From the sequence record NC_052655.1: a stretch of 64,000 bases of DNA; one strand, 5' to 3'. Source of the DNA: Escherichia phage alia. Shown here in pieces: positions 1 to 64,000 of this stretch; within the stretch, counting starts at the first letter, position 1, and every line of letters starts with the position of its first letter. The notes beneath the pieces were generated by a model. It was not told the DNA's origin and searched no databases. It saw only the letters and a list, made by a program, of their open reading frames with translations. The position numbers and the translations under genes were made by a program.

Positions 1-1
1 T

Positions 2-2566
2 AATTTAGGTGCTGTCTTAACTGATCAATCTGGTGGTTATGCTTCAGAATTAAGTGTGTACACTGAAAGTCTATCGGCTATGGATGTAGGCACTACTCAA
101 CAGTTGGTTGCTACAATCAGTCCAGAAGGTGCTAAAGACCTTCCAGATATGGTAATTACATACACCACAACAGATCCAGAAGTAGCTACTGTAAGCCCTA
201 CAGGGTTAATAACTGCTCTTAAAGATGGCGGTTGCCGTATAGGTTGTACTGCAACGTATCAAGGAACAGTTGTGGCCTCTGATAGTTCTTATTTAGGTGT
301 TAATGCTATTCCTGTTATTTCTAATGTAACAGCCGTGGCAAACAGCTATGGAGACGTTCGTGTTGCTTGGGATGTAGCTGATCCGCTAGACGGTGATACT
401 TATACTGTAGAAGTATTAGATTTAAGTGATAATAGTGTCCAGTGGACTACAACAACCACGAATACTTACGCCTATTTTGATATCTCTGACTCTATTCCTC
501 TTTATGGGTTTGCTCCAACATACCTTAAAATTAATGTTAAGAGCACCAAAGCAGCAGCCGTTATCTTTAATAACTCAATAGCTACAGATGATTCATTCAT
601 TAAAGAAGTTATTGTCTTTGCTGGACAAGATAACGTAAATGCACACTTTACAGAACTATCTGGTGCAAATAAAGCAGCAATGGGTAGCACAACAGCCCGT
701 AATGCATATGCTACGCAACGTGGTTTAGCAAATGCTGAAGTTCTTCCGTTAAATACAGCTTCTGGATCATCAGCAGCAGATAAATATGCTGACGATAAAG
801 CTGGAACAGGTACACCAGATAACTACTGGTATGATCTGGATAACACAGCAGATGGGCCATGCTTAACTAACTTTATCACTAAAGTCACACCTTATGCAAG
901 TAAGGTTAAAGCGATTATTTGGGGACAAGGTGAAAATGATGCTGTATCAGCATCTTCTACTGTTGCAGGTAGGTACAGTAACACTACACGTTACCATGAT
1001 GCTACGATAGCCATCTTTGATAAGATGCGTACAATAGTTCCTGCTTCTCAAGCAAAAATTGTTTGGCAGATCCTAGGACGTTCTTATTTATATGGTGTAG
1101 AAGTTAATGGTGTGGATTGGCAGAAGTACAGAAATGTACAAAGAACCATCTCTACAGCACGTGATGATGTTATCATTGGTTCTTGGGTAGATGGTGCTGA
1201 ACGTTACAGTGGTTATGTTTATGAAGAAGGTATTGATGGTCGTATCCATTATGTTTCTTCTGTATACCAAACAGCAGCTACAAAACTTGCTAAATCAGCA
1301 GCAGACGGTACAGACTTAACATCAACGTCACCTGTTTGGGTTGATATGGCTGTTCCAACTGGAGCAACAGCTACTTCCCAACCTAATCAAGATACAATTT
1401 TAGCATGGGATGCTCAAGGCTATAGTAAACACTACTTCCGTAATATTAACGTCTTAACTGCATCTGTATTAACTGAACAAACGCTTAATACGAACAGTTA
1501 TACGTTTACCTATGCAGATCAAGTAGAACAATATGGTTTTGCAGCAGGAACTACTATATTTGATGTTGCATATTATGACGAAGCAAATGATGTGTTATCT
1601 CCTTTAGTACGTTTTAATGTTAACGTTACAGCAGGAACCGTAGAAGATAAACCTGTCGTGATGGACTATGATTTGACGCAAGAAACTCTTCCATCAGATG
1701 TTAAGGTTAATGGTGGGAACTCTTTTGCTCGTGCTTCTGGAGATAAACTTGTAGCCACTAACACCTTGGTTGCTCCGTTGGAGTATGTTGGTACTACCCC
1801 TGTAGGTAGACGTGTAACAGCTAACACAGCTACACAAATTTTTGTCAACAACGCCTTAACAAGCGCAAGCCCGTGGATAAAGACCAAATTAACTGTTGCA
1901 GCTTCATCTGATAACTCTCCGGCTGGAACTACTGCTAATGTATTCAAATTAACTCCGACTACAACCTCTGGTAGTCATATCTTAACTGCAACATATACTA
2001 ACGCGTACAACATATCTGCCGGACGTAACTGGTCTGCCTCTGTTTTCTTGAAAGCGAACGGGATTACTAAGGCCAAACTAAGATTAAAAGCAGGAACTGA
2101 AGTTAATGAGGGTACTTTTGATTTAGCAGCAGGTACATTCACAGGAAGTGAAGCTAATATTATATCTATGGGCAACGGTTGGTATCGTGCTATTCTGCAT
2201 AAAACAGGGATAGCCAAACAGTCCTCCATAAGTTTTGAAATAATTGCCTTGGATGCAACTGGTGCGGAGATTTTCGCTGGAGATGGTACTAGTAACCTTG
2301 CAGTTTGGTTGCCACAGCTTGAAGGTGCTTCTACAGGAGAAACATCAAAAGCTGGATCGCCTTATGTCTGCATATATCCTGGAAATTTAGGAGGAGTATC
2401 CTTCACTATACCAAGGAACGGACATACTGGTGTGGATGTTTACTATTCCAACGGAGACGTTGTTCGTGACGTATTCTCTGGTACGGCATCTACTTGGACA
2501 ATAAACTACTCCAGCTTGTACGATTGGGGATCAGTCTTTATTACAGGTTTGAAATATTACGACTAA
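2..2566 (+). CDS. tail fiber / receptor-binding protein, 5' end outside window; N-terminal Ig-like (Big_2-type) segment, possible carbohydrate esterase-like segment
   Basis: Frame is open from the window edge; track start 56 is an internal GTG. 'TTTDPEVATVSPTGLITALKDGGCRIGCTATYQG' resembles a bacterial Ig-like domain; 'VIVFAGQDN' and 'IIWGQGENDA' resemble SASA/SGNH esterase motifs; Thr/Ser/Asn-rich C-terminus typical of fibers. Confidence 0.55.
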   Translation, partial: NLGAVLTDQSGGYASELSVYTESLSAMDVGTTQQLVATISPEGAKDLPDMVITYTTTDPEVATVSPTGLITALKDGGCRIGCTATYQGTVVASDSSYLGVNAIPVISNVTAVANSYGDVRVAWDVADPLDGDTYTVEVLDLSDNSVQWTTTTTNTYAYFDISDSIPLYGFAPTYLKINVKSTKAAAVIFNNSIATDDSFIKEVIVFAGQDNVNAHFTELSGANKAAMGSTTARNAYATQRGLANAEVLPLNTASGSSAADKYADDKAGTGTPDNYWYDLDNTADGPCLTNFITKVTPYASKVKAIIWGQGENDAVSASSTVAGRYSNTTRYHDATIAIFDKMRTIVPASQAKIVWQILGRSYLYGVEVNGVDWQKYRNVQRTISTARDDVIIGSWVDGAERYSGYVYEEGIDGRIHYVSSVYQTAATKLAKSAADGTDLTSTSPVWVDMAVPTGATATSQPNQDTILAWDAQGYSKHYFRNINVLTASVLTEQTLNTNSYTFTYADQVEQYGFAAGTTIFDVAYYDEANDVLSPLVRFNVNVTAGTVEDKPVVMDYDLTQETLPSDVKVNGGNSFARASGDKLVATNTLVAPLEYVGTTPVGRRVTANTATQIFVNNALTSASPWIKTKLTVAASSDNSPAGTTANVFKLTPTTTSGSHILTATYTNAYNISAGRNWSASVFLKANGITKAKLRLKAGTEVNEGTFDLAAGTFTGSEANIISMGNGWYRAILHKTGIAKQSSISFEIIALDATGAEIFAGDGTSNLAVWLPQLEGASTGETSKAGSPYVCIYPGNLGGVSFTIPRNGHTGVDVYYSNGDVVRDVFSGTASTWTINYSSLYDWGSVFITGLKYYD

Positions 2567-2573
2567 TAAAAAA

Positions 2574-2598
2574 GGAGCCATTAGGCTCCTTTTCTTTT
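2574..2598. terminator. bidirectional intrinsic terminator hairpin (GGAGCC-atta-GGCTCC) between convergent genes
   Basis: Perfect 6-bp GC stem flanked by an A-run upstream and T-run downstream, 8 nt after the fiber stop codon. Confidence 0.6.
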
Positions 2599-2601
2599 AT
2601 C

Positions 2602-3033
2602 TTAGTCAGTGAAAATTACGCTTACATCTTCTTTAGAAAAGAGTTTATGATCTTCACCTTTTGTCTCAAGAGTTTCATACAGGTTAAGAAGTTCTGAAAC
2701 ATCTTTCTCTACCAGTTTCTTCAATGTTGCAATTTTCTGTTTGCGACTCTTAATACGTTCAGCTACAACCTTACGCTGGTATCCGGCAGTACGATAACCT
2801 GAGAAAGTTACACCAGTGAGACTTGCAGTTACAGGATCGTAGTGACGTTCAATCTGAAATTTATTAAAAGGTACAGCGTCATCACGAATAATCTTACCGC
2901 CATTACTTACTTGACGAAGACCAGTAACTTGTTCCAGTCGTGCCATAGAAATCTTTGGAGACAGACCAGAGTCCAGGTTCATACCGTTGTTAATCAGTGC
3001 TTTCAGGGTGATTTTGCTGTTCAGTGTACTCAT
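2602..3033 (-). CDS. hypothetical protein
   Basis: 143-aa ORF with a GGAGG Shine-Dalgarno site upstream of the ATG; no motif recognised. Confidence 0.5.
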   Translation of the reverse strand: MSTLNSKITLKALINNGMNLDSGLSPKISMARLEQVTGLRQVSNGGKIIRDDAVPFNKFQIERHYDPVTASLTGVTFSGYRTAGYQRKVVAERIKSRKQKIATLKKLVEKDVSELLNLYETLETKGEDHKLFSKEDVSVIFTD

Positions 3034-3721
3034 TTAGTCGTTCCTCCGCTTGCTTAAAAATATTTACATCGGCTTCACAGCCTAAGTATTCTCTACCTGT
3101 TAAAAGTGCCGCAACTTGTGTTGTTGCACTTCCAGAGAAGAAGTCTAAGACTACATCTCCTTCGTTGGTGTGTATATTAATAAGGTCACAAAACAAAGTC
3201 AAGTGTTTTTGTGTTGGATGAAAACGATCTGCTCCTTGATAGATAGGATACTCAAACACACCCTTATGGTAGGAAGCATTGAAGGTTGGCTTCGAACCTT
3301 TAACACAAACAATAGCCATCTCTTTAGCGTTACTAAGATAGTTAACACCACTGTTGATGGGTACAGGGTTTGTTTTAATCCATTCGATAGTACGGAACAT
3401 ACGAAAACCAAGTGGTTCAAGGATTTCACGTAGTTCTTGGATCTTCCAGATATCATACCAAACGATGCAAGTACCACCTTTTCTAAGCACCCTGTAGGCT
3501 TCTTTGAATACTTCTTTAAAGTAAGGAATATCTACAACATCCCAATCACCAAAGTTGTAAGATACACGGAATCTATCCGTATCTTTTCCAGTCGGCTCTC
3601 CAGATTGAAAATTTGTGTCACGAGAAATAGCATATGGTGGGTCAGTAAGAATCAAATCTACACTATTGCTTTCGAGGGTTTGCAGGTAGTTTAATGCGGT
3701 GTTGTTTACAAATTCGCTCAT
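2990..3721 (-). CDS. DNA methyltransferase, beta-class (N6-adenine or N4-cytosine)
   Basis: 'TDPPYA' (motif IV) near the N-terminus and 'DFFSGSATT' (FxGxG-like motif I) near the C-terminus give the IV-TRD-I order of beta-class amino-MTases; strong RBS. Confidence 0.8.
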   Translation of the reverse strand: MSEFVNNTALNYLQTLESNSVDLILTDPPYAISRDTNFQSGEPTGKDTDRFRVSYNFGDWDVVDIPYFKEVFKEAYRVLRKGGTCIVWYDIWKIQELREILEPLGFRMFRTIEWIKTNPVPINSGVNYLSNAKEMAIVCVKGSKPTFNASYHKGVFEYPIYQGADRFHPTQKHLTLFCDLINIHTNEGDVVLDFFSGSATTQVAALLTGREYLGCEADVNIFKQAEERLNEYTEQQNHPESTD

Positions 3722-3741
3722 TATATCTCCTTCAAAGAAAA

Positions 3742-3766
3742 GGAGCCGTTAGGCTCCTTATATTCA
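3742..3766 (-). terminator. intrinsic terminator hairpin (GGAGCC-gtta-GGCTCC) downstream of the SSB-like gene
   Basis: Same stem sequence as the hairpin at 2574; T-run follows on the minus strand. Confidence 0.5.
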
Positions 3767-3781
3767 CACAATATTTAACTA

Positions 3782-4729
3782 TTAGAAACAGTGCAGGAAG
3801 TTTCGACCATACTGCAAACCAATAGGAGCAAATGGGATATCATCATCGAAATCTTGAACAACAGGTTCTGGTTCTTTCGGTGCTGGCTCTTTCTTCTCTA
3901 CTTTTTTAGTTTCTTTCTTAACTTCTTGTACCGGGGTAGACATTCCACGGATAGCAGCAGCTACTTTATCAGACAAAGCAAGAACTTCACGAGCAGCTTC
4001 AATAATCTCTTCTGCCGTTACAGTTTTACCTGTATGATCACGACAAGCGTTAAGAATTGCGTGTCCAACTGAAGCACCAAGATCATAGTCAGTCACATCA
4101 ACGCCACGATCTTTAGCAATTTCTGCTTTCAGAGTAACAGTTGCAGATTGTACCACACCAGCCAAGTCGAAAGCATCACCTTTCACACCAGCACGTAGAA
4201 GCTCCAGAGCGCCGTTTACAGCGTGTCCTGTTTCAATCCCTACGGTATCACGTTTTTTGTAGTTAGGCTTGCTACCTTCGTTATTAGATGGCTTATTTCC
4301 ACCTTTTGAAGAAGATTGTGCTTGCTGAACACCTTCTGTTGAAAGAATAGTGATTTTACCTTTAGAGGAATTGTAGTATGTTTTGCCATTCCATTCAGAA
4401 GGTTTAACATCCATAGTTAGTTCTACACCTTTTTCGATAGTAACCCACTTATCACCATCTTTAACTTGCAGGTTTTCATGTTCTGGGTGCAGTTTAACTT
4501 CACCTAGGCTAACCCAAACACCTTTATCATCAGCACCAGCACCTTTCTCTTTAATAAGCAGGGATGCTTTGTGAGTTGATTCAATTTTCTTATCTGGCTG
4601 ACCTGCAACCTTAATATAAGAGACTTTCATTTCATCAAACTTATCCAGTTTGACATATTCAACGATACCTTCAGCCCAGAATGCTTCTTTTTTAGTACGA
4701 CGGTCGATTTCAGAATTAATTACTGGCAT
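3782..4729 (-). CDS. SSB-like protein with acidic 'DFDDDIPF' motif
   Basis: 'QDFDDDIPF' matches the E. coli SSB C-terminal tail, but here it is followed by 15 more residues; the N-terminal region is not obviously an OB fold. Confidence 0.45.
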   Translation of the reverse strand: MPVINSEIDRRTKKEAFWAEGIVEYVKLDKFDEMKVSYIKVAGQPDKKIESTHKASLLIKEKGAGADDKGVWVSLGEVKLHPEHENLQVKDGDKWVTIEKGVELTMDVKPSEWNGKTYYNSSKGKITILSTEGVQQAQSSSKGGNKPSNNEGSKPNYKKRDTVGIETGHAVNGALELLRAGVKGDAFDLAGVVQSATVTLKAEIAKDRGVDVTDYDLGASVGHAILNACRDHTGKTVTAEEIIEAAREVLALSDKVAAAIRGMSTPVQEVKKETKKVEKKEPAPKEPEPVVQDFDDDIPFAPIGLQYGRNFLHCF

Positions 4730-4745
4730 AAATTCTCCTCTATAA

Positions 4746-5144
4746 TTACATTACTTTAACACAAAACTCTCGTAAAAGAGTAGCGTCAGTTTCTTCCAAC
4801 AGGTATTTACCAAGACCAATACCAAATCCTATTTCACCACTTTCGAAATGGAGGATTTGTATCTTTTCTCCACCAAGGTTAATTACTTTTGCTTTTCCAG
4901 GATTATCCAAAACATCTCGTATTGTATCCTGTAGTAGCATTAGTTCACGCTTTGTGATAGTGGTTTCAGATATCTCTTTGTTTTCTACCCTCACTGTTAA
5001 ACGATTGTATCCACCAAAGAGACATAGTATTTGAATAAAAAAGGTATTATCTTGAGGTTCAACATCTTTTTTAGTTAGCTCAAGACGATTAGTTTCTCTA
5101 CTGTAGAACGTCTCGACTAAGATTTTAGAACGATTATCTGTCAT
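4746..5144 (-). CDS. hypothetical protein
   Basis: 132-aa ORF, same strand, tight spacing. Confidence 0.5.
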   Translation of the reverse strand: MTDNRSKILVETFYSRETNRLELTKKDVEPQDNTFFIQILCLFGGYNRLTVRVENKEISETTITKRELMLLQDTIRDVLDNPGKAKVINLGGEKIQILHFESGEIGFGIGLGKYLLEETDATLLREFCVKVM

Positions 5145-5187
5145 TCAAGTCCTCATAATAACACATAATTATAATGTTTGTCAACAC

Positions 5188-5802
5188 TTAAATCTTAAAT
5201 TCTTCGTTGTTAAATGAATCCAGTGTACGTACTTCTGGTTCTTTGGGAATGAAAACGTCTTTTACAAAGCGGAACATAGGGAAACGTTCTGCCATTTTAC
5301 GGACGTGTGCTTCTTTACCTGTGTATCGGTGATTAATAGTGCAAATATTAGTTTTCAATGCAAAGTCAAAATCTGGATGATATACATAATTTTGACCATC
5401 CCAGTAACACAAGCAAATAGCTACATCAAAGTTCCATACGATTTCACTGCGTACACCTTCTTCCATGATCATAAAGTTAAACTTAAGATCTTTATAGTAT
5501 GCTTCAAATACCCATTTCAAATGTGGTAGTTCGGCATAAGTGTGTTCTGTTTGCTTAGTAAGTTGTTTAACATTACGTGCACCAACACCCAACATCAAAA
5601 ATTTCTCTACTAGTACGAGTGTATTGTGGTTAGGCATACGCAAGTAAATGTCAATATCTTGCGCAGGTTTCTCTAATCGCCAGTCACGTACAGCGCCGCC
5701 AGCTACAATTGCAAACGGATCTACCAGTTGGCACATACGTAATACTTCTAAAGCTCGTACTTTTTGATCTTCAATATTCATATTTTCTCCTATCGTGTCC
5801 AC
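5188..5802 (-). CDS. putative Pol-beta-type nucleotidyltransferase (CCA-adding/poly(A) polymerase head-like)
   Basis: 'VAGGAVRDWRL...DIDIY' resembles the GGxVRD...DxD head motif of the tRNA nucleotidyltransferase family; only 204 aa. Confidence 0.4.
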   Translation of the reverse strand: MDTIGENMNIEDQKVRALEVLRMCQLVDPFAIVAGGAVRDWRLEKPAQDIDIYLRMPNHNTLVLVEKFLMLGVGARNVKQLTKQTEHTYAELPHLKWVFEAYYKDLKFNFMIMEEGVRSEIVWNFDVAICLCYWDGQNYVYHPDFDFALKTNICTINHRYTGKEAHVRKMAERFPMFRFVKDVFIPKEPEVRTLDSFNNEEFKI

Positions 5803-6386
5803 TCTTTATGTTGTTCTACATGCTCAAGCATTTCATTATACAGTGCTTTAAGATGTGGAACAACTCTTTCATCTTCAGTTTCAAAGAATTTTGTAAGCTG
5901 TTCTGCCTTAGCTTTCAACCAGCAAAGATGCGCTTCAATTTCAGTATTAAAACGTCCCAGTGTTATAACACGTCCATCACGTTGAATATGGGCTTTATAC
6001 TTTTTACGATCTTTTTCGTAACTACATCCTACCATAGTCCCATGAGATCTTTTACTTACTCTATAAGCTAAGAACTTGTTAAGATCTCCTGTTACTAAAA
6101 GACAGGTATCGGGAGAGTAAACTCTCCCTCCTATAATATCTTTATCAAGTTCTAAGTTTTCCCAGTTATCCCAAGTTTGCAACCAGGAGTAGAAATTGGA
6201 GAACAGTTTCCATTCTTCACAAACCGTCACCCCATTATAACAAGGATCACGTTCTTGTTGACAAGGGGAGTAACACCTCCCCAACATAGCCATCCATTTC
6301 ATATAATGCGGCGTTAGTTTCTTACTACCAGGTAGCGTACTCTCGCCTTCCAAATCATTAATACCTTCACCATATACGGTAAGCAT
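5790..6386 (-). CDS. AP2-domain protein, homing-endonuclease-like
   Basis: 'YKAHIQRDGRVITLGRFNTEIEAHLCW' resembles the AP2 DNA-binding domain common in phage HNH homing endonucleases; sits directly upstream of the DNA polymerase gene. Confidence 0.5.
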   Translation of the reverse strand: MLTVYGEGINDLEGESTLPGSKKLTPHYMKWMAMLGRCYSPCQQERDPCYNGVTVCEEWKLFSNFYSWLQTWDNWENLELDKDIIGGRVYSPDTCLLVTGDLNKFLAYRVSKRSHGTMVGCSYEKDRKKYKAHIQRDGRVITLGRFNTEIEAHLCWLKAKAEQLTKFFETEDERVVPHLKALYNEMLEHVEQHKEWTR

Positions 6387-6413
6387 AAAAACTCCTTTAA
6401 AATCAAAGAGATG

Positions 6414-8993
6414 TCAGTGACAAGACGCCCATGAGTTACCAACATCGTAACCAGCAGTGAGAGGTACATTAAGATTGTAATACTCACCAGCTTTATTAAC
6501 AGCGATAGATGCTAATTCTCCAGCACGACTGTAGGCTGTAAACCAACCACCTTTCGGAGATTCATGTACGTTAGCCCAAATCTTGCCAGTACGTTTCTCT
6601 TCCTCTTCTTTCCAGGCATTAACTTTATCCAAACATTCTTTATCAATTTTCTTTTGTTCTTCTGGATCATCAACTTGAGTCCAACCTAAAGATTCTTTAG
6701 AGAACCATTTAAAATGCACTAGATCACGAGTAACTTCAAGCTGTGCTTCATCGTGATATGCAATCATTTGTTGAACGAATGACTTATTTTTCCAGTCATC
6801 AACAAAAAAGTCAACAGCTAATCCTTCTTCTTCGATAAGATCGTCGTAGATAACCATTGCTCTTTTTGCACAAATAACACCACCACTCTGGAACAGAGAG
6901 TTAAGTATTGCGTGTGCAGATCGTGTAGGTACTTTCCTACCATCAATACCAAGAATGTATTTCTTACCTGTTTTAACCCAAAAGTCATGCAGACGTTCTT
7001 TAAGAAGCGCAAGAGGTTTTGCAGCTTCCCAGAAAGCATCGTATACAAGCTGTCCTGTATACATATCACTACCTATAGTTTTTGCTACTTTTGCAGCTTG
7101 AGCACCATAAGTAATACCATACTTAACAGATTTAGCAGGGCTTCGTTCAAACTTACGACCAATAGTGTCAGAAATACGTCGAGCCATCATTGTATGAACA
7201 TCATTAGGTTTTTCCAATAATAGAGCATTACAATATTCGTGTGGTTCCTGCTCGTACCGCCAACAGTAGTGCGATTCTATTTTTGCCTCAAGAGAATCAA
7301 AGTCATAACCAATTTGGAAGTATTTTGGAACTTCTACACCAAATAAGTTACGCATTTCATATCCGTACAGAGATGTTACACGTGGGATATTTGCTACTAA
7401 CCTATGTTTCATACGAGACGTAGCTGCATCACACGTTGCAGCAGGAGTTGGTATACGACCATCAGCCCTTACTGCTGCCAGATAACCTTTATCGTAATCT
7501 TCTTCATCTTCTTCCCAATCAGCACCACCCCCTAGAATAGAGTTCCTACGGTGTTTATACGTAAGATACTGCACAATCTGCGTAGCATAAGGAAACTTTT
7601 CACCTAGTGCTTCCAAGTTAGGACAAATATCTTTCTCTTGCCCTTTTGTAAAGGAAGGGTTAGTAAGCACTTTAACACCACGACCTTTAGCTTTAGCAAT
7701 ACGATCTCTTAGTTTCCATTCCAAAGTTTCTGGTGTGCACTCCAGATGATCACATCTGTCCTGGCAAAAGTTAGATGCTAACGTTTGATCAACATAATCA
7801 CGAATAGCTTTCTCCATTTGTGCTTCATCTTTCTTAATCTTAGTGCCAGATTTAAGAGTGATATCTTTATCTTTATATTCAGATGGACTCCAACCTAAAC
7901 CAACTAACCAGTTTTTAATATGTGTAGTGTCGTCTAAAGTAGCAGGTACTGTAGGATCACAAATAGGTTCTTCTGCTGGAATAGGTAGTTTAAACTCTTT
8001 ACCTAGTGCAAATAACCACCAACCATCTTCTTTTTGTACAAGTTCACCAGAATGTTTCTCTGCAAACTTTATCATGTTACTTGAAGGTTCACCATTCTTT
8101 TTAAACTGTAGTTTAGGTGGAATGAATGATTTCAAATAACCTTTAGTAGCAGGTTTAGGAGGTAGCACAGGTTCTGCCTCTAAACGACATGCTTCCATTC
8201 GAGCATCCAGATCACGAATATTATCTTCTGCTTGTTTCATGTTGAAAGCAAAGCCACGGTGCTCTTGACGTGTAATAATATCAGCTACACGTTGTTCTAA
8301 GTTAAATGGTTCAGACCACTTATTATAATCACCCCACTCTTCCATCAAATAACGGAACACTGCGGTGTTAGCTTTGTTATCGTAAATACAGTAATACAGC
8401 ATATCTGCTGCAAATGTTTTAAATCTTTCAGTTTCAGGAATGTTTTTTCTAAAATCAATTTTAACATCCCCTCCAGCTTTCTTAGATAACTCTGCCAGAC
8501 TATGACCACCGAAGCGATCAGGGTTTAGTGTCTTACTTAAGATCATAGTATCACAAATTTCAATGTTACTATTACCCCAAGTATTGTACTTAATACTGTA
8601 GTTGAGTTTAAAAAATAATTTAATTGCCAGTAAGTCAAAGTTAATGATGTTATGTCCAACTACTTTGGTAATTTTATAGTTTGAATTACCTTTAAATTTA
8701 CCTGTTCCATTTACAAAATCAGGAAAATCTTTAAGAGGGAAATGGGTATATTCTAAATGCTCATATTCCTCCAGTCGGTATTCATACTTTCCGTCAGTCT
8801 CAACATACGGACGACCATCGAAAAGATATTTATCACCATCATGGAAAGCAATAATCTCTCCAGTATCATGACTTTCGCACACAATACAGTGCATTGCAAA
8901 ACTATCTTTTAAACGATATGGACTTGCCAAGTAATCTACACTTTCGTCATTAAGCAAGTTGTTACTTTCAATGTCGAAAGTAAAAGCTCCCAT
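6414..8993 (-). CDS. DNA polymerase, family A, with N-terminal 3'-5' exonuclease
   Basis: 'FDIES' (exo I), 'DFDSLEAKI' (motif A-like), 'KSVKYGITYGAQ' (motif B) and 'YHDEAQ' (motif C); 859 aa; AAGGAGGG RBS. Confidence 0.9.
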   Translation of the reverse strand: MGAFTFDIESNNLLNDESVDYLASPYRLKDSFAMHCIVCESHDTGEIIAFHDGDKYLFDGRPYVETDGKYEYRLEEYEHLEYTHFPLKDFPDFVNGTGKFKGNSNYKITKVVGHNIINFDLLAIKLFFKLNYSIKYNTWGNSNIEICDTMILSKTLNPDRFGGHSLAELSKKAGGDVKIDFRKNIPETERFKTFAADMLYYCIYDNKANTAVFRYLMEEWGDYNKWSEPFNLEQRVADIITRQEHRGFAFNMKQAEDNIRDLDARMEACRLEAEPVLPPKPATKGYLKSFIPPKLQFKKNGEPSSNMIKFAEKHSGELVQKEDGWWLFALGKEFKLPIPAEEPICDPTVPATLDDTTHIKNWLVGLGWSPSEYKDKDITLKSGTKIKKDEAQMEKAIRDYVDQTLASNFCQDRCDHLECTPETLEWKLRDRIAKAKGRGVKVLTNPSFTKGQEKDICPNLEALGEKFPYATQIVQYLTYKHRRNSILGGGADWEEDEEDYDKGYLAAVRADGRIPTPAATCDAATSRMKHRLVANIPRVTSLYGYEMRNLFGVEVPKYFQIGYDFDSLEAKIESHYCWRYEQEPHEYCNALLLEKPNDVHTMMARRISDTIGRKFERSPAKSVKYGITYGAQAAKVAKTIGSDMYTGQLVYDAFWEAAKPLALLKERLHDFWVKTGKKYILGIDGRKVPTRSAHAILNSLFQSGGVICAKRAMVIYDDLIEEEGLAVDFFVDDWKNKSFVQQMIAYHDEAQLEVTRDLVHFKWFSKESLGWTQVDDPEEQKKIDKECLDKVNAWKEEEEKRTGKIWANVHESPKGGWFTAYSRAGELASIAVNKAGEYYNLNVPLTAGYDVGNSWASCH

Positions 8994-9083
8994 TCTCCCT
9001 CCTTAAAATATTTCTAAAGTCTTAATTTGTTAATACTGTACCACAAATTAATTGTTTTGTAAAGGGGCTTTCGCCCCTTCTTG

Positions 9084-9479
9084 TTATTTATTGTCAGCAC
9101 TTAGTTGTACTTTAATAAGGCAATTAGGGACACCATTGGTATTTCTCAAGCCTACACGTTCAATTTTAACAGTGCCTGTCAAACCATTAAAAGTGGAAAC
9201 AATGTTATTAATGTTTTCATCCTTACTAGTGATATCAAGAATAACTTTATCACTGACATTTTTCAACATACGATCTACAAGCTCTCCCACAAAACCACTG
9301 GTAGTTTGAATGAGAAGGTATAGACAACCATCCTCAAACCACAAATGTTCACCATAAGCATAACCGTATGGTTCTAATTCCGATCCATCTTGAAATTTAA
9401 ACTTAGCAATAGTTTTCGTATAATCATACGCTAAAGCAGAAGGGCATACCCCATAGAGGATATTTTCGTTGTCTTTCAT
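9084..9479 (-). CDS. hypothetical protein
   Basis: Track ORF 9084-9608 overlaps the primase-helicase; start moved to internal Met 'MKDNEN' at 9479. Confidence 0.4.
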   Translation of the reverse strand: MKDNENILYGVCPSALAYDYTKTIAKFKFQDGSELEPYGYAYGEHLWFEDGCLYLLIQTTSGFVGELVDRMLKNVSDKVILDITSKDENINNIVSTFNGLTGTVKIERVGLRNTNGVPNCLIKVQLSADNK

Positions 9480-9489
9480 ATTTTTCTCC

Positions 9490-11262
9490 TTAATAAGAAC
9501 CAGCAGAAATATTTTCTGGGTTACTCGTGTATTGATCGTAATCGTGAAGTGTAGCTGTTTTAATCTCATAGAAGAAACTACCTGCTGCACCAGTCTCTGA
9601 GAACTCACGGTTCTTTAGAATGTAGCAATATGTGCGGTTACGTTCCATAGGATCTTCAGCTTGTTTATCACGCTCCAGCGCAATTGTGATACCAGCACCT
9701 TTAGCAAGGAAGCTACTACCCATTGCATCATCTTCTACAATATGTTCATTACTATTGTTAGAAGACTTTTTAACGTGTGAAATTACAACAATGGTTATTG
9801 CATACTCTTTCATAATGCGTTTGAGCCACGTCGCAAGTTCCTCTTGTTGTGACACGTCCATACCAGAAAGCAAGTCAGAATAAGGGTCGATAACAAGAAT
9901 GGTTACTCCGAAATAAATAATCATTTCCAGAACCTTCTCTTTAATCACATCTACGTTAGCTCCACGATCATCACAAACATAGAAACGTGGTGTTCCATCT
10001 TCTCGTTCGTAAAAATCACGAATCTTTTCTTCATTATCTTTTAAAATCTTTTCCTTCTCTTCTTTTGTTTTACGGTGAAGAGGGATGTGCAAGAATGAAG
10101 ACAGTAAGTTACGAGAATACTTCTTATACGTTGCCTCCAAAGATAAAATACCAAGAGTATGTTCTGGGTGTGCAAGAATAATGTGCTTCGTAATCTCGTT
10201 AACCAACAGTGTCTTACCAATACTTGTTTTTGCAAGTATAACAGTAATTTCTTCTTCTACCAAGCCTCCACCTAACATATTAGAAGCAACACGCATGAAT
10301 GGAGGAAGGGTGATCATTTTAGCTTCCAGGCATTCCAAGGCTGCTTCATACAGTACGTTAGAAGCGTAAACACCAGCAGGTGTGTACAGTTTAGCTTTGA
10401 AAAAGCGATCAATAAAATGATCAATTTTTCCTTCTACTAGTGCCTGGTTAGGATCTTTAACATCCGTTAGTTCCATCACGTAAACTTTATTACGTGGTAA
10501 GATTTTAACACATTTCTCAACTGCTGCACGTCCAGCTTCATCATTATCCATACATAGAACAATCTTTTTAAATTGATCTAAGAATTTATAACGATGTTGA
10601 AGCTGCTTATGCAGAGATGTTTCGCCACAAGTACCAGATACTACAGCAGGAACAGGATATTTACCACCCTTGTTATAATCTTTTAGCATCTGTGTTGCAG
10701 CCAGCATATCGTGTTCACCACCAACGATTAGAATAGTACCGCTGTGGTTACGATATTTAAACTCCCCAAAAAGATCACAATCCTTTCCTGTTTCACCGAT
10801 AGGATGTGAGAAATCTTTTGGATCGATACGTTGTTTATACCCAGCAATATTGTAATCTTTAGTTGTAGGGTATAGTGTTGAAATTACTTCGCCAGTAGCT
10901 TCATCGTACATATAACGTACACCGAAAGGCTTAGAGATATCTTCACGAATACCGCGATAACCTTTTGGATTAGTTCCAGTGCTGGCTTTTAGTTTATCAT
11001 GTACTTCTGGATTAAACTCACTACCCAAGATATCCTCCTCTTCAATTTCTTCGCCGTGTGCATTTAACCATTTTTGATCAGGGATAGTAAAGCCACAAGA
11101 AAAACAATGTGCGCCTCGATGGTCTTCATCGGCATCTAAGCCATATACCATCAAATTGTTTTGTGATCGATCACGCCCTCCTTTCATACAACGAGGACAC
11201 CCAGTATGTCCTTCTTGACTTAGATCAATGTTATACCCATATTTATTTACAACATAAGACAC
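9490..11262 (-). CDS. primase-helicase (T7 gp4-like: zinc ribbon, TOPRIM, DnaB-like helicase)
   Basis: Cys4 element 'CPRCMKGG...CFSCG', TOPRIM-like 'IVLCMDNDEAGRAA', Walker A 'LAKTSIGKT'; 590 aa. Confidence 0.85.
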   Translation of the reverse strand: MSYVVNKYGYNIDLSQEGHTGCPRCMKGGRDRSQNNLMVYGLDADEDHRGAHCFSCGFTIPDQKWLNAHGEEIEEEDILGSEFNPEVHDKLKASTGTNPKGYRGIREDISKPFGVRYMYDEATGEVISTLYPTTKDYNIAGYKQRIDPKDFSHPIGETGKDCDLFGEFKYRNHSGTILIVGGEHDMLAATQMLKDYNKGGKYPVPAVVSGTCGETSLHKQLQHRYKFLDQFKKIVLCMDNDEAGRAAVEKCVKILPRNKVYVMELTDVKDPNQALVEGKIDHFIDRFFKAKLYTPAGVYASNVLYEAALECLEAKMITLPPFMRVASNMLGGGLVEEEITVILAKTSIGKTLLVNEITKHIILAHPEHTLGILSLEATYKKYSRNLLSSFLHIPLHRKTKEEKEKILKDNEEKIRDFYEREDGTPRFYVCDDRGANVDVIKEKVLEMIIYFGVTILVIDPYSDLLSGMDVSQQEELATWLKRIMKEYAITIVVISHVKKSSNNSNEHIVEDDAMGSSFLAKGAGITIALERDKQAEDPMERNRTYCYILKNREFSETGAAGSFFYEIKTATLHDYDQYTSNPENISAGSY

Positions 11263-11274
11263 ATGATTCTCCTA

Positions 11275-11544
11275 CTAAAATGATTCGTTTGTCTCCATAA
11301 TATATTGCATTTCCAAATCTTCCATATGTTTCTTAAATTGGTAAACAATTTCCGATGGGGAAATATCTATATCAAAAAGTTCTTTTGTACCAGAATAAAA
11401 CCTAATACCATCAACAATAAGACCACCATAATAATCCCAATCACTTTCTCGTGAGAAAGGATTAGGTTCTTCATAATAGTAATCTACTTCAACAATAATA
11501 GGTTCTTTATTATCTTGTTTATACTCAAAATCAAAAGTGTTCAT
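11275..11544 (-). CDS. hypothetical protein
   Basis: 89-aa acidic ORF. Confidence 0.4.
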   Translation of the reverse strand: MNTFDFEYKQDNKEPIIVEVDYYYEEPNPFSRESDWDYYGGLIVDGIRFYSGTKELFDIDISPSEIVYQFKKHMEDLEMQYIMETNESF

Positions 11545-12488
11545 TATAAATCCTCGATAAGCAGTCTGCGGGTTTCATTTAAATCATCAATATTGTAGTT
11601 ATCTCTTACATACTTAGCAAGAGCCAATCCTTTCTCAATACAAACATCAGGAGATTCGATTAAGTATTCTACAATATCTTTCCACTCTTTAACTGAATCA
11701 GCAAAGAAGATTAGATCTTTAAATTCTTCAGTATAATAGTTCTCTCGTGGCGAACAAACGAGTGGCAAACCTTTAGCACCAGCTTCAAGAATTTTTAAAT
11801 TACTTTTGGCATTATTAAAATGATTATTTACTAATGGAGCTATGGAGATTTGATGACCATCGTATGCTTCCATATAACACTCATAAGGACGAATACCTTC
11901 ATAAACACAATCTGGTTGAATATTTTCTTTAATTTGCAACCATTGAGCACTACTTAACTCTTCATGATCTCTACGAAATCCACATAAAGTTAAATCTTTA
12001 CCAAAATCAGGAAGAATTGCTAAATCATGTTTATGTGTTTCACTTCCCGCCCAAACCAGTGGACTTTTAGAATAACGGTCTTTCGTAAGAACAAACTGTC
12101 CTTCATCAAAAGGTAATCCGTTAGGCACAATATGTACATTATCATTGTATTGGCTTAATTCAACCTTTAATGCTGGAGTTGTTGTAGTTACAAGATCGCT
12201 TCTTTCAAGGAACCATTTTAGATCATCTCGGATTTGATTTTCAAATAATCCTTCAAGCATATGCCCTTCAGGAATAATTAAAGAATCATCCAGATCCATT
12301 ACCAATTTAAACCCAAGTTGTTTAAGAGCCAGGAAACCTGGCTTTCCACGTGTTGGTACTCCATTGAACACAAAAATATTATGCTTAGGATTAATGGTCA
12401 GTTTGCGTTTATATGGCAAAATGATCCTATGAAAATCACATACACTATACTTTTCATTTCCGCGTGTGTCAAGAATAATATTAGGCAT
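11544..12488 (-). CDS. putative glycosyltransferase, GT-B-like (paralog 1)
   Basis: 'KSNLKILEAGAKGLPLVCSP' resembles the GT1/GT4 C-terminal motif; clear paralog of the next gene. Confidence 0.5.
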   Translation of the reverse strand: MPNIILDTRGNEKYSVCDFHRIILPYKRKLTINPKHNIFVFNGVPTRGKPGFLALKQLGFKLVMDLDDSLIIPEGHMLEGLFENQIRDDLKWFLERSDLVTTTTPALKVELSQYNDNVHIVPNGLPFDEGQFVLTKDRYSKSPLVWAGSETHKHDLAILPDFGKDLTLCGFRRDHEELSSAQWLQIKENIQPDCVYEGIRPYECYMEAYDGHQISIAPLVNNHFNNAKSNLKILEAGAKGLPLVCSPRENYYTEEFKDLIFFADSVKEWKDIVEYLIESPDVCIEKGLALAKYVRDNYNIDDLNETRRLLIEDL

Positions 12489-12499
12489 ATAACTCCTTG

Positions 12500-13474
12500 T
12501 TAAAGACTTTCAATAACTTGACGACGCAGTTCATTGGCATCTGCAAGATTATAATTAAGACGAACGTGTTCTGCAAGCATCATACCACGATCTTCTGTGT
12601 ATCTAGGGTTCCTCATTAGCTTGACAACTTCATAATGCCAAGATGCTTTAGAGTCTGCATAGATAACAGCCTTTGCATCTACCGGATTGAAGTACGGCAG
12701 CACAGGAGAACAGATAATAGGAAGACCCTTTGCACCTGCTTCCAAAATCTTCAAATTGCTTTTACAGTTGTTGAAGTCATTATCTACCAGGGGAGCAATT
12801 GCAATACTGTGACCGTCATACACAGACATATACTCACCTAAATTTTTAATAGCTGGTTTATACTGTGCATTTGGAATTTTACGTTTTATTTTAACCCACT
12901 CCGCAGTAGTTAGATACTGACTATTATTTCCAACAGGTGCAGAAGGATACACTTCATACCCTGCAATTGTCAATAGTGTATCATCAAATGTATTAGCTAC
13001 AAGAGATAAATCAGGCTCATGGCTTGCTCCTCCAGCCCAGATAATAGGTGTGTCAGAACTACGGTCTTTTGTCAAAGTAAATTGACCTTCGTCGTAAGGT
13101 AGTGCGTTTCTAATTACGACAACATTACGATTTAAATGACGAATTTTGTAAGCTAGGTATTCTGTTGTTACAGTAACAACATCTGCTAACTTAACCATCT
13201 CTACAATAGTCTTTGAATGATTAGTAAATACGCCAGCCATATAATGTTCAGGATTAAGTGAATAAAAATCATCTAAATCAACAATAATCTTAACACCTTG
13301 TGCCTTCAGGCGTTTAACCTCGTCTGCTCCACGAGAATACACTCTATTAAAAACTAAAACGTCTTTCTTAGGTTTAAACGTATTTCCAGCAAATGGCATT
13401 ACAATACGATGGTAATCACAACCACTGCCTAACTTATTATCACACTTAAGTACAGGAGTATTAGGATTTACCAT
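12500..13474 (-). CDS. putative glycosyltransferase, GT-B-like (paralog 2)
   Basis: 'KSNLKILEAGAKGLPIICSP'; start set at 'MVNPNTPV', which aligns with the paralog start and has a GAGGAGG RBS. Confidence 0.5.
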   Translation of the reverse strand: MVNPNTPVLKCDNKLGSGCDYHRIVMPFAGNTFKPKKDVLVFNRVYSRGADEVKRLKAQGVKIIVDLDDFYSLNPEHYMAGVFTNHSKTIVEMVKLADVVTVTTEYLAYKIRHLNRNVVVIRNALPYDEGQFTLTKDRSSDTPIIWAGGASHEPDLSLVANTFDDTLLTIAGYEVYPSAPVGNNSQYLTTAEWVKIKRKIPNAQYKPAIKNLGEYMSVYDGHSIAIAPLVDNDFNNCKSNLKILEAGAKGLPIICSPVLPYFNPVDAKAVIYADSKASWHYEVVKLMRNPRYTEDRGMMLAEHVRLNYNLADANELRRQVIESL

Positions 13475-14147
13475 ATTTTTGAGCCTCCTCATAAGAGATA
13501 AAAGTTTTACCATTGCGAAGATCCTCCAGGGATTGTTTATATTGTTCCCAGTTTACACCAATCCCCTGTTCTTTCTCTTCTTTTGACAGATTCGCAAAAG
13601 GTAAAGGATTGTCTCCAAATACATCATCAGGATGGATAAACGCCATAATTCGAATAGGACATGGCACGCCTTGAATACCTCGGTTCAAACCTGCCAGTGG
13701 AACGCGATGAATCCACTCTGCATCTTCATATCCATAACCGTGGGTGTATGAGCGGAAATAGCCAGCTTTCTCAATAACTGCACGGGAATACATACCAAAC
13801 TGGCACATACCTAGTTCCCAAATAACCACTTCCCCTTCAATACCTTTTACTTTATCTTTAAAGTATTCAGGCATACCAAAGAAATCCCAACCATTTTCCT
13901 TCGCCTGTTTTACAAAATATGTTTCCCAACCTTGAACAACAGGATAGCAATCATCATCAAAAATAAACCAGTAATCATACCCTTCATCATAAAACTTTTT
14001 CATCAGTTCATTACGAGCATATGCAACACCTTTTCGCTCCCGATCATACTGCACAACAAAAGTAGCATTAGGATCAGTCACAAGATAATCTTTAAGAGGA
14101 CGCTTACCTACAGTAATAACACCAACACCAATTTTTGTATTTTCCAA
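13461..14147 (-). CDS. putative glycosyltransferase, GT-A-like
   Basis: Possible DxD motif in 'WFIFDDDCYP'; 228 aa. Confidence 0.4.
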   Translation of the reverse strand: MENTKIGVGVITVGKRPLKDYLVTDPNATFVVQYDRERKGVAYARNELMKKFYDEGYDYWFIFDDDCYPVVQGWETYFVKQAKENGWDFFGMPEYFKDKVKGIEGEVVIWELGMCQFGMYSRAVIEKAGYFRSYTHGYGYEDAEWIHRVPLAGLNRGIQGVPCPIRIMAFIHPDDVFGDNPLPFANLSKEEKEQGIGVNWEQYKQSLEDLRNGKTFISYEEAQKYGKS

Positions 14148-14156
14148 AATAACTCC

Positions 14157-14720
14157 TTAAATAATTTTATTCATGTCTTGACAATGTAAAAGGTGTGAAA
14201 TAGCTTTTCTAGGATCATCATTACCTAAACGGTATGTGTGAAATAAATATAACCCACGTAGTAAACCTAGCCTTTTATTGTTAGCGTGCAATGCTTTAGA
14301 GAAAATTATATCAAACTGTATTGATCTTTCCTCAAAAGGGATTTCATTCCACAGACTCTTACGAAAGAGAAGAAAGAATCCTGCTAAGATAGCATCTGTA
14401 GGTACTTCCTCTATTGAGTTTCCCCATTCTAGATGTGCTCTTTTTGCAATCTCAATGTGGTGTAATATATTTGGATCTTCACTTCTTTCATTATTAAATA
14501 ATTGATATGTTGATCCCAATCTATTACAAGATGCACCAAGAACATCAAAATCAGGATTTGAACGGACTATTGATTCCAGCCAAGCAGGTTGTTCTGGAAG
14601 AAGAAACATTGTATCAATGTCTCTTAGGCAAATCCAACTATCTTCTGGTAAAACACTTATTGTGTCATTGATACCTTTTCCAATATCTCCAGAAAGATAG
14701 GGAGTTATGTGAAATATCAT
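14157..14720 (-). CDS. hypothetical protein, possible small glycosyltransferase
   Basis: 'RDIDTMF' could be a DxD-like motif; weak. Confidence 0.35.
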   Translation of the reverse strand: MIFHITPYLSGDIGKGINDTISVLPEDSWICLRDIDTMFLLPEQPAWLESIVRSNPDFDVLGASCNRLGSTYQLFNNERSEDPNILHHIEIAKRAHLEWGNSIEEVPTDAILAGFFLLFRKSLWNEIPFEERSIQFDIIFSKALHANNKRLGLLRGLYLFHTYRLGNDDPRKAISHLLHCQDMNKII

Positions 14721-14777
14721 ACTCCCTCCGTATTATTACTTTAGCATTTTTAGACTAAAAAGTCCAAATGGTTTTAC

Positions 14778-14972
14778 CTATTGATTACGTTTTGCGAGTT
14801 CCATTTGGATAGCTAAACTGTGATCTCGTGCTTCCATATACTCTTTATATGTTTCATTAAGATGATCACGACAAACATCACGCAGTTTAATCAGTTTATC
14901 TGTAGGGATACCACTAAGATCATCCCAAGATTTTACAACTTCACCAGTATCATTGATCCCAATGGTTTTCAT
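14778..14972 (-). CDS. hypothetical protein
   Basis: 64-aa ORF. Confidence 0.35.
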   Translation of the reverse strand: MKTIGINDTGEVVKSWDDLSGIPTDKLIKLRDVCRDHLNETYKEYMEARDHSLAIQMELAKRNQ

Positions 14973-15228
14973 CTACAACCTCCTTAATTGCTACAGCACA
15001 GTTTTTGCAGATACACTGCCCTTTACCTTTAGAAATCTGGATGTAAGGTTCATTTTCATTTTCGCCCTTACGTGAGTCATATATTACAGAATTGAAGCAC
15101 ACAACGCAAATATTTTTTAAGATTGTATACTTATCAACTTTCTTTTTTGTTTTAAAGTTAACTTCAATAACATCAGCCATCAGTGTAACACTCCCAGTAT
15201 GTTGCTTTGTGACATAACCATAGAACAT
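14950..15228 (-). CDS. hypothetical Cys-rich protein
   Basis: 'CVVCFN...CICKNC' suggests a zinc-binding motif. Confidence 0.35.
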   Translation of the reverse strand: MFYGYVTKQHTGSVTLMADVIEVNFKTKKKVDKYTILKNICVVCFNSVIYDSRKGENENEPYIQISKGKGQCICKNCAVAIKEVVDENHWDQ

Positions 15229-15458
15229 TCAACATTATCGTGACTACGTGAAAAACGTTCCCAAACATCTTCATCGACTCGTAAAGCTATACAAGGATAG
15301 ACGTTATCATTGATCATTTCAATTGAATAAACATCCACATTGTCTTCGTCTTCGATGAACATCATTGCAAACTGTTCTAAATGTTTCCTAATGTAATGTA
15401 CATCCTCTTCTGTAAGACCAATAACAAGATAACTTGCAACGATAACGCCATCTTTCAT
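15180..15458 (-). CDS. hypothetical protein
   Basis: 92-aa ORF. Confidence 0.35.
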   Translation of the reverse strand: MKDGVIVASYLVIGLTEEDVHYIRKHLEQFAMMFIEDEDNVDVYSIEMINDNVYPCIALRVDEDVWERFSRSHDNVECSMVMSQSNILGVLH

Positions 15459-15468
15459 CTATATCTCC

Positions 15469-15978
15469 TTAGCGATAGAATTGATGTTCTTTGTAGCGGT
15501 ACACTAGAACCATATCTTTTTCCCAGTGTGCTCTTATTGTAGATTTTTTAAAGTATAATGCTCCTTTTGTAATATCTAATGCAATTCGTAATTCTGGAAA
15601 ATGCGTATCGAGATAAAGTAGACGTTCTGCTATAGCCTTAGCTTCCTTCCACTTATCACGTTCCATAACGTTGAATGTCTTTGTGTAAGAGAATTGTCCT
15701 TTTTGAAACAAAACTTCTTTTATAGTATCAGGGAAATATGAATCTCTAGCCCTATTCAATACTACATTACCAACAGCAGACATACCGCGCTTTCCTTGAT
15801 TACGACTTTCTGCATAGATTGCACAAGCTAATAGATTTTCTTTACTATCACGCTTTGTACACTTGTGAACTACTTTAGCAGTTTTTACGTTTGCAGCTTC
15901 GGCTTGCGCCACGACAGGTGTAAATGTAAAAGCAGTTAAGGATAGTAACGCAATTGCGACAAAGGTTTTTATTGACAA
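15469..15978 (-). CDS. secreted SleB-type cell wall hydrolase
   Basis: N-terminal signal peptide 'IKTFVAIALLSLTAFTFTPVVAQA'; 'CAIYAESRNQGKRGMSAVGNVVLNRARDSYFPDTIKEVLFQKGQFS' matches the SleB/Hydrolase_2 core; TTG start with AGGAGG RBS. Confidence 0.65.
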   Translation of the reverse strand: MSIKTFVAIALLSLTAFTFTPVVAQAEAANVKTAKVVHKCTKRDSKENLLACAIYAESRNQGKRGMSAVGNVVLNRARDSYFPDTIKEVLFQKGQFSYTKTFNVMERDKWKEAKAIAERLLYLDTHFPELRIALDITKGALYFKKSTIRAHWEKDMVLVYRYKEHQFYR

Positions 15979-16071
15979 ACTTGCCTCCTATTTTGTTAAA
16001 CGAACTTTTATTGTAACACAGAAGAGGCTGTTTTGCAAGTGGAGGGGGGATAATCCCCCTCTTACACCCTG

Positions 16072-16674
16072 TTAGATGTTGTAAACCTTCGTATGAGTTA
16101 CTACACCATCTTCTACAAAATCAATACGTTCTTGATCCGTAACTAGTGCAGACAACACTTTAAATTTAATTGTTACACGTTCAAAAGCTGGTTGACCATC
16201 TTTAAGATAATTATGTTCAGTTGTTACTGTCTTGTTTACAAAATCAACTTTCGCTTTACCGTTTTCGCGCAAGTGGAATGTTTTTCCTGCTTTATACACA
16301 ATTTCAACATTACCTTCGAGAGTAATTCCTTCAAAAAGTTCGCCCTCTTCTTCATTTTCTTCACTTTTGAACAGACGACGAAACTCTTCCATATCAAGAT
16401 AAACAACATCTTCAGAATAACTATCAGTAAGGTATGTCTTACCATCCATTAACCCGAAATATTGCCAGATCGCAGAATAAACATCACTAGTTGATCCAAG
16501 GGTATCTCTGAGTTTAGTTCCACGGATTACTTCATAAACTTCAAAATTGAAACCAGACTGCAAAGCATTAAACAGTACATCACTAACTTCTAAAGCATAA
16601 TCTTCATTGTTGTCAATATCCACAAGAAAATTGCCGCTACGAATAAGTTTTTGACCTTCTAAAGTAATACTCAT
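16072..16674 (-). CDS. hypothetical protein
   Basis: 200-aa ORF immediately upstream of the TerD-like gene. Confidence 0.5.
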   Translation of the reverse strand: MSITLEGQKLIRSGNFLVDIDNNEDYALEVSDVLFNALQSGFNFEVYEVIRGTKLRDTLGSTSDVYSAIWQYFGLMDGKTYLTDSYSEDVVYLDMEEFRRLFKSEENEEEGELFEGITLEGNVEIVYKAGKTFHLRENGKAKVDFVNKTVTTEHNYLKDGQPAFERVTIKFKVLSALVTDQERIDFVEDGVVTHTKVYNI

Positions 16675-16701
16675 TGTTTTCTCCTCTTCTATTTAAAATA
16701 T

Positions 16702-16726
16702 GCGCCCCGAAGGGCGCTATGATTTA
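16702..16726 (-). terminator. intrinsic terminator hairpin (GCGCCC-cgaa-GGGCGC)
   Basis: GC hairpin just downstream of the TerD-like stop codon. Confidence 0.4.
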
Positions 16727-17323
16727 TTACTCGAACCAATCGTCGCCAGCGCCAAACGCTTTAACTACATCATAAATGTCAAGTCCAGCTTTACCTACAC
16801 CATATGCTTTCAGTTTCCATTCGTTATCTTCCCGCACCAGGGAGGCAACGTGGCAAATGGTATTACCTGCAAGTTCTGGAGCCAAGAAGTCAAAGTCCAG
16901 CAGTTCAACGTTACGTTCATCATCGAAGATTTTAAGGAAACCTTCGGTAGCGTGACCAAGGCGTTTCTTACCCGTTTCGTCATCAATAGTAATTACGAAT
17001 GCAATTTCCTGTGCTTCAGCAGAGATATTATCCAGTGTAACATCAATCTGCTCCATTTGCCCTACACCGTCACGAACATCTTCACCTGCAAAAGTAGAAC
17101 GTTCAGGATCAAATTTCTGTGCGTAGCATACCAGGTGGCGAGGAGACAACAGTTCCGGCAGACCAGATGCATTGTGTCGGCAAATCAGAGCACTAACATC
17201 CAGATCCAGTTTTTCGTTAGATTTCCAAGAGAATTCCAGACGAATGCGTTTCAGTGCTGGTGCAATCTTTTTCAGAGAAACTTTTTCGCTAGAACCTTTT
17301 TTCAGGGAAATTTTCTGAGTCAT
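16727..17323 (-). CDS. TerD-family protein
   Basis: 'ISLKKGSSEKVSLKKIAPAL', 'DLDVSALI', 'FVITI' and 'NEWKLKAYGVG' align with E. coli TerD; AGGAGG RBS. Confidence 0.85.
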   Translation of the reverse strand: MTQKISLKKGSSEKVSLKKIAPALKRIRLEFSWKSNEKLDLDVSALICRHNASGLPELLSPRHLVCYAQKFDPERSTFAGEDVRDGVGQMEQIDVTLDNISAEAQEIAFVITIDDETGKKRLGHATEGFLKIFDDERNVELLDFDFLAPELAGNTICHVASLVREDNEWKLKAYGVGKAGLDIYDVVKAFGAGDDWFE

Positions 17324-17395
17324 AATTTATTACCTCCTTTGTTGTTAATTTACGTTGTCTATTTTACTAATCTTTTCTACAAAGTCAAGCGTTTT

Positions 17396-18190
17396 TTACG
17401 CTTTTGCTCCAAATTTTTTAACCCACTCGCCAAACTCTTCAGATAGCAGTTTATCGTAAAGTTCTTCGTCAGACAAGGACAAATCTGCAATACCGATAAA
17501 ATCAACATTATCGTATTCTTTTGCCAAGTCTTTCAGGAATTTAAAGTTTGCATTACCTACACCGACCATAAACCAGTAAACAGGAGTGTTGCGGTGTTTG
17601 TTCAGCAAACTACGTACTGCTGAAGTATCCATGTTCTCCCCGTCAGTTTGGAAGAAAATCATTGCAGGAGTACGATCAACTTGTGCATCAGTATCTACAA
17701 CCTGTTCTATAACAGTACGTGTAACTTCTACAAGTTCTTTTTTACCAGTTAGTTTAGCAAGGAAACCCTTAGCCGGAACTTCTTCATACTCAACGACTTG
17801 GCGTGTAATATTTTTCATAGGTACACTACCGAAGTATGTATCATAGATCTCTTGCATTACTGGAGCATAAGCAGTACCACCATTGATGCAAACATTAGAC
17901 ATACAAGAGCCGACATAATCATCATATACATCAGCCGTTGCAGGAGGCAGTTCAAAAGAAGAACTATTGAAAGCCCACATGTCAATCTGTGCATTATCAT
18001 CAAACTTCATACCAAACGGCAGCAGCTTACCTACAAAATCACTAACAGTGCCATCACGATACAGCTCACACATACTACCCGAAATATCTAAGGCGCTTCC
18101 GACACGAAGAACAACATCGTTAATCTTTTTCTTACGCAGAGATACGGTAAGAGTTTCTTGACGTTTTTTAAGACTGATTTTATTGGACAT
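17396..18190 (-). CDS. von Willebrand factor A domain protein (TerY-like)
   Basis: MIDAS motif 'DISGSM'; N-terminus 'ISLKKRQETLTVSLRKK' echoes the TerD N-terminus. Confidence 0.65.
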   Translation of the reverse strand: MSNKISLKKRQETLTVSLRKKKINDVVLRVGSALDISGSMCELYRDGTVSDFVGKLLPFGMKFDDNAQIDMWAFNSSSFELPPATADVYDDYVGSCMSNVCINGGTAYAPVMQEIYDTYFGSVPMKNITRQVVEYEEVPAKGFLAKLTGKKELVEVTRTVIEQVVDTDAQVDRTPAMIFFQTDGENMDTSAVRSLLNKHRNTPVYWFMVGVGNANFKFLKDLAKEYDNVDFIGIADLSLSDEELYDKLLSEEFGEWVKKFGAKA

Positions 18191-18191
18191 A

Positions 18192-18461
18192 TTATTTCTC
18201 CTTTCTGAGTGTAATGTTAGTAACTTCTAAATCCACTTCTACCATTTCTGTATCATATGAAATACAGCTAAGTTGACCTCTTTGTGAACCGTTCAGACAC
18301 ATTGCTTGGTTTGTATTAACTTTAATAAACACTAAGTTTCTGAACGTATCTAAACCAGAATCTTGATACGCAACATAATATACAAATGTATCACCTGCAT
18401 CAAGTTCTCCAAAACATTTAGGTTCATCTGATTCGTCGTCTTTGATATTAAATTTAAGCAC
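18192..18461 (-). CDS. hypothetical protein
   Basis: 89-aa ORF. Confidence 0.4.
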   Translation of the reverse strand: MLKFNIKDDESDEPKCFGELDAGDTFVYYVAYQDSGLDTFRNLVFIKVNTNQAMCLNGSQRGQLSCISYDTEMVEVDLEVTNITLRKEK

Positions 18462-19017
18462 TATCTTCTCCTTTACCTGCTCTCAAGCCTAAATAGAAAG
18501 CCTCTCTGGTGATCTTTTGCAACTCGTTTAAAGAGATAGTTACAACTAAATCATCTTCAATTTCTAGCTTTGAGTCTTCTTCTGTCTCAATGCAAGTATT
18601 ATGCACTTTGTGGTAAGGATTGTCAACACGTTTAAATTTATTATTTTCAGTGCTGAAGAAGCAATCTGGATCTTCTTCCCCATCACCCCAACCCTGGTTA
18701 GGATCTTCTTCAGATCTTTCTGTTGGGATCTCGCCTGTAAAGTGCTCTTCTAATACCAGAGCAATCCCATCTCCAAGATCGGAAGAGAACATCAAATTAC
18801 AAACTTCTTCCCAAGGCATAGACCACTTAAATCTTTTACGATTGCCATGTTTATCTTCTTCGTTAGAGAAAACACTACCATAGCTATCATAATTCCCATA
18901 CATCTCTTCGATAACCTTACCACCTTTCAAAAGAAATAGGTAGCAAGGAGAGCCATCGAAAGAGGTAGAAAGAGCAGCATTACCAGACTCTTTGCACAAG
19001 AAACTAAAACATCCCAT
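18454..19017 (-). CDS. hypothetical protein
   Basis: 187-aa acidic ORF. Confidence 0.45.
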   Translation of the reverse strand: MGCFSFLCKESGNAALSTSFDGSPCYLFLLKGGKVIEEMYGNYDSYGSVFSNEEDKHGNRKRFKWSMPWEEVCNLMFSSDLGDGIALVLEEHFTGEIPTERSEEDPNQGWGDGEEDPDCFFSTENNKFKRVDNPYHKVHNTCIETEEDSKLEIEDDLVVTISLNELQKITREAFYLGLRAGKGEDSA

Positions 19018-19217
19018 TATACACCAGCCTTAAGATCAATTATAGCCAAAGTTGTTTCAGAGTGTGTTTGCTCGTCTACAGGTGCAGTCATATGATAATA
19101 CAAAAAGTCTTCGGCATCATACCAATCTGACTCTTGACCTTGTTTCCAACCATCAATGAAAGCATCTTCCATAATGGTTTGTAACTCTTCACGAGTTAAG
19201 TGAATATCTTTACTCAT
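19017..19217 (-). CDS. hypothetical protein
   Basis: 66-aa ORF; start overlaps the upstream stop. Confidence 0.4.
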   Translation of the reverse strand: MSKDIHLTREELQTIMEDAFIDGWKQGQESDWYDAEDFLYYHMTAPVDEQTHSETTLAIIDLKAGV

Positions 19218-19450
19218 TACACATTCTCCTCTTTTACCAATTCCATCGTTGAACTATCAAAACCATCTTTAGAAGAATAGGTATAGACAGAACGTAGTTC
19301 TCGCAGGACAGTGAATACATTAGGATCATCTAACCAAGCATCCTGGAGGAGAACATAACGATCTTCATTGTCGTACTGGACGGCAATCATAGAACCAGAC
19401 AGTTTGTAAATTTTAATATTCATAATATATTTCTCCTTAAAGTAGACCAC
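19217..19450 (-). CDS. hypothetical protein
   Basis: 77-aa ORF. Confidence 0.4.
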   Translation of the reverse strand: MVYFKEKYIMNIKIYKLSGSMIAVQYDNEDRYVLLQDAWLDDPNVFTVLRELRSVYTYSSKDGFDSSTMELVKEENV

Positions 19451-20540
19451 GTTTAACAGTTTGAATCATACCATCTTCAAGAGATTGTACTTCTTGGATG
19501 TAATCAATACGAGCAGCACGGGCTTCAGTATTGATTCGGTTAGTTTCTTCTAACATTTTAACTAAGTTTTCTTGATCGCGACGTAATGTTTCAATATCCA
19601 ATACTTGACGATTAGCAAGTTGTGTAGCTTCAATTTGGTTTTGTGCAGCCAGATCACTACCCATTGCAATAGCAGCATTAAATTCGTTCAGTACATTGTT
19701 CTGTGTATCTGCTGCTTTCTTCTGGCGTAGACTTTCAATATACATAGAAAAGTTTGCAGAGTAAGCAGGGATAACATTATTCACAATATTACGGGCTGAT
19801 CGCATCAAACTTGCAGATACTTTCTGCATACTTTGTACACGTGGCCCCATCTGAACACACAGTAAACGCAAGGCTTTCAGGTCTGCAATACGAATTTCAA
19901 GCAGATCCATAGTATCACGAGTACGTTGACGCTCTTCTACTTCATTTTCAGGTAGTGTATTAAGGCGAACTTCTTCTTTTTCATAAGTAGCTGTTAGAAG
20001 CTCTATATCCCTGTTTAAGCTAAGAGCATATTTTGCAATAGCCTCTTCTAAACGTTGCAGATATCGTAAAGAATCTTCTTCTTTTTTCAAGTCTGTTTGG
20101 AGTGTCTTTACCAAACCTTCAATACGATTATTGATGGTGTCAAATTCTCCAAACAAATCTTCTTTCATACCTAAAACTTTCTTAAATAGTTTACCTAAAC
20201 CTTTAGATTGTTTAATAGAATTAGGATCAAGTTGCTTTGCTTGCTTAATAAGTGCGGTTAAACGTTCACTCATTTCATCTCCCTGGGATGAACGCTGGTG
20301 TTTAAGCACTTCGGCATTAAGGTTACGAAGAGTAAGTCCTGCATCAGCACCAACTTGTTCAATCTCTTCACGAGACATTGGAGGCAGCATTTGTACAGGT
20401 CGTGCAACAGCAGGGGCATATACAGGGCTTGCATCCATAGCACTTGGAGCAAACAAAGACTTACTTTTTTCTGTTGTTGCCGTGAATACACTCATTTCAG
20501 ACGGTTTGCTTTTTACGGCACTGATAAAAGGACTGGACAT
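19437..20540 (-). CDS. TelA-like protein (toxic anion resistance family), tentative
   Basis: 367-aa helical protein of TelA size sitting between the TerD/vWA and TerC genes; GGAGG RBS. Family call is by context and composition only. Confidence 0.45.
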   Translation of the reverse strand: MSSPFISAVKSKPSEMSVFTATTEKSKSLFAPSAMDASPVYAPAVARPVQMLPPMSREEIEQVGADAGLTLRNLNAEVLKHQRSSQGDEMSERLTALIKQAKQLDPNSIKQSKGLGKLFKKVLGMKEDLFGEFDTINNRIEGLVKTLQTDLKKEEDSLRYLQRLEEAIAKYALSLNRDIELLTATYEKEEVRLNTLPENEVEERQRTRDTMDLLEIRIADLKALRLLCVQMGPRVQSMQKVSASLMRSARNIVNNVIPAYSANFSMYIESLRQKKAADTQNNVLNEFNAAIAMGSDLAAQNQIEATQLANRQVLDIETLRRDQENLVKMLEETNRINTEARAARIDYIQEVQSLEDGMIQTVKRGLL

Positions 20541-20608
20541 TCAATTTCCTCCATATTCTTTAGTAGATGGTGATACCTCTGTACCACCATCATAACACAA
20601 ATTAAGTA

Positions 20609-21460
20609 TTAAACAAACATATCTAAATAATTTGTAGTAATAAATGCTCCATCTGCTTCCAGATTAACATAACCAGTAGCATTAGTGGTTAAGAAATCCA
20701 GATCGAAGGACTCTTTAACACCCCGTACCTCAACACGAGAGATATCGAATACAGGTAGTGTAACAGCCTCTTCGTGCAATACCGTACCTTTGTAGGTTGC
20801 CTTAATGATAAACTTGATATTACCCGTTCCAGCATCATACAAAACACTTTCAAACCCTTTGAGAGTATACTTATCACCAGAAGTGAAGTGCAAAGTTGCT
20901 TTGTTTACAGTACGTTTCTTACGAGGAGTTCCTTTCACACGTTTATGATCACTACGTTTTTTGTACTTAGGAATGAATACAAACGATACACTATCAAGAA
21001 AGGTATCAACATCAAGGATTTTAATATCCTCTGTTGCAGCAAATTTTGAAGTCGTTGCATCAAAATGCTTTTCCCTGCGATCATACATAAAGATATCAAA
21101 ACGATCTTCTAAATCAAACAAATTATGTATCTTAATTTCAGAATGCTTGCACATTGCAGCAACCTTAAACTCTTCAAAACGTGGGTGTTCTACCAGTTCT
21201 TCAAGTTTTACACCAAAGACAGTATATGGCTTCGAAGTTTTTTCTGGCGTTGGCATTACAGAAGCATAATCACCGATTGCGCTTTTAAAGCAAAATTGTT
21301 CTTGACCTGTATTTTTACCAACGAATTTACAATATTCGTCATCGTGCATACTTTCTTTGGTAGTACCAACAAACTCAAAACCATCTTTATTCTTCTCAAG
21401 AATTTCTTGATTAAAGATCCAACCTTCCAGGCGATACACTTTACCAACTTCTAGTTTCAT
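20609..21460 (-). CDS. hypothetical protein
   Basis: 283-aa ORF. Confidence 0.5.
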   Translation of the reverse strand: MKLEVGKVYRLEGWIFNQEILEKNKDGFEFVGTTKESMHDDEYCKFVGKNTGQEQFCFKSAIGDYASVMPTPEKTSKPYTVFGVKLEELVEHPRFEEFKVAAMCKHSEIKIHNLFDLEDRFDIFMYDRREKHFDATTSKFAATEDIKILDVDTFLDSVSFVFIPKYKKRSDHKRVKGTPRKKRTVNKATLHFTSGDKYTLKGFESVLYDAGTGNIKFIIKATYKGTVLHEEAVTLPVFDISRVEVRGVKESFDLDFLTTNATGYVNLEADGAFITTNYLDMFV

Positions 21461-21495
21461 CTGTTTCTCCTTCTTATTTAATCTGTATTAAATTA

Positions 21496-22086
21496 TTAAC
21501 GACGACGTGAGCTACTAAAACTACGTTTCGACGAAGAATAACTTTTCGAAGACTTACTATAAGAGCTAATAGGACTTGAGTAAGACTTACGAGCAGAGTA
21601 ATCACTATTCACTTTTGTTGTTGATGGGCGTGAATACGTTTGTACACTTTGCTGCTTAATTGTGTTTTGTTTAGTGGTTGTATATGTATTTACAGGTTTA
21701 TCATAAAAACTACGCTTTTGTGTTGTATATGATTTACTGTTAGTTGTAGGAGCAGCATTGTTATTAATAATGGTTGTGTTGCTACCACCATCTCTATAAC
21801 CACCACCGCCACTATTACCACTCAACATATGACCAAGAAGCATACCTGTAGCAAAGTCACCTACACCAGAAGAACCACTACCACCTCCTTGCACAACAAC
21901 TGTGGAAGGTTGTGCAGGTGCTGCTTGAACAACTTGAGGTGCAGGTTGATTTACATATTGTTCATCTACCATCTGATTTGGTGTTTGTTGGTAACGTTGA
22001 TTTTGTACATTTTCAGAATCATCACAACCTACCAGCAATGCACTACCTAAAACAACTGCAACAATAAAAGATTTAATGTTTTTCAT
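21496..22086 (-). CDS. putative lipoprotein, low-complexity Gly/Ser/Thr/Tyr-rich
   Basis: 'MKNIKSFIVAVVLGSALLVGC' is a signal peptide with lipobox LVGC; start moved to the internal Met with a GAGAGG RBS. Confidence 0.55.
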   Translation of the reverse strand: MKNIKSFIVAVVLGSALLVGCDDSENVQNQRYQQTPNQMVDEQYVNQPAPQVVQAAPAQPSTVVVQGGGSGSSGVGDFATGMLLGHMLSGNSGGGGYRDGGSNTTIINNNAAPTTNSKSYTTQKRSFYDKPVNTYTTTKQNTIKQQSVQTYSRPSTTKVNSDYSARKSYSSPISSYSKSSKSYSSSKRSFSSSRRR

Positions 22087-22279
22087 TTGTAACCCTCTCA
22101 TTTAAAGTCTCAACACAATTTTTAAAATCCCTAGAGAAACAATACATCTGTTCTCCGTTCCTGTTGATAGTAATTGTATGGTTATCAATATATGTTGTCA
22201 AGATAAAAATCAAACAAAATAACCCTAAAGCAAAACAAATATTTTCAAACAGAATCCAAAGAACACGTAAAACCACCAT
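22073..22279 (-). CDS. hypothetical small membrane protein
   Basis: 68-aa hydrophobic ORF. Confidence 0.35.
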   Translation of the reverse strand: MVVLRVLWILFENICFALGLFCLIFILTTYIDNHTITINRNGEQMYCFSRDFKNCVETLNERVTNEKH

Positions 22280-22289
22280 CAGATCACCT

Positions 22290-22310
22290 CAACAAAGCCC
22301 CCGAAGGGGC
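22290..22310 (-). terminator. intrinsic terminator hairpin (GCCCC-cgaa-GGGGC)
   Basis: GC hairpin 8 nt downstream of the TerC-like stop. Confidence 0.45.
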
Positions 22311-22318
22311 TTAATGAA

Positions 22319-23296
22319 TTAAGCAACAGTCTGGTCTTCTTTTTCAGGGAAGATTAAACTTGCAACAACACCCAACCCAAGAGTACCTAACACAATATAC
22401 ATACTGATCGTCGGATCAATGTGTGCTGGCAGGAAACTCATTTTTGCGTGCAGAGTTTCTGCAAACGGGTGATACATCAGTTTTACACCCACAAATACCA
22501 GGACTACGATAACTGCTTTCTCCAGATGAACCAAATACTTCAGTGCAACACTAAGAACAAAGAACAGAGCACGTAAACCTAAGATTGCACAGAGCATCGA
22601 AGAGAACACCAGCAGAGGTTCTTGTGTCACTGCAATTACTGCTGGAACAGAGTCTACTGCAAAGATTACGTCAACCATTTCCATTACAAACACACAAACC
22701 AGAGCCGGAGTTGCTACACGAACACCATTCTTGATTGTGAAGAACTTCTCACCATCCATCTGATCAGATACAGGGAACAGCTTACGAACAATGCGAGTAG
22801 CCCAGTGTTTAGAGTAATCAACTTCTGCATCATTATCTCCAGCGAATACCATTTTAGCCGCACAGAAAAGGATGACAGCACCGAAGAAGATATTAACATA
22901 CCAGCCCAAACTCAACAAGTAAGTGCCTACTGCTACAAACACACCTCGGAAGACAATCGCACCTGCAATACCCCAAAGTAGAATTTTGTGCTGCAAGTGT
23001 GTGCTTTTAATACCAAAACTTGCGAAGACTGCCACAAATACTACTAAGTTATCTACAGAAAGAGATTTCTCCAACACATACCCACTCAAGAACAAGCTCG
23101 CAAAATCAGCACCGTGTTGGAAGTATACAAAACCATAGTAGGCTAATGATACCCCAATCCAGAAAATTGACCAACCAACTGCCGATTTAAATGAAATCTC
23201 TTTGTTTTCTCTGTGTCCAAAGAAATCAATACAAATCGACAAGACTAAAATACCCACTAAAACAACCACATCAATAATTGGGAAACCCAGTTGCAT
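22319..23296 (-). CDS. TerC-family integral membrane protein
   Basis: Multi-pass hydrophobic protein with 'LSVDNLVVFVAVF' and 'DVIFAVDSVPAVIAVT', the two signature motifs of TerC; AGGAGA RBS. Confidence 0.8.
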   Translation of the reverse strand: MQLGFPIIDVVVLVGILVLSICIDFFGHRENKEISFKSAVGWSIFWIGVSLAYYGFVYFQHGADFASLFLSGYVLEKSLSVDNLVVFVAVFASFGIKSTHLQHKILLWGIAGAIVFRGVFVAVGTYLLSLGWYVNIFFGAVILFCAAKMVFAGDNDAEVDYSKHWATRIVRKLFPVSDQMDGEKFFTIKNGVRVATPALVCVFVMEMVDVIFAVDSVPAVIAVTQEPLLVFSSMLCAILGLRALFFVLSVALKYLVHLEKAVIVVLVFVGVKLMYHPFAETLHAKMSFLPAHIDPTISMYIVLGTLGLGVVASLIFPEKEDQTVA

Positions 23297-23373
23297 TCTT
23301 TTCTCCTCTTTAATGCGGAGGACAATCCTCCGCTCTATGTCGTATACTATAAACTGTTTTTAAAGAAAGTCAA

Positions 23374-23622
23374 CTAGTTCAGTTCTGTAATTTTAAGTTT
23401 ATCTTCTTTGTTAATGATAGGGAAAGCTACAGCATCACCTACATCATCAATAAAGCAAATAGCAAGACCACCTTCCACTTTGCTAACCTGACCATTAAAG
23501 GCGTGATACGGGGCAGGAACAATATCTCCATCTTCAAGGAGAATAGCCTCATAAACCTTACCAATAGTACAATCACGAGTGTTTTTAAATTTTTCAAGCA
23601 CTTCAACATTTACTTTACGCAT
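23374..23622 (-). CDS. hypothetical protein
   Basis: 82-aa ORF. Confidence 0.4.
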   Translation of the reverse strand: MRKVNVEVLEKFKNTRDCTIGKVYEAILLEDGDIVPAPYHAFNGQVSKVEGGLAICFIDDVGDAVAFPIINKEDKLKITELN

Positions 23623-23636
23623 ATAAAGATCCTCTC

Positions 23637-23843
23637 TTATTTGTTAGATTGAAAGATACCACGAAGTACCGCAAGAATGAACGTCACACAGACTACACTC
23701 CAAAACGTTACAGGAACATGATGCCAGTCTAAACCGATAATGTCAATCATATAGTTGTATGCTAAAAGCAGTAGCCAACTAGGGATTAACACAATCAAGA
23801 ACACAACAATAAAACAACCTAATACTGCTAAAACACCTGCCAT
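23637..23843 (-). CDS. hypothetical small membrane protein
   Basis: 68 aa, two hydrophobic helices. Confidence 0.4.
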   Translation of the reverse strand: MAGVLAVLGCFIVVFLIVLIPSWLLLLAYNYMIDIIGLDWHHVPVTFWSVVCVTFILAVLRGIFQSNK

Positions 23844-23852
23844 ACTTTCTCC

Positions 23853-24569
23853 TTATTTCAGTTTGTAAACAATTACATTTAAACCTTTGTTCACTAGAGT
23901 TTCTTCGATCATAAGTTTTACAATATTCCAAGAACCTCCAGCCAAACCACAACCAAGCATTGGTAAACCTACAATTTTACCGCCTGAAGATACAACATCG
24001 TCTCCCATACTATCTAACGCATTGTAGATAGCTTCATAATTCAGGTCACGCTTACCTTCCTCACGACGACTATAACCATATTGTCCATATAAATTATAAA
24101 TTGTCAAATTGTTTTCTGTATATTTGGTAAACGTACCTAATTTTTTATAATCACCACGTTTAGTGGCACAATCTGCTTTAAACGCACCAGGCCACTTGCT
24201 TTTAATTTTTGGTGCAATACCACTACCCATAGTGCAAAAACAGTTACAGCAGTGTGCTATAGCGTCTATATCGCCTCTCTCGGCTGCTGCTAAAAGATCA
24301 CCGTATACCTCAATGATACCTGCCGGATAACTTGTTACAATTTCATCTTCCCAATACATTTTCTCTACACCACCGATCAGTGCAAAGTTTTGTGTAATGC
24401 GATCATCAATATAGTTAAGACCTGAAACATACACAGCGTATTCATCCTGTGCTGTAATACCTTGCACACGAATTCTTAAGACACCATCTTTATCTGTTGC
24501 TACACGCCCAAAATCTTTTTCTGTAATATTGGTGATAGGATCTCCGAAAGTCATTACTTTATTAGACAT
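23853..24569 (-). CDS. macro-domain protein (putative ADP-ribose binding/processing)
   Basis: 'DAIAHCCNCFCTMGSGIAPKI' and 'GKIVGLPMLGCGLAGGSW' resemble macro-domain motifs; start set at 'MSNKVMTF', just past the upstream stop. Confidence 0.55.
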   Translation of the reverse strand: MSNKVMTFGDPITNITEKDFGRVATDKDGVLRIRVQGITAQDEYAVYVSGLNYIDDRITQNFALIGGVEKMYWEDEIVTSYPAGIIEVYGDLLAAAERGDIDAIAHCCNCFCTMGSGIAPKIKSKWPGAFKADCATKRGDYKKLGTFTKYTENNLTIYNLYGQYGYSRREEGKRDLNYEAIYNALDSMGDDVVSSGGKIVGLPMLGCGLAGGSWNIVKLMIEETLVNKGLNVIVYKLK

Positions 24570-25419
24570 AATAATCCCCTTTAACATTAGGTTTGTTGAT
24601 AATGTTGCTTTCAAAAAATTGACGTAGGAAATCAAAGTTCTCTTTGTATTTTTCAATGTTATTGTAACCTTCTGCAAGGCAACCAAAGAACAGTTGTTCT
24701 ACATAATACAAAGGAAGTTGTGAAAGTGCAATTTTAAAATCAACTTCGCTTTGACTCATTAGATACTTAATAGGACGAACCAAACATTTAGCATCAGCTT
24801 CTTGCTTAATCATTTTAATAAAAGCTGCCAGATTATTGATATAGTTGAAGTTAAGTGCAGCTTCGGTGTTGGCTTCTGTACCTTCATACTTTGCAAAGTA
24901 CAGGAAAAACGTATCGTTTTCAACACCTTCTTTGTCTAAAATTTCAATAAGTTTTTCTTCGTGTGTTCCTGTAATATTAACATCATCAATGAAAATCAGA
25001 GTTTTATTACCCCAGAAATCACGATTGATAGAGAAAGTGTCACCATCGATCAAAGCCTTACGATCTTCTTTGCTAAGAAATCCATAATCATTGATATAGC
25101 TCACTTTACGATGAACGATATCCCACTCCACTGCTTTACCCCCTTTGATAGAGATTAGGTAGTTGAGGTGATCTACAAAATGTTCAGATAACACTGTAGC
25201 TGCATTTTTCACATAGTTATATGGAGATGGAATAACAACAAAACTTTCATTTACCAGTCGTTCTTCATACTTAGAAAAGAAACTTTCAGCCAGAATGCGT
25301 CCCATTCTTTTTGCTGCCTGGTTACTACCAAACTTCAGTTTGGAATAATCTGCAATGTTAAATTTTGCTTCCTTCAGGTTAGTAAAAGTATTAGCAAAAT
25401 GTTGAATTTGATTACGCAT
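24562..25419 (-). CDS. type I phosphoribosyltransferase-like protein
   Basis: PRPP-binding-like motif 'TLIFIDDVNITGTH'. Confidence 0.6.
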   Translation of the reverse strand: MRNQIQHFANTFTNLKEAKFNIADYSKLKFGSNQAAKRMGRILAESFFSKYEERLVNESFVVIPSPYNYVKNAATVLSEHFVDHLNYLISIKGGKAVEWDIVHRKVSYINDYGFLSKEDRKALIDGDTFSINRDFWGNKTLIFIDDVNITGTHEEKLIEILDKEGVENDTFFLYFAKYEGTEANTEAALNFNYINNLAAFIKMIKQEADAKCLVRPIKYLMSQSEVDFKIALSQLPLYYVEQLFFGCLAEGYNNIEKYKENFDFLRQFFESNIINKPNVKGDYYV

Positions 25420-26068
25420 TAATAAGTTCCTCTTTTTTAAGTTTAGCCAACAAGTCTTCTGGATTAATAATATGACAGAACTTCATCCCTATGTCAACAG
25501 CTTTCCCATCATAGATCAAACTATCTCCAACGTGTAAAATCTCCTCTGGTGCGAGATCAAACGTTACCATTTCATCAAAAGAGAGTTTAAAAAACCTGGG
25601 ATCTGGTTTACACAAGCAAAACTCATCAGAAAAATGCATAAAATCGAATGGTAATTTTGTCAAGCCAGAATATACAGCTAAGAAACTACCAGGTACAAAA
25701 TTGGTATTGCTTTTAATACTCAAAGAATAGGTTGAACTTAGCTCTTCCAACTTCTTGCAAAGTTCAGGGTTTAATATTGGAGGATGTTTTATAAACATTG
25801 CTAAACAGTCTCTTTTTAACCCATCTACTTTATCAAGATCAATGTTCAAATGAGCAGAAAGTGTTTCCCAAGCATTTCTAGATGTTCCACAAATGCCTTT
25901 TTCTGCTTTTAAATCCAGGAGAGTTTTTACCTCTTTATATACGGTAGCTGCTTCTGCCTCAGAACAAGAGGCATACTCGGCAATAACCTTGTTGCGCTCT
26001 TCTGCATACAAAGGATTAGCAGTAATAAGAGTATTCCATACATCAAAAGAAATATGCTTAACAGTCAT
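25412..26068 (-). CDS. HAD-superfamily hydrolase
   Basis: 'FDVWNTLI' (motif I-like) and 'VGDSLIYDG' (motif IV-like); start moved to 'MTVKHISFD' with a GGAGG RBS. Confidence 0.5.
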   Translation of the reverse strand: MTVKHISFDVWNTLITANPLYAEERNKVIAEYASCSEAEAATVYKEVKTLLDLKAEKGICGTSRNAWETLSAHLNIDLDKVDGLKRDCLAMFIKHPPILNPELCKKLEELSSTYSLSIKSNTNFVPGSFLAVYSGLTKLPFDFMHFSDEFCLCKPDPRFFKLSFDEMVTFDLAPEEILHVGDSLIYDGKAVDIGMKFCHIINPEDLLAKLKKEELINA

Positions 26069-26237
26069 TTTTAATCCTCCGTCCAAAAGAATATCATCTG
26101 CTTAATTTTATTGATTTCTTGATGTAGTAACTTTCCAGCATGTGATTGATCTTTAATATTGACAGCAAGAATTTCAAGTTCCGTTAGTTTTTCTTGGATA
26201 GCTTTATATTCATCATCTGTAAGCATTTTCTTCCCCT

Positions 26238-26441
26238 TTAGAATGGTAATCTTTGTATGTCACTTATCCCCACACCCAGAAGTCTAGCAATATCCTTATC
26301 TAAAAGCAACTCTTTTTGTTCTAAAATGTTAATCAAATCTCCTAATACTTCTTTAATGTCACGATCATTTTTAGCAACGTGACCACCTGCGGTATCAACT
26401 TTATCTTTAAAAACAAAATAATGATCCATAATACCCTCCAT
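26238..26441 (-). CDS. hypothetical protein
   Basis: 67-aa ORF; no clear RBS. Confidence 0.3.
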   Translation of the reverse strand: MEGIMDHYFVFKDKVDTAGGHVAKNDRDIKEVLGDLINILEQKELLLDKDIARLLGVGISDIQRLPF

Positions 26442-26450
26442 ATAAATAAA

Positions 26451-26475
26451 GGAGGCTTTCGCCTCCTTTTATCAC
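26451..26475 (-). terminator. intrinsic terminator hairpin (GGAGGC-tttc-GCCTCC)
   Basis: Perfect 6-bp stem with flanking T-run, directly downstream of the ATPase stop. Confidence 0.5.
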
Positions 26476-27636
26476 TTAGTAAGAACGACCACCAAACACA
26501 TACTCTGTGTAGTTTTTACGTTCTTTGTTTTTAATAACAACTTCAATGTTGTTACCTTTATCATCGGTGAACATAAAGTGATAACCGTCACCACCCATTG
26601 TACGGATGTGTTTTTCATCATACGTCAGCAAGATACGGTCTACACCCCAGTAGTAGTCACCTTCTTCATCTTTATCTTCTACGGTAACAATCCCTTCCAT
26701 TTCAGGAAGATGCTCTTCACCTAGTTTATGGTCTACAGCTACAACATAACGATTACCGCTAAACAAACCTTGTGCTGTCATACCGTCAATATCGGTATCT
26801 GCCGAAACATCTCCTGTACGATCTACACCGTTAACTTTCAGAAGTTTAACCTCTTTTGCAGCATAGCGGTGTTCAGTAATACTGATACCCATTAATGCAA
26901 GTGCATCAGAGAATTTGTCATTAGGATAACGGTTAAGTTCTTCTACTAATGACTGAACAATATCAAAGTTCAAGTCCACGGACAGATTATAAAGCGTTTC
27001 AAAATCTGGTAAAAAGGCTTTGTTCTCCAGATTTTTAGCCAGATAATCATCCATAGTAGCTTTAGGTAGTTTCTTATAGCTAAAGCTGTAGAAAATACGG
27101 CTAGGGCGATTACGCAAAAATTCTGATACATAACCATCATTTTTAGTCAATACAAACAGCTTGTCATAGCCACCAACACCATCCAGCAGGGTAAGCAAAC
27201 CATCCTGTGCATCTTTTTCAGCATACAGTTTATCAAATTCATCGATCATAATCATCACAGGTTGTGTGATTTTAGACATAAAATTGATAAAGCCTTCACC
27301 ATTAAAAGCACTACCGATAGAAATAGTAGGAATACCCATTTCACGAAGAGCAGAAGACAGCATTTTAGCTTGCAAAGTTTTACCGCTACCCTTCGTACCC
27401 TCAAGGAGAACACCTGTGTTTTTACCTTTGCGGCTAAGGAACGTCTTGATAATACGTTCTGATTTATCATCAGTATCACCGTATGTTACTGAAGGGACTT
27501 CCATATCGTTTTTAGGATACAGGAAGAACTCACCACTTTGAGTAACACCTACACCAAAAGTTCCTGCTGGAATTTCTTCGATATCTGTACCAGACTTCTG
27601 ACGCAGGAAGATTTGATTGCCGAATACTGTAAACAT
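26476..27636 (-). CDS. P-loop NTPase (AAA-like), paralog A
   Basis: Walker A 'GTKGSGKT', Walker B 'MIMIDEFD'; about 50% identical by eye to the plus-strand ORF at 41617-42744. Confidence 0.7.
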   Translation of the reverse strand: MFTVFGNQIFLRQKSGTDIEEIPAGTFGVGVTQSGEFFLYPKNDMEVPSVTYGDTDDKSERIIKTFLSRKGKNTGVLLEGTKGSGKTLQAKMLSSALREMGIPTISIGSAFNGEGFINFMSKITQPVMIMIDEFDKLYAEKDAQDGLLTLLDGVGGYDKLFVLTKNDGYVSEFLRNRPSRIFYSFSYKKLPKATMDDYLAKNLENKAFLPDFETLYNLSVDLNFDIVQSLVEELNRYPNDKFSDALALMGISITEHRYAAKEVKLLKVNGVDRTGDVSADTDIDGMTAQGLFSGNRYVVAVDHKLGEEHLPEMEGIVTVEDKDEEGDYYWGVDRILLTYDEKHIRTMGGDGYHFMFTDDKGNNIEVVIKNKERKNYTEYVFGGRSY

Positions 27637-27656
27637 AGTTTTCTCCTCTATTTAAT

Positions 27657-28127
27657 TTAGTCAGATTCCCAAATGTTGTCTTTCTTAATCCACATTCGTT
27701 GATTATCTGAACCTCTATAACGTTTCGTTGTTGGTTGATTCATATCATACTTACCATCTATCACTATGTCAACCAGTTTTTTAATTTTTTCTGGAATTTC
27801 TTCAAAAAGATATCCTGTATATAAGACAATATCTTTTTTGTTTCCAAAACAATCTCTTACCTTCTCAAGAACATACTCTACAGTGTCAATGTTCTCTTTG
27901 TCAAGAGGTTCACCACCTAAAACTGTTAATCCTTTAATGAAAGGTCGAGATAAATCTTTCAAGATAAGATCTAATGTTTCAGTAGTGAACTCTTGTCCGT
28001 AGTTATACGACCAGGCTTTCTGGTTGAAGCAGCCACGGCAACCGTGGCTACAACCGCTCACCCACAAAGAGCATCTTACACCGTCACCGTTGAGCATGTC
28101 AACAGGTTCATATCCGGCATAATTCAA
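27657..28127 (-). CDS. nrdG: anaerobic ribonucleotide reductase activating protein (radical SAM)
   Basis: 'CSHGCRGC' radical-SAM CxxxCxxC cluster; 156 aa; immediately downstream of NrdD. Confidence 0.8.
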   Translation of the reverse strand: MNYAGYEPVDMLNGDGVRCSLWVSGCSHGCRGCFNQKAWSYNYGQEFTTETLDLILKDLSRPFIKGLTVLGGEPLDKENIDTVEYVLEKVRDCFGNKKDIVLYTGYLFEEIPEKIKKLVDIVIDGKYDMNQPTTKRYRGSDNQRMWIKKDNIWESD

Positions 28128-29923
28128 AAATGTTTCTCCCTTTCCAGTACCTCTTGCATTTTACCTTTATTATAAGGGCGAGAGTTAGGGGCAGACAGGT
28201 ATCCTGACACTCTTCTGATTACAGATATAGATTCTTCCTCATGATTGCCACAACTTGGACACTCGAAGCCTTTAGCTGTTGCCTTAAATTCACCATGAAA
28301 ACCACATTTGAAACACTGATCTACAGGTTGGTTCACGCCAAAATAAGGAATTTTGTTGTAGGCATAATCTACAAGAGTTTCCAGTGCTTGCAAGTTATTT
28401 TTAAGGTTTGGTGTTTCTACATAACCTATGTTCCCACCATTACTGATTTGTGCAAAACCTTCCTCATAATCCCACTTTTGGAACGGGGTAGTGTGCATCC
28501 ACACAGGTTGATGGAAAGAGTTTGTCAAGTAGTCACGATCAATAGAACCAGGATAGCGATCATTTAATGCTTTGGCAAATTTATAGCACAAGGATTCTGC
28601 TGGTGTTCCATACAAACTAAAAGCTAAACCAGAACGTTCTTTAAATGTGCCACAGATATCCTTCATATATTGAAGGATGTTTTTACCCATTGCTTTTGGA
28701 TTGGTGTTACCTGGGTATAAAATCTCCATAGCTTCTGCTAAACCTACATAACCGATACTAATAGAGGCATAACCACCTTCGAATAGTTTACCAATCTCTT
28801 CATTAGCTTCTAGTCGAGCTAAAGCCCCTTCCATAAACAATGTAGGGTTTTGGGATGCTTTGGTATGTCTAATACGGTTAACACGTAGTATATGTGCCTT
28901 ATACGCCATCTCCATATGTTGTTCCAACAGTTCAGTAAATAAGATGCCCTTTTCACGGGACTCTGCTGCAATGATAGGTAAGTTTAAAGAAACTACACCT
29001 AAGTTGAAACGACCATCATATTTTTCACCTTGCTCTGTTGCATAGTATGACAAGAAGCTACGGCAACCCATGCTTGTGACGCGACCATCTGAAGATCCTG
29101 TAACTTCTTTGTTTAAAGGTACAGAGATAAAATCAGGATAAATGCGTTCAGCACAACACTCCATTGCCAGTTGCTTCAAATCATAGTTTGGATCGCCAGC
29201 TTTCATGTTAACACCATCTTCCAAGAAGAAGATAACTTTAGGAAACACAGGAGTTACCCTATCTTTTCCTAATCCTTGTTTGTGCACCATTAGGTAGTTT
29301 TTAGTGATCATTCTACCAAAAGCAGAGGTATCCAAACCTAAACTAATTGTTATAAAAGGTGACTGACCATTTACACTCATTAGGGTGTTCACCTGGTAGA
29401 TTAAAGTTTGCATTGCATCATAGACCTGTTTATCTACCATACGCATAGCAATATCATAATCGCCAACATCGGCATATATTTTGTTAAAACTTGCTTTAAC
29501 GTATTGACTAAGCCCAGTATCAATATGTGCACAAGTTTGTCCACCATATTGGCTAGAAGCTACTGCTTGAATAATTTGAGTTAGGACAGTAGTTGCTACA
29601 CCTATAGACTTTGGTTTTTCAATATGTGCATTACCAATACGGAAACCGTTCTCAAGCATATCTTGGTAATTTACCAGGCAACAATTAGTTAGAGGTGAGA
29701 GTAAATAATCTAAATCGTGAATGTGACCATACCCACTTTTGTGCCATTCTGCCAGATCATCCGGTAAAATATGGGTCATTGCCATGTGCTTGCTTAGGAT
29801 ACCTGCTAGTAAGTCTCGGTGAGTATTAACAATCATTGCAGGTTTGTTTGCATTTTCACGAGTAAATTCTTCGGATGTTTGTTCGAGGAATCCGATTACA
29901 TCCTCATATAGTTTTTGGGTCAT
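28124..29923 (-). CDS. nrdD: anaerobic ribonucleoside-triphosphate reductase
   Basis: C-terminal glycyl-radical motif 'RVSGY' preceded by the Cys cluster 'CFKCG...CPSCG'; start moved to the Met with a GGAGGA RBS (track start 29953). Confidence 0.9.
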   Translation of the reverse strand: MTQKLYEDVIGFLEQTSEEFTRENANKPAMIVNTHRDLLAGILSKHMAMTHILPDDLAEWHKSGYGHIHDLDYLLSPLTNCCLVNYQDMLENGFRIGNAHIEKPKSIGVATTVLTQIIQAVASSQYGGQTCAHIDTGLSQYVKASFNKIYADVGDYDIAMRMVDKQVYDAMQTLIYQVNTLMSVNGQSPFITISLGLDTSAFGRMITKNYLMVHKQGLGKDRVTPVFPKVIFFLEDGVNMKAGDPNYDLKQLAMECCAERIYPDFISVPLNKEVTGSSDGRVTSMGCRSFLSYYATEQGEKYDGRFNLGVVSLNLPIIAAESREKGILFTELLEQHMEMAYKAHILRVNRIRHTKASQNPTLFMEGALARLEANEEIGKLFEGGYASISIGYVGLAEAMEILYPGNTNPKAMGKNILQYMKDICGTFKERSGLAFSLYGTPAESLCYKFAKALNDRYPGSIDRDYLTNSFHQPVWMHTTPFQKWDYEEGFAQISNGGNIGYVETPNLKNNLQALETLVDYAYNKIPYFGVNQPVDQCFKCGFHGEFKATAKGFECPSCGNHEEESISVIRRVSGYLSAPNSRPYNKGKMQEVLEREKHF

Positions 29924-29934
29924 TAATCCTCCGT

Positions 29935-29964
29935 GGAAAATAAAAGCCAGCATTAAGCTGGCTT
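29935..29964 (-). terminator. intrinsic terminator hairpin (AAGCCAGC-attaa-GCTGGCTT)
   Basis: 8-bp stem followed by a T-run on the minus strand, downstream of gene 30013-30963. Confidence 0.5.
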
Positions 29965-30012
29965 TAGGGTGGATCTTTATTTTAAATCTTTTTCGTAAGA
30001 TTGTCCTTGATC

Positions 30013-30963
30013 TTAGTCAAGGTTTTTGGTAATACGTGTACAACCGTCAGAAGTCAAACCGTCAACTTGAGTTTCCCAAGTGCCATGAATATTTCGGAAC
30101 AATGTTGTTACACCTTTTGGTTCATTAATAATGATTGCCATAACAAGTTTAGGATCGATAACAGACATAATCTTTTCCTCAATACCCTCTGTAATAACAT
30201 TATTACGCACAATATTAATTACATCTTCTTGTACAGTAAGGGTACTTACGTTCTTAAGAGTATATACCTGCTGCGTAGTGTAAATGATACGAACATAGCT
30301 TACAGAACGAGTAGGCACAGGTTTACGCGGTCGGCGAAAACGTGGTTTTGGTGAAGATTCAGTCTTACTTTCATTTTTTGAATAATACTCCTCAAACAGT
30401 TTAGTAAATGTTTTTACATCAACTACAAACCGATCTTTCCTATATGGAGAATTCTTATGTGCACCATTAATACCACTGTTTTCATCGAAGAAAGTAATGT
30501 TTTCTTCAGTTGAATACATTAGATAATGATCTGCATTTTTCCAATGTGGTTGTGGACAATGAGGATTACAAACGGAAAGCAAATAACTAATATTTTCTTC
30601 CGTGGCCTCAGTATCCAGGAAACACGTATTATGCACAGTCAGTTGTACTTTTTCAGCCATATCTTTTTCTTTATCCTCTTTAGTAAGATATTCAGTACGA
30701 ATAATCTCCAGAAAACCTTCAGGTGTTACTTCCATAAATTTATATTCAGGATGAAGCTCCATATATTCAAACCCACAACCATCTAACTGCTGTAGGAAGT
30801 TAGGGTAGAAGAACAAATCATTAACACTGTGAATCAGATCATTGATTTCTGCTTCAGTTGTGTAACCAAAACTCTTGTGAATTGCTTCGTTAAGAATATG
30901 CAGGATACCCATCTCTTCTGCTGCTTTTTTAACTTCCAGTTTATTAGCGTAAAATGCAATCAT
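30013..30963 (-). CDS. hypothetical protein
   Basis: 316-aa ORF. Confidence 0.5.
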   Translation of the reverse strand: MIAFYANKLEVKKAAEEMGILHILNEAIHKSFGYTTEAEINDLIHSVNDLFFYPNFLQQLDGCGFEYMELHPEYKFMEVTPEGFLEIIRTEYLTKEDKEKDMAEKVQLTVHNTCFLDTEATEENISYLLSVCNPHCPQPHWKNADHYLMYSTEENITFFDENSGINGAHKNSPYRKDRFVVDVKTFTKLFEEYYSKNESKTESSPKPRFRRPRKPVPTRSVSYVRIIYTTQQVYTLKNVSTLTVQEDVINIVRNNVITEGIEEKIMSVIDPKLVMAIIINEPKGVTTLFRNIHGTWETQVDGLTSDGCTRITKNLD

Positions 30964-30980
30964 TATGTTCTCCTTCTAAA

Positions 30981-31415
30981 TTAGTTTAAAATTTCTTTTG
31001 CAATGGTAGAAGCAAGTTTTCCATCATATTGATTCGGATACTCTGCTTTAAGGTGTTTCATCATATCTGGCATTTTCTTGCCTGTCAAGGCAAATTCTTC
31101 AGCAATAGCTCGAAGATCATCTTCAGATAGCATTTCTGGCAAATATTTTTCCAGAGTGGTGATATCACGCATAGCTCGCTCACACTTGCTAATGGAGGCA
31201 TTAACTTTCTTAAGCGAGTCTAGTTCCTCTTTAGCGTGTGCAATACCAATCTTAACAATGTTAATCATAATATCGTCTTCTGATTTATTTAGATTTGCCT
31301 TTTGAGTACGAGCAAGGTCAAACTCACCAATAATATTAGTTAACAAAGCAAAAGCACCCTTATCGGTTGTACGTGCTAAAATACGATCTGCTTTCATTTG
31401 TGTCACAATAGACAT
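30981..31415 (-). CDS. GatB/YqeY-domain protein
   Basis: 'LEKYLPEMLSEDDLRAIAEE' matches the YqeY consensus ('LE.YLPEQLSEEEL'). Confidence 0.6.
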   Translation of the reverse strand: MSIVTQMKADRILARTTDKGAFALLTNIIGEFDLARTQKANLNKSEDDIMINIVKIGIAHAKEELDSLKKVNASISKCERAMRDITTLEKYLPEMLSEDDLRAIAEEFALTGKKMPDMMKHLKAEYPNQYDGKLASTIAKEILN

Positions 31416-31427
31416 TCTATTCTCCTC

Positions 31428-32000
31428 TTATTTGCTAATGCTTTGAGTCTTGTTTACAACACGGTTTATTGCCAGTGAAGCCCTAGGCTCTGCAATACCT
31501 GTTGCATAGATATAAGGATGACCTTTTGGAGACTCCCTCATACCGAATGAACCTAATTCTAAACCATATTCATCCTCTACGTCAACCCCAATATTAGTGG
31601 GTACTAAATATGTTTTAACTCCGTAATAAGTAGAGAAGAAACAGCGCATAGCGTTAGCATACTCTTCAATTGTAGCATCAGGGTAGAACTCAATCAACTC
31701 CAATTTCAAGAAAATATTAAAATGGGTATCATCTAAATTTTCTTCTGTGCGGTAACATGGTGTTAGTGCCATATACGGATTACCTACTGCAAATTCAAAA
31801 CCATCCTTCTCCATTTGCAGGAAAGATTGTTCTGCACTAGCTACATAGTATTTACCGTTAGGATGCCCTAATGGGCGATCCTCTTTATTTTCTGGTAGTG
31901 TATACGCCAGTATATCAGCATCCACGAGATATGGAACTTCTAACATTTGTGCAAATCGACCATAGTAATCAATAGCTTGAGCTATTACTGCAACATTCAT
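31428..32000 (-). CDS. hypothetical protein
   Basis: 190 aa; 'PCYRTEE' is reminiscent of class II aaRS motif 2 but the match is weak. Confidence 0.45.
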   Translation of the reverse strand: MNVAVIAQAIDYYGRFAQMLEVPYLVDADILAYTLPENKEDRPLGHPNGKYYVASAEQSFLQMEKDGFEFAVGNPYMALTPCYRTEENLDDTHFNIFLKLELIEFYPDATIEEYANAMRCFFSTYYGVKTYLVPTNIGVDVEDEYGLELGSFGMRESPKGHPYIYATGIAEPRASLAINRVVNKTQSISK

Positions 32001-32248
32001 GATCGACCTCCATTGCGGAATGCACGTTTAGTAATGTTTGACATAGTGATCAAATCTTGAAGCGTCATACCAGGAAAATGCTGTTCAAGAACACCTTCAA
32101 CAGCACCTACAATATCTGATAACTCAATAAGTTGCATCAGCTTGCAATCTTGATCAATAGCATCTTGAAGTTCATAAAGCTCTTCTTGAATCTTAGCAAC
32201 AGAACCATATTTCTCTTTGCTAATCTCCTTCAGATGATACCCTGCCAC
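31997..32248 (-). CDS. hypothetical protein
   Basis: 83-aa ORF. Confidence 0.4.
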   Translation of the reverse strand: MAGYHLKEISKEKYGSVAKIQEELYELQDAIDQDCKLMQLIELSDIVGAVEGVLEQHFPGMTLQDLITMSNITKRAFRNGGRS

Positions 32249-32258
32249 TTTAACCCCC

Positions 32259-33995
32259 TTAGTTTACCAGTTTATTTATGTCTGGTAAAAGATTTATTTC
32301 ACCTAAGAAATCACCTTCACCTTCCTCTAGCCAACTCTCATATGCTTGTGCATGATTATAGTTACCATCAAAAGAATCTGCAACAAATTTTTCTACAGTT
32401 TTTCGAGATGTGCCAGCGCCAAATACACCAAGTTTAATACCATTGATCGGTAAAGTGGTACTTGTGGGTACTTTCTCTGTTGCAACACGGTTGATATCTA
32501 TAATCTCCTGTACGGTTGTGTTCCATTGTAAGCATTTAACACAACGGGTATGCGCTACATACAGTAGGTTTCGCTCTGCCTCTTCTAGTCCTACCCATTC
32601 ACCAGTCTTTTTATCATAGTTGGAAGGAAAATCATTAGCAACAATAACCTGATCCCACTCCAAACCTTTAGACTTATGTGCTGTAGTCAGTGTGACTTTT
32701 GCTGTAGGAGAATTTCTATGCGTTCTAAGTGTATGTGCTATAGTGTTTGCCTTACCAGAAACTACGATGTTTAACAAGCGTTTAGCATCTGGATCAGCCT
32801 CTGCACACTCAACAAATTCATTCCAGTCTGCGTAAGGTAATACAGTTTCATGTTTTACTTTCTCAATATCTCCTCTCCGAAGAGCATTAACACTATCTAC
32901 CATAGAGATAAAATCCCTGGTATCTACGTTAATAATAATTTCTTCCCCATCTGCAATACGATCCATTGCCTCCATAAGCAAGGTTAAATTCTTGCGAAAG
33001 ATGATAGTGTAAGGTTTTGTATAGTCTACAACATCTGATTTGTAGCTACCTACTACAGTATCAAAGCCTTTACCAACCAAAGGGTGACGCAAAGGTTCTT
33101 TATCGCTTAAAATCATATTGGCAATGTTTGCCACTTTGGGGCCAAAACGGAAGCAAGCAGTTAATGGAAGCTCTGCCCCATATGTAGATGTTTCCTTCAT
33201 CATATTTTGGCTTCCACGGAACTGGTAGATGCTCTGATATTCGTCACCCACCACTACTACTTGTTTTGCAGATTTAGCATTTCGCAGAATAGACAAAAAT
33301 GCAGGGTTAACATCCTGGAATTCATCACCAAAAATAATATCATAACCAAGATCAGCACCAGACAATTCAAATAATTTTACATAGGTGTCATGCGTCATCA
33401 AAGTATCTGTGTTAGGATCGATGCGCTCTCGCCACAATTGTTTTGCATACTTAACTACTTCTGTAATTAGTTTGTGTTCGTTAATACCTTTTCTTTTAAT
33501 ATCTGCAAGATGTACACTAGGAAAATGTTTACGGCTGATAAAAGGATCATCCGAAAATTCAAACTTACCTACGGTTTGTTTGATCATTAAACCAATCATA
33601 GCACGAGTTAAAAGTGTTTTCCCTCGTTTATCAATAAGATTATTAATCTTAAATTTCTTTGCTATCTCACTACCTGTACCTGCAACGTTAACATACTGTC
33701 CTTCTGGTCGTGATAGTTTTGCACGTAAACGATGATCCAGGAATTGATAGCAAATAGAATGCAATGTACGGCATTCTACATTTAGTGGCATCTTACGTCG
33801 TGCTTCTTCTGCCATGCTTTTATTGAAAGCTAAGTAAAGAATGCGATCTTCTGTACTGTTAGCCAGCAAATAAAGTGTTGACGTTTTGCCTGATCCAGAT
33901 TTAGCTTGGATAGTTAAAAAGCGATGGTCTGGAAAAGCCTCCTTAATAGCTGTTTGCTCTTCTGTTGGAGTGAAGCTCAACTCTTTCTTAGCCAT
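32259..33995 (-). CDS. UvrD/PcrA-like superfamily 1 helicase
   Basis: Walker A 'AKSGSGKTSTL', 'VVVVGDEYQSIYQFRGS' (motifs II/III); start moved to 'MAKKELSF'. Confidence 0.8.
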   Translation of the reverse strand: MAKKELSFTPTEEQTAIKEAFPDHRFLTIQAKSGSGKTSTLYLLANSTEDRILYLAFNKSMAEEARRKMPLNVECRTLHSICYQFLDHRLRAKLSRPEGQYVNVAGTGSEIAKKFKINNLIDKRGKTLLTRAMIGLMIKQTVGKFEFSDDPFISRKHFPSVHLADIKRKGINEHKLITEVVKYAKQLWRERIDPNTDTLMTHDTYVKLFELSGADLGYDIIFGDEFQDVNPAFLSILRNAKSAKQVVVVGDEYQSIYQFRGSQNMMKETSTYGAELPLTACFRFGPKVANIANMILSDKEPLRHPLVGKGFDTVVGSYKSDVVDYTKPYTIIFRKNLTLLMEAMDRIADGEEIIINVDTRDFISMVDSVNALRRGDIEKVKHETVLPYADWNEFVECAEADPDAKRLLNIVVSGKANTIAHTLRTHRNSPTAKVTLTTAHKSKGLEWDQVIVANDFPSNYDKKTGEWVGLEEAERNLLYVAHTRCVKCLQWNTTVQEIIDINRVATEKVPTSTTLPINGIKLGVFGAGTSRKTVEKFVADSFDGNYNHAQAYESWLEEGEGDFLGEINLLPDINKLVN

Positions 33996-33996
33996 T

Positions 33997-34473
33997 TCAA
34001 CCTCTCTTAATTTGTTTAACAAGCATAGGAACAAAATCTCGTTTTAAAATTTGTTCAATAATATGATCAGGTAGCTGTTGGAAATTATAATTAAAAGCTA
34101 CTGTCTCACCTTTAGGTGTTTCTACCCGCACATATAACATGTTACGAAGTTTATCCACTTGTGCTGTGTATTCTAAACCATGTAATTGATGCATTGCAAA
34201 CATCAAATCATCAGTTTCAGTTTGGAATCTATCCCTTCCCTGCATCAAGGACAAGGAAAAAGGTAGATTTTCTCTAAGAGCCACCTTCTTAGGCACTAGT
34301 GAAGGGAAATATTCCCCAATAACTGCCTGTGTAAGCTGAATACACTCTTTTTCAAGCTGGTTTTGTTCCTTGAGTTCACAAACACTCTTTTGTAAAGTGT
34401 TAACCTCTTTTTGCAAAGCTGCTAGTTGAGCACTTAACTTTCTTTTTTGATTACGACCAAAACGTTTAGACAT
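33997..34473 (-). CDS. hypothetical protein
   Basis: 158-aa ORF with a coiled-coil-like N-terminus. Confidence 0.45.
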   Translation of the reverse strand: MSKRFGRNQKRKLSAQLAALQKEVNTLQKSVCELKEQNQLEKECIQLTQAVIGEYFPSLVPKKVALRENLPFSLSLMQGRDRFQTETDDLMFAMHQLHGLEYTAQVDKLRNMLYVRVETPKGETVAFNYNFQQLPDHIIEQILKRDFVPMLVKQIKRG

Positions 34474-34482
34474 ATTTTCCCC

Positions 34483-34998
34483 CTAGTAAAACCCTTTAAC
34501 AATCTGTATTAACTCGGCACAACGGTTGACCAACTTTTCCTCATACAATACACGTTGTGGCATATGTTGTATAATATACTCCATTTGCTCATGCCATGTC
34601 CACTTTTCTTTTTTGTCTGGGATAACATCACTAGCACGAGAATTATCTTTTAATGTTTGTATAATCCAATTGCTTGGAAAGTGCTCTCCACCTTTCTTAA
34701 ATGGTTTATAGTGGCCTAGAGTGAATTGAGAATCCCCTGTTAGAGCACCCAATTTATTTAGATGGATAATCAAACTACGAAACACATAATATTCATAAAT
34801 GTTATCCACCGTATAGCAAGCATAATATTTCAAGATGCCCTTATCTCGCGGATACTTACCAACATCCAGATTGCACCAGTTGACATTTTCTGGATCATAG
34901 TGGTGTTCCTTAAGCCATATTTCTCTTTCATCAAAGTCTGGATATATTACCGCTCTGCTTACAGAGTCAACAAGTGGGGATTGAGCATCAAAAAACAT
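34483..34998 (-). CDS. hypothetical protein
   Basis: 171-aa ORF. Confidence 0.45.
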   Translation of the reverse strand: MFFDAQSPLVDSVSRAVIYPDFDEREIWLKEHHYDPENVNWCNLDVGKYPRDKGILKYYACYTVDNIYEYYVFRSLIIHLNKLGALTGDSQFTLGHYKPFKKGGEHFPSNWIIQTLKDNSRASDVIPDKKEKWTWHEQMEYIIQHMPQRVLYEEKLVNRCAELIQIVKGFY

Positions 34999-35019
34999 TA
35001 TATTTTCCTTATTGGTTTG

Positions 35020-35385
35020 TTAAACGTTTTCTAAATCTTTTAAGGCATTACCCAACGTTAGAACAATAACATCGTTTGCTGCCTCTTCCCCGTTGATATT
35101 GGTGAAATTTGGTGTGACAAAAGTAACCATATAAAACTCGTCCACCTGGAAGACAGCAATAACACCATCCATCTTAACATCTTGACGAAAGGAAAAACCA
35201 ATCATCTTCTCTTGCAAAGGCATATCCCCTTCCTTCATTACCGCTAGGGAGTTTTCAGGAATGTTATATTTATCTGCTCCGATGTAGATGTACGTAATGT
35301 TATCTTTATCGTGATGATACAGGGTTGCTTTTTCCATATCTAAACCTGACAGATCAAATACGTTAATTTCTTGTGTAGTCTTCAT
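35020..35385 (-). CDS. hypothetical protein
   Basis: Start moved to internal 'MKTTQEINVF' with a GGGAGGA RBS. Confidence 0.4.
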   Translation of the reverse strand: MKTTQEINVFDLSGLDMEKATLYHHDKDNITYIYIGADKYNIPENSLAVMKEGDMPLQEKMIGFSFRQDVKMDGVIAVFQVDEFYMVTFVTPNFTNINGEEAANDVIVLTLGNALKDLENV

Positions 35386-35773
35386 AAATATCCTCCCAAA
35401 TCCAATAATCATCTGTGTAAGTAGGATGCCTTTTATCCCACTCTGCTCTAGCCCAAGCAACCGCTGCTACCAACACATCACCATGACAAGGTTGAGGTGC
35501 GCAGAAGCAAACTAAGTCTTTCCCTTCTAATTCTAACAAATCATCAAGAGTGATTTTACCACAACGAATTTGTTTCCACAACCACTCTTTATATCTTTGT
35601 ATAGTTGACCCTCGTGGTTCATCATCCTTTAACTTAAAAGGATTTGCAAACTTTGAGGCTTTTAACCCCATAAGAGGCATAGCTCTGCCAATGTAAACTG
35701 CACCTTCAGGTATTACTTTACCTAAGTGGTAAAAATTTAATACTTTCATATTAACCCAAACACATCTGTGCAA
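35363..35773 (-). CDS. DUF4326-like protein
   Basis: 'GRAMPLMGLKASKFANPF...DLVCFCAPQPCHGDVL' resembles the DUF4326 family. Confidence 0.4.
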   Translation of the reverse strand: MHRCVWVNMKVLNFYHLGKVIPEGAVYIGRAMPLMGLKASKFANPFKLKDDEPRGSTIQRYKEWLWKQIRCGKITLDDLLELEGKDLVCFCAPQPCHGDVLVAAVAWARAEWDKRHPTYTDDYWIWEDIYEDYTRN

Positions 35774-36101
35774 TCAAGCCCTGTATAAATTTATTAGCTT
35801 CTTTACTGTCGTAGTCAGTCTCTTCTGGATATCCATCTTCATCGTACACAACTGTACCTTCAATATACCCTGCCTCAATTAAGGCGCGGATCATATCAAA
35901 TTGCCAGCATGAGTTACCAAATGGACGTTTACCATTAAAACACTCTTCTTCTCTCCATAACGTAGAGAGTAGTTGTCGGAAATATTCCCGTACAGTGACA
36001 GTACCAAGATCTGAATCCTCAAACATAACATCCAGGGCATCAGGATTGCTTTTCTCTACATAAGGAATGTATTTAACACCATTAATAGTTACATCAAGCA
36101 T
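35751..36101 (-). CDS. hypothetical protein
   Basis: 116-aa ORF. Confidence 0.4.
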   Translation of the reverse strand: MLDVTINGVKYIPYVEKSNPDALDVMFEDSDLGTVTVREYFRQLLSTLWREEECFNGKRPFGNSCWQFDMIRALIEAGYIEGTVVYDEDGYPEETDYDSKEANKFIQGLIAQMCLG

Positions 36102-36464
36102 TTATTTCTCCTTATCATCATATTCTAGGAACATGTCTGCACGATATGCTTTACGCTCTTCAAACTTAGCAGGATTTACAACAATAAGCAATACAAGGTT
36201 AACATCTAAATACTTCTTAACAAATAGAAATAAATCTTTTCCACAGTTAAAACCTACACCAGTATAGGCATCCCCATATTGATCTACTGATTTAATCTTC
36301 TTACTAACCGTACATTCTATGCTATTCTTTTCTTCTTGGTATAAGGCTTTCCCACCCCAATATGTAAAGAATTTAGTACCGTCAGCACCAAGTTTAAAAC
36401 CTTCTGTTGCATGTCCAGCAAATGAAAGTAAACATAACCAAGTGATCATCAGGTACTTTAGCAT
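36102..36464 (-). CDS. hypothetical secreted protein
   Basis: Signal peptide 'MLKYLMITWLCLLSFAGHA' at the internal Met. Confidence 0.45.
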   Translation of the reverse strand: MLKYLMITWLCLLSFAGHATEGFKLGADGTKFFTYWGGKALYQEEKNSIECTVSKKIKSVDQYGDAYTGVGFNCGKDLFLFVKKYLDVNLVLLIVVNPAKFEERKAYRADMFLEYDDKEK

Positions 36465-36465
36465 T

Positions 36466-36948
36466 TTAACCACCCAATTGCAAATGTTTAGAAAGAACAA
36501 TATCCCATTGATCACCACAACCGTTATCTATGCGGAACATAATGTACGTATCATCTTCTTCTACAATATACCGTACCTCATAGGAATTACAACAGCCTTC
36601 CCAATTTTTAACGGCTTCTGGTGTATGATGTGTAAGAATTTCATTACCATCATATGACCAAAACAAAGGAGTAAGGTTTTCGAAGGTCAGTGAAGTAGGG
36701 TTTACTTCATCTTTAACTGCTTCCTCATATTCTTTATGCGTTTGTACTGCTTTAGTTAGTGTACTCATGTCTATCTCCTTTTCTCCTTCTTGACTATGGA
36801 GGATAGCAAACTCTCTAAACTCCACTTCACGCCATGTTTTCAGGTAGTGCTTTATAATTTTATCAACATCTGCCTGTTCAACATTACTTTTCAAGCAATA
36901 GTAATCATGGTCTTCGCCCATTCTACCCCATATGCTATACATTGTCAT
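36466..36948 (-). CDS. hypothetical protein
   Basis: 160-aa ORF. Confidence 0.45.
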   Translation of the reverse strand: MTMYSIWGRMGEDHDYYCLKSNVEQADVDKIIKHYLKTWREVEFREFAILHSQEGEKEIDMSTLTKAVQTHKEYEEAVKDEVNPTSLTFENLTPLFWSYDGNEILTHHTPEAVKNWEGCCNSYEVRYIVEEDDTYIMFRIDNGCGDQWDIVLSKHLQLGG

Positions 36949-37216
36949 CTGATTGATCCTTTACATTGTCCTTGGCATACACAGGAATAACATCATCATG
37001 ATCTTTATTACTTTCATCTGTTAAAGCCCAAAACAACTTACCTGCTGGATGTTTAAAGATGTAAGCAATAGGTTCCTCTTCCTGTGCTTCTTTGCTACGG
37101 ATGCCATCCCGCCAGGCAAGCCAAGTGTAGATCATCATCTCTTGACGTTCTTCTTCATTAGGCCACAGATGTGGTAGAAAGTTTTTATCAAACCATTGCT
37201 TAAACTCTTCAGTCAT
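36935..37216 (-). CDS. hypothetical protein
   Basis: 93-aa ORF. Confidence 0.4.
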   Translation of the reverse strand: MTEEFKQWFDKNFLPHLWPNEEERQEMMIYTWLAWRDGIRSKEAQEEEPIAYIFKHPAGKLFWALTDESNKDHDDVIPVYAKDNVKDQSDDNV

Positions 37217-37451
37217 AATCTACTCCTTAGCGTACAAAGTTAACTTCTGCTTCTTTCAGCTTTGACACTTCTACATAACCACCATGATCATCTTTAATCC
37301 ATTCTTTTCCTTTACGGATGATAACAGGGTAGGTAGAGTGAGTAAGTTTAGGTACAGATCTTTTTGTTTTAGTAATAGAAATGTTTTGCATAGTAGTCTC
37401 CTTAGTAAATTTTACATAGAGTCTAGCTTATTTAGTAGATAGAGTCAATAA

Positions 37452-37718
37452 CTAATTACTGTTAGATCTGTACTCTGTCTTCCATTCACAATGGTAAACT
37501 TCAACAGGTTCTAACTTCCAATGTTCAGGAACTAATTCAGGACAATATCTACAAAAGAGAAATAGATAGATAACTAAGACAGGTATTAAATAGTAAAATG
37601 GTATACGATCATAACCATACTTACGAGATAACATGTAGACATATAGATAGGGTATAACAATTAATCCTATAACTATAAGTAAGAAGAGAAGTATAAACCT
37701 TAGTGTAGTAACATCCAT
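37452..37718 (-). CDS. hypothetical membrane protein
   Basis: Two hydrophobic helices. Confidence 0.4.
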   Translation of the reverse strand: MDVTTLRFILLFLLIVIGLIVIPYLYVYMLSRKYGYDRIPFYYLIPVLVIYLFLFCRYCPELVPEHWKLEPVEVYHCEWKTEYRSNSN

Positions 37719-37882
37719 AGTATTCTCCTATACAGTAATATACTCTGTTCCTGCCCCTCCATGAGTGACAGGAACAATATCTATAGAGAATACTAACTCG
37801 CTTCGCTCGTCACCTTTCAGGTTTAGGGTAGCATGTTTTTCTGAAAAAGTCAATACTCTCCACAAAACTTTACAAAATACTT

Positions 37883-38155
37883 TTACATAGGTACAACAGA
37901 GTCTGTTTTGAAGTCGTACATATGATTTACACCTGTGATTTTTGACATAGAGATTGCACGTTTAACACCTGCAATTACCTGGTCTGTCTTCTTAATCTCT
38001 TCACGGAACTTACGTACAGTTAGAGAGAAGAAACGATGATCCATCCATTGACGATTCACACGATCACGCTTGAAGTGACGGAAATCTTCAATCTGCTTAT
38101 TGCGCAATCGGCGCAGTACATGCAATAGTTGATAGTAAGGGTGTTTATTTTTCAT
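37883..38155 (-). CDS. hypothetical protein
   Basis: 90-aa basic ORF. Confidence 0.4.
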   Translation of the reverse strand: MKNKHPYYQLLHVLRRLRNKQIEDFRHFKRDRVNRQWMDHRFFSLTVRKFREEIKKTDQVIAGVKRAISMSKITGVNHMYDFKTDSVVPM

Positions 38156-38158
38156 AAA

Positions 38159-38587
38159 TTATTCTCCAAATCGAAAGTCGTCAATATCATCAAACCATAC
38201 ACAATGGCGAGTCCTTTCTTTTTCTGTTGCAGACATTGTTTCAACAGCTTTAGGACTAAGCACAACAGGAATGTAACGAACAGGTCGTTCATAATAGTAG
38301 CCATACTTTTCTGTATTAGCTGCCTCAAAGACTTTACGGCGTTCTTCAAGATCTTCTATGGTGAATCCTACCATATAACCATCATGTTTGCTACCCCATC
38401 CTTCCTCACTTTCAACAATCGGGATATAAAAGCCGTTACGCGTCCCTGACGCTGGTTCTTCTTGAGCCTGAAGGCAAGCCTCCCATCCTGCTTTAAAGAT
38501 GTTATAGAGCGATTTACGCACGTTATGAGTGCCGCTTTCGCTTGCTGGATAGAGTTCATTAAATTTGTCTTGGATTTGTTGCGTCAT
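38159..38587 (-). CDS. hypothetical protein
   Basis: 142-aa ORF. Confidence 0.45.
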   Translation of the reverse strand: MTQQIQDKFNELYPASESGTHNVRKSLYNIFKAGWEACLQAQEEPASGTRNGFYIPIVESEEGWGSKHDGYMVGFTIEDLEERRKVFEAANTEKYGYYYERPVRYIPVVLSPKAVETMSATEKERTRHCVWFDDIDDFRFGE

Positions 38588-38730
38588 ACTCGCCCCTTAG
38601 TGATTATTTGACCAGCTAAACAAATAGCTTGCAGTACAGTAAAGAAATAGCCTAATTTTACACCACCCAATACCCAGAATGCAATGTTTGCAAACAAACA
38701 AAAAGCAATATTAAGTCTAAAGAATAACAT

Positions 38731-38997
38731 TTAATCCCCTTCATATTTAGGTAAAGGCATATATGCCACAATGGGAGGGTAATCAAAGTGAAAATGATGG
38801 TTCACCACAATAATCTTACCAGACATACTTTTATGCACTTCACAATACCCTTTTTCACCATCTTCCATTACCACCACATACTCACCTAGTGGAATATCGT
38901 ATGGATCTTCTACTTTTACCCATTCTGTCATTTTGTAAACTCCTCGTAGTAAGGTAAAGCCTTGATTAGTTGTTCTGAAGTGCCATTTTGCACCCAC
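38731..38997 (-). CDS. hypothetical protein
   Basis: 88-aa ORF. Confidence 0.4.
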   Translation of the reverse strand: MGAKWHFRTTNQGFTLLRGVYKMTEWVKVEDPYDIPLGEYVVVMEDGEKGYCEVHKSMSGKIIVVNHHFHFDYPPIVAYMPLPKYEGD

Positions 38998-39095
38998 GTA
39001 ACACCATTGTCAACAGAAACATACCCTTTTTTGTCAATAAATTTACGCAGACAGCCAGTGAACTTATTTTTGTAGATAGCCATGTTTACTCCTTG

Positions 39096-39452
39096 TTACA
39101 TCCACAGATTATGAAAATACTTAGCAAACAAAATGCGACCTTCTAAACGATCTTGCCGCTGTTTTTCATTAACCTCTTCTGGTGGAGTTGAGTCCTTAAA
39201 AGAAGACTCCATTTTTTCAAGAATTTCTAACCAGTGTTCTGTTGCTCGTTCTTCCATGTAAGGTAGATAGTCACCTTTAGCGTGTGGGTACATCCGACGA
39301 AGTAACCCACTAGGAATTTTAACATTGTTTGTGGCTATCACTTTTGCACGATATGTAGAAAGTGCATTGTAGATCAGTTTACTTAGTGTCACATCTAAGT
39401 CAAGAAGATCACTCTCTTCAAATTGAATTTCATCGTGTACAATTTTCATCAT
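39096..39452 (-). CDS. hypothetical protein
   Basis: 118-aa ORF. Confidence 0.4.
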   Translation of the reverse strand: MMKIVHDEIQFEESDLLDLDVTLSKLIYNALSTYRAKVIATNNVKIPSGLLRRMYPHAKGDYLPYMEERATEHWLEILEKMESSFKDSTPPEEVNEKQRQDRLEGRILFAKYFHNLWM

Positions 39453-39733
39453 GCTTTCTCCCGATCTGCCTCTAATTTCAATAAGAAAGCTGTATACTCT
39501 TCCGAGCCTTGATGTAAAAACATGCGATAAGAGCTTACTAGTTTCTTCGTTGTCGTATAACGTTCCATTTCCCCAACAACACCTCCACCCAAGGTGTAGA
39601 GCACAACACCCTCAAAACCAACATGAGTTACTACTTCAATCAAATCTGTGTTATCCCAATGGTAGTTAGGTGACACAATAAGATCGCCAACTGCCAATTT
39701 AATGTTTGCTGCTTCGTTTTGTGAATAATACAC
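39449..39733 (-). CDS. hypothetical protein
   Basis: 94 aa; start/stop overlap with neighbour. Confidence 0.4.
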   Translation of the reverse strand: MYYSQNEAANIKLAVGDLIVSPNYHWDNTDLIEVVTHVGFEGVVLYTLGGGVVGEMERYTTTKKLVSSYRMFLHQGSEEYTAFLLKLEADREKA

Positions 39734-39745
39734 TTGGTTCTCCTC

Positions 39746-40036
39746 TCACATTAAAACACGTTTTGCATTGCTTGGTGCATTGTCGAACATGTTTATCACT
39801 TTGTCAAGTTTGTGTATTAACTCGTTCGTAATGTTCCACTCTTTGTATGATCTCCATTGTTTCTTATTCTCACCTACCTGGTGTAAAACTTTGATGGGTG
39901 CATTCAAACGTACATTGCGTTCTTTGTCCTCTTCAAAAGAGGCTAACCATTTTTCGTTATGCCCATGAACAGCAATAATAATGCCAAAACCATCAAAAGT
40001 TTCTGTAATATTCTTAGTTGCTAGTGTGATGTTCAT
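39746..40036 (-). CDS. hypothetical protein (first gene of the minus-strand block)
   Basis: 96-aa ORF at the strand-switch point. Confidence 0.4.
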   Translation of the reverse strand: MNITLATKNITETFDGFGIIIAVHGHNEKWLASFEEDKERNVRLNAPIKVLHQVGENKKQWRSYKEWNITNELIHKLDKVINMFDNAPSNAKRVLM

Positions 40037-40155
40037 ATCTAACCTCTTTTGTTACGATGCACACAGAGTACCAGAAATTAATTTCAGATCAAGTATTGAC
40101 ATACTGTTTTATTGTGCTAATCTTAATGTATACACAAATGAGAGGAGATAAACGA
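40037..40155. promoter_or_regulatory. divergent intergenic region (strand switch)
   Basis: About 120 bp separating the divergent gene blocks; contains TTGACA near 40095 and a GAGGAG RBS before the plus-strand ATG. Confidence 0.4.
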
Positions 40156-40707
40156 ATGCAAAACATCGATCTTACTTGGATAGAAGCCAAAGAAGCAATG
40201 TTAAAAGGCAAACGCGTTAAACATAAATACTTTTGCGAAGGAGAATGGTTTGAAATGCGTAACCGATCCATTGTAGATGAAAAAGGGAATGACATGCAAC
40301 AATGGTTCAAAAATGAAATTTGGCAGGGAACAGGTTGGTCTGTAGTTGAAGAGCAGCCTAGCTCAAGCGCACTGTTTAGCCCTATTATGTATCGCGTTAT
40401 CGGTGCTTTAGTTGTTGATCACGGGATTGCAGTGGAAAAAGAATGCTGGGAAGAGGTATCTTTTTTCAACCTGGCTTCTTATGCAAAAAGCCATATGCAC
40501 TTGTTTGAAGAAGGGGATGAATTTGTTCTTCGTATGCGATATGGCAAAGAATTCAGATTACCACTTGATAATGATGTAGACACTGTTGTAAAATGGTTAG
40601 CAGAGCATTACGCTTACGATGCAATTTGTGGTCGCAGCTTCGGCAACGAACGCTGGGACATGATTTGTGAAAAATATGATTTTGAGCCGGAGTACGGAGT
40701 TTTATAA
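40156..40707 (+). CDS. hypothetical protein
   Basis: Start set at 'MQNIDL' with a GAGGAG RBS (track start 40057 is in the same frame). Confidence 0.45.
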   Translation: MQNIDLTWIEAKEAMLKGKRVKHKYFCEGEWFEMRNRSIVDEKGNDMQQWFKNEIWQGTGWSVVEEQPSSSALFSPIMYRVIGALVVDHGIAVEKECWEEVSFFNLASYAKSHMHLFEEGDEFVLRMRYGKEFRLPLDNDVDTVVKWLAEHYAYDAICGRSFGNERWDMICEKYDFEPEYGVL

Positions 40708-40958
40708 TGTTAAGTATCAAACCTAAAATGATAACAGAAGACGAAGCAGACTTTATTTTCAAATGTGGACGTGTATGGAGAGAATTCACAAAAGGGAATG
40801 AAGTGGTTGTTGTTGTCGAACACAAGATATCTATCCAGGATCTGTTTGGACAATATGTTGATGTTATTAAATTAGGTATTGACAAGGGTTTAGTTGAGGT
40901 GTTAACATTAGATCAAGTTGAAGCAGAGCACCTCGATAAAGTGGTGGTTGAATTTTAA
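40707..40958 (+). CDS. hypothetical protein
   Basis: 83 aa; ATG overlaps the upstream stop. Confidence 0.45.
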   Translation: MLSIKPKMITEDEADFIFKCGRVWREFTKGNEVVVVVEHKISIQDLFGQYVDVIKLGIDKGLVEVLTLDQVEAEHLDKVVVEF

Positions 40959-40978
40959 AATACAGACGGGAGAAAGGT

Positions 40979-41152
40979 ATGAGTTTCTTTGTTACAGTAT
41001 TTATGGCTATCTGGATTGTAGTCTCACTCGTTCTTTTCCTGGTGGGTTGTCTGGAAGAGATTAAGAAAGCGGTTATTTGCGGTTTCTTTGGCTTTATTAT
41101 CTCTCCTGCCTGGATGTGGTTCTTCATTATGATTGGTTTCCTTAAAAGGTAA
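40979..41152 (+). CDS. hypothetical small membrane protein
   Basis: 57-aa hydrophobic ORF (below track cutoff) with RBS GGGAGAAAGG. Confidence 0.35.
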   Translation: MSFFVTVFMAIWIVVSLVLFLVGCLEEIKKAVICGFFGFIISPAWMWFFIMIGFLKR

Positions 41153-41166
41153 GTGAGGAATAAAGA

Positions 41167-41604
41167 ATGAGTAAAACAAACGCAATTACAGATAAAGCAA
41201 CTGATGTACTTCTGAACATGGTTAACGTCACTATTCAAACAATGAGTGATGTTGTAGAGTTTGGAAAACAACAAATTCCAGAAGTAATTCATCAATTATT
41301 AATGTGGAAAGCAGTATCCGCAGGTTTATGGCAATTTTTTGGTATTTGCTTTATGTTTATTGCTTTTATTGCTGTGCGGAACCTCATAAAAGCAATTAAA
41401 GATAAAGAATGCCTGTGGTCACGAGATCGCTATGGTGGAGTATCTGCTTTGCCTATTGTTGGTCTTGTTGTCTCTGCTTTCTTTTTCCTTTTAGGATTTA
41501 TTATTTTCTTTTCGAATTTCGATTGGCTAAAAATTATTATTGCACCAAAAGTGTATCTGATTGAATTTGCTGCTGATTTAATTCGTTCATCTCAACAAAG
41601 ATAA
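41167..41604 (+). CDS. hypothetical membrane protein
   Basis: 145 aa with hydrophobic helices. Confidence 0.45.
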   Translation: MSKTNAITDKATDVLLNMVNVTIQTMSDVVEFGKQQIPEVIHQLLMWKAVSAGLWQFFGICFMFIAFIAVRNLIKAIKDKECLWSRDRYGGVSALPIVGLVVSAFFFLLGFIIFFSNFDWLKIIIAPKVYLIEFAADLIRSSQQR

Positions 41605-41616
41605 AAAGGGGTTAAA

Positions 41617-42744
41617 ATGAAATACACTATTTATGGTGATATTGTAAGTGTAAATAAAGATATGGGCGTGGAATCTAACTATCTTCCACCTGGATTCTAT
41701 ACTGTTAGTCGTGATCCCCTTGGCAATTACTTTTTAAGCCGTGGTAATCTAACAGGTGTACCGGATGTTCTGTATGGTGAAACAGAAAAACGAGCAAATC
41801 ACGTTATTCGTACATTCCATCGCCGGAGTGCACAAGGTAAAAATACAGGTTTGCTCCTGACAGGAACTAAGGGCAGTGGTAAAACTATGTTAGCCAAACT
41901 CATTAGTCGTGACCTTGTAGAAGAAGGTATTCCAACTATTATGGTTACTCAAGCCTACAGTGATGCTAATTTCATTGAACTTATTAGCAAGATCACCGAC
42001 AAAGCAGTGATTATTTTTGACGAATTTGATAAAGTATATGAGAAGAAACAAGATCAAGAAGCACTTCTCACTTTGTTAGATGGTACTGGCAGTGGTAATA
42101 AACTGTTTATTCTAACTAAAAACAGTGGCTTTATCTCTGAATTCTTTCTAAATCGTCCTAGTCGTGTGTTTTATAATTTTAATTATGATAAAATCTCACT
42201 AGAAACTATGATTGACTATTTAGATAAAAACCTGGATAACAAAGCACACTTTGATAATTTCCAAAGACTTTGGGATGTAAGTTTAGAGTTGTCCTTTGAT
42301 GTGATCCAAGGTATAGTAGAAGAACTTAATTTCTACCCTGATTTATCCTTTAAAGAATGCATCTCTATGATGGGCGTTTCTTTAGGTGGTGGTAATAAAT
42401 GGGATATTAGCAGTGTTGTTATTAATGGAAAACTTCAGAAAGTTAGCTGGGTATCTAGTTGGCATAACTTCACACCTGCAATCTTTTTAGGTGGTTCGTG
42501 CACACTGGACGTGTACTTGTCATCTCCAAGTGATGCAGACTCTAAAGAAGCCCTTGCTAATAGCTCTTACGTGGTTTTTGATGATGAAGGCGATGCTCGA
42601 ATTCCATTGAATGCGACAAAAATGAAAGCAGATCTTATTACAGGCGGTAAAATCGTTGTGTTTAGTGATGATCCAGAAGATTCTTTCCGTATTGTTCTGG
42701 AACCAACTATCACCAATGGTGCAACTTTGGCAAGTGTGTTTTAA
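41617..42744 (+). CDS. P-loop NTPase (AAA-like), paralog B
   Basis: Walker A 'GTKGSGKT', Walker B 'VIIFDEFD'; collinear similarity to 26476-27636 ('LLTLLDG', 'NRPSR.FY', 'DVIQ.IVEELN'). Confidence 0.7.
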   Translation: MKYTIYGDIVSVNKDMGVESNYLPPGFYTVSRDPLGNYFLSRGNLTGVPDVLYGETEKRANHVIRTFHRRSAQGKNTGLLLTGTKGSGKTMLAKLISRDLVEEGIPTIMVTQAYSDANFIELISKITDKAVIIFDEFDKVYEKKQDQEALLTLLDGTGSGNKLFILTKNSGFISEFFLNRPSRVFYNFNYDKISLETMIDYLDKNLDNKAHFDNFQRLWDVSLELSFDVIQGIVEELNFYPDLSFKECISMMGVSLGGGNKWDISSVVINGKLQKVSWVSSWHNFTPAIFLGGSCTLDVYLSSPSDADSKEALANSSYVVFDDEGDARIPLNATKMKADLITGGKIVVFSDDPEDSFRIVLEPTITNGATLASVF

Positions 42745-42763
42745 GTAAGCCAGCAAATAAAAA

Positions 42764-42783
42764 CCCGCTCCGGCGGGTTTTCT
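42764..42783 (+). terminator. intrinsic terminator hairpin (CCCGC-tccg-GCGGG-TTTTC)
   Basis: GC stem plus T-run 20 nt after the ATPase stop. Confidence 0.55.
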
Positions 42784-42818
42784 TGTATTGATGCCAGATT
42801 TAATAAGAGGAGTAATAG

Positions 42819-44216
42819 ATGACAGCACCAAAATCATGGGAACAATATAAAGAAGAATTAACACCCCTTGCTAAAAATCACAATATTCAAATCCTGGGTT
42901 ATGTTGGGGAATGGAAAGGGAGCAAGACTAAACTTAAACTATCTTGCCCTGATCATGGAGAGTGGGAAAGTACCGTAATCACTAACTTTAAAACTAGAGG
43001 CGGTAAATGTTGCCCCGATTGCAATGGTCATAGAAAAGTAACAGAAGAAAAGGAATGTATTTCCCTTGTTGATGTTGCTAAAGAAAGAGGGTTTACTTTT
43101 ATAGGTCTTGCCGAGGAGTGGCGAGGTGTACGAACAAAAATTCGCATAATTTGCCCTAAACATGGAGAGTGGAACACCACAAATATTATTAGTTTTAGGA
43201 ATGGACATGGTTGTCCGACATGTGCAAGTAATAAGCCGTTAACATGGGAAACAGAATTACCGATCTTGGAAGAGATAGCACAGAAGAAGGGGTATCAAGT
43301 GTTAGGGTACGTTGGAGAATGGAAAAGAAATAAAACAAAACTTGATTTGTTGTGTCATTGTGGTTATAAATGGGATACTACAAGTATTAACAGTTTTAAA
43401 CGTGGTAGTGGTTGTCCTTTATGTGGGTATAAGAATACAGGTAAGTCACAAACAATATCCGACGATCAACATATTGCAGATTTCTTTTCTACTGGTGTCT
43501 TCCCTGAAGGCACTATCTTCACTAACACAGGAGCACGGGGGAAAGGATGTGGGCATATTATCTGGATGGTTGAATGTCCTGTTTGCTCTCATGATGAATA
43601 TGTTCAAGCAGGTGTTTGCGATGGTAAATTTTACTCTAAAGGATATAACCTTAAACGAGGACACATGCCGTGTCGTTGTGGAAACTATCATTATACAGAA
43701 GACCAGATCACCTACAAAGTGAGAAAGGAAGTAGAGAGTAAAGGGTATATTTGGGTAGGATGGATCAGTAAACCTAGTGCAAAAGGCAAGTTTAAATATT
43801 GGTGCAATAAACACGGGGAGCAAATTGGAAATGCTGATAGTTTGATACATAGGGGAGCTGGGTGTCCACAGTGTGCTGGTCATAGTCAACAGCAATTATA
43901 TATTAATATTGTTAAAGATAATGATATTATAGTTGCTCTTAAGTTTGGTATAGCTAAAGATAGCGATAGACGATTAAACCGTCAAAATAACCATAATATG
44001 TTTTTTATGGAGCGTATTTGTTTATATGATTTTAGTACAACGAAACAGTGTAAGGCTGCTGAAAGAGCTATAAAGAAAAAATTAAAAACTGGTATCTTAA
44101 CAGCAAGAGAGTTGAAAGACGGTTATACAGAAACAGTAAGTGTTTCTGATTTGGAAAATCTTCAAAAAATTATTACACAATATGGTGGCAAATTAGTATA
44201 TAGTAAGGAGGTGTAA
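42819..44216 (+). CDS. Zn-ribbon repeat protein, possible GIY-YIG/T5orf172-like C-terminal domain
   Basis: Four to five tandem ~45-aa repeats of the form 'GYVGEWKG.KTKL.L.CP.HGEW......F..G.GCP.C'; C-terminus 'ALKFGIAKDSDRRLNRQ'; GAGGAG RBS. Confidence 0.45.
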   Translation: MTAPKSWEQYKEELTPLAKNHNIQILGYVGEWKGSKTKLKLSCPDHGEWESTVITNFKTRGGKCCPDCNGHRKVTEEKECISLVDVAKERGFTFIGLAEEWRGVRTKIRIICPKHGEWNTTNIISFRNGHGCPTCASNKPLTWETELPILEEIAQKKGYQVLGYVGEWKRNKTKLDLLCHCGYKWDTTSINSFKRGSGCPLCGYKNTGKSQTISDDQHIADFFSTGVFPEGTIFTNTGARGKGCGHIIWMVECPVCSHDEYVQAGVCDGKFYSKGYNLKRGHMPCRCGNYHYTEDQITYKVRKEVESKGYIWVGWISKPSAKGKFKYWCNKHGEQIGNADSLIHRGAGCPQCAGHSQQQLYINIVKDNDIIVALKFGIAKDSDRRLNRQNNHNMFFMERICLYDFSTTKQCKAAERAIKKKLKTGILTARELKDGYTETVSVSDLENLQKIITQYGGKLVYSKEV

Positions 44217-44768
44217 ATGCGGATTACTGACAAGTATGTATTCTTCTTCTCAGCAAAAGATGAATTTAGCAACTGGTATCTATCATCTTTTATTGAACCT
44301 TTAGCACCCAAGTATAATAATTCTATTACAAATTCTGTTGAATTTACTTGTGTGGAACAATATATGATGTGGAGAAAAGCATGTTTATTTTATGATTACA
44401 ACATTGCATCCTCTATTTTAACCGGAGATCTAAGATATACAGGAGAAAAAGAACAAGCATATTATAAACGACTAGGCAGATTAGTTAAAGATTATGATGA
44501 AGATACCTGGACTTCTTTACGGGAGAAGATTGTCAAGCGTGGTTTGTATCTTAAATACACACAAAATGAAGATCTCAAAAATAAACTTATCGCTTACGCA
44601 GATAAGGAGTTTGTAGAAGCAAGCCCTTATGATTCTATTTATGGTATCAAAATGGGGATGTGGGATCGGGACGTGGAAAATAAGGATTGTTGGAAAGGAC
44701 AAAATCTTTTAGGAAAATGGCATACAGACCTTGCTGTTTATCTAAAAGCACAATCTGATATTTCCTGA
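44217..44768 (+). CDS. NADAR/YbiA-family protein
   Basis: 'FFFSAKDEFSNWYLS', 'EQYMMWRKACLF', 'LGRLVKDYDEDTW', 'KYTQNEDLKNKLI', 'FVEASPYDSIYGIKMG' follow the YbiA/DUF1768 pattern. Confidence 0.65.
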   Translation: MRITDKYVFFFSAKDEFSNWYLSSFIEPLAPKYNNSITNSVEFTCVEQYMMWRKACLFYDYNIASSILTGDLRYTGEKEQAYYKRLGRLVKDYDEDTWTSLREKIVKRGLYLKYTQNEDLKNKLIAYADKEFVEASPYDSIYGIKMGMWDRDVENKDCWKGQNLLGKWHTDLAVYLKAQSDIS

Positions 44769-44983
44769 TATTTTGAAAATTTTTATTTCTATAAAAAGGG
44801 GTGTGGGTTTCATGTACGGAAATTCACCCTCTGCACAGTATATCCAGAGTAAGTAGTATTCTGTACTCTGTTAATAAAGTATTTAATTTGTTTGTTGGAT
44901 TATGGTAGCTGATCTTTAAAAGGCATACTATCTCTTAACTACTACTTATAACAGAACAGTAAAATCGTTTTTATAAAAAGGAC

Positions 44984-45191
44984 AAAATTATTTAAAGTTT
45001 TTACAGATTTTTGGATACAAATTTTGAAAATGAAAAGTTCAAGTTTGGTCAAAATTATTTAAAGTTTTTGTACGTATTTCTATCCAGATTTTGAAAATGA
45101 AAACTTCAATTTTTTAAAAATTCCCCAGTTTATTTAAAGTTTTTTTGCCTTTTTCCGTAGAAAAATCAAAAATGAAAAGTTCAATTTCGTG
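44984..45191. repeat. three tandem ~67-bp direct repeats
   Basis: Units starting near 44984, 45051 and 45129, each '(A)AAATTATTTAAAGTTTTT-(N20-30)-GAAAATGAAAA(G/C)TTCAA'; AT-rich, non-coding. Confidence 0.7.
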
Positions 45192-45208
45192 TTTTTATAG
45201 GTATGCGT

Positions 45209-45319
45209 ATGATAATCATTCTCATTTGTAAATGAGAATCATTATCATTTAATTATGTAAGTGATAATCATTCTCAGTAAGAGAATGAGAATCATTAGCA
45301 AATGAGAATTTTCTCATTT
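45209..45319. promoter_or_regulatory. cluster of three Fur-box-like palindromes
   Basis: 'TGATAATCATTCTCATTTG-TA-AATGAGAATCATTATCA', 'GATAATCATTCTCA...GAGAATGAGAATCATTA' and 'AATGAGAA-TT-TTCTCATT'; core GATAATCATT matches the Fur-box half-site. Confidence 0.45.
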
Positions 45320-45580
45320 AGAGAATAACGCGCAGGGGCGGTGTTTGTCTCGCGCTCCCGTGTCCCCTCGCCATACAATAAGAATAGCATAACCAACAAC
45401 AAAAGCAAGCGATTATTTTTATCTTTACATTTCTTTACAAATTTATTTTAGACGAGCTACCGGCGATCAACCTTCCAACCAGTGCCCCCTGGTATGTTAG
45501 CCCCGCCTTTACGCCGTGGGGGTGGCGCTTCCTCTTCTGTATGTAAAACAGTATAAGCCCGATCCCTGGGCTTGTCAAGA

Positions 45581-45847
45581 TTATTTTTTGTTTTCTTGCC
45601 AGGATAGGACACCTAACCAAAAATACATGTCGCCCCGCGCCCCTGGCGGGATCTTGCTTTCCCCGCCGCCACTGCAAGCCCATAGATAACCATTAGCGAA
45701 CGGATCAAAATGATCTATTTCTTCCACCTTATAATCGCCCAGGTTGAGAACGGTTTCAACCTTTAAGCCCGTTGCGCTTGCTACCTGGTGCACCGTGCCG
45801 CCTTGCCAGCCCAATGAGTGCATGAGATGTAAAGGAGTATTTGTCAT
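45581..45847 (-). CDS. candidate small ORF inside a GC-rich island
   Basis: 88-aa ORF ('MTNTPLHLMHSLGWQGGTVHQV...') in a clearly more GC-rich stretch (about 45330-46100); several overlapping minus-strand ORFs make the coding call uncertain. Confidence 0.3.
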   Translation of the reverse strand: MTNTPLHLMHSLGWQGGTVHQVASATGLKVETVLNLGDYKVEEIDHFDPFANGYLWACSGGGESKIPPGARGDMYFWLGVLSWQENKK

Positions 45848-46217
45848 GGTATCGCCCTTTCTTTGATGTGCGCCCTGGTTGGCGCGGTAGAAAGATAATA
45901 GCCGTTTCCTTTATAGATAGCAAGCAAAAAAGAAATGAAAAAAGATTAAAAAAATGGTTGACGTTCCTCACCTGGTAGCGTAGTATTCATCTTGTCGAGG
46001 GGGGCGAGGCACAACGACAATAAACAAAAGGAGGGCGCAATGTAGGACGGGCAAAGGTGAGGATCTCCACAATCCACCGTCACAATAACATTACTTATAA
46101 AAGGTTGATAACGATGATCAAGAAAGAAAACAGCTTGACGGTTGGAACGATTAACGCTATCATTCTTGCCGTTCCATTTTGGGTTGTAGTAGCGGTTATT
46201 ATTTTTAAAAAATATTC

Positions 46218-46275
46218 TTGACAACGTTTTTTAATCTGATAAGATGTATCACATAGGGCGGCAATAGTGCCGCTC
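46218..46275 (+). promoter_or_regulatory. promoter + 5' stem-loop module
   Basis: TTGACA-N16-TAAGAT followed by 'CACATAGGGCGGCAATAGTGCCGCTC' (stem GCGGCA/TGCCGC), 22 nt upstream of the ATG. Confidence 0.6.
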
Positions 46276-46297
46276 ATAACAGAAGAGAGAAATAATC

Positions 46298-46570
46298 ATG
46301 GCATCATATAGCGCATCAATGATTGTAATGGGTATCACTGGTAAACCTATGCGCGGTGGCGGATCTTTCGCTAATATTAATATTGATGGACGTTTATCCC
46401 TGGACGCAGCGATCACAGTGGCACGGGAAACGTTTAAAAAAGAATGTAATTTCAATAAACAAGATTATCTCGGCTTCGTTATTGAAAAAACCGCGCGCTT
46501 TGTTGATTATAAAAGCCCGAAAATGATCGACACTACACTAAAGGCGCAAGATGTAGCTTTTTTGCTTTAA
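46298..46570 (+). CDS. hypothetical small protein (cassette gene)
   Basis: 90 aa; RBS GAGAGA. Confidence 0.5.
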   Translation: MASYSASMIVMGITGKPMRGGGSFANINIDGRLSLDAAITVARETFKKECNFNKQDYLGFVIEKTARFVDYKSPKMIDTTLKAQDVAFLL

Positions 46571-46573
46571 GGC

Positions 46574-46633
46574 TTGACACTGAAAAATAATTTGGTAATA
46601 TATACCACATAAGGCGGGAAATGGTTTCCCGCC
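46574..46633 (+). promoter_or_regulatory. promoter + 5' stem-loop module
   Basis: TTGACA-N17-AATATA followed by 'GGCGGGAAATGGTTTCCCGCC' (9-bp stem). Confidence 0.6.
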
Positions 46634-46658
46634 AGGCCATCAAAGAAAGGGTAACACA

Positions 46659-47021
46659 ATGAGCAAGCAAATCAATACTATCATGTTAAACCTGGTATCT
46701 TTCCGCGACGACGTGAAAAATCTTCCACGTGATGCAGTGGATGCACGGATCGAAAGCTATCGCTCACAGATCGCAACGCTACCGCTAAAACGTGATCAAC
46801 ATGCCGCTAATATGATGCTTAATGCTATGCTTAAAAAGATGATTCAATGTGATCTTACTCTGGCTTATGAATATGCTGGCGATCTTTTTGTAACATATAA
46901 CAAGCCCGTTCCAGGTATGAGCACCACGGAAGAATTGCATGCCTTAAATCTGCGACAAGATGCATGGGATAACATGCGCCGTGTTATGGTATGGGTAGAA
47001 AGCGGTAAAATTTACGAATAA
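46659..47021 (+). CDS. hypothetical small protein (cassette gene)
   Basis: 120 aa; RBS AAAGGG. Confidence 0.5.
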   Translation: MSKQINTIMLNLVSFRDDVKNLPRDAVDARIESYRSQIATLPLKRDQHAANMMLNAMLKKMIQCDLTLAYEYAGDLFVTYNKPVPGMSTTEELHALNLRQDAWDNMRRVMVWVESGKIYE

Positions 47022-47027
47022 AAACGG

Positions 47028-47080
47028 TTGACATTGCACTAAAACCTGATAAGCTATCTTAAAGCGGGAATAGTTCCCGC
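47028..47080 (+). promoter_or_regulatory. promoter + 5' stem-loop module
   Basis: TTGACA-N16-TAAGCT followed by 'GCGGGAATAGTTCCCGC'. Confidence 0.55.
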
Positions 47081-47099
47081 TTACATAGGATAAAACTTT

Positions 47100-47246
47100 A
47101 TGAAACAATATGTAATGAGTATTCACACCAAAAACGGCGCTACTGTTACGACTCCGGCACGGTTTGCACTTGTAAACCGTTGCAAGAGACTAAAACGAGA
47201 GCTAAAAAACAACCGTGCAACGGGCTTTAAACGCTGGGGAGGATAA
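47100..47246 (+). CDS. hypothetical small basic protein
   Basis: 48-aa ORF (below track cutoff) directly after the module. Confidence 0.35.
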   Translation: MKQYVMSIHTKNGATVTTPARFALVNRCKRLKRELKNNRATGFKRWGG

Positions 47247-47248
47247 TC

Positions 47249-47521
47249 TTGTTTTTTCTAAAAGTTTTTGATAATGTGATCGCTTTTGAACATGCTGCAA
47301 CGTTCAACCTGGCGAGATACGCTATCAGGTTTAAAGATAATGTTTATCCCCGTGCTGGTGGCGGTTACACTATCTTTAATCATCGTAACGCTCAATTAAC
47401 GGATATAACGAATCCAGATCCTGGAGTGTATCGCATAGGTTGGCTACCGTCAAAAGACGCGGCAAGCATGTTTAAGGTGTGTAAACTACTAACAGAAGAG
47501 GCGAACGAACATGGGGCGTGA
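47249..47521 (+). CDS. hypothetical small protein
   Basis: 90 aa, TTG start, GGAGGA RBS 8 nt upstream. Confidence 0.45.
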   Translation: MFFLKVFDNVIAFEHAATFNLARYAIRFKDNVYPRAGGGYTIFNHRNAQLTDITNPDPGVYRIGWLPSKDAASMFKVCKLLTEEANEHGA

Positions 47522-48065
47522 ATATGTGATCCAGTCCTGGGTAAAGCATGATGCTGATGATCCGCGCATAATACCAGATGACATGATCGATCACATGGTA
47601 GGGTATAGCGGGGAGCAGATAGGAAATCGAGCGGCAAAGAGCAACGGCAACACAAAGGCGCGATCCGTTCGCCCTGGTTGGCTGGCAAATGGTAACGCTG
47701 ACATTGCAAGCGCCGCAGATCCAAGCGATGACGCTAAAACTAATCCCTTATACAGCATTGATCCGGCTTTTAAGGTGTTAGAAGAGTATCCCGCTAAATT
47801 AGCCGCACTAGATAAGGCATACGAAGAAAAGCGCATGGCATGGACTGTATACAACACCGCTAAAATGGTGCTAGATGCAAAATTGATTAAAGCCCAGGAG
47901 AAGATCAATAAACTTGTTACCATAGTGCAAGAGGAAGACCAGGACGACCAGGAGGAAGAGGAAGAAATCATGCCTAACCTGGAAGAGGAAGAGATCCAGC
48001 CATACATGCCGACGGAAGAGGAAAAAAGACAAGCCCTAAAAAATTATGAAAATTGTCTTGTGTAA
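47511..48065 (+). CDS. hypothetical protein with acidic low-complexity tail
   Basis: 184 aa; 'QEEDQDDQEEEEEIMPNLEEEEIQ'. Confidence 0.5.
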   Translation: MGREYVIQSWVKHDADDPRIIPDDMIDHMVGYSGEQIGNRAAKSNGNTKARSVRPGWLANGNADIASAADPSDDAKTNPLYSIDPAFKVLEEYPAKLAALDKAYEEKRMAWTVYNTAKMVLDAKLIKAQEKINKLVTIVQEEDQDDQEEEEEIMPNLEEEEIQPYMPTEEEKRQALKNYENCLV

Positions 48066-48068
48066 GGC

Positions 48069-48125
48069 TTGACATATGCAAACAAGCCCCGTAATATGTA
48101 CCACATAAAGCGGGGCAACGCCCCA
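48069..48125 (+). promoter_or_regulatory. promoter + 5' stem-loop module
   Basis: TTGACA-N17-TAATAT followed by hairpin 'GCGGGGCAACGCCCC'. Confidence 0.55.
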
Positions 48126-48147
48126 TAAGGTGAAATAAAAAAATCAC

Positions 48148-48175
48148 TTGACACCTGAAATCAGTAAGCTATAAT
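48148..48175 (+). promoter_or_regulatory. consensus sigma70 promoter (tandem, second)
   Basis: Perfect TTGACA-N16-TATAAT; no stem-loop. Confidence 0.6.
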
Positions 48176-48212
48176 GCTTATATAGATTGAAACATTACTA
48201 AGGAATAAAAGC

Positions 48213-48392
48213 ATGGCTATTATTGCAAAGACTGAGATCGTAGGTTTAGATTCTATCATCCTGGCATATGAGGAAGCTATAGAAATGTATGTGGTTTCCT
48301 ATGGTGATTATATCCGTGAATATAAATCTATTGATCTAGCTTTTGAATGTTATATTCGCCAGGTCAATAAAGCCTATGATGATTATCGTTAA
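48213..48392 (+). CDS. hypothetical small protein
   Basis: 59-aa ORF (just below track cutoff) downstream of the tandem promoters. Confidence 0.35.
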   Translation: MAIIAKTEIVGLDSIILAYEEAIEMYVVSYGDYIREYKSIDLAFECYIRQVNKAYDDYR

Positions 48393-48411
48393 AAGTTTTA
48401 GTCTTGTGCTA

Positions 48412-48440
48412 TTGACAACGAACGATAGTACAAGCATAAT
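48412..48440 (+). promoter_or_regulatory. sigma70-like promoter
   Basis: TTGACA-N17-CATAAT; no stem-loop. Confidence 0.5.
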
Positions 48441-48487
48441 AACTTTTATCGGGAATACTCCTAACTAATCAAAAGAGATTAAAGACT

Positions 48488-48853
48488 ATGGCTAAAAATA
48501 TCAATGTTTCTGCTTATGCTACCCTGGCTAACACTGCTAAAATTGAACTATCCAGCATTGAAGCGGTACATATTAGCGCCCGTCGCTGGTTTCAAAAGTC
48601 TTATGGTAATACTTATTTCTCTTTGATGGTTGACGTTGAGATCGGCGGTAAACTGATTGAAGTCGTTAACGTTCCGTTTCAATATGGTTATGGTGATCAT
48701 TTTGATACCGTTGCCCTAGAAGAGTTTAGCAAGGTTATCAACCTGGAAGGTAAAGACTTTTCAAATTATGCTTACCTTTCCCGTTTTTGCCGTGACAATG
48801 GGATCGCTGTATACAGTCATGCAAGCGATGTTAAACGTAAAAAAGATTTATAA
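48488..48853 (+). CDS. hypothetical small protein (cassette gene)
   Basis: 121 aa. Confidence 0.5.
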   Translation: MAKNINVSAYATLANTAKIELSSIEAVHISARRWFQKSYGNTYFSLMVDVEIGGKLIEVVNVPFQYGYGDHFDTVALEEFSKVINLEGKDFSNYAYLSRFCRDNGIAVYSHASDVKRKKDL

Positions 48854-48859
48854 AAAGCA

Positions 48860-48917
48860 TTGACAGCACGAATAAAAAGCATATAATACTTATATCGAGA
48901 GCGGGAATAGTTCCCGC
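48860..48917 (+). promoter_or_regulatory. promoter + 5' stem-loop module
   Basis: TTGACA-N16-TATAAT followed by 'GCGGGAATAGTTCCCGC'. Confidence 0.65.
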
Positions 48918-48941
48918 CTCACTGAAAAAGAGATTAACATC

Positions 48942-49181
48942 ATGGCTAAATCTAAAATGTACAACGGTCACAAAAATAAAACTCATTGGAATGTAAGCCT
49001 TTGGATCAACAACGATGAAGGTTTTTATAATCTTGCGCGTGAATTTATCGCAGCTAACACCAATAAGAATGACGCAGCGCGTGATATGATGTTATTTCTT
49101 GAAAGTATGGATCAAGATAAAACGCCAGACGGATTCAAGTTCAGTAAAACTGCAATCCGTGCCGCTATGGTTGGAATGTAA
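48942..49181 (+). CDS. hypothetical small protein (cassette gene)
   Basis: 79 aa. Confidence 0.5.
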   Translation: MAKSKMYNGHKNKTHWNVSLWINNDEGFYNLAREFIAANTNKNDAARDMMLFLESMDQDKTPDGFKFSKTAIRAAMVGM

Positions 49182-49194
49182 AGGAGACATAAAA

Positions 49195-49275
49195 ATGAAA
49201 CATCGTTCGACCTATCTGACAAAACGTTTTAGCTTAGATCATAAATTAGGCTATTACGGAAGAAATAGAAAATAA
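49195..49275 (+). CDS. hypothetical micro-ORF
   Basis: 26-aa ORF with a GGAGA RBS; may be non-coding. Confidence 0.2.
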   Translation: MKHRSTYLTKRFSLDHKLGYYGRNRK

Positions 49276-49276
49276 T

Positions 49277-49336
49277 TTGACAACGTTTAAAATTAGTGTA
49301 AGATGTATCACATAGGGCGGGAAATGGTTTCCCGCC
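49277..49336 (+). promoter_or_regulatory. promoter + 5' stem-loop module
   Basis: TTGACA-N16-TAAGAT followed by 'CACATAGGGCGGGAAATGGTTTCCCGCC'. Confidence 0.6.
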
Positions 49337-49358
49337 AAATCAAAGAAAGGTTATCATT

Positions 49359-49586
49359 ATGGCTATCGTTATTGTTCGCGTATCCGGTACGGTTGGGATC
49401 TCCCAGGTAGTAGCAGTTATCACCGAGAAGAAAGGAGATGATCTTCACTCCTCCTTGAATAGCTGGGCGGTCGCTAACTTTGGGCAATGGTCGAGCGTTG
49501 AGTACATCGAATCCTACCAGGTGCCAACGATTAGCCTAACCGATCTAAATGTTGATCGCTTGTTGTGCCTGGATCAATTAAACTAA
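49359..49586 (+). CDS. hypothetical small protein (cassette gene)
   Basis: 75 aa. Confidence 0.5.
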   Translation: MAIVIVRVSGTVGISQVVAVITEKKGDDLHSSLNSWAVANFGQWSSVEYIESYQVPTISLTDLNVDRLLCLDQLN

Positions 49587-49594
49587 AAATAATA

Positions 49595-49652
49595 TTGACA
49601 AGATAACTAAAATCAGTAAAATGTAATGCATAGGGCGGCAATAGTGCCGCTC
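49595..49652 (+). promoter_or_regulatory. promoter + 5' stem-loop module
   Basis: TTGACA-N16-TAAAAT followed by 'GCATAGGGCGGCAATAGTGCCGCTC'. Confidence 0.6.
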
Positions 49653-49673
49653 CTAGTGAGAGAGATTATCAAG

Positions 49674-49889
49674 ATGGCTAATATCCGCACACTGTTAAAA
49701 AATGCAAGTCAAGTTTTATTTTCAGATGACGAGTATTTCAACAAAGACATTACAGGCGTGAAAAATTTAAAAGACGTGAAGGATGTTATCGGTATCCGTG
49801 GATCTTTACGTAAAGGTGACATATACGGTAACAAGGTGCAATATAAACTGTCAAAAGATTATGATTTTACTTTGACATTTATTTCATAA
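49674..49889 (+). CDS. hypothetical small protein (cassette gene)
   Basis: Start at 'MANIRT' (track start 49626 lies inside the stem-loop). Confidence 0.5.
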   Translation: MANIRTLLKNASQVLFSDDEYFNKDITGVKNLKDVKDVIGIRGSLRKGDIYGNKVQYKLSKDYDFTLTFIS

Positions 49890-49895
49890 AACCGC

Positions 49896-49956
49896 TTGCA
49901 ATACTGCAAAAATAAAGTAAACTGTATTCATCAAGGCGGTGGAATAGCCCACCGCC
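49896..49956 (+). promoter_or_regulatory. promoter + 5' stem-loop module
   Basis: TTGCAA-N16-TAAACT followed by 'GGCGGTGGAATAGCCCACCGCC' (8-bp stem). Confidence 0.5.
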
Positions 49957-49979
49957 TAACAAAGAGAAGAGGAAACATC

Positions 49980-50150
49980 ATGATCACTTTCGCTACCCGT
50001 GAAGCCGCTCGCAACGTTGCACGTAAAGTTAACGCCGCCAACCTGGGCGCTACGCTTAAAGCCCCGGTAAAAGATGAATCAGGTAAATGGATCTTCCCTG
50101 GTCTGCGTCACGCTGATAAGCTGGGAACGTTAACGCTAAAAAATAAATAA
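49980..50150 (+). CDS. hypothetical small protein (cassette gene)
   Basis: 56 aa, start at 'MITFATRE' with a GAGGAAA RBS. Confidence 0.45.
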   Translation: MITFATREAARNVARKVNAANLGATLKAPVKDESGKWIFPGLRHADKLGTLTLKNK

Positions 50151-50157
50151 AATCCGC

Positions 50158-50216
50158 TTGACAGTAGCATCATTTATAAGTAAAGTAACAACAACGGCGG
50201 GAAATGGTTTCCCGCC
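50158..50216 (+). promoter_or_regulatory. promoter + 5' stem-loop module
   Basis: TTGACA-N17-TAAAGT followed by 'GGCGGGAAATGGTTTCCCGCC'. Confidence 0.6.
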
Positions 50217-50236
50217 ATCAATAAAGAGATAAGATC

Positions 50237-50596
50237 ATGAAATCAGTAAAAGCAATTAAAACTTACATTGTGTCGGCTATTTCTTTTGATGGTACTACAA
50301 CCGAAAAAGAAAAGATCACCGAACTGATGCGCCGTTTTAACTCTGAATACTGGTATCCCGATAATCAAAAACGTTACAATTATAACGTGATCAAGGCGAT
50401 AGCCTCATGGTTACAAGGTTTACCGTCAGAAATCAATATTGCTTTTGATTATAACGAGATCGATCACTTGTTAATTGAATGGAAGTACATAAAAGAAACA
50501 AGCAAAGAAACAACCGTTACCCGTGAGCGGGAAAATTATTGGTTATATATTGCAAGCATGATCGTAATCCTGGCAAAACAGCATAACGTGGCGTAA
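50237..50596 (+). CDS. hypothetical small protein (cassette gene)
   Basis: 119 aa. Confidence 0.5.
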   Translation: MKSVKAIKTYIVSAISFDGTTTEKEKITELMRRFNSEYWYPDNQKRYNYNVIKAIASWLQGLPSEINIAFDYNEIDHLLIEWKYIKETSKETTVTRERENYWLYIASMIVILAKQHNVA

Positions 50597-50611
50597 TTAA
50601 GAGGAAGAAAC

Positions 50612-50749
50612 ATGAACGCATCACAGCAGATCGAAAAATTCAACCGCAGCAAGGCGCGTAAAGATTGGAACGAAGAGATCACCAAAAAAGGCGACAAGCG
50701 GAACAAAACAAAGAGAGATCGCAGCACAAAAAGATACTGGAACGAATAA
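50612..50749 (+). CDS. hypothetical small Lys/Arg-rich protein
   Basis: 45-aa ORF with a GAGGAAGAAA RBS. Confidence 0.35.
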   Translation: MNASQQIEKFNRSKARKDWNEEITKKGDKRNKTKRDRSTKRYWNE

Positions 50750-50756
50750 CAAAAAA

Positions 50757-50777
50757 GGGCGCAATAAGCGCCCTTTT
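50757..50777 (+). terminator. intrinsic terminator (GGGCGC-aataa-GCGCCC-TTTT)
   Basis: Perfect 6-bp GC stem plus T-run. Confidence 0.6.
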
Positions 50778-50867
50778 AGCTTATATAGAGGCTTGTTACC
50801 CATAGGCAATGGTAACGCCAGGATAAGCCTATAAACCACGTTAGACAGCTTTACAGGAGCTTTAAAA

Positions 50868-51050
50868 ATGAAATTAGAAGAAATAAGCAAGGCACTAGCC
50901 CAGGGGCAAAGGTTAAACGCCCGTTATCGTGATCAATATGGCTTCATAACCAGCGGCGTGATCCTGGGGATTGAAGGCAATAAGATTTTTATTGACACGT
51001 TGAAAAACGTTGTATATAGTGACAATATAATCTCAATAAAACATATATGA
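50868..51050 (+). CDS. hypothetical small protein
   Basis: 60 aa; upstream hairpin 'GTTACC-cataggcaat-GGTAAC' near 50797. Confidence 0.45.
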   Translation: MKLEEISKALAQGQRLNARYRDQYGFITSGVILGIEGNKIFIDTLKNVVYSDNIISIKHI

Positions 51051-51058
51051 GGCAAGAA

Positions 51059-51460
51059 ATGAAAAAATTATTGATCGCTGGTTTAATCTCTTTTGGCATG
51101 GTTGGAACATCTAGCGCGGCGATATCCTCCACAGTAGCAGAATTAAGCGCCGTTGATGCAATGGAAAACGTCATGCTTATTAATAATGCGATCCCCGATG
51201 AAATCATGGAGGATTCACACATGATCGCTTATGGTGCTGTTACACAACTAACGGCAAAAATAGATAAATCTATTGCTAATGGCTTAAATGAAGATGTACC
51301 ATGTGAAATTATTACCAGTGTGCTAACGACTCAAAATTTTACGCCGTGGTTAAAAAGTATTCAAAAGGTACACAGCACCGCCGCAGATCGTAGCAATGAA
51401 AAACTGGTGTCAGCACTTGCAACGTATACCCTAGCAAAATGCACCGAAATAAAAGATTGA
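51059..51460 (+). CDS. hypothetical secreted protein
   Basis: Signal peptide 'MKKLLIAGLISFGMVGTSSAA'; start moved from 51047. Confidence 0.5.
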   Translation: MKKLLIAGLISFGMVGTSSAAISSTVAELSAVDAMENVMLINNAIPDEIMEDSHMIAYGAVTQLTAKIDKSIANGLNEDVPCEIITSVLTTQNFTPWLKSIQKVHSTAADRSNEKLVSALATYTLAKCTEIKD

Positions 51461-51484
51461 CAACATAGAAAGCACGTTATAAGA
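51458..51484 (+). promoter_or_regulatory. sigma70-like promoter
   Basis: TTGACA (overlapping the upstream stop)-N15-TATAAG; GGAGAA RBS follows. Confidence 0.35.
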
Positions 51485-51507
51485 TACACACAACAAAGGA
51501 GAACTAC

Positions 51508-51810
51508 ATGAACGGCATAGCTAAAACGTTTTTTCTTTTTTCTGGTGTAAATAATCCATCAATAAAAGTCGATAGTGTAAAAGAAAACAATACTATCACC
51601 GCTAAATTGTTTCAAGATGAAACAAATAACGTGCTAATCATTAATCTTAAAGAAATAACGAAAGGTTATTATACTATTGCTTACCATGCGATCTATCATG
51701 CGGGTACTAGTGAGGAAGTGCAAACAAGCAACAACGAAAGCGCGGCGCTACCTGGTGATCTGGTGCTGGGTGTTATCAGTTTAATTGTCAATGATTTTTT
51801 TAAGGAGTAA
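51508..51810 (+). CDS. hypothetical protein
   Basis: 100 aa. Confidence 0.45.
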   Translation: MNGIAKTFFLFSGVNNPSIKVDSVKENNTITAKLFQDETNNVLIINLKEITKGYYTIAYHAIYHAGTSEEVQTSNNESAALPGDLVLGVISLIVNDFFKE

Positions 51811-52068
51811 AACCATGCCCTATTTACATTTATTTTTCGGGATCTTATTGTCAGGATCTTTTTTCTTCTGTATACTTGTTTCTATTGTAAACCACGTTTT
51901 AAGACATTAAGGAAACAGCATGAAAATTATTCCCGTACAATATAGCGTAATAAATCCAGCATACGAGGAAGGAAGGAAAACAAGCATGGCTTTATGTTGT
52001 ATTGCTACTATAGCCATGTTGTTATGCATTGTGTTTTAATAGGTTTTATAGTTGTACGCTTTAAAGGC

Positions 52069-52097
52069 TTGACAATTTTTTGTTATGCTTTAAACTA
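52069..52097 (+). promoter_or_regulatory. sigma70-like promoter
   Basis: TTGACA-N17-AAACTA; weak -10. Confidence 0.35.
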
Positions 52098-52139
52098 TAT
52101 CTTGAAAACGGCAAAGGCCGCAAACAAAAGGGTAAAATT

Positions 52140-52463
52140 ATGAAATCTGTGATCGGTGTTTATTTGGATAACTCTGATTTTTTCTATCATCGTGCTCGTT
52201 TCCTTGATGCGATTGAAATGATAGAATCAGGCTTTAAAGAGTATCGCCTTGCACATGATGACCTGGAAGCATTACAGGGCAATAGTGTTTTTACATTGCA
52301 AGCTAAAGCACTATGCAAAAGCCGGATCGACATTGCGAGCAAAAAGATAGAACGCGGCATGTCCTGGTTACGCACCGCAGAAATCAACATGGGGCAATGG
52401 TACGGCGAAAACTTAGAAAATAAACATGCTTTTGTCAATGTAGAAAATATTGAAGATTATTGA
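52140..52463 (+). CDS. hypothetical small protein (cassette gene)
   Basis: Start at 'MKSVIGVY' (track start 52080). Confidence 0.45.
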   Translation: MKSVIGVYLDNSDFFYHRARFLDAIEMIESGFKEYRLAHDDLEALQGNSVFTLQAKALCKSRIDIASKKIERGMSWLRTAEINMGQWYGENLENKHAFVNVENIEDY

Positions 52464-52525
52464 TTGACAGCACACCTGATAAGGAGTATATTGTATCTCA
52501 TAGAGCGGGGAAATGGTTTCCCCGC
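52464..52525 (+). promoter_or_regulatory. promoter + 5' stem-loop module
   Basis: TTGACA-N17-TATATT followed by 'GCGGGGAAATGGTTTCCCCGC'. Confidence 0.6.
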
Positions 52526-52545
52526 CTTAACAGAAGAGATAAGAT

Positions 52546-52830
52546 ATGAAGATCACAAAAGCACTTTCCAACTATGCAGCACGTCGCGGATTATGCTTAT
52601 CCGTTGAAAACTTAGGGAAAGAAGATTTTTTGTGCTTTTGGGAGCTTGAGAATGATAATGAGTGGATCTTCTCTTATTCTATCTGCGAAGATCAAAACGG
52701 TTGTTTATTAACCTGGCGCGGTAATATCTATCTACCGGAAGAAATCAAAGAAGAATTGCCAGGCACGATCATGACTGAGAAACAGCTTAAGGAAGTGATT
52801 AATTTTGTAGGGCAAAACATTAAAAAATAA
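52546..52830 (+). CDS. hypothetical small protein (cassette gene)
   Basis: 94 aa. Confidence 0.5.
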   Translation: MKITKALSNYAARRGLCLSVENLGKEDFLCFWELENDNEWIFSYSICEDQNGCLLTWRGNIYLPEEIKEELPGTIMTEKQLKEVINFVGQNIKK

Positions 52831-52831
52831 T

Positions 52832-52891
52832 TTGACACTAGGCAAACAACGTAGTAAAGTTTATCACATAGGGCGGGAAATGGTTTCCCGC
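52832..52891 (+). promoter_or_regulatory. promoter + 5' stem-loop module
   Basis: TTGACA-N17-TAAAGT followed by 'CACATAGGGCGGGAAATGGTTTCCCGC'. Confidence 0.6.
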
Positions 52892-52914
52892 TCACAACAG
52901 AAGAGAAACACATC

Positions 52915-53085
52915 ATGATCCCGACTATGTTTTACGTATCGCGCAAAGGTCACAATATTTTTTGGTCTGAAGATTTAAATGAAGCCATGACGTTTGCCCG
53001 TGATCGTGTTGCTATCGGTGGCGTTAACATTACCGTAACCGATGAAAACGGCATTGAATACTATAACGGCGACGATGAAGAGTAA
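52915..53085 (+). CDS. hypothetical small protein
   Basis: 56-aa ORF (below track cutoff). Confidence 0.4.
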   Translation: MIPTMFYVSRKGHNIFWSEDLNEAMTFARDRVAIGGVNITVTDENGIEYYNGDDEE

Positions 53086-53092
53086 TTAATAA

Positions 53093-53113
53093 GGCGGGGG
53101 AGTATTCCCCGCC
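53093..53113 (+). promoter_or_regulatory. 5' stem-loop without an obvious -35/-10
   Basis: 'GGCGGGGGAGTATTCCCCGCC' 20 nt upstream of the next ATG. Confidence 0.4.
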
Positions 53114-53132
53114 GTCAATAAAGAGGTAAATC

Positions 53133-53402
53133 ATGAAAATATCTTTGGACGTTGCAATCAAGGCCATCGAATCCGGTTACACCCTGGTAAAAGATGATAA
53201 GGCTAAAACCGTGCACCACGTTAACAAGGAAACAGGCGAAAGCATGATCACATATAAAGCCGCCTACTTTCTCCAATCAGTAGCAGATCCGCGCGTACAA
53301 CGCCAGGTTACAGCGGCTATTGCTAAAAAATTATGTGCTTTACAGGGCACAAGTTTTAACGAGATCGCCCCGTGTTTTGACTGGTCGAGCTTGAAAAAAT
53401 AG
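53133..53402 (+). CDS. hypothetical small protein (cassette gene)
   Basis: 89 aa. Confidence 0.5.
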   Translation: MKISLDVAIKAIESGYTLVKDDKAKTVHHVNKETGESMITYKAAYFLQSVADPRVQRQVTAAIAKKLCALQGTSFNEIAPCFDWSSLKK

Positions 53403-53403
53403 T

Positions 53404-53461
53404 TTGACAACAATTATAAATCGGGTAGAATGTATTTCGTAGGGCGGCAATAGTGCCGCTC
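53404..53461 (+). promoter_or_regulatory. promoter + 5' stem-loop module
   Basis: TTGACA-N16-TAGAAT followed by 'GGGCGGCAATAGTGCCGCTC'. Confidence 0.6.
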
Positions 53462-53482
53462 ACAACTAAAAGAGAAATCAGC

Positions 53483-53677
53483 ATGGCGCTTAAAAAACTA
53501 ACAAGCAATACTCGTTGGGATGAAATCGACGGAGAAGTTTACATTTTCGCCCGTAAACCAGGTGATCAAAAATGGTCAAAGGCTTTTACTTGCCACCCTG
53601 CAACAATAGATCTAATAAAAAGTAAAGGTTTACGTGAAGCAGTAGCGAGAAGTTTACTGATCCCTTATAAAAAATAG
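53483..53677 (+). CDS. hypothetical small protein (cassette gene)
   Basis: Start at 'MALKKLTS' (track start 53453). Confidence 0.45.
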   Translation: MALKKLTSNTRWDEIDGEVYIFARKPGDQKWSKAFTCHPATIDLIKSKGLREAVARSLLIPYKK

Positions 53678-53678
53678 T

Positions 53679-53740
53679 TTGACAATATGCTGTTATCTGG
53701 TAAAGTGTACGACATAGGGCGGGGCAATAAGGCAACGCCC
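53679..53740 (+). promoter_or_regulatory. promoter + 5' stem-loop module (variant loop)
   Basis: TTGACA-N16-TAAAGT followed by 'GGGCG-gggcaataaggcaa-CGCCC'. Confidence 0.5.
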
Positions 53741-53758
53741 ATTAATGAGGGTAGAATC

Positions 53759-53863
53759 ATGTTAGAGAAAATTTTCACGGTTGTAATAGTGGGCCTGGCG
53801 TTATCGGTTGGATTGGTTGCAACTATGGCTAACATGATCCTATCTTCCCACGGTATTGGATAA
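53759..53863 (+). CDS. hypothetical hydrophobic micro-protein
   Basis: 34-aa ORF 'MLEKIFTVVIVGLALSVGLVATMANMILSSHGIG'. Confidence 0.3.
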   Translation: MLEKIFTVVIVGLALSVGLVATMANMILSSHGIG

Positions 53864-53873
53864 GGTGAATCAA

Positions 53874-54089
53874 ATGATCACGAATAAGACAGGTAAAACA
53901 GAATTTTTACGCGGCTTGCAAATAGGTAAACCTGAGATCTGGCATTGCACTAAATCCGCGCATAATGAAATGAAAGATTTTACCGCTACTTTACAACGTG
54001 TTAAAATATCTATCACACAGAAAAAAGCCTTGTTAGTAGTAGAAAACGAGATCCCGCAAACCATTATTATTGTCGAGCGTACAGCATGA
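53874..54089 (+). CDS. hypothetical small protein
   Basis: Start at 'MITNKTG' (track start 53856). Confidence 0.45.
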   Translation: MITNKTGKTEFLRGLQIGKPEIWHCTKSAHNEMKDFTATLQRVKISITQKKALLVVENEIPQTIIIVERTA

Positions 54090-54472
54090 AAACTGAAATC
54101 ATTAACGAAATGATCAACGGCTATAAAGAAGCCTTTATTTTTGCCGAACCAGCGACGGATCACAATGGGGAATATATTGAGAATCTAGACGATTATGATT
54201 TTTCTCCTAGCGCCCTGAAACGTATTACCAGCGATGTGACCGCCTTTTGTAGTGCCAATGTTGCCGCTATCTCTGAGGCAATGAGCGACGGCGCAACAGC
54301 AAACCAGATCGGGAATGACTTACATTTCACCCGTAACGGTCACGGCGTAGGCTTTTGGGATCGCCCTGAAATATACACTACTAACACCGCCAACCGCCTA
54401 ACAAATGCAGCTAAATTAATGCCATCGGTGCATGCTTACATTGGTGAAGATAATTTGATTTATATTGAATAA
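54086..54472 (+). CDS. hypothetical protein
   Basis: 128 aa; ATGA start/stop overlap. Confidence 0.5.
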   Translation: MKTEIINEMINGYKEAFIFAEPATDHNGEYIENLDDYDFSPSALKRITSDVTAFCSANVAAISEAMSDGATANQIGNDLHFTRNGHGVGFWDRPEIYTTNTANRLTNAAKLMPSVHAYIGEDNLIYIE

Positions 54473-54478
54473 AAAGTA

Positions 54479-54537
54479 TTGACACCGATCCCCAATATGG
54501 TATTATTTACCACGTAGGCGGGAAATGGTTTCCCGCC
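54479..54537 (+). promoter_or_regulatory. promoter + 5' stem-loop module
   Basis: TTGACA-N16-TATTAT followed by 'GGCGGGAAATGGTTTCCCGCC'. Confidence 0.6.
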
Positions 54538-54560
54538 AGGTAATCAAAAAGGTAAATACT

Positions 54561-54950
54561 ATGCGCAACCTGGTTTCTGTTTCTAACGTTGAAAAATTCC
54601 AATCTTTACAGGGTATCGTTAACAACGTAGCGCCTTTTTTAGTAAACGGCTTGATTGCAAAGATGAAAAATAAACATCATGCGGCATGGTCTGCTTATTG
54701 CTTTGATAATGATGAAAAAGCGGCTGAAATGATGTTAGATATGCTGTTAGATAGTGTAGAAACATCTTTACCGGAAAACATCGCAGAAGAGATCACCTAT
54801 CGTTATAATATGGCGATCACTTACCAGGAGGTTGCGCAATTCAACATGATGGATGATGACGAACAACAGGATCAAGAAATGTTTTGGGAGTATGCAGATC
54901 GTCAATCGGCTTTTGATGAAAAGTTAGCGATGTATTATAACGAATATTAA
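54561..54950 (+). CDS. hypothetical small acidic protein (cassette gene)
   Basis: Start at 'MRNLVSVS' (track start 54525). Confidence 0.5.
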   Translation: MRNLVSVSNVEKFQSLQGIVNNVAPFLVNGLIAKMKNKHHAAWSAYCFDNDEKAAEMMLDMLLDSVETSLPENIAEEITYRYNMAITYQEVAQFNMMDDDEQQDQEMFWEYADRQSAFDEKLAMYYNEY

Positions 54951-54967
54951 TACACGGTAAAAGAAAG

Positions 54968-54990
54968 GGGCGCACTAAGCGCCCTTTTTT
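54968..54990 (+). terminator. intrinsic terminator (GGGCGC-actaa-GCGCCC-TTTTTT)
   Basis: Same stem as the terminators at 50757 and 56137. Confidence 0.65.
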
Positions 54991-55335
54991 GTATTCTTTT
55001 TTCACGATGGAAACAACACGTAAAGAATAGGCGTAAAGGTGGCGTAAAACAGTCTAAAACCGATTATAACCGCTTAAACAAGGTAACAATGACTAATCAC
55101 CTTGCCAGGATGAAAAAGCTGTTAGAAAGCTGTTTAGAGCGTTTAAAGCACATAGGAAATAACTTGCTTTTTATCTTGCCTTTTATCCTGCTTTTGATTA
55201 TTATTATGGAACGGGCGGCACCTGGGGACAGGGGAAGATAATCACCGGAAGATCTTATCATATATTGATAGCTTCCCCCTATCAAACAACAAAACATTAA
55301 AGAGATAAACTATCAAATCTTTACAATCCTACCTA

Positions 55336-55364
55336 TTGACCGATAAATCACAACAGTTTAATAT
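55336..55364 (+). promoter_or_regulatory. sigma70-like promoter
   Basis: TTGACC-N17-TAATAT, about 48 nt upstream of the ATG at 55413. Confidence 0.4.
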
Positions 55365-55412
55365 TGTTTTTAGAGGTTAGAATATTCCCCAAACGAAAAC
55401 AGGAAAAAGAAA

Positions 55413-55649
55413 ATGAAAGAAGTCATGATCCTCAAAAAATCACCTATTTTACGTGGCGGTTTTATCGCTTACTCTGATGATCTGTTAATTGCAACAGTTG
55501 CAAAAATACTAAAATCAGAAGAGGATAGTAAAAACGGCGTTTATCGTATCTGTTTCACCCGTGGAAAATTACAAGGCAAGATCGCCTATGCCTTTGATTT
55601 ACAAGATGTAAATGATAAAATCTGCGCTGTTATTGATTATGCAAAATAA
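55413..55649 (+). CDS. hypothetical small protein
   Basis: 78 aa. Confidence 0.45.
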   Translation: MKEVMILKKSPILRGGFIAYSDDLLIATVAKILKSEEDSKNGVYRICFTRGKLQGKIAYAFDLQDVNDKICAVIDYAK

Positions 55650-55661
55650 TTAACTTTCTTA

Positions 55662-55690
55662 TTGACACCGGATCACGCTTACATTATTAT
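55662..55690 (+). promoter_or_regulatory. sigma70-like promoter
   Basis: TTGACA-N17-TATTAT; downstream 'CACGTAGGGCAAATC' looks like a degenerate copy of the stem-loop. Confidence 0.5.
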
Positions 55691-55736
55691 TTATCACGTA
55701 GGGCAAATCATTTTAAACGGTAAACGAGGAAACACC

Positions 55737-56120
55737 ATGAGCAATATCATCAACCTGGCGGCTACTGTAAACGGTAAAGATTTTAACGGCGCTGTAGATC
55801 GTGATCCTATGTGGTGCTTATCAGTGTTTAAAGGCGATCTGGTTGAAGTTAGAACAACCGAAGGGTATAGCGATGATTATAAATGCGAGATCCATTTACA
55901 TAACTGGTACACGGGTAAAACTTATGCGCTGAATCATGCGTTTATCGGGAAAATTGAATATCGCGAGATGATCGACGAAGAAACGGGGCAAGATTTTAGC
56001 GAGCATGTTTATATTCGTTCAGAAACATTAGCCGAACGTTTGATCGAGAAAATGAAAGCAAAAAATAAAATTAATTTATCTCATTGGATTGATATAACAA
56101 ACGATCCGGCTTATCAGTAA
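55737..56120 (+). CDS. hypothetical small protein (cassette gene)
   Basis: Start at 'MSNIINLA' (track start 55662) with a GAGGAAA RBS. Confidence 0.5.
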   Translation: MSNIINLAATVNGKDFNGAVDRDPMWCLSVFKGDLVEVRTTEGYSDDYKCEIHLHNWYTGKTYALNHAFIGKIEYREMIDEETGQDFSEHVYIRSETLAERLIEKMKAKNKINLSHWIDITNDPAYQ

Positions 56121-56136
56121 ATAACATTTCATACAA

Positions 56137-56162
56137 GGGCGCTTATTGCGCCCTTTCTTTTT
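56137..56162 (+). terminator. intrinsic terminator (GGGCGC-ttatt-GCGCCC-TTTCTTTTT)
   Basis: Third copy of the GGGCGC/GCGCCC stem; closes the cassette region. Confidence 0.65.
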
Positions 56163-56364
56163 ACCTAAATAAAGATGATAGCTTTTACCTATCAAAAACG
56201 TTCACCGAAAAAAGTGAATAGATCGCGGTATCGAGCTAATCAAGGAGCAGATGAACAACCATACCATGAAGATCATAAGGCGCTTACAGCGTGTTTTAGA
56301 CCGCTTATTTTTAATTTCTTCATGTAACTATCTGGCAAAAACAGCCTTTTTCTTGTCTTTCCTC

Positions 56365-56445
56365 TTAAATGATAATCATTCTTATTTATAGCTGATTATT
56401 TATGCAATAAACTGCATAATGCAATAATGATAATCATTCTTAACT
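56365..56445. promoter_or_regulatory. Fur-box-like repeats
   Basis: Two copies of 'AATGATAATCATTCTTA' separated by about 40 nt. Confidence 0.4.
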
Positions 56446-56819
56446 TAAGACCATCTAACTTATAAAATAATAAGTTATCTAACTAAATTAAAGCTAATTA
56501 TCTTACTTTTATTTATAACATACTGTTACTATCTTATTGATAACCTTATATTAAACAACAATAATCAATGTAAATCATTACTAAGCTAACTATAATCTAT
56601 CTAACCCTTAAAACTACAATTATAATCTATCAAATTGTTGCACAAAGTAACTATTAAATTGTTAGTAACATTGCTAAATAATTAATATCCTATCTATTTA
56701 TGATCTAATCTTTACCTCCCTATCTATTACCTAAATAACCATTTCATGTGGTAATCATTTCATACAATAACTATAACAAGAAATATAATTCGCAAGCGTA
56801 TCATTAGCAGCCTATGCCG

Positions 56820-56985
56820 GACACATAGGCGGCTAATAATAACGCAACTACACACCCCACATAATAACCATCACCGATAGTTATTATTTGTGCTTATGTA
56901 GCTTGCAACAATTGCAAGCGCAACAATATACATGGTATATTGTATCCCTTACATTGTTGCGGTGCGTTATTATTAGCTAATGTTT
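56820..56985. repeat. inverted repeats around a TTGCAA-caa-TTGCAA palindrome
   Basis: 'GCTAATAATAACGCA' with its reverse complement 'GCGTTATTATTAGC' about 130 nt away; central 'GCTTGCAA-caa-TTGCAAGC'; hairpin 'GCCTATG-ccggaca-CATAGGC'. Confidence 0.5.
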
Positions 56986-57282
56986 AGAACATTGGCTATA
57001 ATATAAGCTAAGTAATAAGCTAGTCAATAATAAACATAATGAATAATGACATTAATGATCATAATGCGCCACCCTCCAGGGGGCGCTATGTGAACACAAA
57101 GAAATCATTCTTGTCAAGAAAAATATCACCCTATTGCGCAAAATTATTTATATCTGAATAGATGATTTTTCATACTATTGCCCCCTATAACATACCTCAT
57201 TTGTTGAGCCTACTTTCTTAAAAGCGCAATAAAGTAGAATTATCTTGATTTTTAGTCGGTTTTATAGTACAGAAAGTATGCA

Positions 57283-57298
57283 AATGATAATCATTATC
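57283..57298. promoter_or_regulatory. near-consensus Fur box
   Basis: 'AATGATAATCATTATC' matches 16 of 19 positions of GATAATGATAATCATTATC. Confidence 0.45.
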
Positions 57299-57462
57299 AG
57301 CTATCCTCCAGGGTGGCACTATTTCACGCCAGATCATTTCATTTGGCAAGGTGTATATAGATGTTTAGAAATGCCAAGCCATTGATTTACTTAGAATTTA
57401 TCTGTTTTGTTGTGAGTAGTACCTTTCTTGCTTAGAAAATAATCAAAAGTCTTATAAGTCAT

Positions 57463-57498
57463 TGAATGATAATGCAAATGATAATTATTCTCATTGAT
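57463..57498. promoter_or_regulatory. Fur-box-like hexamer array
   Basis: 'TGAATGATAATGCAAATGATAATTATTCTCATTGAT'. Confidence 0.4.
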
Positions 57499-57940
57499 AT
57501 TTGAGGGGGACGGTCGGCAGAAATCGGGGGGCGCTGAAAATCGCGTTAAGCACCTCTCGCAAGCGAGCAGTATTTTGCGGCAAGTTATTGATATTATTGA
57601 CTTTACGCTTATGAAAAGGGGTGTGTCGAAATAAATCGGGTATACCGGAAAATTTTTTGTGGCATAGATATTTATTTGTCTATATTATGTACAAAGGGGT
57701 GTGTTAAAAATAATAGGTATATATAGAATAATTGATAGGGAAATCCTATACTAAATCCTTCATTAATGATGTTCCTATGTTGCTGTTCTTGTAACAGATG
57801 AAAAGACGCTGTATGATGTGTAGCATGAGACGTAAATTTATAAGATGCAAATAATGCTTGCATTGAATAGAAATGTCTGTACACTGTGTTCCATAAGATA
57901 TGCAATATCGCGCATAACAAACTACTAATGAGAGGTGTAA

Positions 57941-58258
57941 ATGAGAACCTTAGCTTTGTATATTGATCCTCACTCCATTCGAGAAATGCGAGATGTACAA
58001 CAGGATTATGAATTCTACCCAGAAATTTGTGAACGCTATGAAACTATTCTTAGTTCTGTAGAAGATCCAGATACTAGTGAAACAGGTGCTTCCCACTTAC
58101 TGTGGATGTTGAATGAAATTCAGGATGGGTGTAATGATATGTCTGAAACCAAACGCCATCGTTGGCTAGGCTATATTCAGGGTGTTATGGTTATGAAAAA
58201 CCTTATTACAGTGAACGATGAACGTAACGCTACACGCCCCGTCTTTAATGGAGCATAA
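57941..58258 (+). CDS. hypothetical protein (first gene of a coupled operon)
   Basis: 105 aa; GAGAGG RBS. Confidence 0.5.
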   Translation: MRTLALYIDPHSIREMRDVQQDYEFYPEICERYETILSSVEDPDTSETGASHLLWMLNEIQDGCNDMSETKRHRWLGYIQGVMVMKNLITVNDERNATRPVFNGA

Positions 58259-58259
58259 C

Positions 58260-58475
58260 ATGAAAAGCATTCAGGTGTGTATTGAAAATAATTGTGGTTA
58301 TCTGGGATTGACACACGTTGCTTTCCCTCTTATGTTAAATGCCGATATCGCTTACAGCGGAGTTGCTTATGTGTCATTCAAGACAATGAGCCAAGTACCT
58401 GGCTGGAAGTGGGAAGTAGTTGATGTTGTTGAAGGAGAAGACTATGTTTTCCTTCCACACGAATATACTGTTTAA
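58260..58475 (+). CDS. hypothetical protein
   Basis: Start 'MKSIQVC' two nt after the upstream stop (track start 58218). Confidence 0.45.
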   Translation: MKSIQVCIENNCGYLGLTHVAFPLMLNADIAYSGVAYVSFKTMSQVPGWKWEVVDVVEGEDYVFLPHEYTV

Positions 58476-58490
58476 AGAGAGGAAAAGCAG

Positions 58491-58673
58491 ATGGATAAAC
58501 AAACTACTGTGTACTTAGTAACAAAGAATACCCTAGACTGGAACCAATGCAGCACTGTCCCTTACAAGATCTGTGCAACATTAGAACTAGCACAACGCGC
58601 AGAAGCAGAAGTGGATGCCATGCAAATGCAACACAGCTATGGTGAGATCATTCCTCTTACTCTTGAACAATAA
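58491..58673 (+). CDS. hypothetical protein
   Basis: 60 aa. Confidence 0.45.
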   Translation: MDKQTTVYLVTKNTLDWNQCSTVPYKICATLELAQRAEAEVDAMQMQHSYGEIIPLTLEQ

Positions 58674-58684
58674 GGATTTGTGTA

Positions 58685-59137
58685 ATGTTTGAAATTGGTA
58701 AAGTGTATCGTTTTAAGAACCCATCTTATATCCGTAAGTTTGCTAACATGTCTGAGTGCAATAGCAGGATTGCTTCTTTTTTAGGTGATTCCTATTTTCG
58801 TGTATTAGATGTGGATGATTGGTATGGTGTCACTGCTTTGCAATCCTTAGCAGGAGAACAAGAAATTATCGCTCAAAATGAAGGAGACTTTCTTCAGTGT
58901 TACACGTTGCTTGCAAAAAGTGAGTTTGAGTATTTTGTAGAAGTCTTAGAGGAAGCACCAAAAAGTAAACACGAAGAGAAATACCTGCTTGTAGTGGATG
59001 GAGTTCCGATCATGGAAACCATCTCCCGTGAGGAAGTTGAAAAAGAGGCGAAACGTTACAAGCTGGATCGTACACAGAGTGTAGTTGAAATCTATTCTCT
59101 TATTGGTGTTGCAGATATTAGTGTGAACATCGTATAA
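58685..59137 (+). CDS. hypothetical protein
   Basis: 150 aa. Confidence 0.5.
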   Translation: MFEIGKVYRFKNPSYIRKFANMSECNSRIASFLGDSYFRVLDVDDWYGVTALQSLAGEQEIIAQNEGDFLQCYTLLAKSEFEYFVEVLEEAPKSKHEEKYLLVVDGVPIMETISREEVEKEAKRYKLDRTQSVVEIYSLIGVADISVNIV

Positions 59138-59140
59138 TAT

Positions 59141-59353
59141 ATGTGTAATGACAGATACATTCTTCGTGTATCTGATAAGTCTCCTATGTTTGACTGGCGG
59201 GGCTGGTGGCTACTAGCTCCGATGCAAGGTCTGACAGACGTGGAAAAGGAGGCTTATGTGTATACAAAAGAAGAGATAGAAGATAGTCTTTATTTGACAG
59301 ATAACATTAAGAATGGTATCTTTGAGTGTAAATTGAAAGGAGAGGAAGAATGA
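59141..59353 (+). CDS. hypothetical protein
   Basis: 70 aa. Confidence 0.45.
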   Translation: MCNDRYILRVSDKSPMFDWRGWWLLAPMQGLTDVEKEAYVYTKEEIEDSLYLTDNIKNGIFECKLKGEEE

Positions 59354-59649
59354 CTGTTACAGAAAAACTGCGTTGTATTGCAAAGCAAAGTGGAGAAGGC
59401 TTATGGTTTCCTATTGATGAAGTTATTCAGGACTGTTATGATCAGGCTAAGACTGGCAAATATTCCAAAGCATTTAAACCATCTGTTTTCGGTTTGGATG
59501 ACTATCCGACAAATGAACAAGCAAAGAAACGCCAAGTTGATTTGATTGATCTTGCTATGGAAGCACTACGAGAGCGTGGACTTAGTAAGGTGTATGCTTT
59601 AAACACCAAAGAGGGTTTTGTAGATTCAGTGATCGTAGACTGGTATTAA
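59350..59649 (+). CDS. hypothetical protein
   Basis: 99 aa; ATGA overlap. Confidence 0.5.
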   Translation: MTVTEKLRCIAKQSGEGLWFPIDEVIQDCYDQAKTGKYSKAFKPSVFGLDDYPTNEQAKKRQVDLIDLAMEALRERGLSKVYALNTKEGFVDSVIVDWY

Positions 59650-59658
59650 GGAGAAGTC

Positions 59659-60027
59659 ATGCAAGAAAATAATAAAGTGTGTAACATGAAAAGCAGCCCC
59701 TATTTGCTACAATTTTATGAGTGGTGGTTAGAACAAGAAGATACAAACTTTAGCAAAAAGCATTATGGTCTTTGCACGTGTCTTGTAGACTTCTTATACA
59801 ATATTGCTTGGATAAAAGATGTTGAGAGTGTATCAAAGCTCCAATCCTCTGTACGAGAGGAAATGAAGGAACAATTTAAGAAAGCGGGTTTGAACCATTT
59901 ACATCCGTTTAATACGGATTTCTCGCACTACTTTACGGAAACAGAGCTAGGCATTGCACACCTTAATAAAGAACGTGTACAATGGGTGATTGATCGTATT
60001 CGTGATATGGAGGAATACAATGGTTAA
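59659..60027 (+). CDS. hypothetical protein, paralog of 60937-61521
   Basis: Shares 'LLQFYEWWL', 'HPFN' and 'HLNKERVQWV' with the later ORF. Confidence 0.5.
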   Translation: MQENNKVCNMKSSPYLLQFYEWWLEQEDTNFSKKHYGLCTCLVDFLYNIAWIKDVESVSKLQSSVREEMKEQFKKAGLNHLHPFNTDFSHYFTETELGIAHLNKERVQWVIDRIRDMEEYNG

Positions 60028-60229
60028 GTTTAAAACTTTCTGTGCAATCACTGTTTGTCTTATTCTTGCATACGTGTTATTCTCTGGTATCGTTCGTTTA
60101 GGTGAGTATATGGCAAGAGAAGCTCGTGAAAGTGCAGCTAAAAAAGAACAGTGTATTGTGTTCAAGCATCAAAGAGATGCTGAAAAATTTCTTGAACAGG
60201 ATTGTGGGCGCTATGTGAATTATAATTAG
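60020..60229 (+). CDS. hypothetical membrane-anchored protein
   Basis: Start 'MVKFKTFCAITVCLILAYVLF' (track start 59990). Confidence 0.45.
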   Translation: MVKFKTFCAITVCLILAYVLFSGIVRLGEYMAREARESAAKKEQCIVFKHQRDAEKFLEQDCGRYVNYN

Positions 60230-60238
60230 GAGGGAGAT

Positions 60239-60487
60239 ATGTTAGATATTTTTACCTTTGATCGTGTTGGTACACCGATTACCGAAGAAGAACGTACCAA
60301 AATTGAACAAGAATTGGATGCTTTACGTGCGTCTCTTACAGACACAGCCTCACTACAACGTGAAGCTGCACATCTCACAGAGATCACTGGTATTCAGTGG
60401 AGCACGGAGTGGGTTGTAATTACAATTGAAGCGGATATTTGGGGACATGAAGAGACGCTACGTACCGGAGTAGTAACGATTTGGTGA
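60239..60487 (+). CDS. hypothetical protein
   Basis: 82 aa; GGAGGGAG RBS. Confidence 0.5.
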   Translation: MLDIFTFDRVGTPITEEERTKIEQELDALRASLTDTASLQREAAHLTEITGIQWSTEWVVITIEADIWGHEETLRTGVVTIW

Positions 60488-60533
60488 TAGATGTTATTCT
60501 TTTGTGTTTCTTGATATATAAATAGGAGGACTT

Positions 60534-60758
60534 ATGGTAAAACGTTTGGAATGGGATGCGTGTACTGCTCACGCTTGTCACTGCGATATTGTTGAAGATC
60601 CTAATGGAGAGATGGTGTATTATGAGGATTACGAAGCATTGCACAATGCTGTGATTGCTTTACTGGATGACATTAGCTCACGCTATCCAGGACAACAGTT
60701 TACGTGTCCACATATCCAACTATTAGCCAAACTTACGGAGTATCCAAGTGTTCCATAA
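60534..60758 (+). CDS. hypothetical protein
   Basis: 74 aa; GGAGGA RBS. Confidence 0.5.
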   Translation: MVKRLEWDACTAHACHCDIVEDPNGEMVYYEDYEALHNAVIALLDDISSRYPGQQFTCPHIQLLAKLTEYPSVP

Positions 60759-60759
60759 T

Positions 60760-60927
60760 ATGGGTGTCCCTGAACAACTGCTCTTTATTGTAGGATTAGT
60801 AGGCTTATTGGCGGCTGGCGCTAAAGCCGCTTCTCACACGCATCACATAATGTTAAGATTTCTATTCCTGCTCCCTTCTATCCTCGTACTACTAGTCATA
60901 CTGATCGATAACATTTTTCACAATTAA
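60760..60927 (+). CDS. hypothetical small membrane protein
   Basis: 55-aa hydrophobic ORF between track ORFs. Confidence 0.35.
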   Translation: MGVPEQLLFIVGLVGLLAAGAKAASHTHHIMLRFLFLLPSILVLLVILIDNIFHN

Positions 60928-60936
60928 GGAGAGGCT

Positions 60937-61521
60937 ATGAGTAAAATTATACCAAGCAGTTATGAATTATTGCAGTTTTATGTATATTACTTAGACTGGG
61001 TTAATAGATCGAATGTTAAAGACAATGCGATGTTTAGTAAAAACATCTGTTTAACAGAAAGTATCTTCCGTTATTGGCACACAGGCAGAAAGTGTACACA
61101 CAGTGAAGCTATGCGTATTGTAGGTGAATACCTGGAGCAATTGCAAAAAGCAGAACTTCCTGTCCTTCACCCATTCAATGAATCTAAAGAAGAATTAGAA
61201 CAAGAGTGTAGAGAAGGTAAGTGCCATTTGAATGAAAAACGTATCGAATGGGTGAGGCAACGTTTAGCCGATGCAGGAAAGACTCCTAGTGACTCTGACT
61301 ATACGTGGTATGATGTAGAGGGTTTAGTTCAAGGTTTTGAGGCTTGTGCTATAGATAATACAAACTTTGCCAAAGTTTTATGCGAGGCGTATGACCTGGC
61401 AGATAAAATCCGAAATCACGGATGGAAACAAGAGCATAAAGAATCATATGAACGCCTTGACAAGATTTTCAAACAGATCTATTCTAACCACAAGAAGATG
61501 TTCCAAATGGAGGATGTGTAA
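60937..61521 (+). CDS. hypothetical protein, paralog of 59659-60027
   Basis: 'LLQFYVYYL', 'HPFN', 'HLNEKRIEWV'; 194 aa. Confidence 0.5.
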   Translation: MSKIIPSSYELLQFYVYYLDWVNRSNVKDNAMFSKNICLTESIFRYWHTGRKCTHSEAMRIVGEYLEQLQKAELPVLHPFNESKEELEQECREGKCHLNEKRIEWVRQRLADAGKTPSDSDYTWYDVEGLVQGFEACAIDNTNFAKVLCEAYDLADKIRNHGWKQEHKESYERLDKIFKQIYSNHKKMFQMEDV

Positions 61522-61587
61522 TGAAAGAGATTATGTTTGAAGGGCATCGCATTGAATTGCTAAAACACGTTAAATAAGGAGAGTAAT

Positions 61588-61992
61588 ATGTGGTCTGTTA
61601 AAATCAAATATAATGCGCAGTATTATGGTGGAAAGCCTTACGAAGTTGTTATTTGTGACTGTATCTCTAAAGAAGTTGCACAGCTTTGTGGTGCTGGTGT
61701 TAGTGAAGCTATGAACAAAATGCATAACTCGACTGTGCGTTACCTGGATCAAGATATTCCAGAAGATGTAAATGACTATGCTTACGAAGTTATTTACAGT
61801 GAAGGTAAGAAGCTCTCTATTGAAGATGCACTTAAAGCACTACCTGTTATGTGCAGCCCAACACCAGAAGCAGTTAAAGAGATTTTACCAGAATCCAACC
61901 CCGATGAATATGCTTCTATGGTTGCTTCAGATATGTGGAATCTCTGTCGAGAAACTATGATTAAAAATCTTGTGGAAATGGCGCATGAGTAA
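61588..61992 (+). CDS. hypothetical protein
   Basis: 134 aa; GGAGAG RBS. Confidence 0.5.
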   Translation: MWSVKIKYNAQYYGGKPYEVVICDCISKEVAQLCGAGVSEAMNKMHNSTVRYLDQDIPEDVNDYAYEVIYSEGKKLSIEDALKALPVMCSPTPEAVKEILPESNPDEYASMVASDMWNLCRETMIKNLVEMAHE

Positions 61993-62203
61993 AACACACT
62001 TTATACATCCGTTTGATCCAAAGAACAAGGCGGTTATACACCGCCGTTGGACTGAAACGCGCATTACAAAATGTCCTGTGCCAGCAGCACAGGAATATAA
62101 CAAAACATATAAAGCAGAATTTGTGGAGTACACCTTTGTAAATAACAAAGGGAAGGAGGTTTATGTTCCAGAATACTGCCTTTGGATAAAATGGGAGGAA
62201 TAA
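61985..62203 (+). CDS. hypothetical protein
   Basis: Start 'MSKTHFIHPF' overlapping the upstream stop. Confidence 0.45.
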   Translation: MSKTHFIHPFDPKNKAVIHRRWTETRITKCPVPAAQEYNKTYKAEFVEYTFVNNKGKEVYVPEYCLWIKWEE

Positions 62204-62370
62204 TGCAAACATTTTTTATCGACAAGTTCAATAAAAGTATGAACACGTGGATGGCAACATTCACTATGCAATTTGCGTCATTTAAAGAAGCTCAAGAATG
62301 GTGCGATCAACACAAGGATTTTGATTTTTACTATCAAGTTAATGCAAACCTTTCTCCAGAGGAGAAATAA
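62203..62370 (+). CDS. hypothetical protein
   Basis: Start 'MQTFFIDK' with a GGGAGGAA RBS. Confidence 0.45.
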   Translation: MQTFFIDKFNKSMNTWMATFTMQFASFKEAQEWCDQHKDFDFYYQVNANLSPEEK

Positions 62371-62371
62371 T

Positions 62372-62716
62372 ATGTTAGCTGATATTGAAATCCTTATGTA
62401 CCGACAAGGTATGATCAAAATGTGGCTAGATTCTTTTAGCAACATATACTGCACAGTACGATCAGCAGACGAGCGTAAAACGCTTATTTTATCTGCTATT
62501 GTTGATAAACAACGTTTCTTCAAAGAAATTTTGCAAACAGGCTTCTCCGATGCAGGAGTAGAGATTGCAACGCTTAGTCTTGGAGTGCTGTCTTACTTGG
62601 AATCCGTTGTTTTATATGTCTTCTCTTTAGAAGAACACTTGCAATTTGAAGCATTAAAACTTATCTTAGATGCTGCAATTGACATAGAACAAAATCGAAT
62701 TGATTCTTTTGAATAA
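62372..62716 (+). CDS. hypothetical protein
   Basis: Start 'MLADIEIL' with a GGAGAGGAGAAA RBS. Confidence 0.45.
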   Translation: MLADIEILMYRQGMIKMWLDSFSNIYCTVRSADERKTLILSAIVDKQRFFKEILQTGFSDAGVEIATLSLGVLSYLESVVLYVFSLEEHLQFEALKLILDAAIDIEQNRIDSFE

Positions 62717-62732
62717 AAATAAGGAGGAAACT

Positions 62733-63191
62733 ATGCAAGAGGTTAAACATTATCCACATGGTCGTAGTTTTGTAGCTGTATGGCATGTTCCTGCTCGTAA
62801 TGAACTATTTTGTGCATCTTTTCATTACAAAGATGGACAATATTTCACCTATGACGAAACGATGGATGATTTTATCCCAGAGTGCGATCATGGGTATACA
62901 CCAATGTTCTTTAAACGTATGAAAGCTCGTTTCTTCGTTACAGATGTTGATGGTGAACCTACTTGGCACATCGAAGAAGATTGGCAAGATTCTGTGGATA
63001 TTAAAGAAGCCCCAGAATGGGCTACATTACTGGTACACGTCAAAACCCCTACTCTTGACGTTATGGCGTGGGTTAATCATGATGATACCCATTACCAATA
63101 CATAAATGGTAGCACAGAGATTTCTGGTGAGATTATTGGTCGTTGGAAGCCTACGAATCAGGTTGCTATTGTCGGGTATAAGACAGTATAA
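62733..63191 (+). CDS. hypothetical protein
   Basis: Start 'MQEVKHYP' with an AAGGAGGAAA RBS. Confidence 0.5.
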   Translation: MQEVKHYPHGRSFVAVWHVPARNELFCASFHYKDGQYFTYDETMDDFIPECDHGYTPMFFKRMKARFFVTDVDGEPTWHIEEDWQDSVDIKEAPEWATLLVHVKTPTLDVMAWVNHDDTHYQYINGSTEISGEIIGRWKPTNQVAIVGYKTV

Positions 63192-63192
63192 T

Positions 63193-63387
63193 ATGAAAAA
63201 TAATGTAGATTGGGATGATTTATCCGATTTTGAAAAATGGTTCTTAGGTAGTGGTTGTTATGCAGACGGGGATCTCGAAAGAGATCCTTCTGGAAACTAC
63301 ACTATGCCATTAACCCAAGGTTTTTATGAGTGCTGGTGCGCAGCACAAAACAACGTACTGAATAAGGAGACAACACAATGCAATTAA
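63193..63387 (+). CDS. hypothetical protein
   Basis: Start 'MKNNVDWDD' (track start 63106). Confidence 0.45.
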   Translation: MKNNVDWDDLSDFEKWFLGSGCYADGDLERDPSGNYTMPLTQGFYECWCAAQNNVLNKETTQCN

Positions 63388-63617
63388 ACATCGGACAACC
63401 AATTTTTGATGCAGATACTGGTCAATATGCAGTGATTGTTGCTCGTATGAGCGGTGATGACCTTATTGTTTCAGAACTACTCGGATCAGATCCGCAACTG
63501 CGCGTAGTATGTGACCTATATCTTCGAGACGAAAGTGATCGCATTGCACTGAAAGAAGATGGTATGCTCTACTACACCTGGACTAGAGATCCTGGAGTAA
63601 CGGAGGTAGAGGTATAA
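63378..63617 (+). CDS. hypothetical protein
   Basis: 79 aa; AAGGAGA RBS. Confidence 0.5.
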   Translation: MQLNIGQPIFDADTGQYAVIVARMSGDDLIVSELLGSDPQLRVVCDLYLRDESDRIALKEDGMLYYTWTRDPGVTEVEV

Positions 63618-63916
63618 TGGTAAGGAATAGGGGTTTACATAAAAGAAGACACCTTACTTACTGGCATCGTAAAGTACATGAACCTGTATCAAAGAAAGAA
63701 TGGCAATATCTGCCTTATGGGAAGGAGCGAAGAAAGTATTTGTTAGCTCATTTAAGGGTACATGGTTCTCTTCCTGTTAACAGTAAGTGGCAATTGCAAA
63801 CAGCTTATGACGAAGATATGAAATATCTGTTAAAGAGAGGCATTATTTGCCTTGTTAAGATCGGACGATGGAAATCTCGTCAATCTTATATCGTACTTAA
63901 ACAGGAGAAACGATGA
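63617..63916 (+). CDS. hypothetical basic protein
   Basis: 99 aa; start overlaps the upstream stop. Confidence 0.5.
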   Translation: MVRNRGLHKRRHLTYWHRKVHEPVSKKEWQYLPYGKERRKYLLAHLRVHGSLPVNSKWQLQTAYDEDMKYLLKRGIICLVKIGRWKSRQSYIVLKQEKR

Positions 63917-64000
63917 ATATCAAAGATGTTGTAGCATACGTAGAAGATGAAGTTAAAAACCATACAAGTTTACTGAAAGTAATGGTTGTGGTTAAAGATG
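63913..64000 (+). CDS. hypothetical protein, 3' end outside window
   Basis: ATG overlaps the preceding stop; frame stays open to the window edge. Confidence 0.35.
   Translation, partial: MNIKDVVAYVEDEVKNHTSLLKVMVVVKD

Follow-up and report, generated by a model that had tools for sequence, protein, structure and literature searches.

The non-coding gap of Escherichia phage alia: the probable genome terminus of a phi92-like myovirus, with candidate Fur-type boxes and a conserved multi-hairpin element

The DNA analysed here is a stretch of 64,000 nucleotides from Escherichia phage alia (NC_052655.1; hereafter the window). Within it, a gap of 1820 bp (56121-57940) lies between the stop codon of a Phi92_gp248 homologue (frame 55737-56120, stop at 56120) and the next ATG at 57941. 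About 60 Justusliebigvirus records match the region along its full length, with 93-97% identity. The longest open reading frames (ORFs) of the gap encode 50 amino acids on the plus strand and 82 on the minus strand (57672..57920), the latter being intact in only one of nine close relatives. A 30-aa frame that runs over the strongly conserved right edge of the terminal repeat described below is intact in 6 of 15 distant relatives, at ~60-67% identity (tblastn); among the other frames, the same search found one intact at two loci and one at a single locus. Thus, no conserved ORF was found in the gap by tblastn (15 distant relatives, and the nine close relatives for the 82-aa frame), and a tRNA/tmRNA scan of the whole window found none. 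A preliminary description of this DNA had called the region ORF-free and AT-rich, and both points hold: the frames are not conserved, the annotated records of relatives likewise show this gap without genes, and its GC content is 32.1%, compared with 37.7% for the whole window and 22.7% in 56440-56800. A conserved gene in homologues, named beforehand as evidence that would count against that description, was looked for and not found. The features that we assign to the region are as follows.

56135..56155 (+): intrinsic terminator, AAGGGCGC-TTATT-GCGCCCTT followed by a T run, terminating the right-arm operon downstream of the Phi92_gp248 homologue
56176..56194: palindromic box TGATAG-N7-CTATCA, a candidate operator; second perfect copy at 55266-55284, related copy at 57733-57751
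56365..56442: element with Fur-type boxes 1 and 2, TGATAATCATTCTTA at 56370 and 56428, 2 mismatches each
56400-56419: palindrome TTATGCA-N6-TGCATAA, between Fur-type boxes 1 and 2
56440-56468: weak promoter-like match TTAACT-17-TAAAAT, overlapping Fur-type box 2
56443..56802: G-depleted spacer, ~6% G on the plus strand, 23% GC
56803..56985 (probably minus strand): conserved multi-hairpin element, ~180 nt, 230 bp from the terminal repeat
56810-56830, ~56858-56890 and 56901-56919: hairpin, inner hairpin and palindrome hairpin of that element
56832-56846 with 56963-56977: its 15-bp closing stem, GCTAATAATAACGCA with TGCGTTATTATTAGC, 15/15 paired
56903-56917: palindrome TTGCAACAATTGCAA
57207..57548: direct terminal repeat (DTR), 342 bp, by homology to the phi92 DTR; single copy in the assembly
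57207 and 57548: DTR edges, left ..CATTTGTTG|AGCCTAC.., right ..AAAATCGCGTTA|AGCACC..; packaging cut sites, by homology
57243..57269 (+): -35-like conserved block TCTTGAyTT..TTT..GTA near the left end, a candidate early promoter with a weak -10 in this phage
57285..57299: Fur-type box 3, perfect 7-1-7 palindrome TGATAATCATTATCA (15/15), 78 nt from the left end
57343-57377: 35-bp palindrome TTGGCA..N..TGCCAA
57375-57387 (minus strand): candidate IHF site WATCAANNNNTTR, assigned by match to the consensus, overlapping the 35-bp palindrome
57455..57506 (+): most conserved block in the repeat, TAAGTyATTGAATG, overlapping Fur-type hexamers including box 4, then CATTGATATTTG; a candidate rightward promoter (TTGAAT 57462; GATATT 57496) overlapped by a putative operator
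57479-57493: Fur-type box 4, TGATAATTATTCTCA, 1 mismatch
57549..57940 (+): leader at the left end, preceding the first early gene, with TTGACT at 57597; two copies of AAAGGGGTGTGT..AAAtAAt..GGTATA at 57615-57646 and 57693-57724; TGATAGGGAAATCCTATAC at 57733; palindrome TATGCAATATCGCGCATAA at 57899; and ribosome-binding site GAGAGG at 57930

Comparison with relatives divides the gap into parts of very different constraint. Six blocks are 70-85% conserved between genera, and the sequence of 56440-56800 and 56985-57200 is not. The terminator is annotated at the equivalent place in Paula, phAPEC8 and Schickermooser. The TGATAG-N7-CTATCA copy at 56176 is kept in Phapecoctavirus ukendt and occurs in a variant form in the Vequintavirinae phage TH18; it corresponds to a repeat previously claimed at about 55270 and 56176, the copies at 55266 and 56176 both being perfect. 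If up to 2 mismatches are tolerated, the box occurs 7 times in the window compared with 3.4 expected, and its enrichment is therefore weakly significant. Another claimed direct repeat, CCTCCAGGGkGGC, fared less well. Two copies, CCTCCAGGG, do exist at 57073 and 57305, and there is one more at 13523, but the claimed 13-mer misfits the first copy. The family around 57073/57305 shares 72% identity over 36 nt and is not conserved outside the genus, so that it is probably a product of chance or of a local, lineage-specific duplication.

Such chance-level repeats, together with the two segments unconserved between genera, would be expected if the gap were decayed, non-functional spacer DNA whose repeats are accidents of AT-rich sequence. 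We consider this reading barely tenable, and it is already contradicted by the conservation data: apart from the six conserved blocks, an inverted repeat such as that at the closing stem arose in just 6 of 3000 shuffles, the hairpin element shows covariation, Fur-type boxes are ~11-fold enriched, and the edges of the terminal repeat are kept in 12 lineages. Lack of conservation of the repeats, the other outcome named in advance as adverse to the preliminary description, was thus not what we found, and the result came out in its favour.

The identity of the region follows most directly from the physical ends of related phages. In the phi92 record (NC_023693 / FR775895), two DTR copies are annotated between gp248 and gp001, namely PHI92_DTR-L at 1-343 and PHI92_DTR-R at 148270-148612. 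Both of these 343-bp copies map to 57207-57548 with ~97% identity; conversely, the repeat of the present phage matches two places in the phi92 record and likewise two in that of UAB_1, where the same 343-bp repeat is annotated. The first base of the BME3 record maps to 57547 and its last base to 57207, and a DTR of 342 bp was determined for that phage with PhageTerm (PMC12210895). The Schickermooser record carries an exact 329-bp repeat at both ends, with homologous edges; the published length is 328 bp (PMC6563267). We would note that several relatives' records may have simply taken over the start coordinate of phi92. Both edge motifs, ..TGTTG|AGC.. and ..CGCGTTA|AGCAC.., were present in 12 of 12 lineages examined, 328-411 bp apart, and each edge 8-mer occurs once in the window.

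Since the phi92 DTR maps inside the gap, the gap corresponds to the junction of the right and left genome ends with one copy of the repeat assembled; closure of the assembly through the repeat explains why it is seen a single time. As the window holds this one copy, the edges in the present phage are assigned by homology. We therefore propose that the stretch is very probably the genome-terminus, or concatemer-junction, region of a phi92-like myovirus (Justusliebigvirus), in which the right and left genome ends meet. To the left of the DTR lies the non-coding tail of the right arm, consisting of the terminator, Fur-type boxes, the G-poor spacer and the multi-hairpin element, and on the other side the first left-end genes are preceded by their leader. 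The earlier suggestion of a packaging site is thereby supported, given that the ends of relatives, with direct terminal repeats of 329-343 bp, fall at 57207-57548 (PMC12210895; PMC6563267).

In sequence, position (after the gp248 homologue and before the first left-end genes) and edges, the repeat is like those of phi92, UAB_1, BME3 and Schickermooser, and its length is that of the phi92 type (342-343 bp; 329 bp in Schickermooser). There is no essential difference, except that one copy is present here and that the two small genes inserted at 57842/57843 in relatives are absent. This main identity is already known, in that the DTR has been annotated in phi92. The records of relatives annotate the repeat only, and not the boxes or the hairpin element; the Fur-type boxes, the ~180-nt multi-hairpin element and the IHF-consensus site in the repeat appear to be undescribed so far and constitute testable leads.

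For packaging, the terminase would recognise the conserved sequence around both edges, GTTG|AGC and GTTA|AGC, and the concatemer would be cut such that each packaged genome has the repeat at both ends, which would require the repeat to be duplicated as in T7-type phages. The conserved IHF consensus and the two conserved palindromic boxes in the repeat suggest a nucleoprotein complex assisted by host factors. Phages T7 and T3 have short exact terminal repeats of ~160-230 bp with fixed ends, duplicate the repeat during packaging, and carry inward early promoters at the left end. The present region resembles them in its short exact repeat, fixed ends, proposed inward left-end early promoters and need for duplication, and also in having an inverted repeat a few hundred bp to the left of the right-hand repeat; a right-end hairpin intermediate of the T7/T3 type was reportedly described by Chung, Nardone and Hinkle in 1990. 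In contrast to T7/T3, the present phage is a myovirus whose genome is unrelated and whose repeat is longer (342 bp), and we know of no phage RNA polymerase in phi92-like phages. In addition, the hairpin element is a conserved branched fold with covariation rather than a simple palindrome, and a packaging role for it would be an analogy.

The hairpin element is the best-conserved non-coding block of the region, being ~80% identical to its Phapecoctavirus counterpart. An inverted-repeat pair around a TTGCAA palindrome had been reported here beforehand, and both are real: all 15 positions of the pair are complementary and the palindrome is present at 56903-56917. Across the alignment, the element has 45 consensus pairs with 98.4% of cells paired, and 11 of the 45 show compensatory double changes; its covariation score exceeds that of 500 of 500 shuffles and of every slid control. 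The closing stem, whose arms are 116 nt apart, takes part in the covariation, and in phage arall it shows an independent A-U to U-A swap. This covarying long-range stem argues for a folded single strand, although paired inverted protein-binding sites could mimic part of the covariation. As to the strand, the better fold in all 19 sequences is that of the minus strand, whose free energy is lower, and z-score more negative, in 18-19 of them. It also accommodates G·U pairs at ~7-9 positions, compared with a single A·C position, an asymmetry that could partly reflect a G-depleting mutation bias of the plus strand. The element would thus function in folded, single-stranded form, most likely as a transcript running leftward (minus strand), and may have a part in end processing or regulation.

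Could the core of this left part be a non-coding RNA gene? Such a gene would run leftward from 56990-57000 through 56803, and its product of ~180-200 nt would act in trans; it might be a regulator, for instance, or a packaging/terminase cofactor loosely analogous to the pRNA of phi29. The long-range covariation, the folding preference and the G·U pattern of the minus strand all agree with this proposal, as does a -10-like hexamer that 6-7 of 12 lineages carry on the minus strand, either at the first arm or immediately ahead of it; the promoter-like site TTGACT-16-TATATT lies just upstream of the element on the same strand (57027-57000). Each phage locus yields a single match to a covariance model of the element (R1), and the window contains no other; a search of 5,426 E. 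coli genomes found no counterpart, and we therefore reject a host origin of the element. Weighing against it, the 12 lineages share neither a promoter nor a terminator that would mark the limits of an RNA at the element, there being no intrinsic terminator after the last hairpin and no constant promoter position. Furthermore, every compensatory change is from one Watson-Crick pair to another, which fits single-stranded DNA equally well, and the G depletion of the plus strand could bias the types of mismatch seen. Rfam gave no match at the gathering score in the whole window and only chance-level matches, up to E = 10, in the region of the element, and literature searches gave no expression data. 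On balance, we regard the RNA gene as a real possibility that falls somewhat short of an even chance. The phi29 pRNA (Rfam RF00044) is itself encoded next to a genome end, and the element resembles it in size (~170-190 nt), multi-helix fold and location near a genome end; it differs in having no Rfam match (pRNA presumably being among the families searched) and in belonging to a phage with an unrelated family and packaging chemistry, and it is a candidate RNA only. Separately, a search with the arm pattern gave 12 matches in GTDB genomes, all due to chance in unrelated AT-rich taxa lacking the core, and about half of the metagenome and IMG/VR matches were chance as well.

The spacer next to the element raises the possibility that the region is mainly a replication origin, another option of the preliminary description. 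A transcript from a promoter beside the AT-rich, strand-skewed spacer (56440-56800) would then form an R-loop or open a DNA-unwinding element, and the hairpin element would be the fold of a primer RNA in the style of ColE1 RNA II or T4 oriF/oriG; this is compatible with the terminus reading. The spacer indeed has the lowest GC content in the neighbourhood, its G depletion is conserved and its strong strand asymmetry is kept in 11 lineages though its sequence is not, the structured element directly adjoins it, and the minus-strand promoter-like site noted above lies just upstream of the element. Nevertheless, we found no positive evidence for an origin and consider it quite improbable. The region contains no DnaA boxes, and no conserved iterons, the best repeat family being three 17-nt copies with 82-88% identity that are absent in Phapecoctavirus and do not behave as iterons. 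The suggested analysis of GC skew was carried out, and the only large turn of the cumulative skew in the window is at ~40 kb, where it coincides with the change in transcription direction. In Phapecoctavirus, moreover, the spacer is rich in A and C instead of A and T, and an RNA of the minus strand would be U-rich there, which disfavours stable R-loops.

The Fur-like sites mentioned in the preliminary description proved real and highly non-random. At a threshold of up to 2 mismatches, the window holds 9 Fur-type boxes (four in the gap and five elsewhere) compared with 0.79 expected, and none of 100 shuffles reached 9. An array of five boxes lies at 45210-45316 in the second large non-coding gap, and all sites matching the classical Fur consensus at 15/19 or better fall in the two large non-coding gaps. 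Box 3 matches the classical 19-bp consensus GATAATGATAATCATTATC at 17 of 19 positions and is kept as TGAnAAnnnTTnTCA in all 11 aligned lineages. The box positions are retained in Phapecoctavirus, KP2025-like and metagenomic lineages, where the flanks are only ~70% identical; thus, a box ~250 nt past the stop codon recurs at the same offset in Phapecoctavirus and KP2025. The consensus is the same across genera, even in Vequintavirinae. The sequences TTGAAT-17-TATTCT / GATATT, which are weak promoter-like matches, overlap box 4, and no strong sigma-70 promoter overlaps boxes 1-3. A tblastn search found no Fur homologue encoded by the phages of this subfamily, and literature searches gave nothing relevant on Fur boxes in these phages.

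Based on these similarities, the boxes most likely bind the Fur protein of the host; early transcription would then be tied to iron status, and boxes on replicated DNA could titrate Fur. Alternatively, they might bind a phage protein, such as the terminase small subunit or an early repressor, and form with the IHF site a packaging complex like that at lambda cosB. Two of the boxes do lie at fixed distances from the cut sites (~76-78 nt and ~69-75 nt) and enclose a conserved IHF consensus, an arrangement reminiscent of the cosB R sites flanking I1, and the central bases of the boxes differ among lineages, e.g. TGAGAAGGATTCTCA. The IHF consensus is kept in the lineages where it was read, with variation in its NNNN spacer. 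The alternative nevertheless appears unlikely to us. The same box consensus occurs away from the ends, at 56370, at 56428 and in the five-box array; it is constant across genera and into Vequintavirinae, whereas a site recognised by a phage protein could drift freely; and one box is a perfect Fur 7-1-7 palindrome. In lambda cosB, the IHF site I1 lies between terminase-binding R sites with a spacing of ~50 bp, and the genome has cohesive ends. The present region likewise has an IHF consensus flanked on either side by a conserved box, near packaging cut sites, but has a duplicated repeat instead of cohesive ends, a box spacing of ~190 bp, and boxes that resemble host Fur sites and not terminase sites.

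With binding by host Fur as the preferred interpretation, the boxes can be compared with those of enterobacteria (19-bp GATAATGATAATCATTATC or 7-1-7 TGATAATnATTATCA), which they match perfectly or nearly so, and with which they share arrays of overlapping hexamers and a setting in AT-rich, promoter-like DNA. A known phage-borne Fur box is that of the stx1 promoter of Stx1 prophages. In contrast, the boxes here, as predicted from sequence, belong to a virulent phage, are located within the terminal repeat, next to it and in another non-coding gap, and have no iron-related gene downstream.

After injection, the repeat and the leader would supply promoters for the host RNA polymerase to transcribe the early genes. 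Promoter-like matches are not enriched in the region relative to shuffles (25 versus 21.2), and we therefore assign no firm promoters. The third option of the preliminary description, that of a regulatory hub, is plausible in view of the terminator, conserved palindromes, Fur-type boxes, IHF consensus and the promoter-like blocks ahead of the first left-end genes, which are all retained across genera.

Placing the genome ends here means that annotators need not seek a missing gene in the gap, and that circularly closed assemblies of these coliphages, which are widely used as therapeutic candidates, conceal a terminal repeat of 342 bp. Beside the packaging site, the covarying hairpin element may be a new phage RNA or a single-stranded-DNA signal. 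We tentatively raise a broader proposal, itself rather doubtful: that phi92-like phages, and related rV5-like ones, have in their terminus region an iron-sensing control and packaging module, combined with an undescribed structured RNA of ~180 nt on the minus strand. If so, host-Fur operator arrays in the repeat, beside it and in the second gap would couple early transcription to the iron status of the host. Furthermore, boxes on replicated DNA, at ~9 or more per genome copy, could titrate Fur, by the same principle as in the Fur-titration assay, and so derepress host iron uptake; the additional iron could feed iron-dependent enzymes such as ribonucleotide reductases. Conserved Fur-type operators in a strictly virulent phage would link early development or host iron metabolism to iron availability, a link that, if real, would be relevant to the gut, to blood and to phage therapy.

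Downstream of the Phi92_gp248 homologue (55737–56120; PHROG 1507, unknown function) lies a gap of 1820 bp (56121–57940) with a GC content of 32.1% versus 37.7% for the window, falling to 22.7% in its lowest-GC core (56440–56800, 360 bp). Its longest plus-strand ORF has 50 aa and its longest minus-strand ORF 82 aa. The latter is intact in one of nine close relatives, in a test whose positive control was invalid. Among 15 distant relatives searched by tblastn, only a 30-aa ORF was intact in several, and two others were intact in two loci and one locus; the 30-aa ORF, which lies over a strongly conserved repeat edge (the right one, see below), was intact in 6 of the 15, again with an invalid positive control. 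No tRNA genes or Rfam families were found in the gap, and all annotated relatives have a gene-free gap of ~1.5–1.8 kb at the equivalent place, after the gp248 homologue and its intrinsic terminator. Thus, the region is AT-rich and ORF-free, as the preliminary description had it.

By megablast, 96 phage records match 56100–58000, nearly all of them Escherichia phages of the genus Justusliebigvirus (phi92-like, subfamily Stephanstirmvirinae; for example arall, inny, Paula and phi92), with an identity of ~92–97% among the top matches listed; in 42 of the 96, at least 80% of the query is covered by one aligned place. A more sensitive search raised the total to 137 records, including Phapecoctavirus and unclassified Klebsiella phages that match parts of the region only, at 70–80% identity. 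Four records named as Campylobacter phages with C. jejuni as host (A150, A145, C3 and A110a; MG065639, MG065645, MG065656 and MG065689) are 96.6–96.8% identical to the region and probably represent coliphage genomes that were mislabelled or are contaminants. The gap differs in length between strains because 57842/57843 is an insertion hot spot, at which many relatives, such as inny, Paula, phAPEC8 and phiWec186, have two or three extra small genes (phAPEC8_0018/0019-like) that are absent from alia and arall.

The gap had been suggested as a packaging site, and the annotated or measured genome ends of four relatives do fall inside it. In phi92 (NC_023693), whose last gene is gp248, the annotated left (1–343) and right (148270–148612) terminal repeats align to 57207–57548, and an equivalent 343-bp repeat is annotated in Salmonella phage UAB_1. 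The base equivalent to 57207 is exactly where at least seven records have been linearised. The BME3 record begins at the counterpart of 57547 and finishes at that of 57207, and its repeat is reported as 342 bp from PhageTerm (PMC12210895). In the Phapecoctavirus Schickermooser, we confirmed that both ends of the record carry an exact 329-bp repeat (reported as 328 bp; PMC6563267), with edges homologous to those of phi92. Since the window has a single copy of a repeat that is terminal in these homologues, its assembly must have been closed through the repeat. Judged from sequence, the right and left genome arms meet in the gap. This phi92-type terminal-repeat junction is already present in public annotation, and the finding is in this respect explained, not new. 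As a side note, the drawn repeat feature of the BME3 record (PP239276) is offset by ~70 nt from the reported repeat: DTR-L maps to 57279–57620, though the record ends agree with phi92. The 3′ end of that record also carries a rearranged duplicate (57843 to 56815, then 57620 to 57207), and both look like assembly or annotation artefacts.

The edges were compared in 12 lineages, namely Justusliebigvirus, AMO3598, three Phapecoctavirus types, two KP2025-like Klebsiella phages and five metagenome or IMG/VR lineages. All 12 have the left edge ..TGTTG|AGC(A/C).. and the right edge GAAAAT(T)CGCGTTA|AGCAC.., spaced 328–411 bp apart, and both edge 8-mers are unique in the window. Because GTTR|AGC is common to the two edges, they would fit a single nuclease acting at both. 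AMO3598 has three copies of the motif (T)ATTTGTTG directly outside the left edge (~2395–2445 of its locus), phi92 has two (~2610–2670 of its locus) and the window one; in other lineages a small hairpin, variable in sequence, precedes the cut site by 5–8 nt. The motif or the hairpin could contribute to terminase recognition. The repeat interior was aligned for 11 of the 12 lineages; within its predicted IHF site, the four free bases of the core differ between lineages.

Conserved features of the repeat interior (11-lineage alignment) and features of the left-end leader (downstream of the repeat, before the first gene)
57243: TCTTGAyTT, −35-like, conserved block
57285: palindromic box (Fur-type box 3), conserved block
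57343–57377: 35-bp palindrome TTGGCA..TGCCAA, conserved block
57375–57387: ATTGATTTAy, on the minus strand a full IHF core WATCAANNNNTTR, predicted site in a conserved block
57455–57506: TAAGTyATTGAATG..box..CATTGATATTTG, strongly conserved run
57615 and 57693: two copies of AAAGGGGTGTGT..GGTATA, leader
Leader: TGATAGGGAA box
Leader: palindrome shared with 56400–56419

Fur-like sites had also been noted in the gap, and these proved far from random. With up to two mismatches, the 7-1-7 Fur palindrome TGATAATnATTATCA has nine matches in the 64 kb versus 0.79 expected, a number reached in none of 100 shuffles, and all but one of the nine fall within the two largest non-coding gaps. No site that matches GATAATGATAATCATTATC at 15 or more of its 19 positions lies outside these gaps.

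Fur-type boxes
56370, 56428, 57285 (perfect) and 57479: boxes 1–4, in the gap, by match to TGATAATnATTATCA
45210–45300: tandem array of four boxes, followed by a fifth, more degenerate one to 45316

The positions are kept, at ~250 nt from the gp248 stop and, within the repeat, ~77 nt from its left edge and ~70 nt from its right edge, across Phapecoctavirus, KP2025-like and metagenomic lineages whose flanks are only ~70% identical. No Fur homologue was found in the subfamily by tblastn. Because one consensus is kept across phage genera whose hosts share Fur, the boxes would most simply be host-factor sites. The promoter-like matches that overlap boxes 2 and 4 are weak. The second large non-coding gap (44769–46297), conserved in 144 phage records, contains the five boxes at 45210–45316, a 67-bp tandem repeat (44983–45113; TRF gives ~2 copies, and by eye another partial copy may extend to ~45190), a minus-strand ORF of 88 aa (45581..45847) and a near-consensus minus-strand promoter, TTGACA-17-TATACT (45578–45550), which reads towards a GC-rich stretch and the boxes.

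Of the short repeats in the preliminary description, the inverted repeat and the TTGCAACAATTGCAA palindrome are as first described, and TGATAG-N7-CTATCA has two perfect copies (55266 and 56176); the CCTCCAGGG repeat is weak and confined to the lineage. The perfect 15-bp inverted repeat (56832–46 with 56963–77), of a kind found in 6 of 3000 shuffles, belongs to a multi-hairpin element. This block (56800–56980) is the best-conserved non-coding one against Phapecoctavirus (~80% identity). From 19 distinct sequences, the consensus fold comprises a 5′ hairpin, a 15-bp closing stem with arms 116 nt apart, a variable inner hairpin and an invariant 8-bp palindrome hairpin. The fold has 45 pairs on the minus strand, 98.4% paired, 11 with both sides changed, and its covariation exceeds that of all 500 shuffles and all slid controls; one pair is U·G, U-A, C-G or G-C depending on lineage. 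Stem invariance in the metagenome sequences is partly ascertainment by the search pattern, whereas the database phages were not so selected; arall, which that pattern excluded, has independently exchanged A-U for U-A in the AT-rich portion of its closing stem. An alternative minus-strand helix, competing with the palindrome hairpin, also covaries.

Compared with shuffles, each strand folds far better. Of the two, the minus strand gives the more stable fold in all 19 sequences (about −72 to −84 versus −55 to −66 kcal/mol), with a more negative z-score in 18, and has G·U pairs at ~7–9 positions versus one A·C position. These energies and this asymmetry favour the minus strand, as a leftward transcript or single-stranded DNA, as the folded one, although plus-strand G depletion could bias the mismatch types. 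A minus-strand promoter-like site lies at 57027–57000 in alia, and 6–7 of 12 lineages have a −10-like hexamer at the first arm or immediately ahead of it; no conserved terminator was found for such a transcript. The element occurs once per genome, with no homologue found in E. coli or, by arm pattern, in GTDB genomes. The hexamer ATTAGC/GCTAAT and the longer ATCATTAGCA recur around it in all lineages (56803–56808, 56832–56837 and 56972–56982 in the window), permitting alternative pairings; instead, they might be a repeated protein-binding motif. Over the ~330 nt preceding the element, sequence conservation is lacking, yet the plus strand is G-depleted in 11 of 11 lineages (G 4–12%, C 15–24%, versus a background G of 21%). 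Since the plus-strand transcript of this G-poor, C-over-G spacer would be unstructured and Rho-friendly, the spacer may be an insulator behind the intrinsic terminator.

A replication origin, also suggested for this region, found no positive support: neither DnaA boxes nor conserved iterons were found, and the skew of the window inflects at ~40 kb, where transcription diverges, as is likewise reported for rV5 (PMC3606486). The cumulative-skew minimum is due to this divergence, with minus-strand ORFs up to 40036, plus-strand ORFs from 40057 and a flip in the sign of GC skew. The rV5-like TH18 (Vequintavirinae) has an analogous 1.6-kb gene-free gap after its gp248 homologue (3490–5120 of its locus). 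This gap shares the terminator and the box, and also has Fur-like boxes, a 16-bp inverted repeat GTTAACAATTTTGCAA..TTGCAAAATTGTTAAC at the place equivalent to the element, and 4–5 ATTGTGTC repeats with a short hairpin after them. As rV5-like phages share the architecture, it predates the subfamily split.

The location of the repeat, its conserved edges, the conserved boxes and the fold are shown here; the most likely mechanism is a proposal. Terminase would cut concatemers at the two edges of their single junction copy and the repeat would be duplicated, by analogy with T7-type phages, with IHF and a box-binding protein shaping the complex. Once the DNA is injected, rightward early transcription would start from promoters in the repeat and leader; Fur occupancy, if the predicted boxes are bound, would modulate it, and Fur may be titrated by boxes on amplified DNA. 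Near the right end, the folded element would work in cis or as RNA. Our literature search found no publication describing the Fur-type boxes. As far as we can determine, the predicted Fur-type operator arrays, the predicted IHF site and the covarying element are undescribed, and these are the parts worth follow-up.
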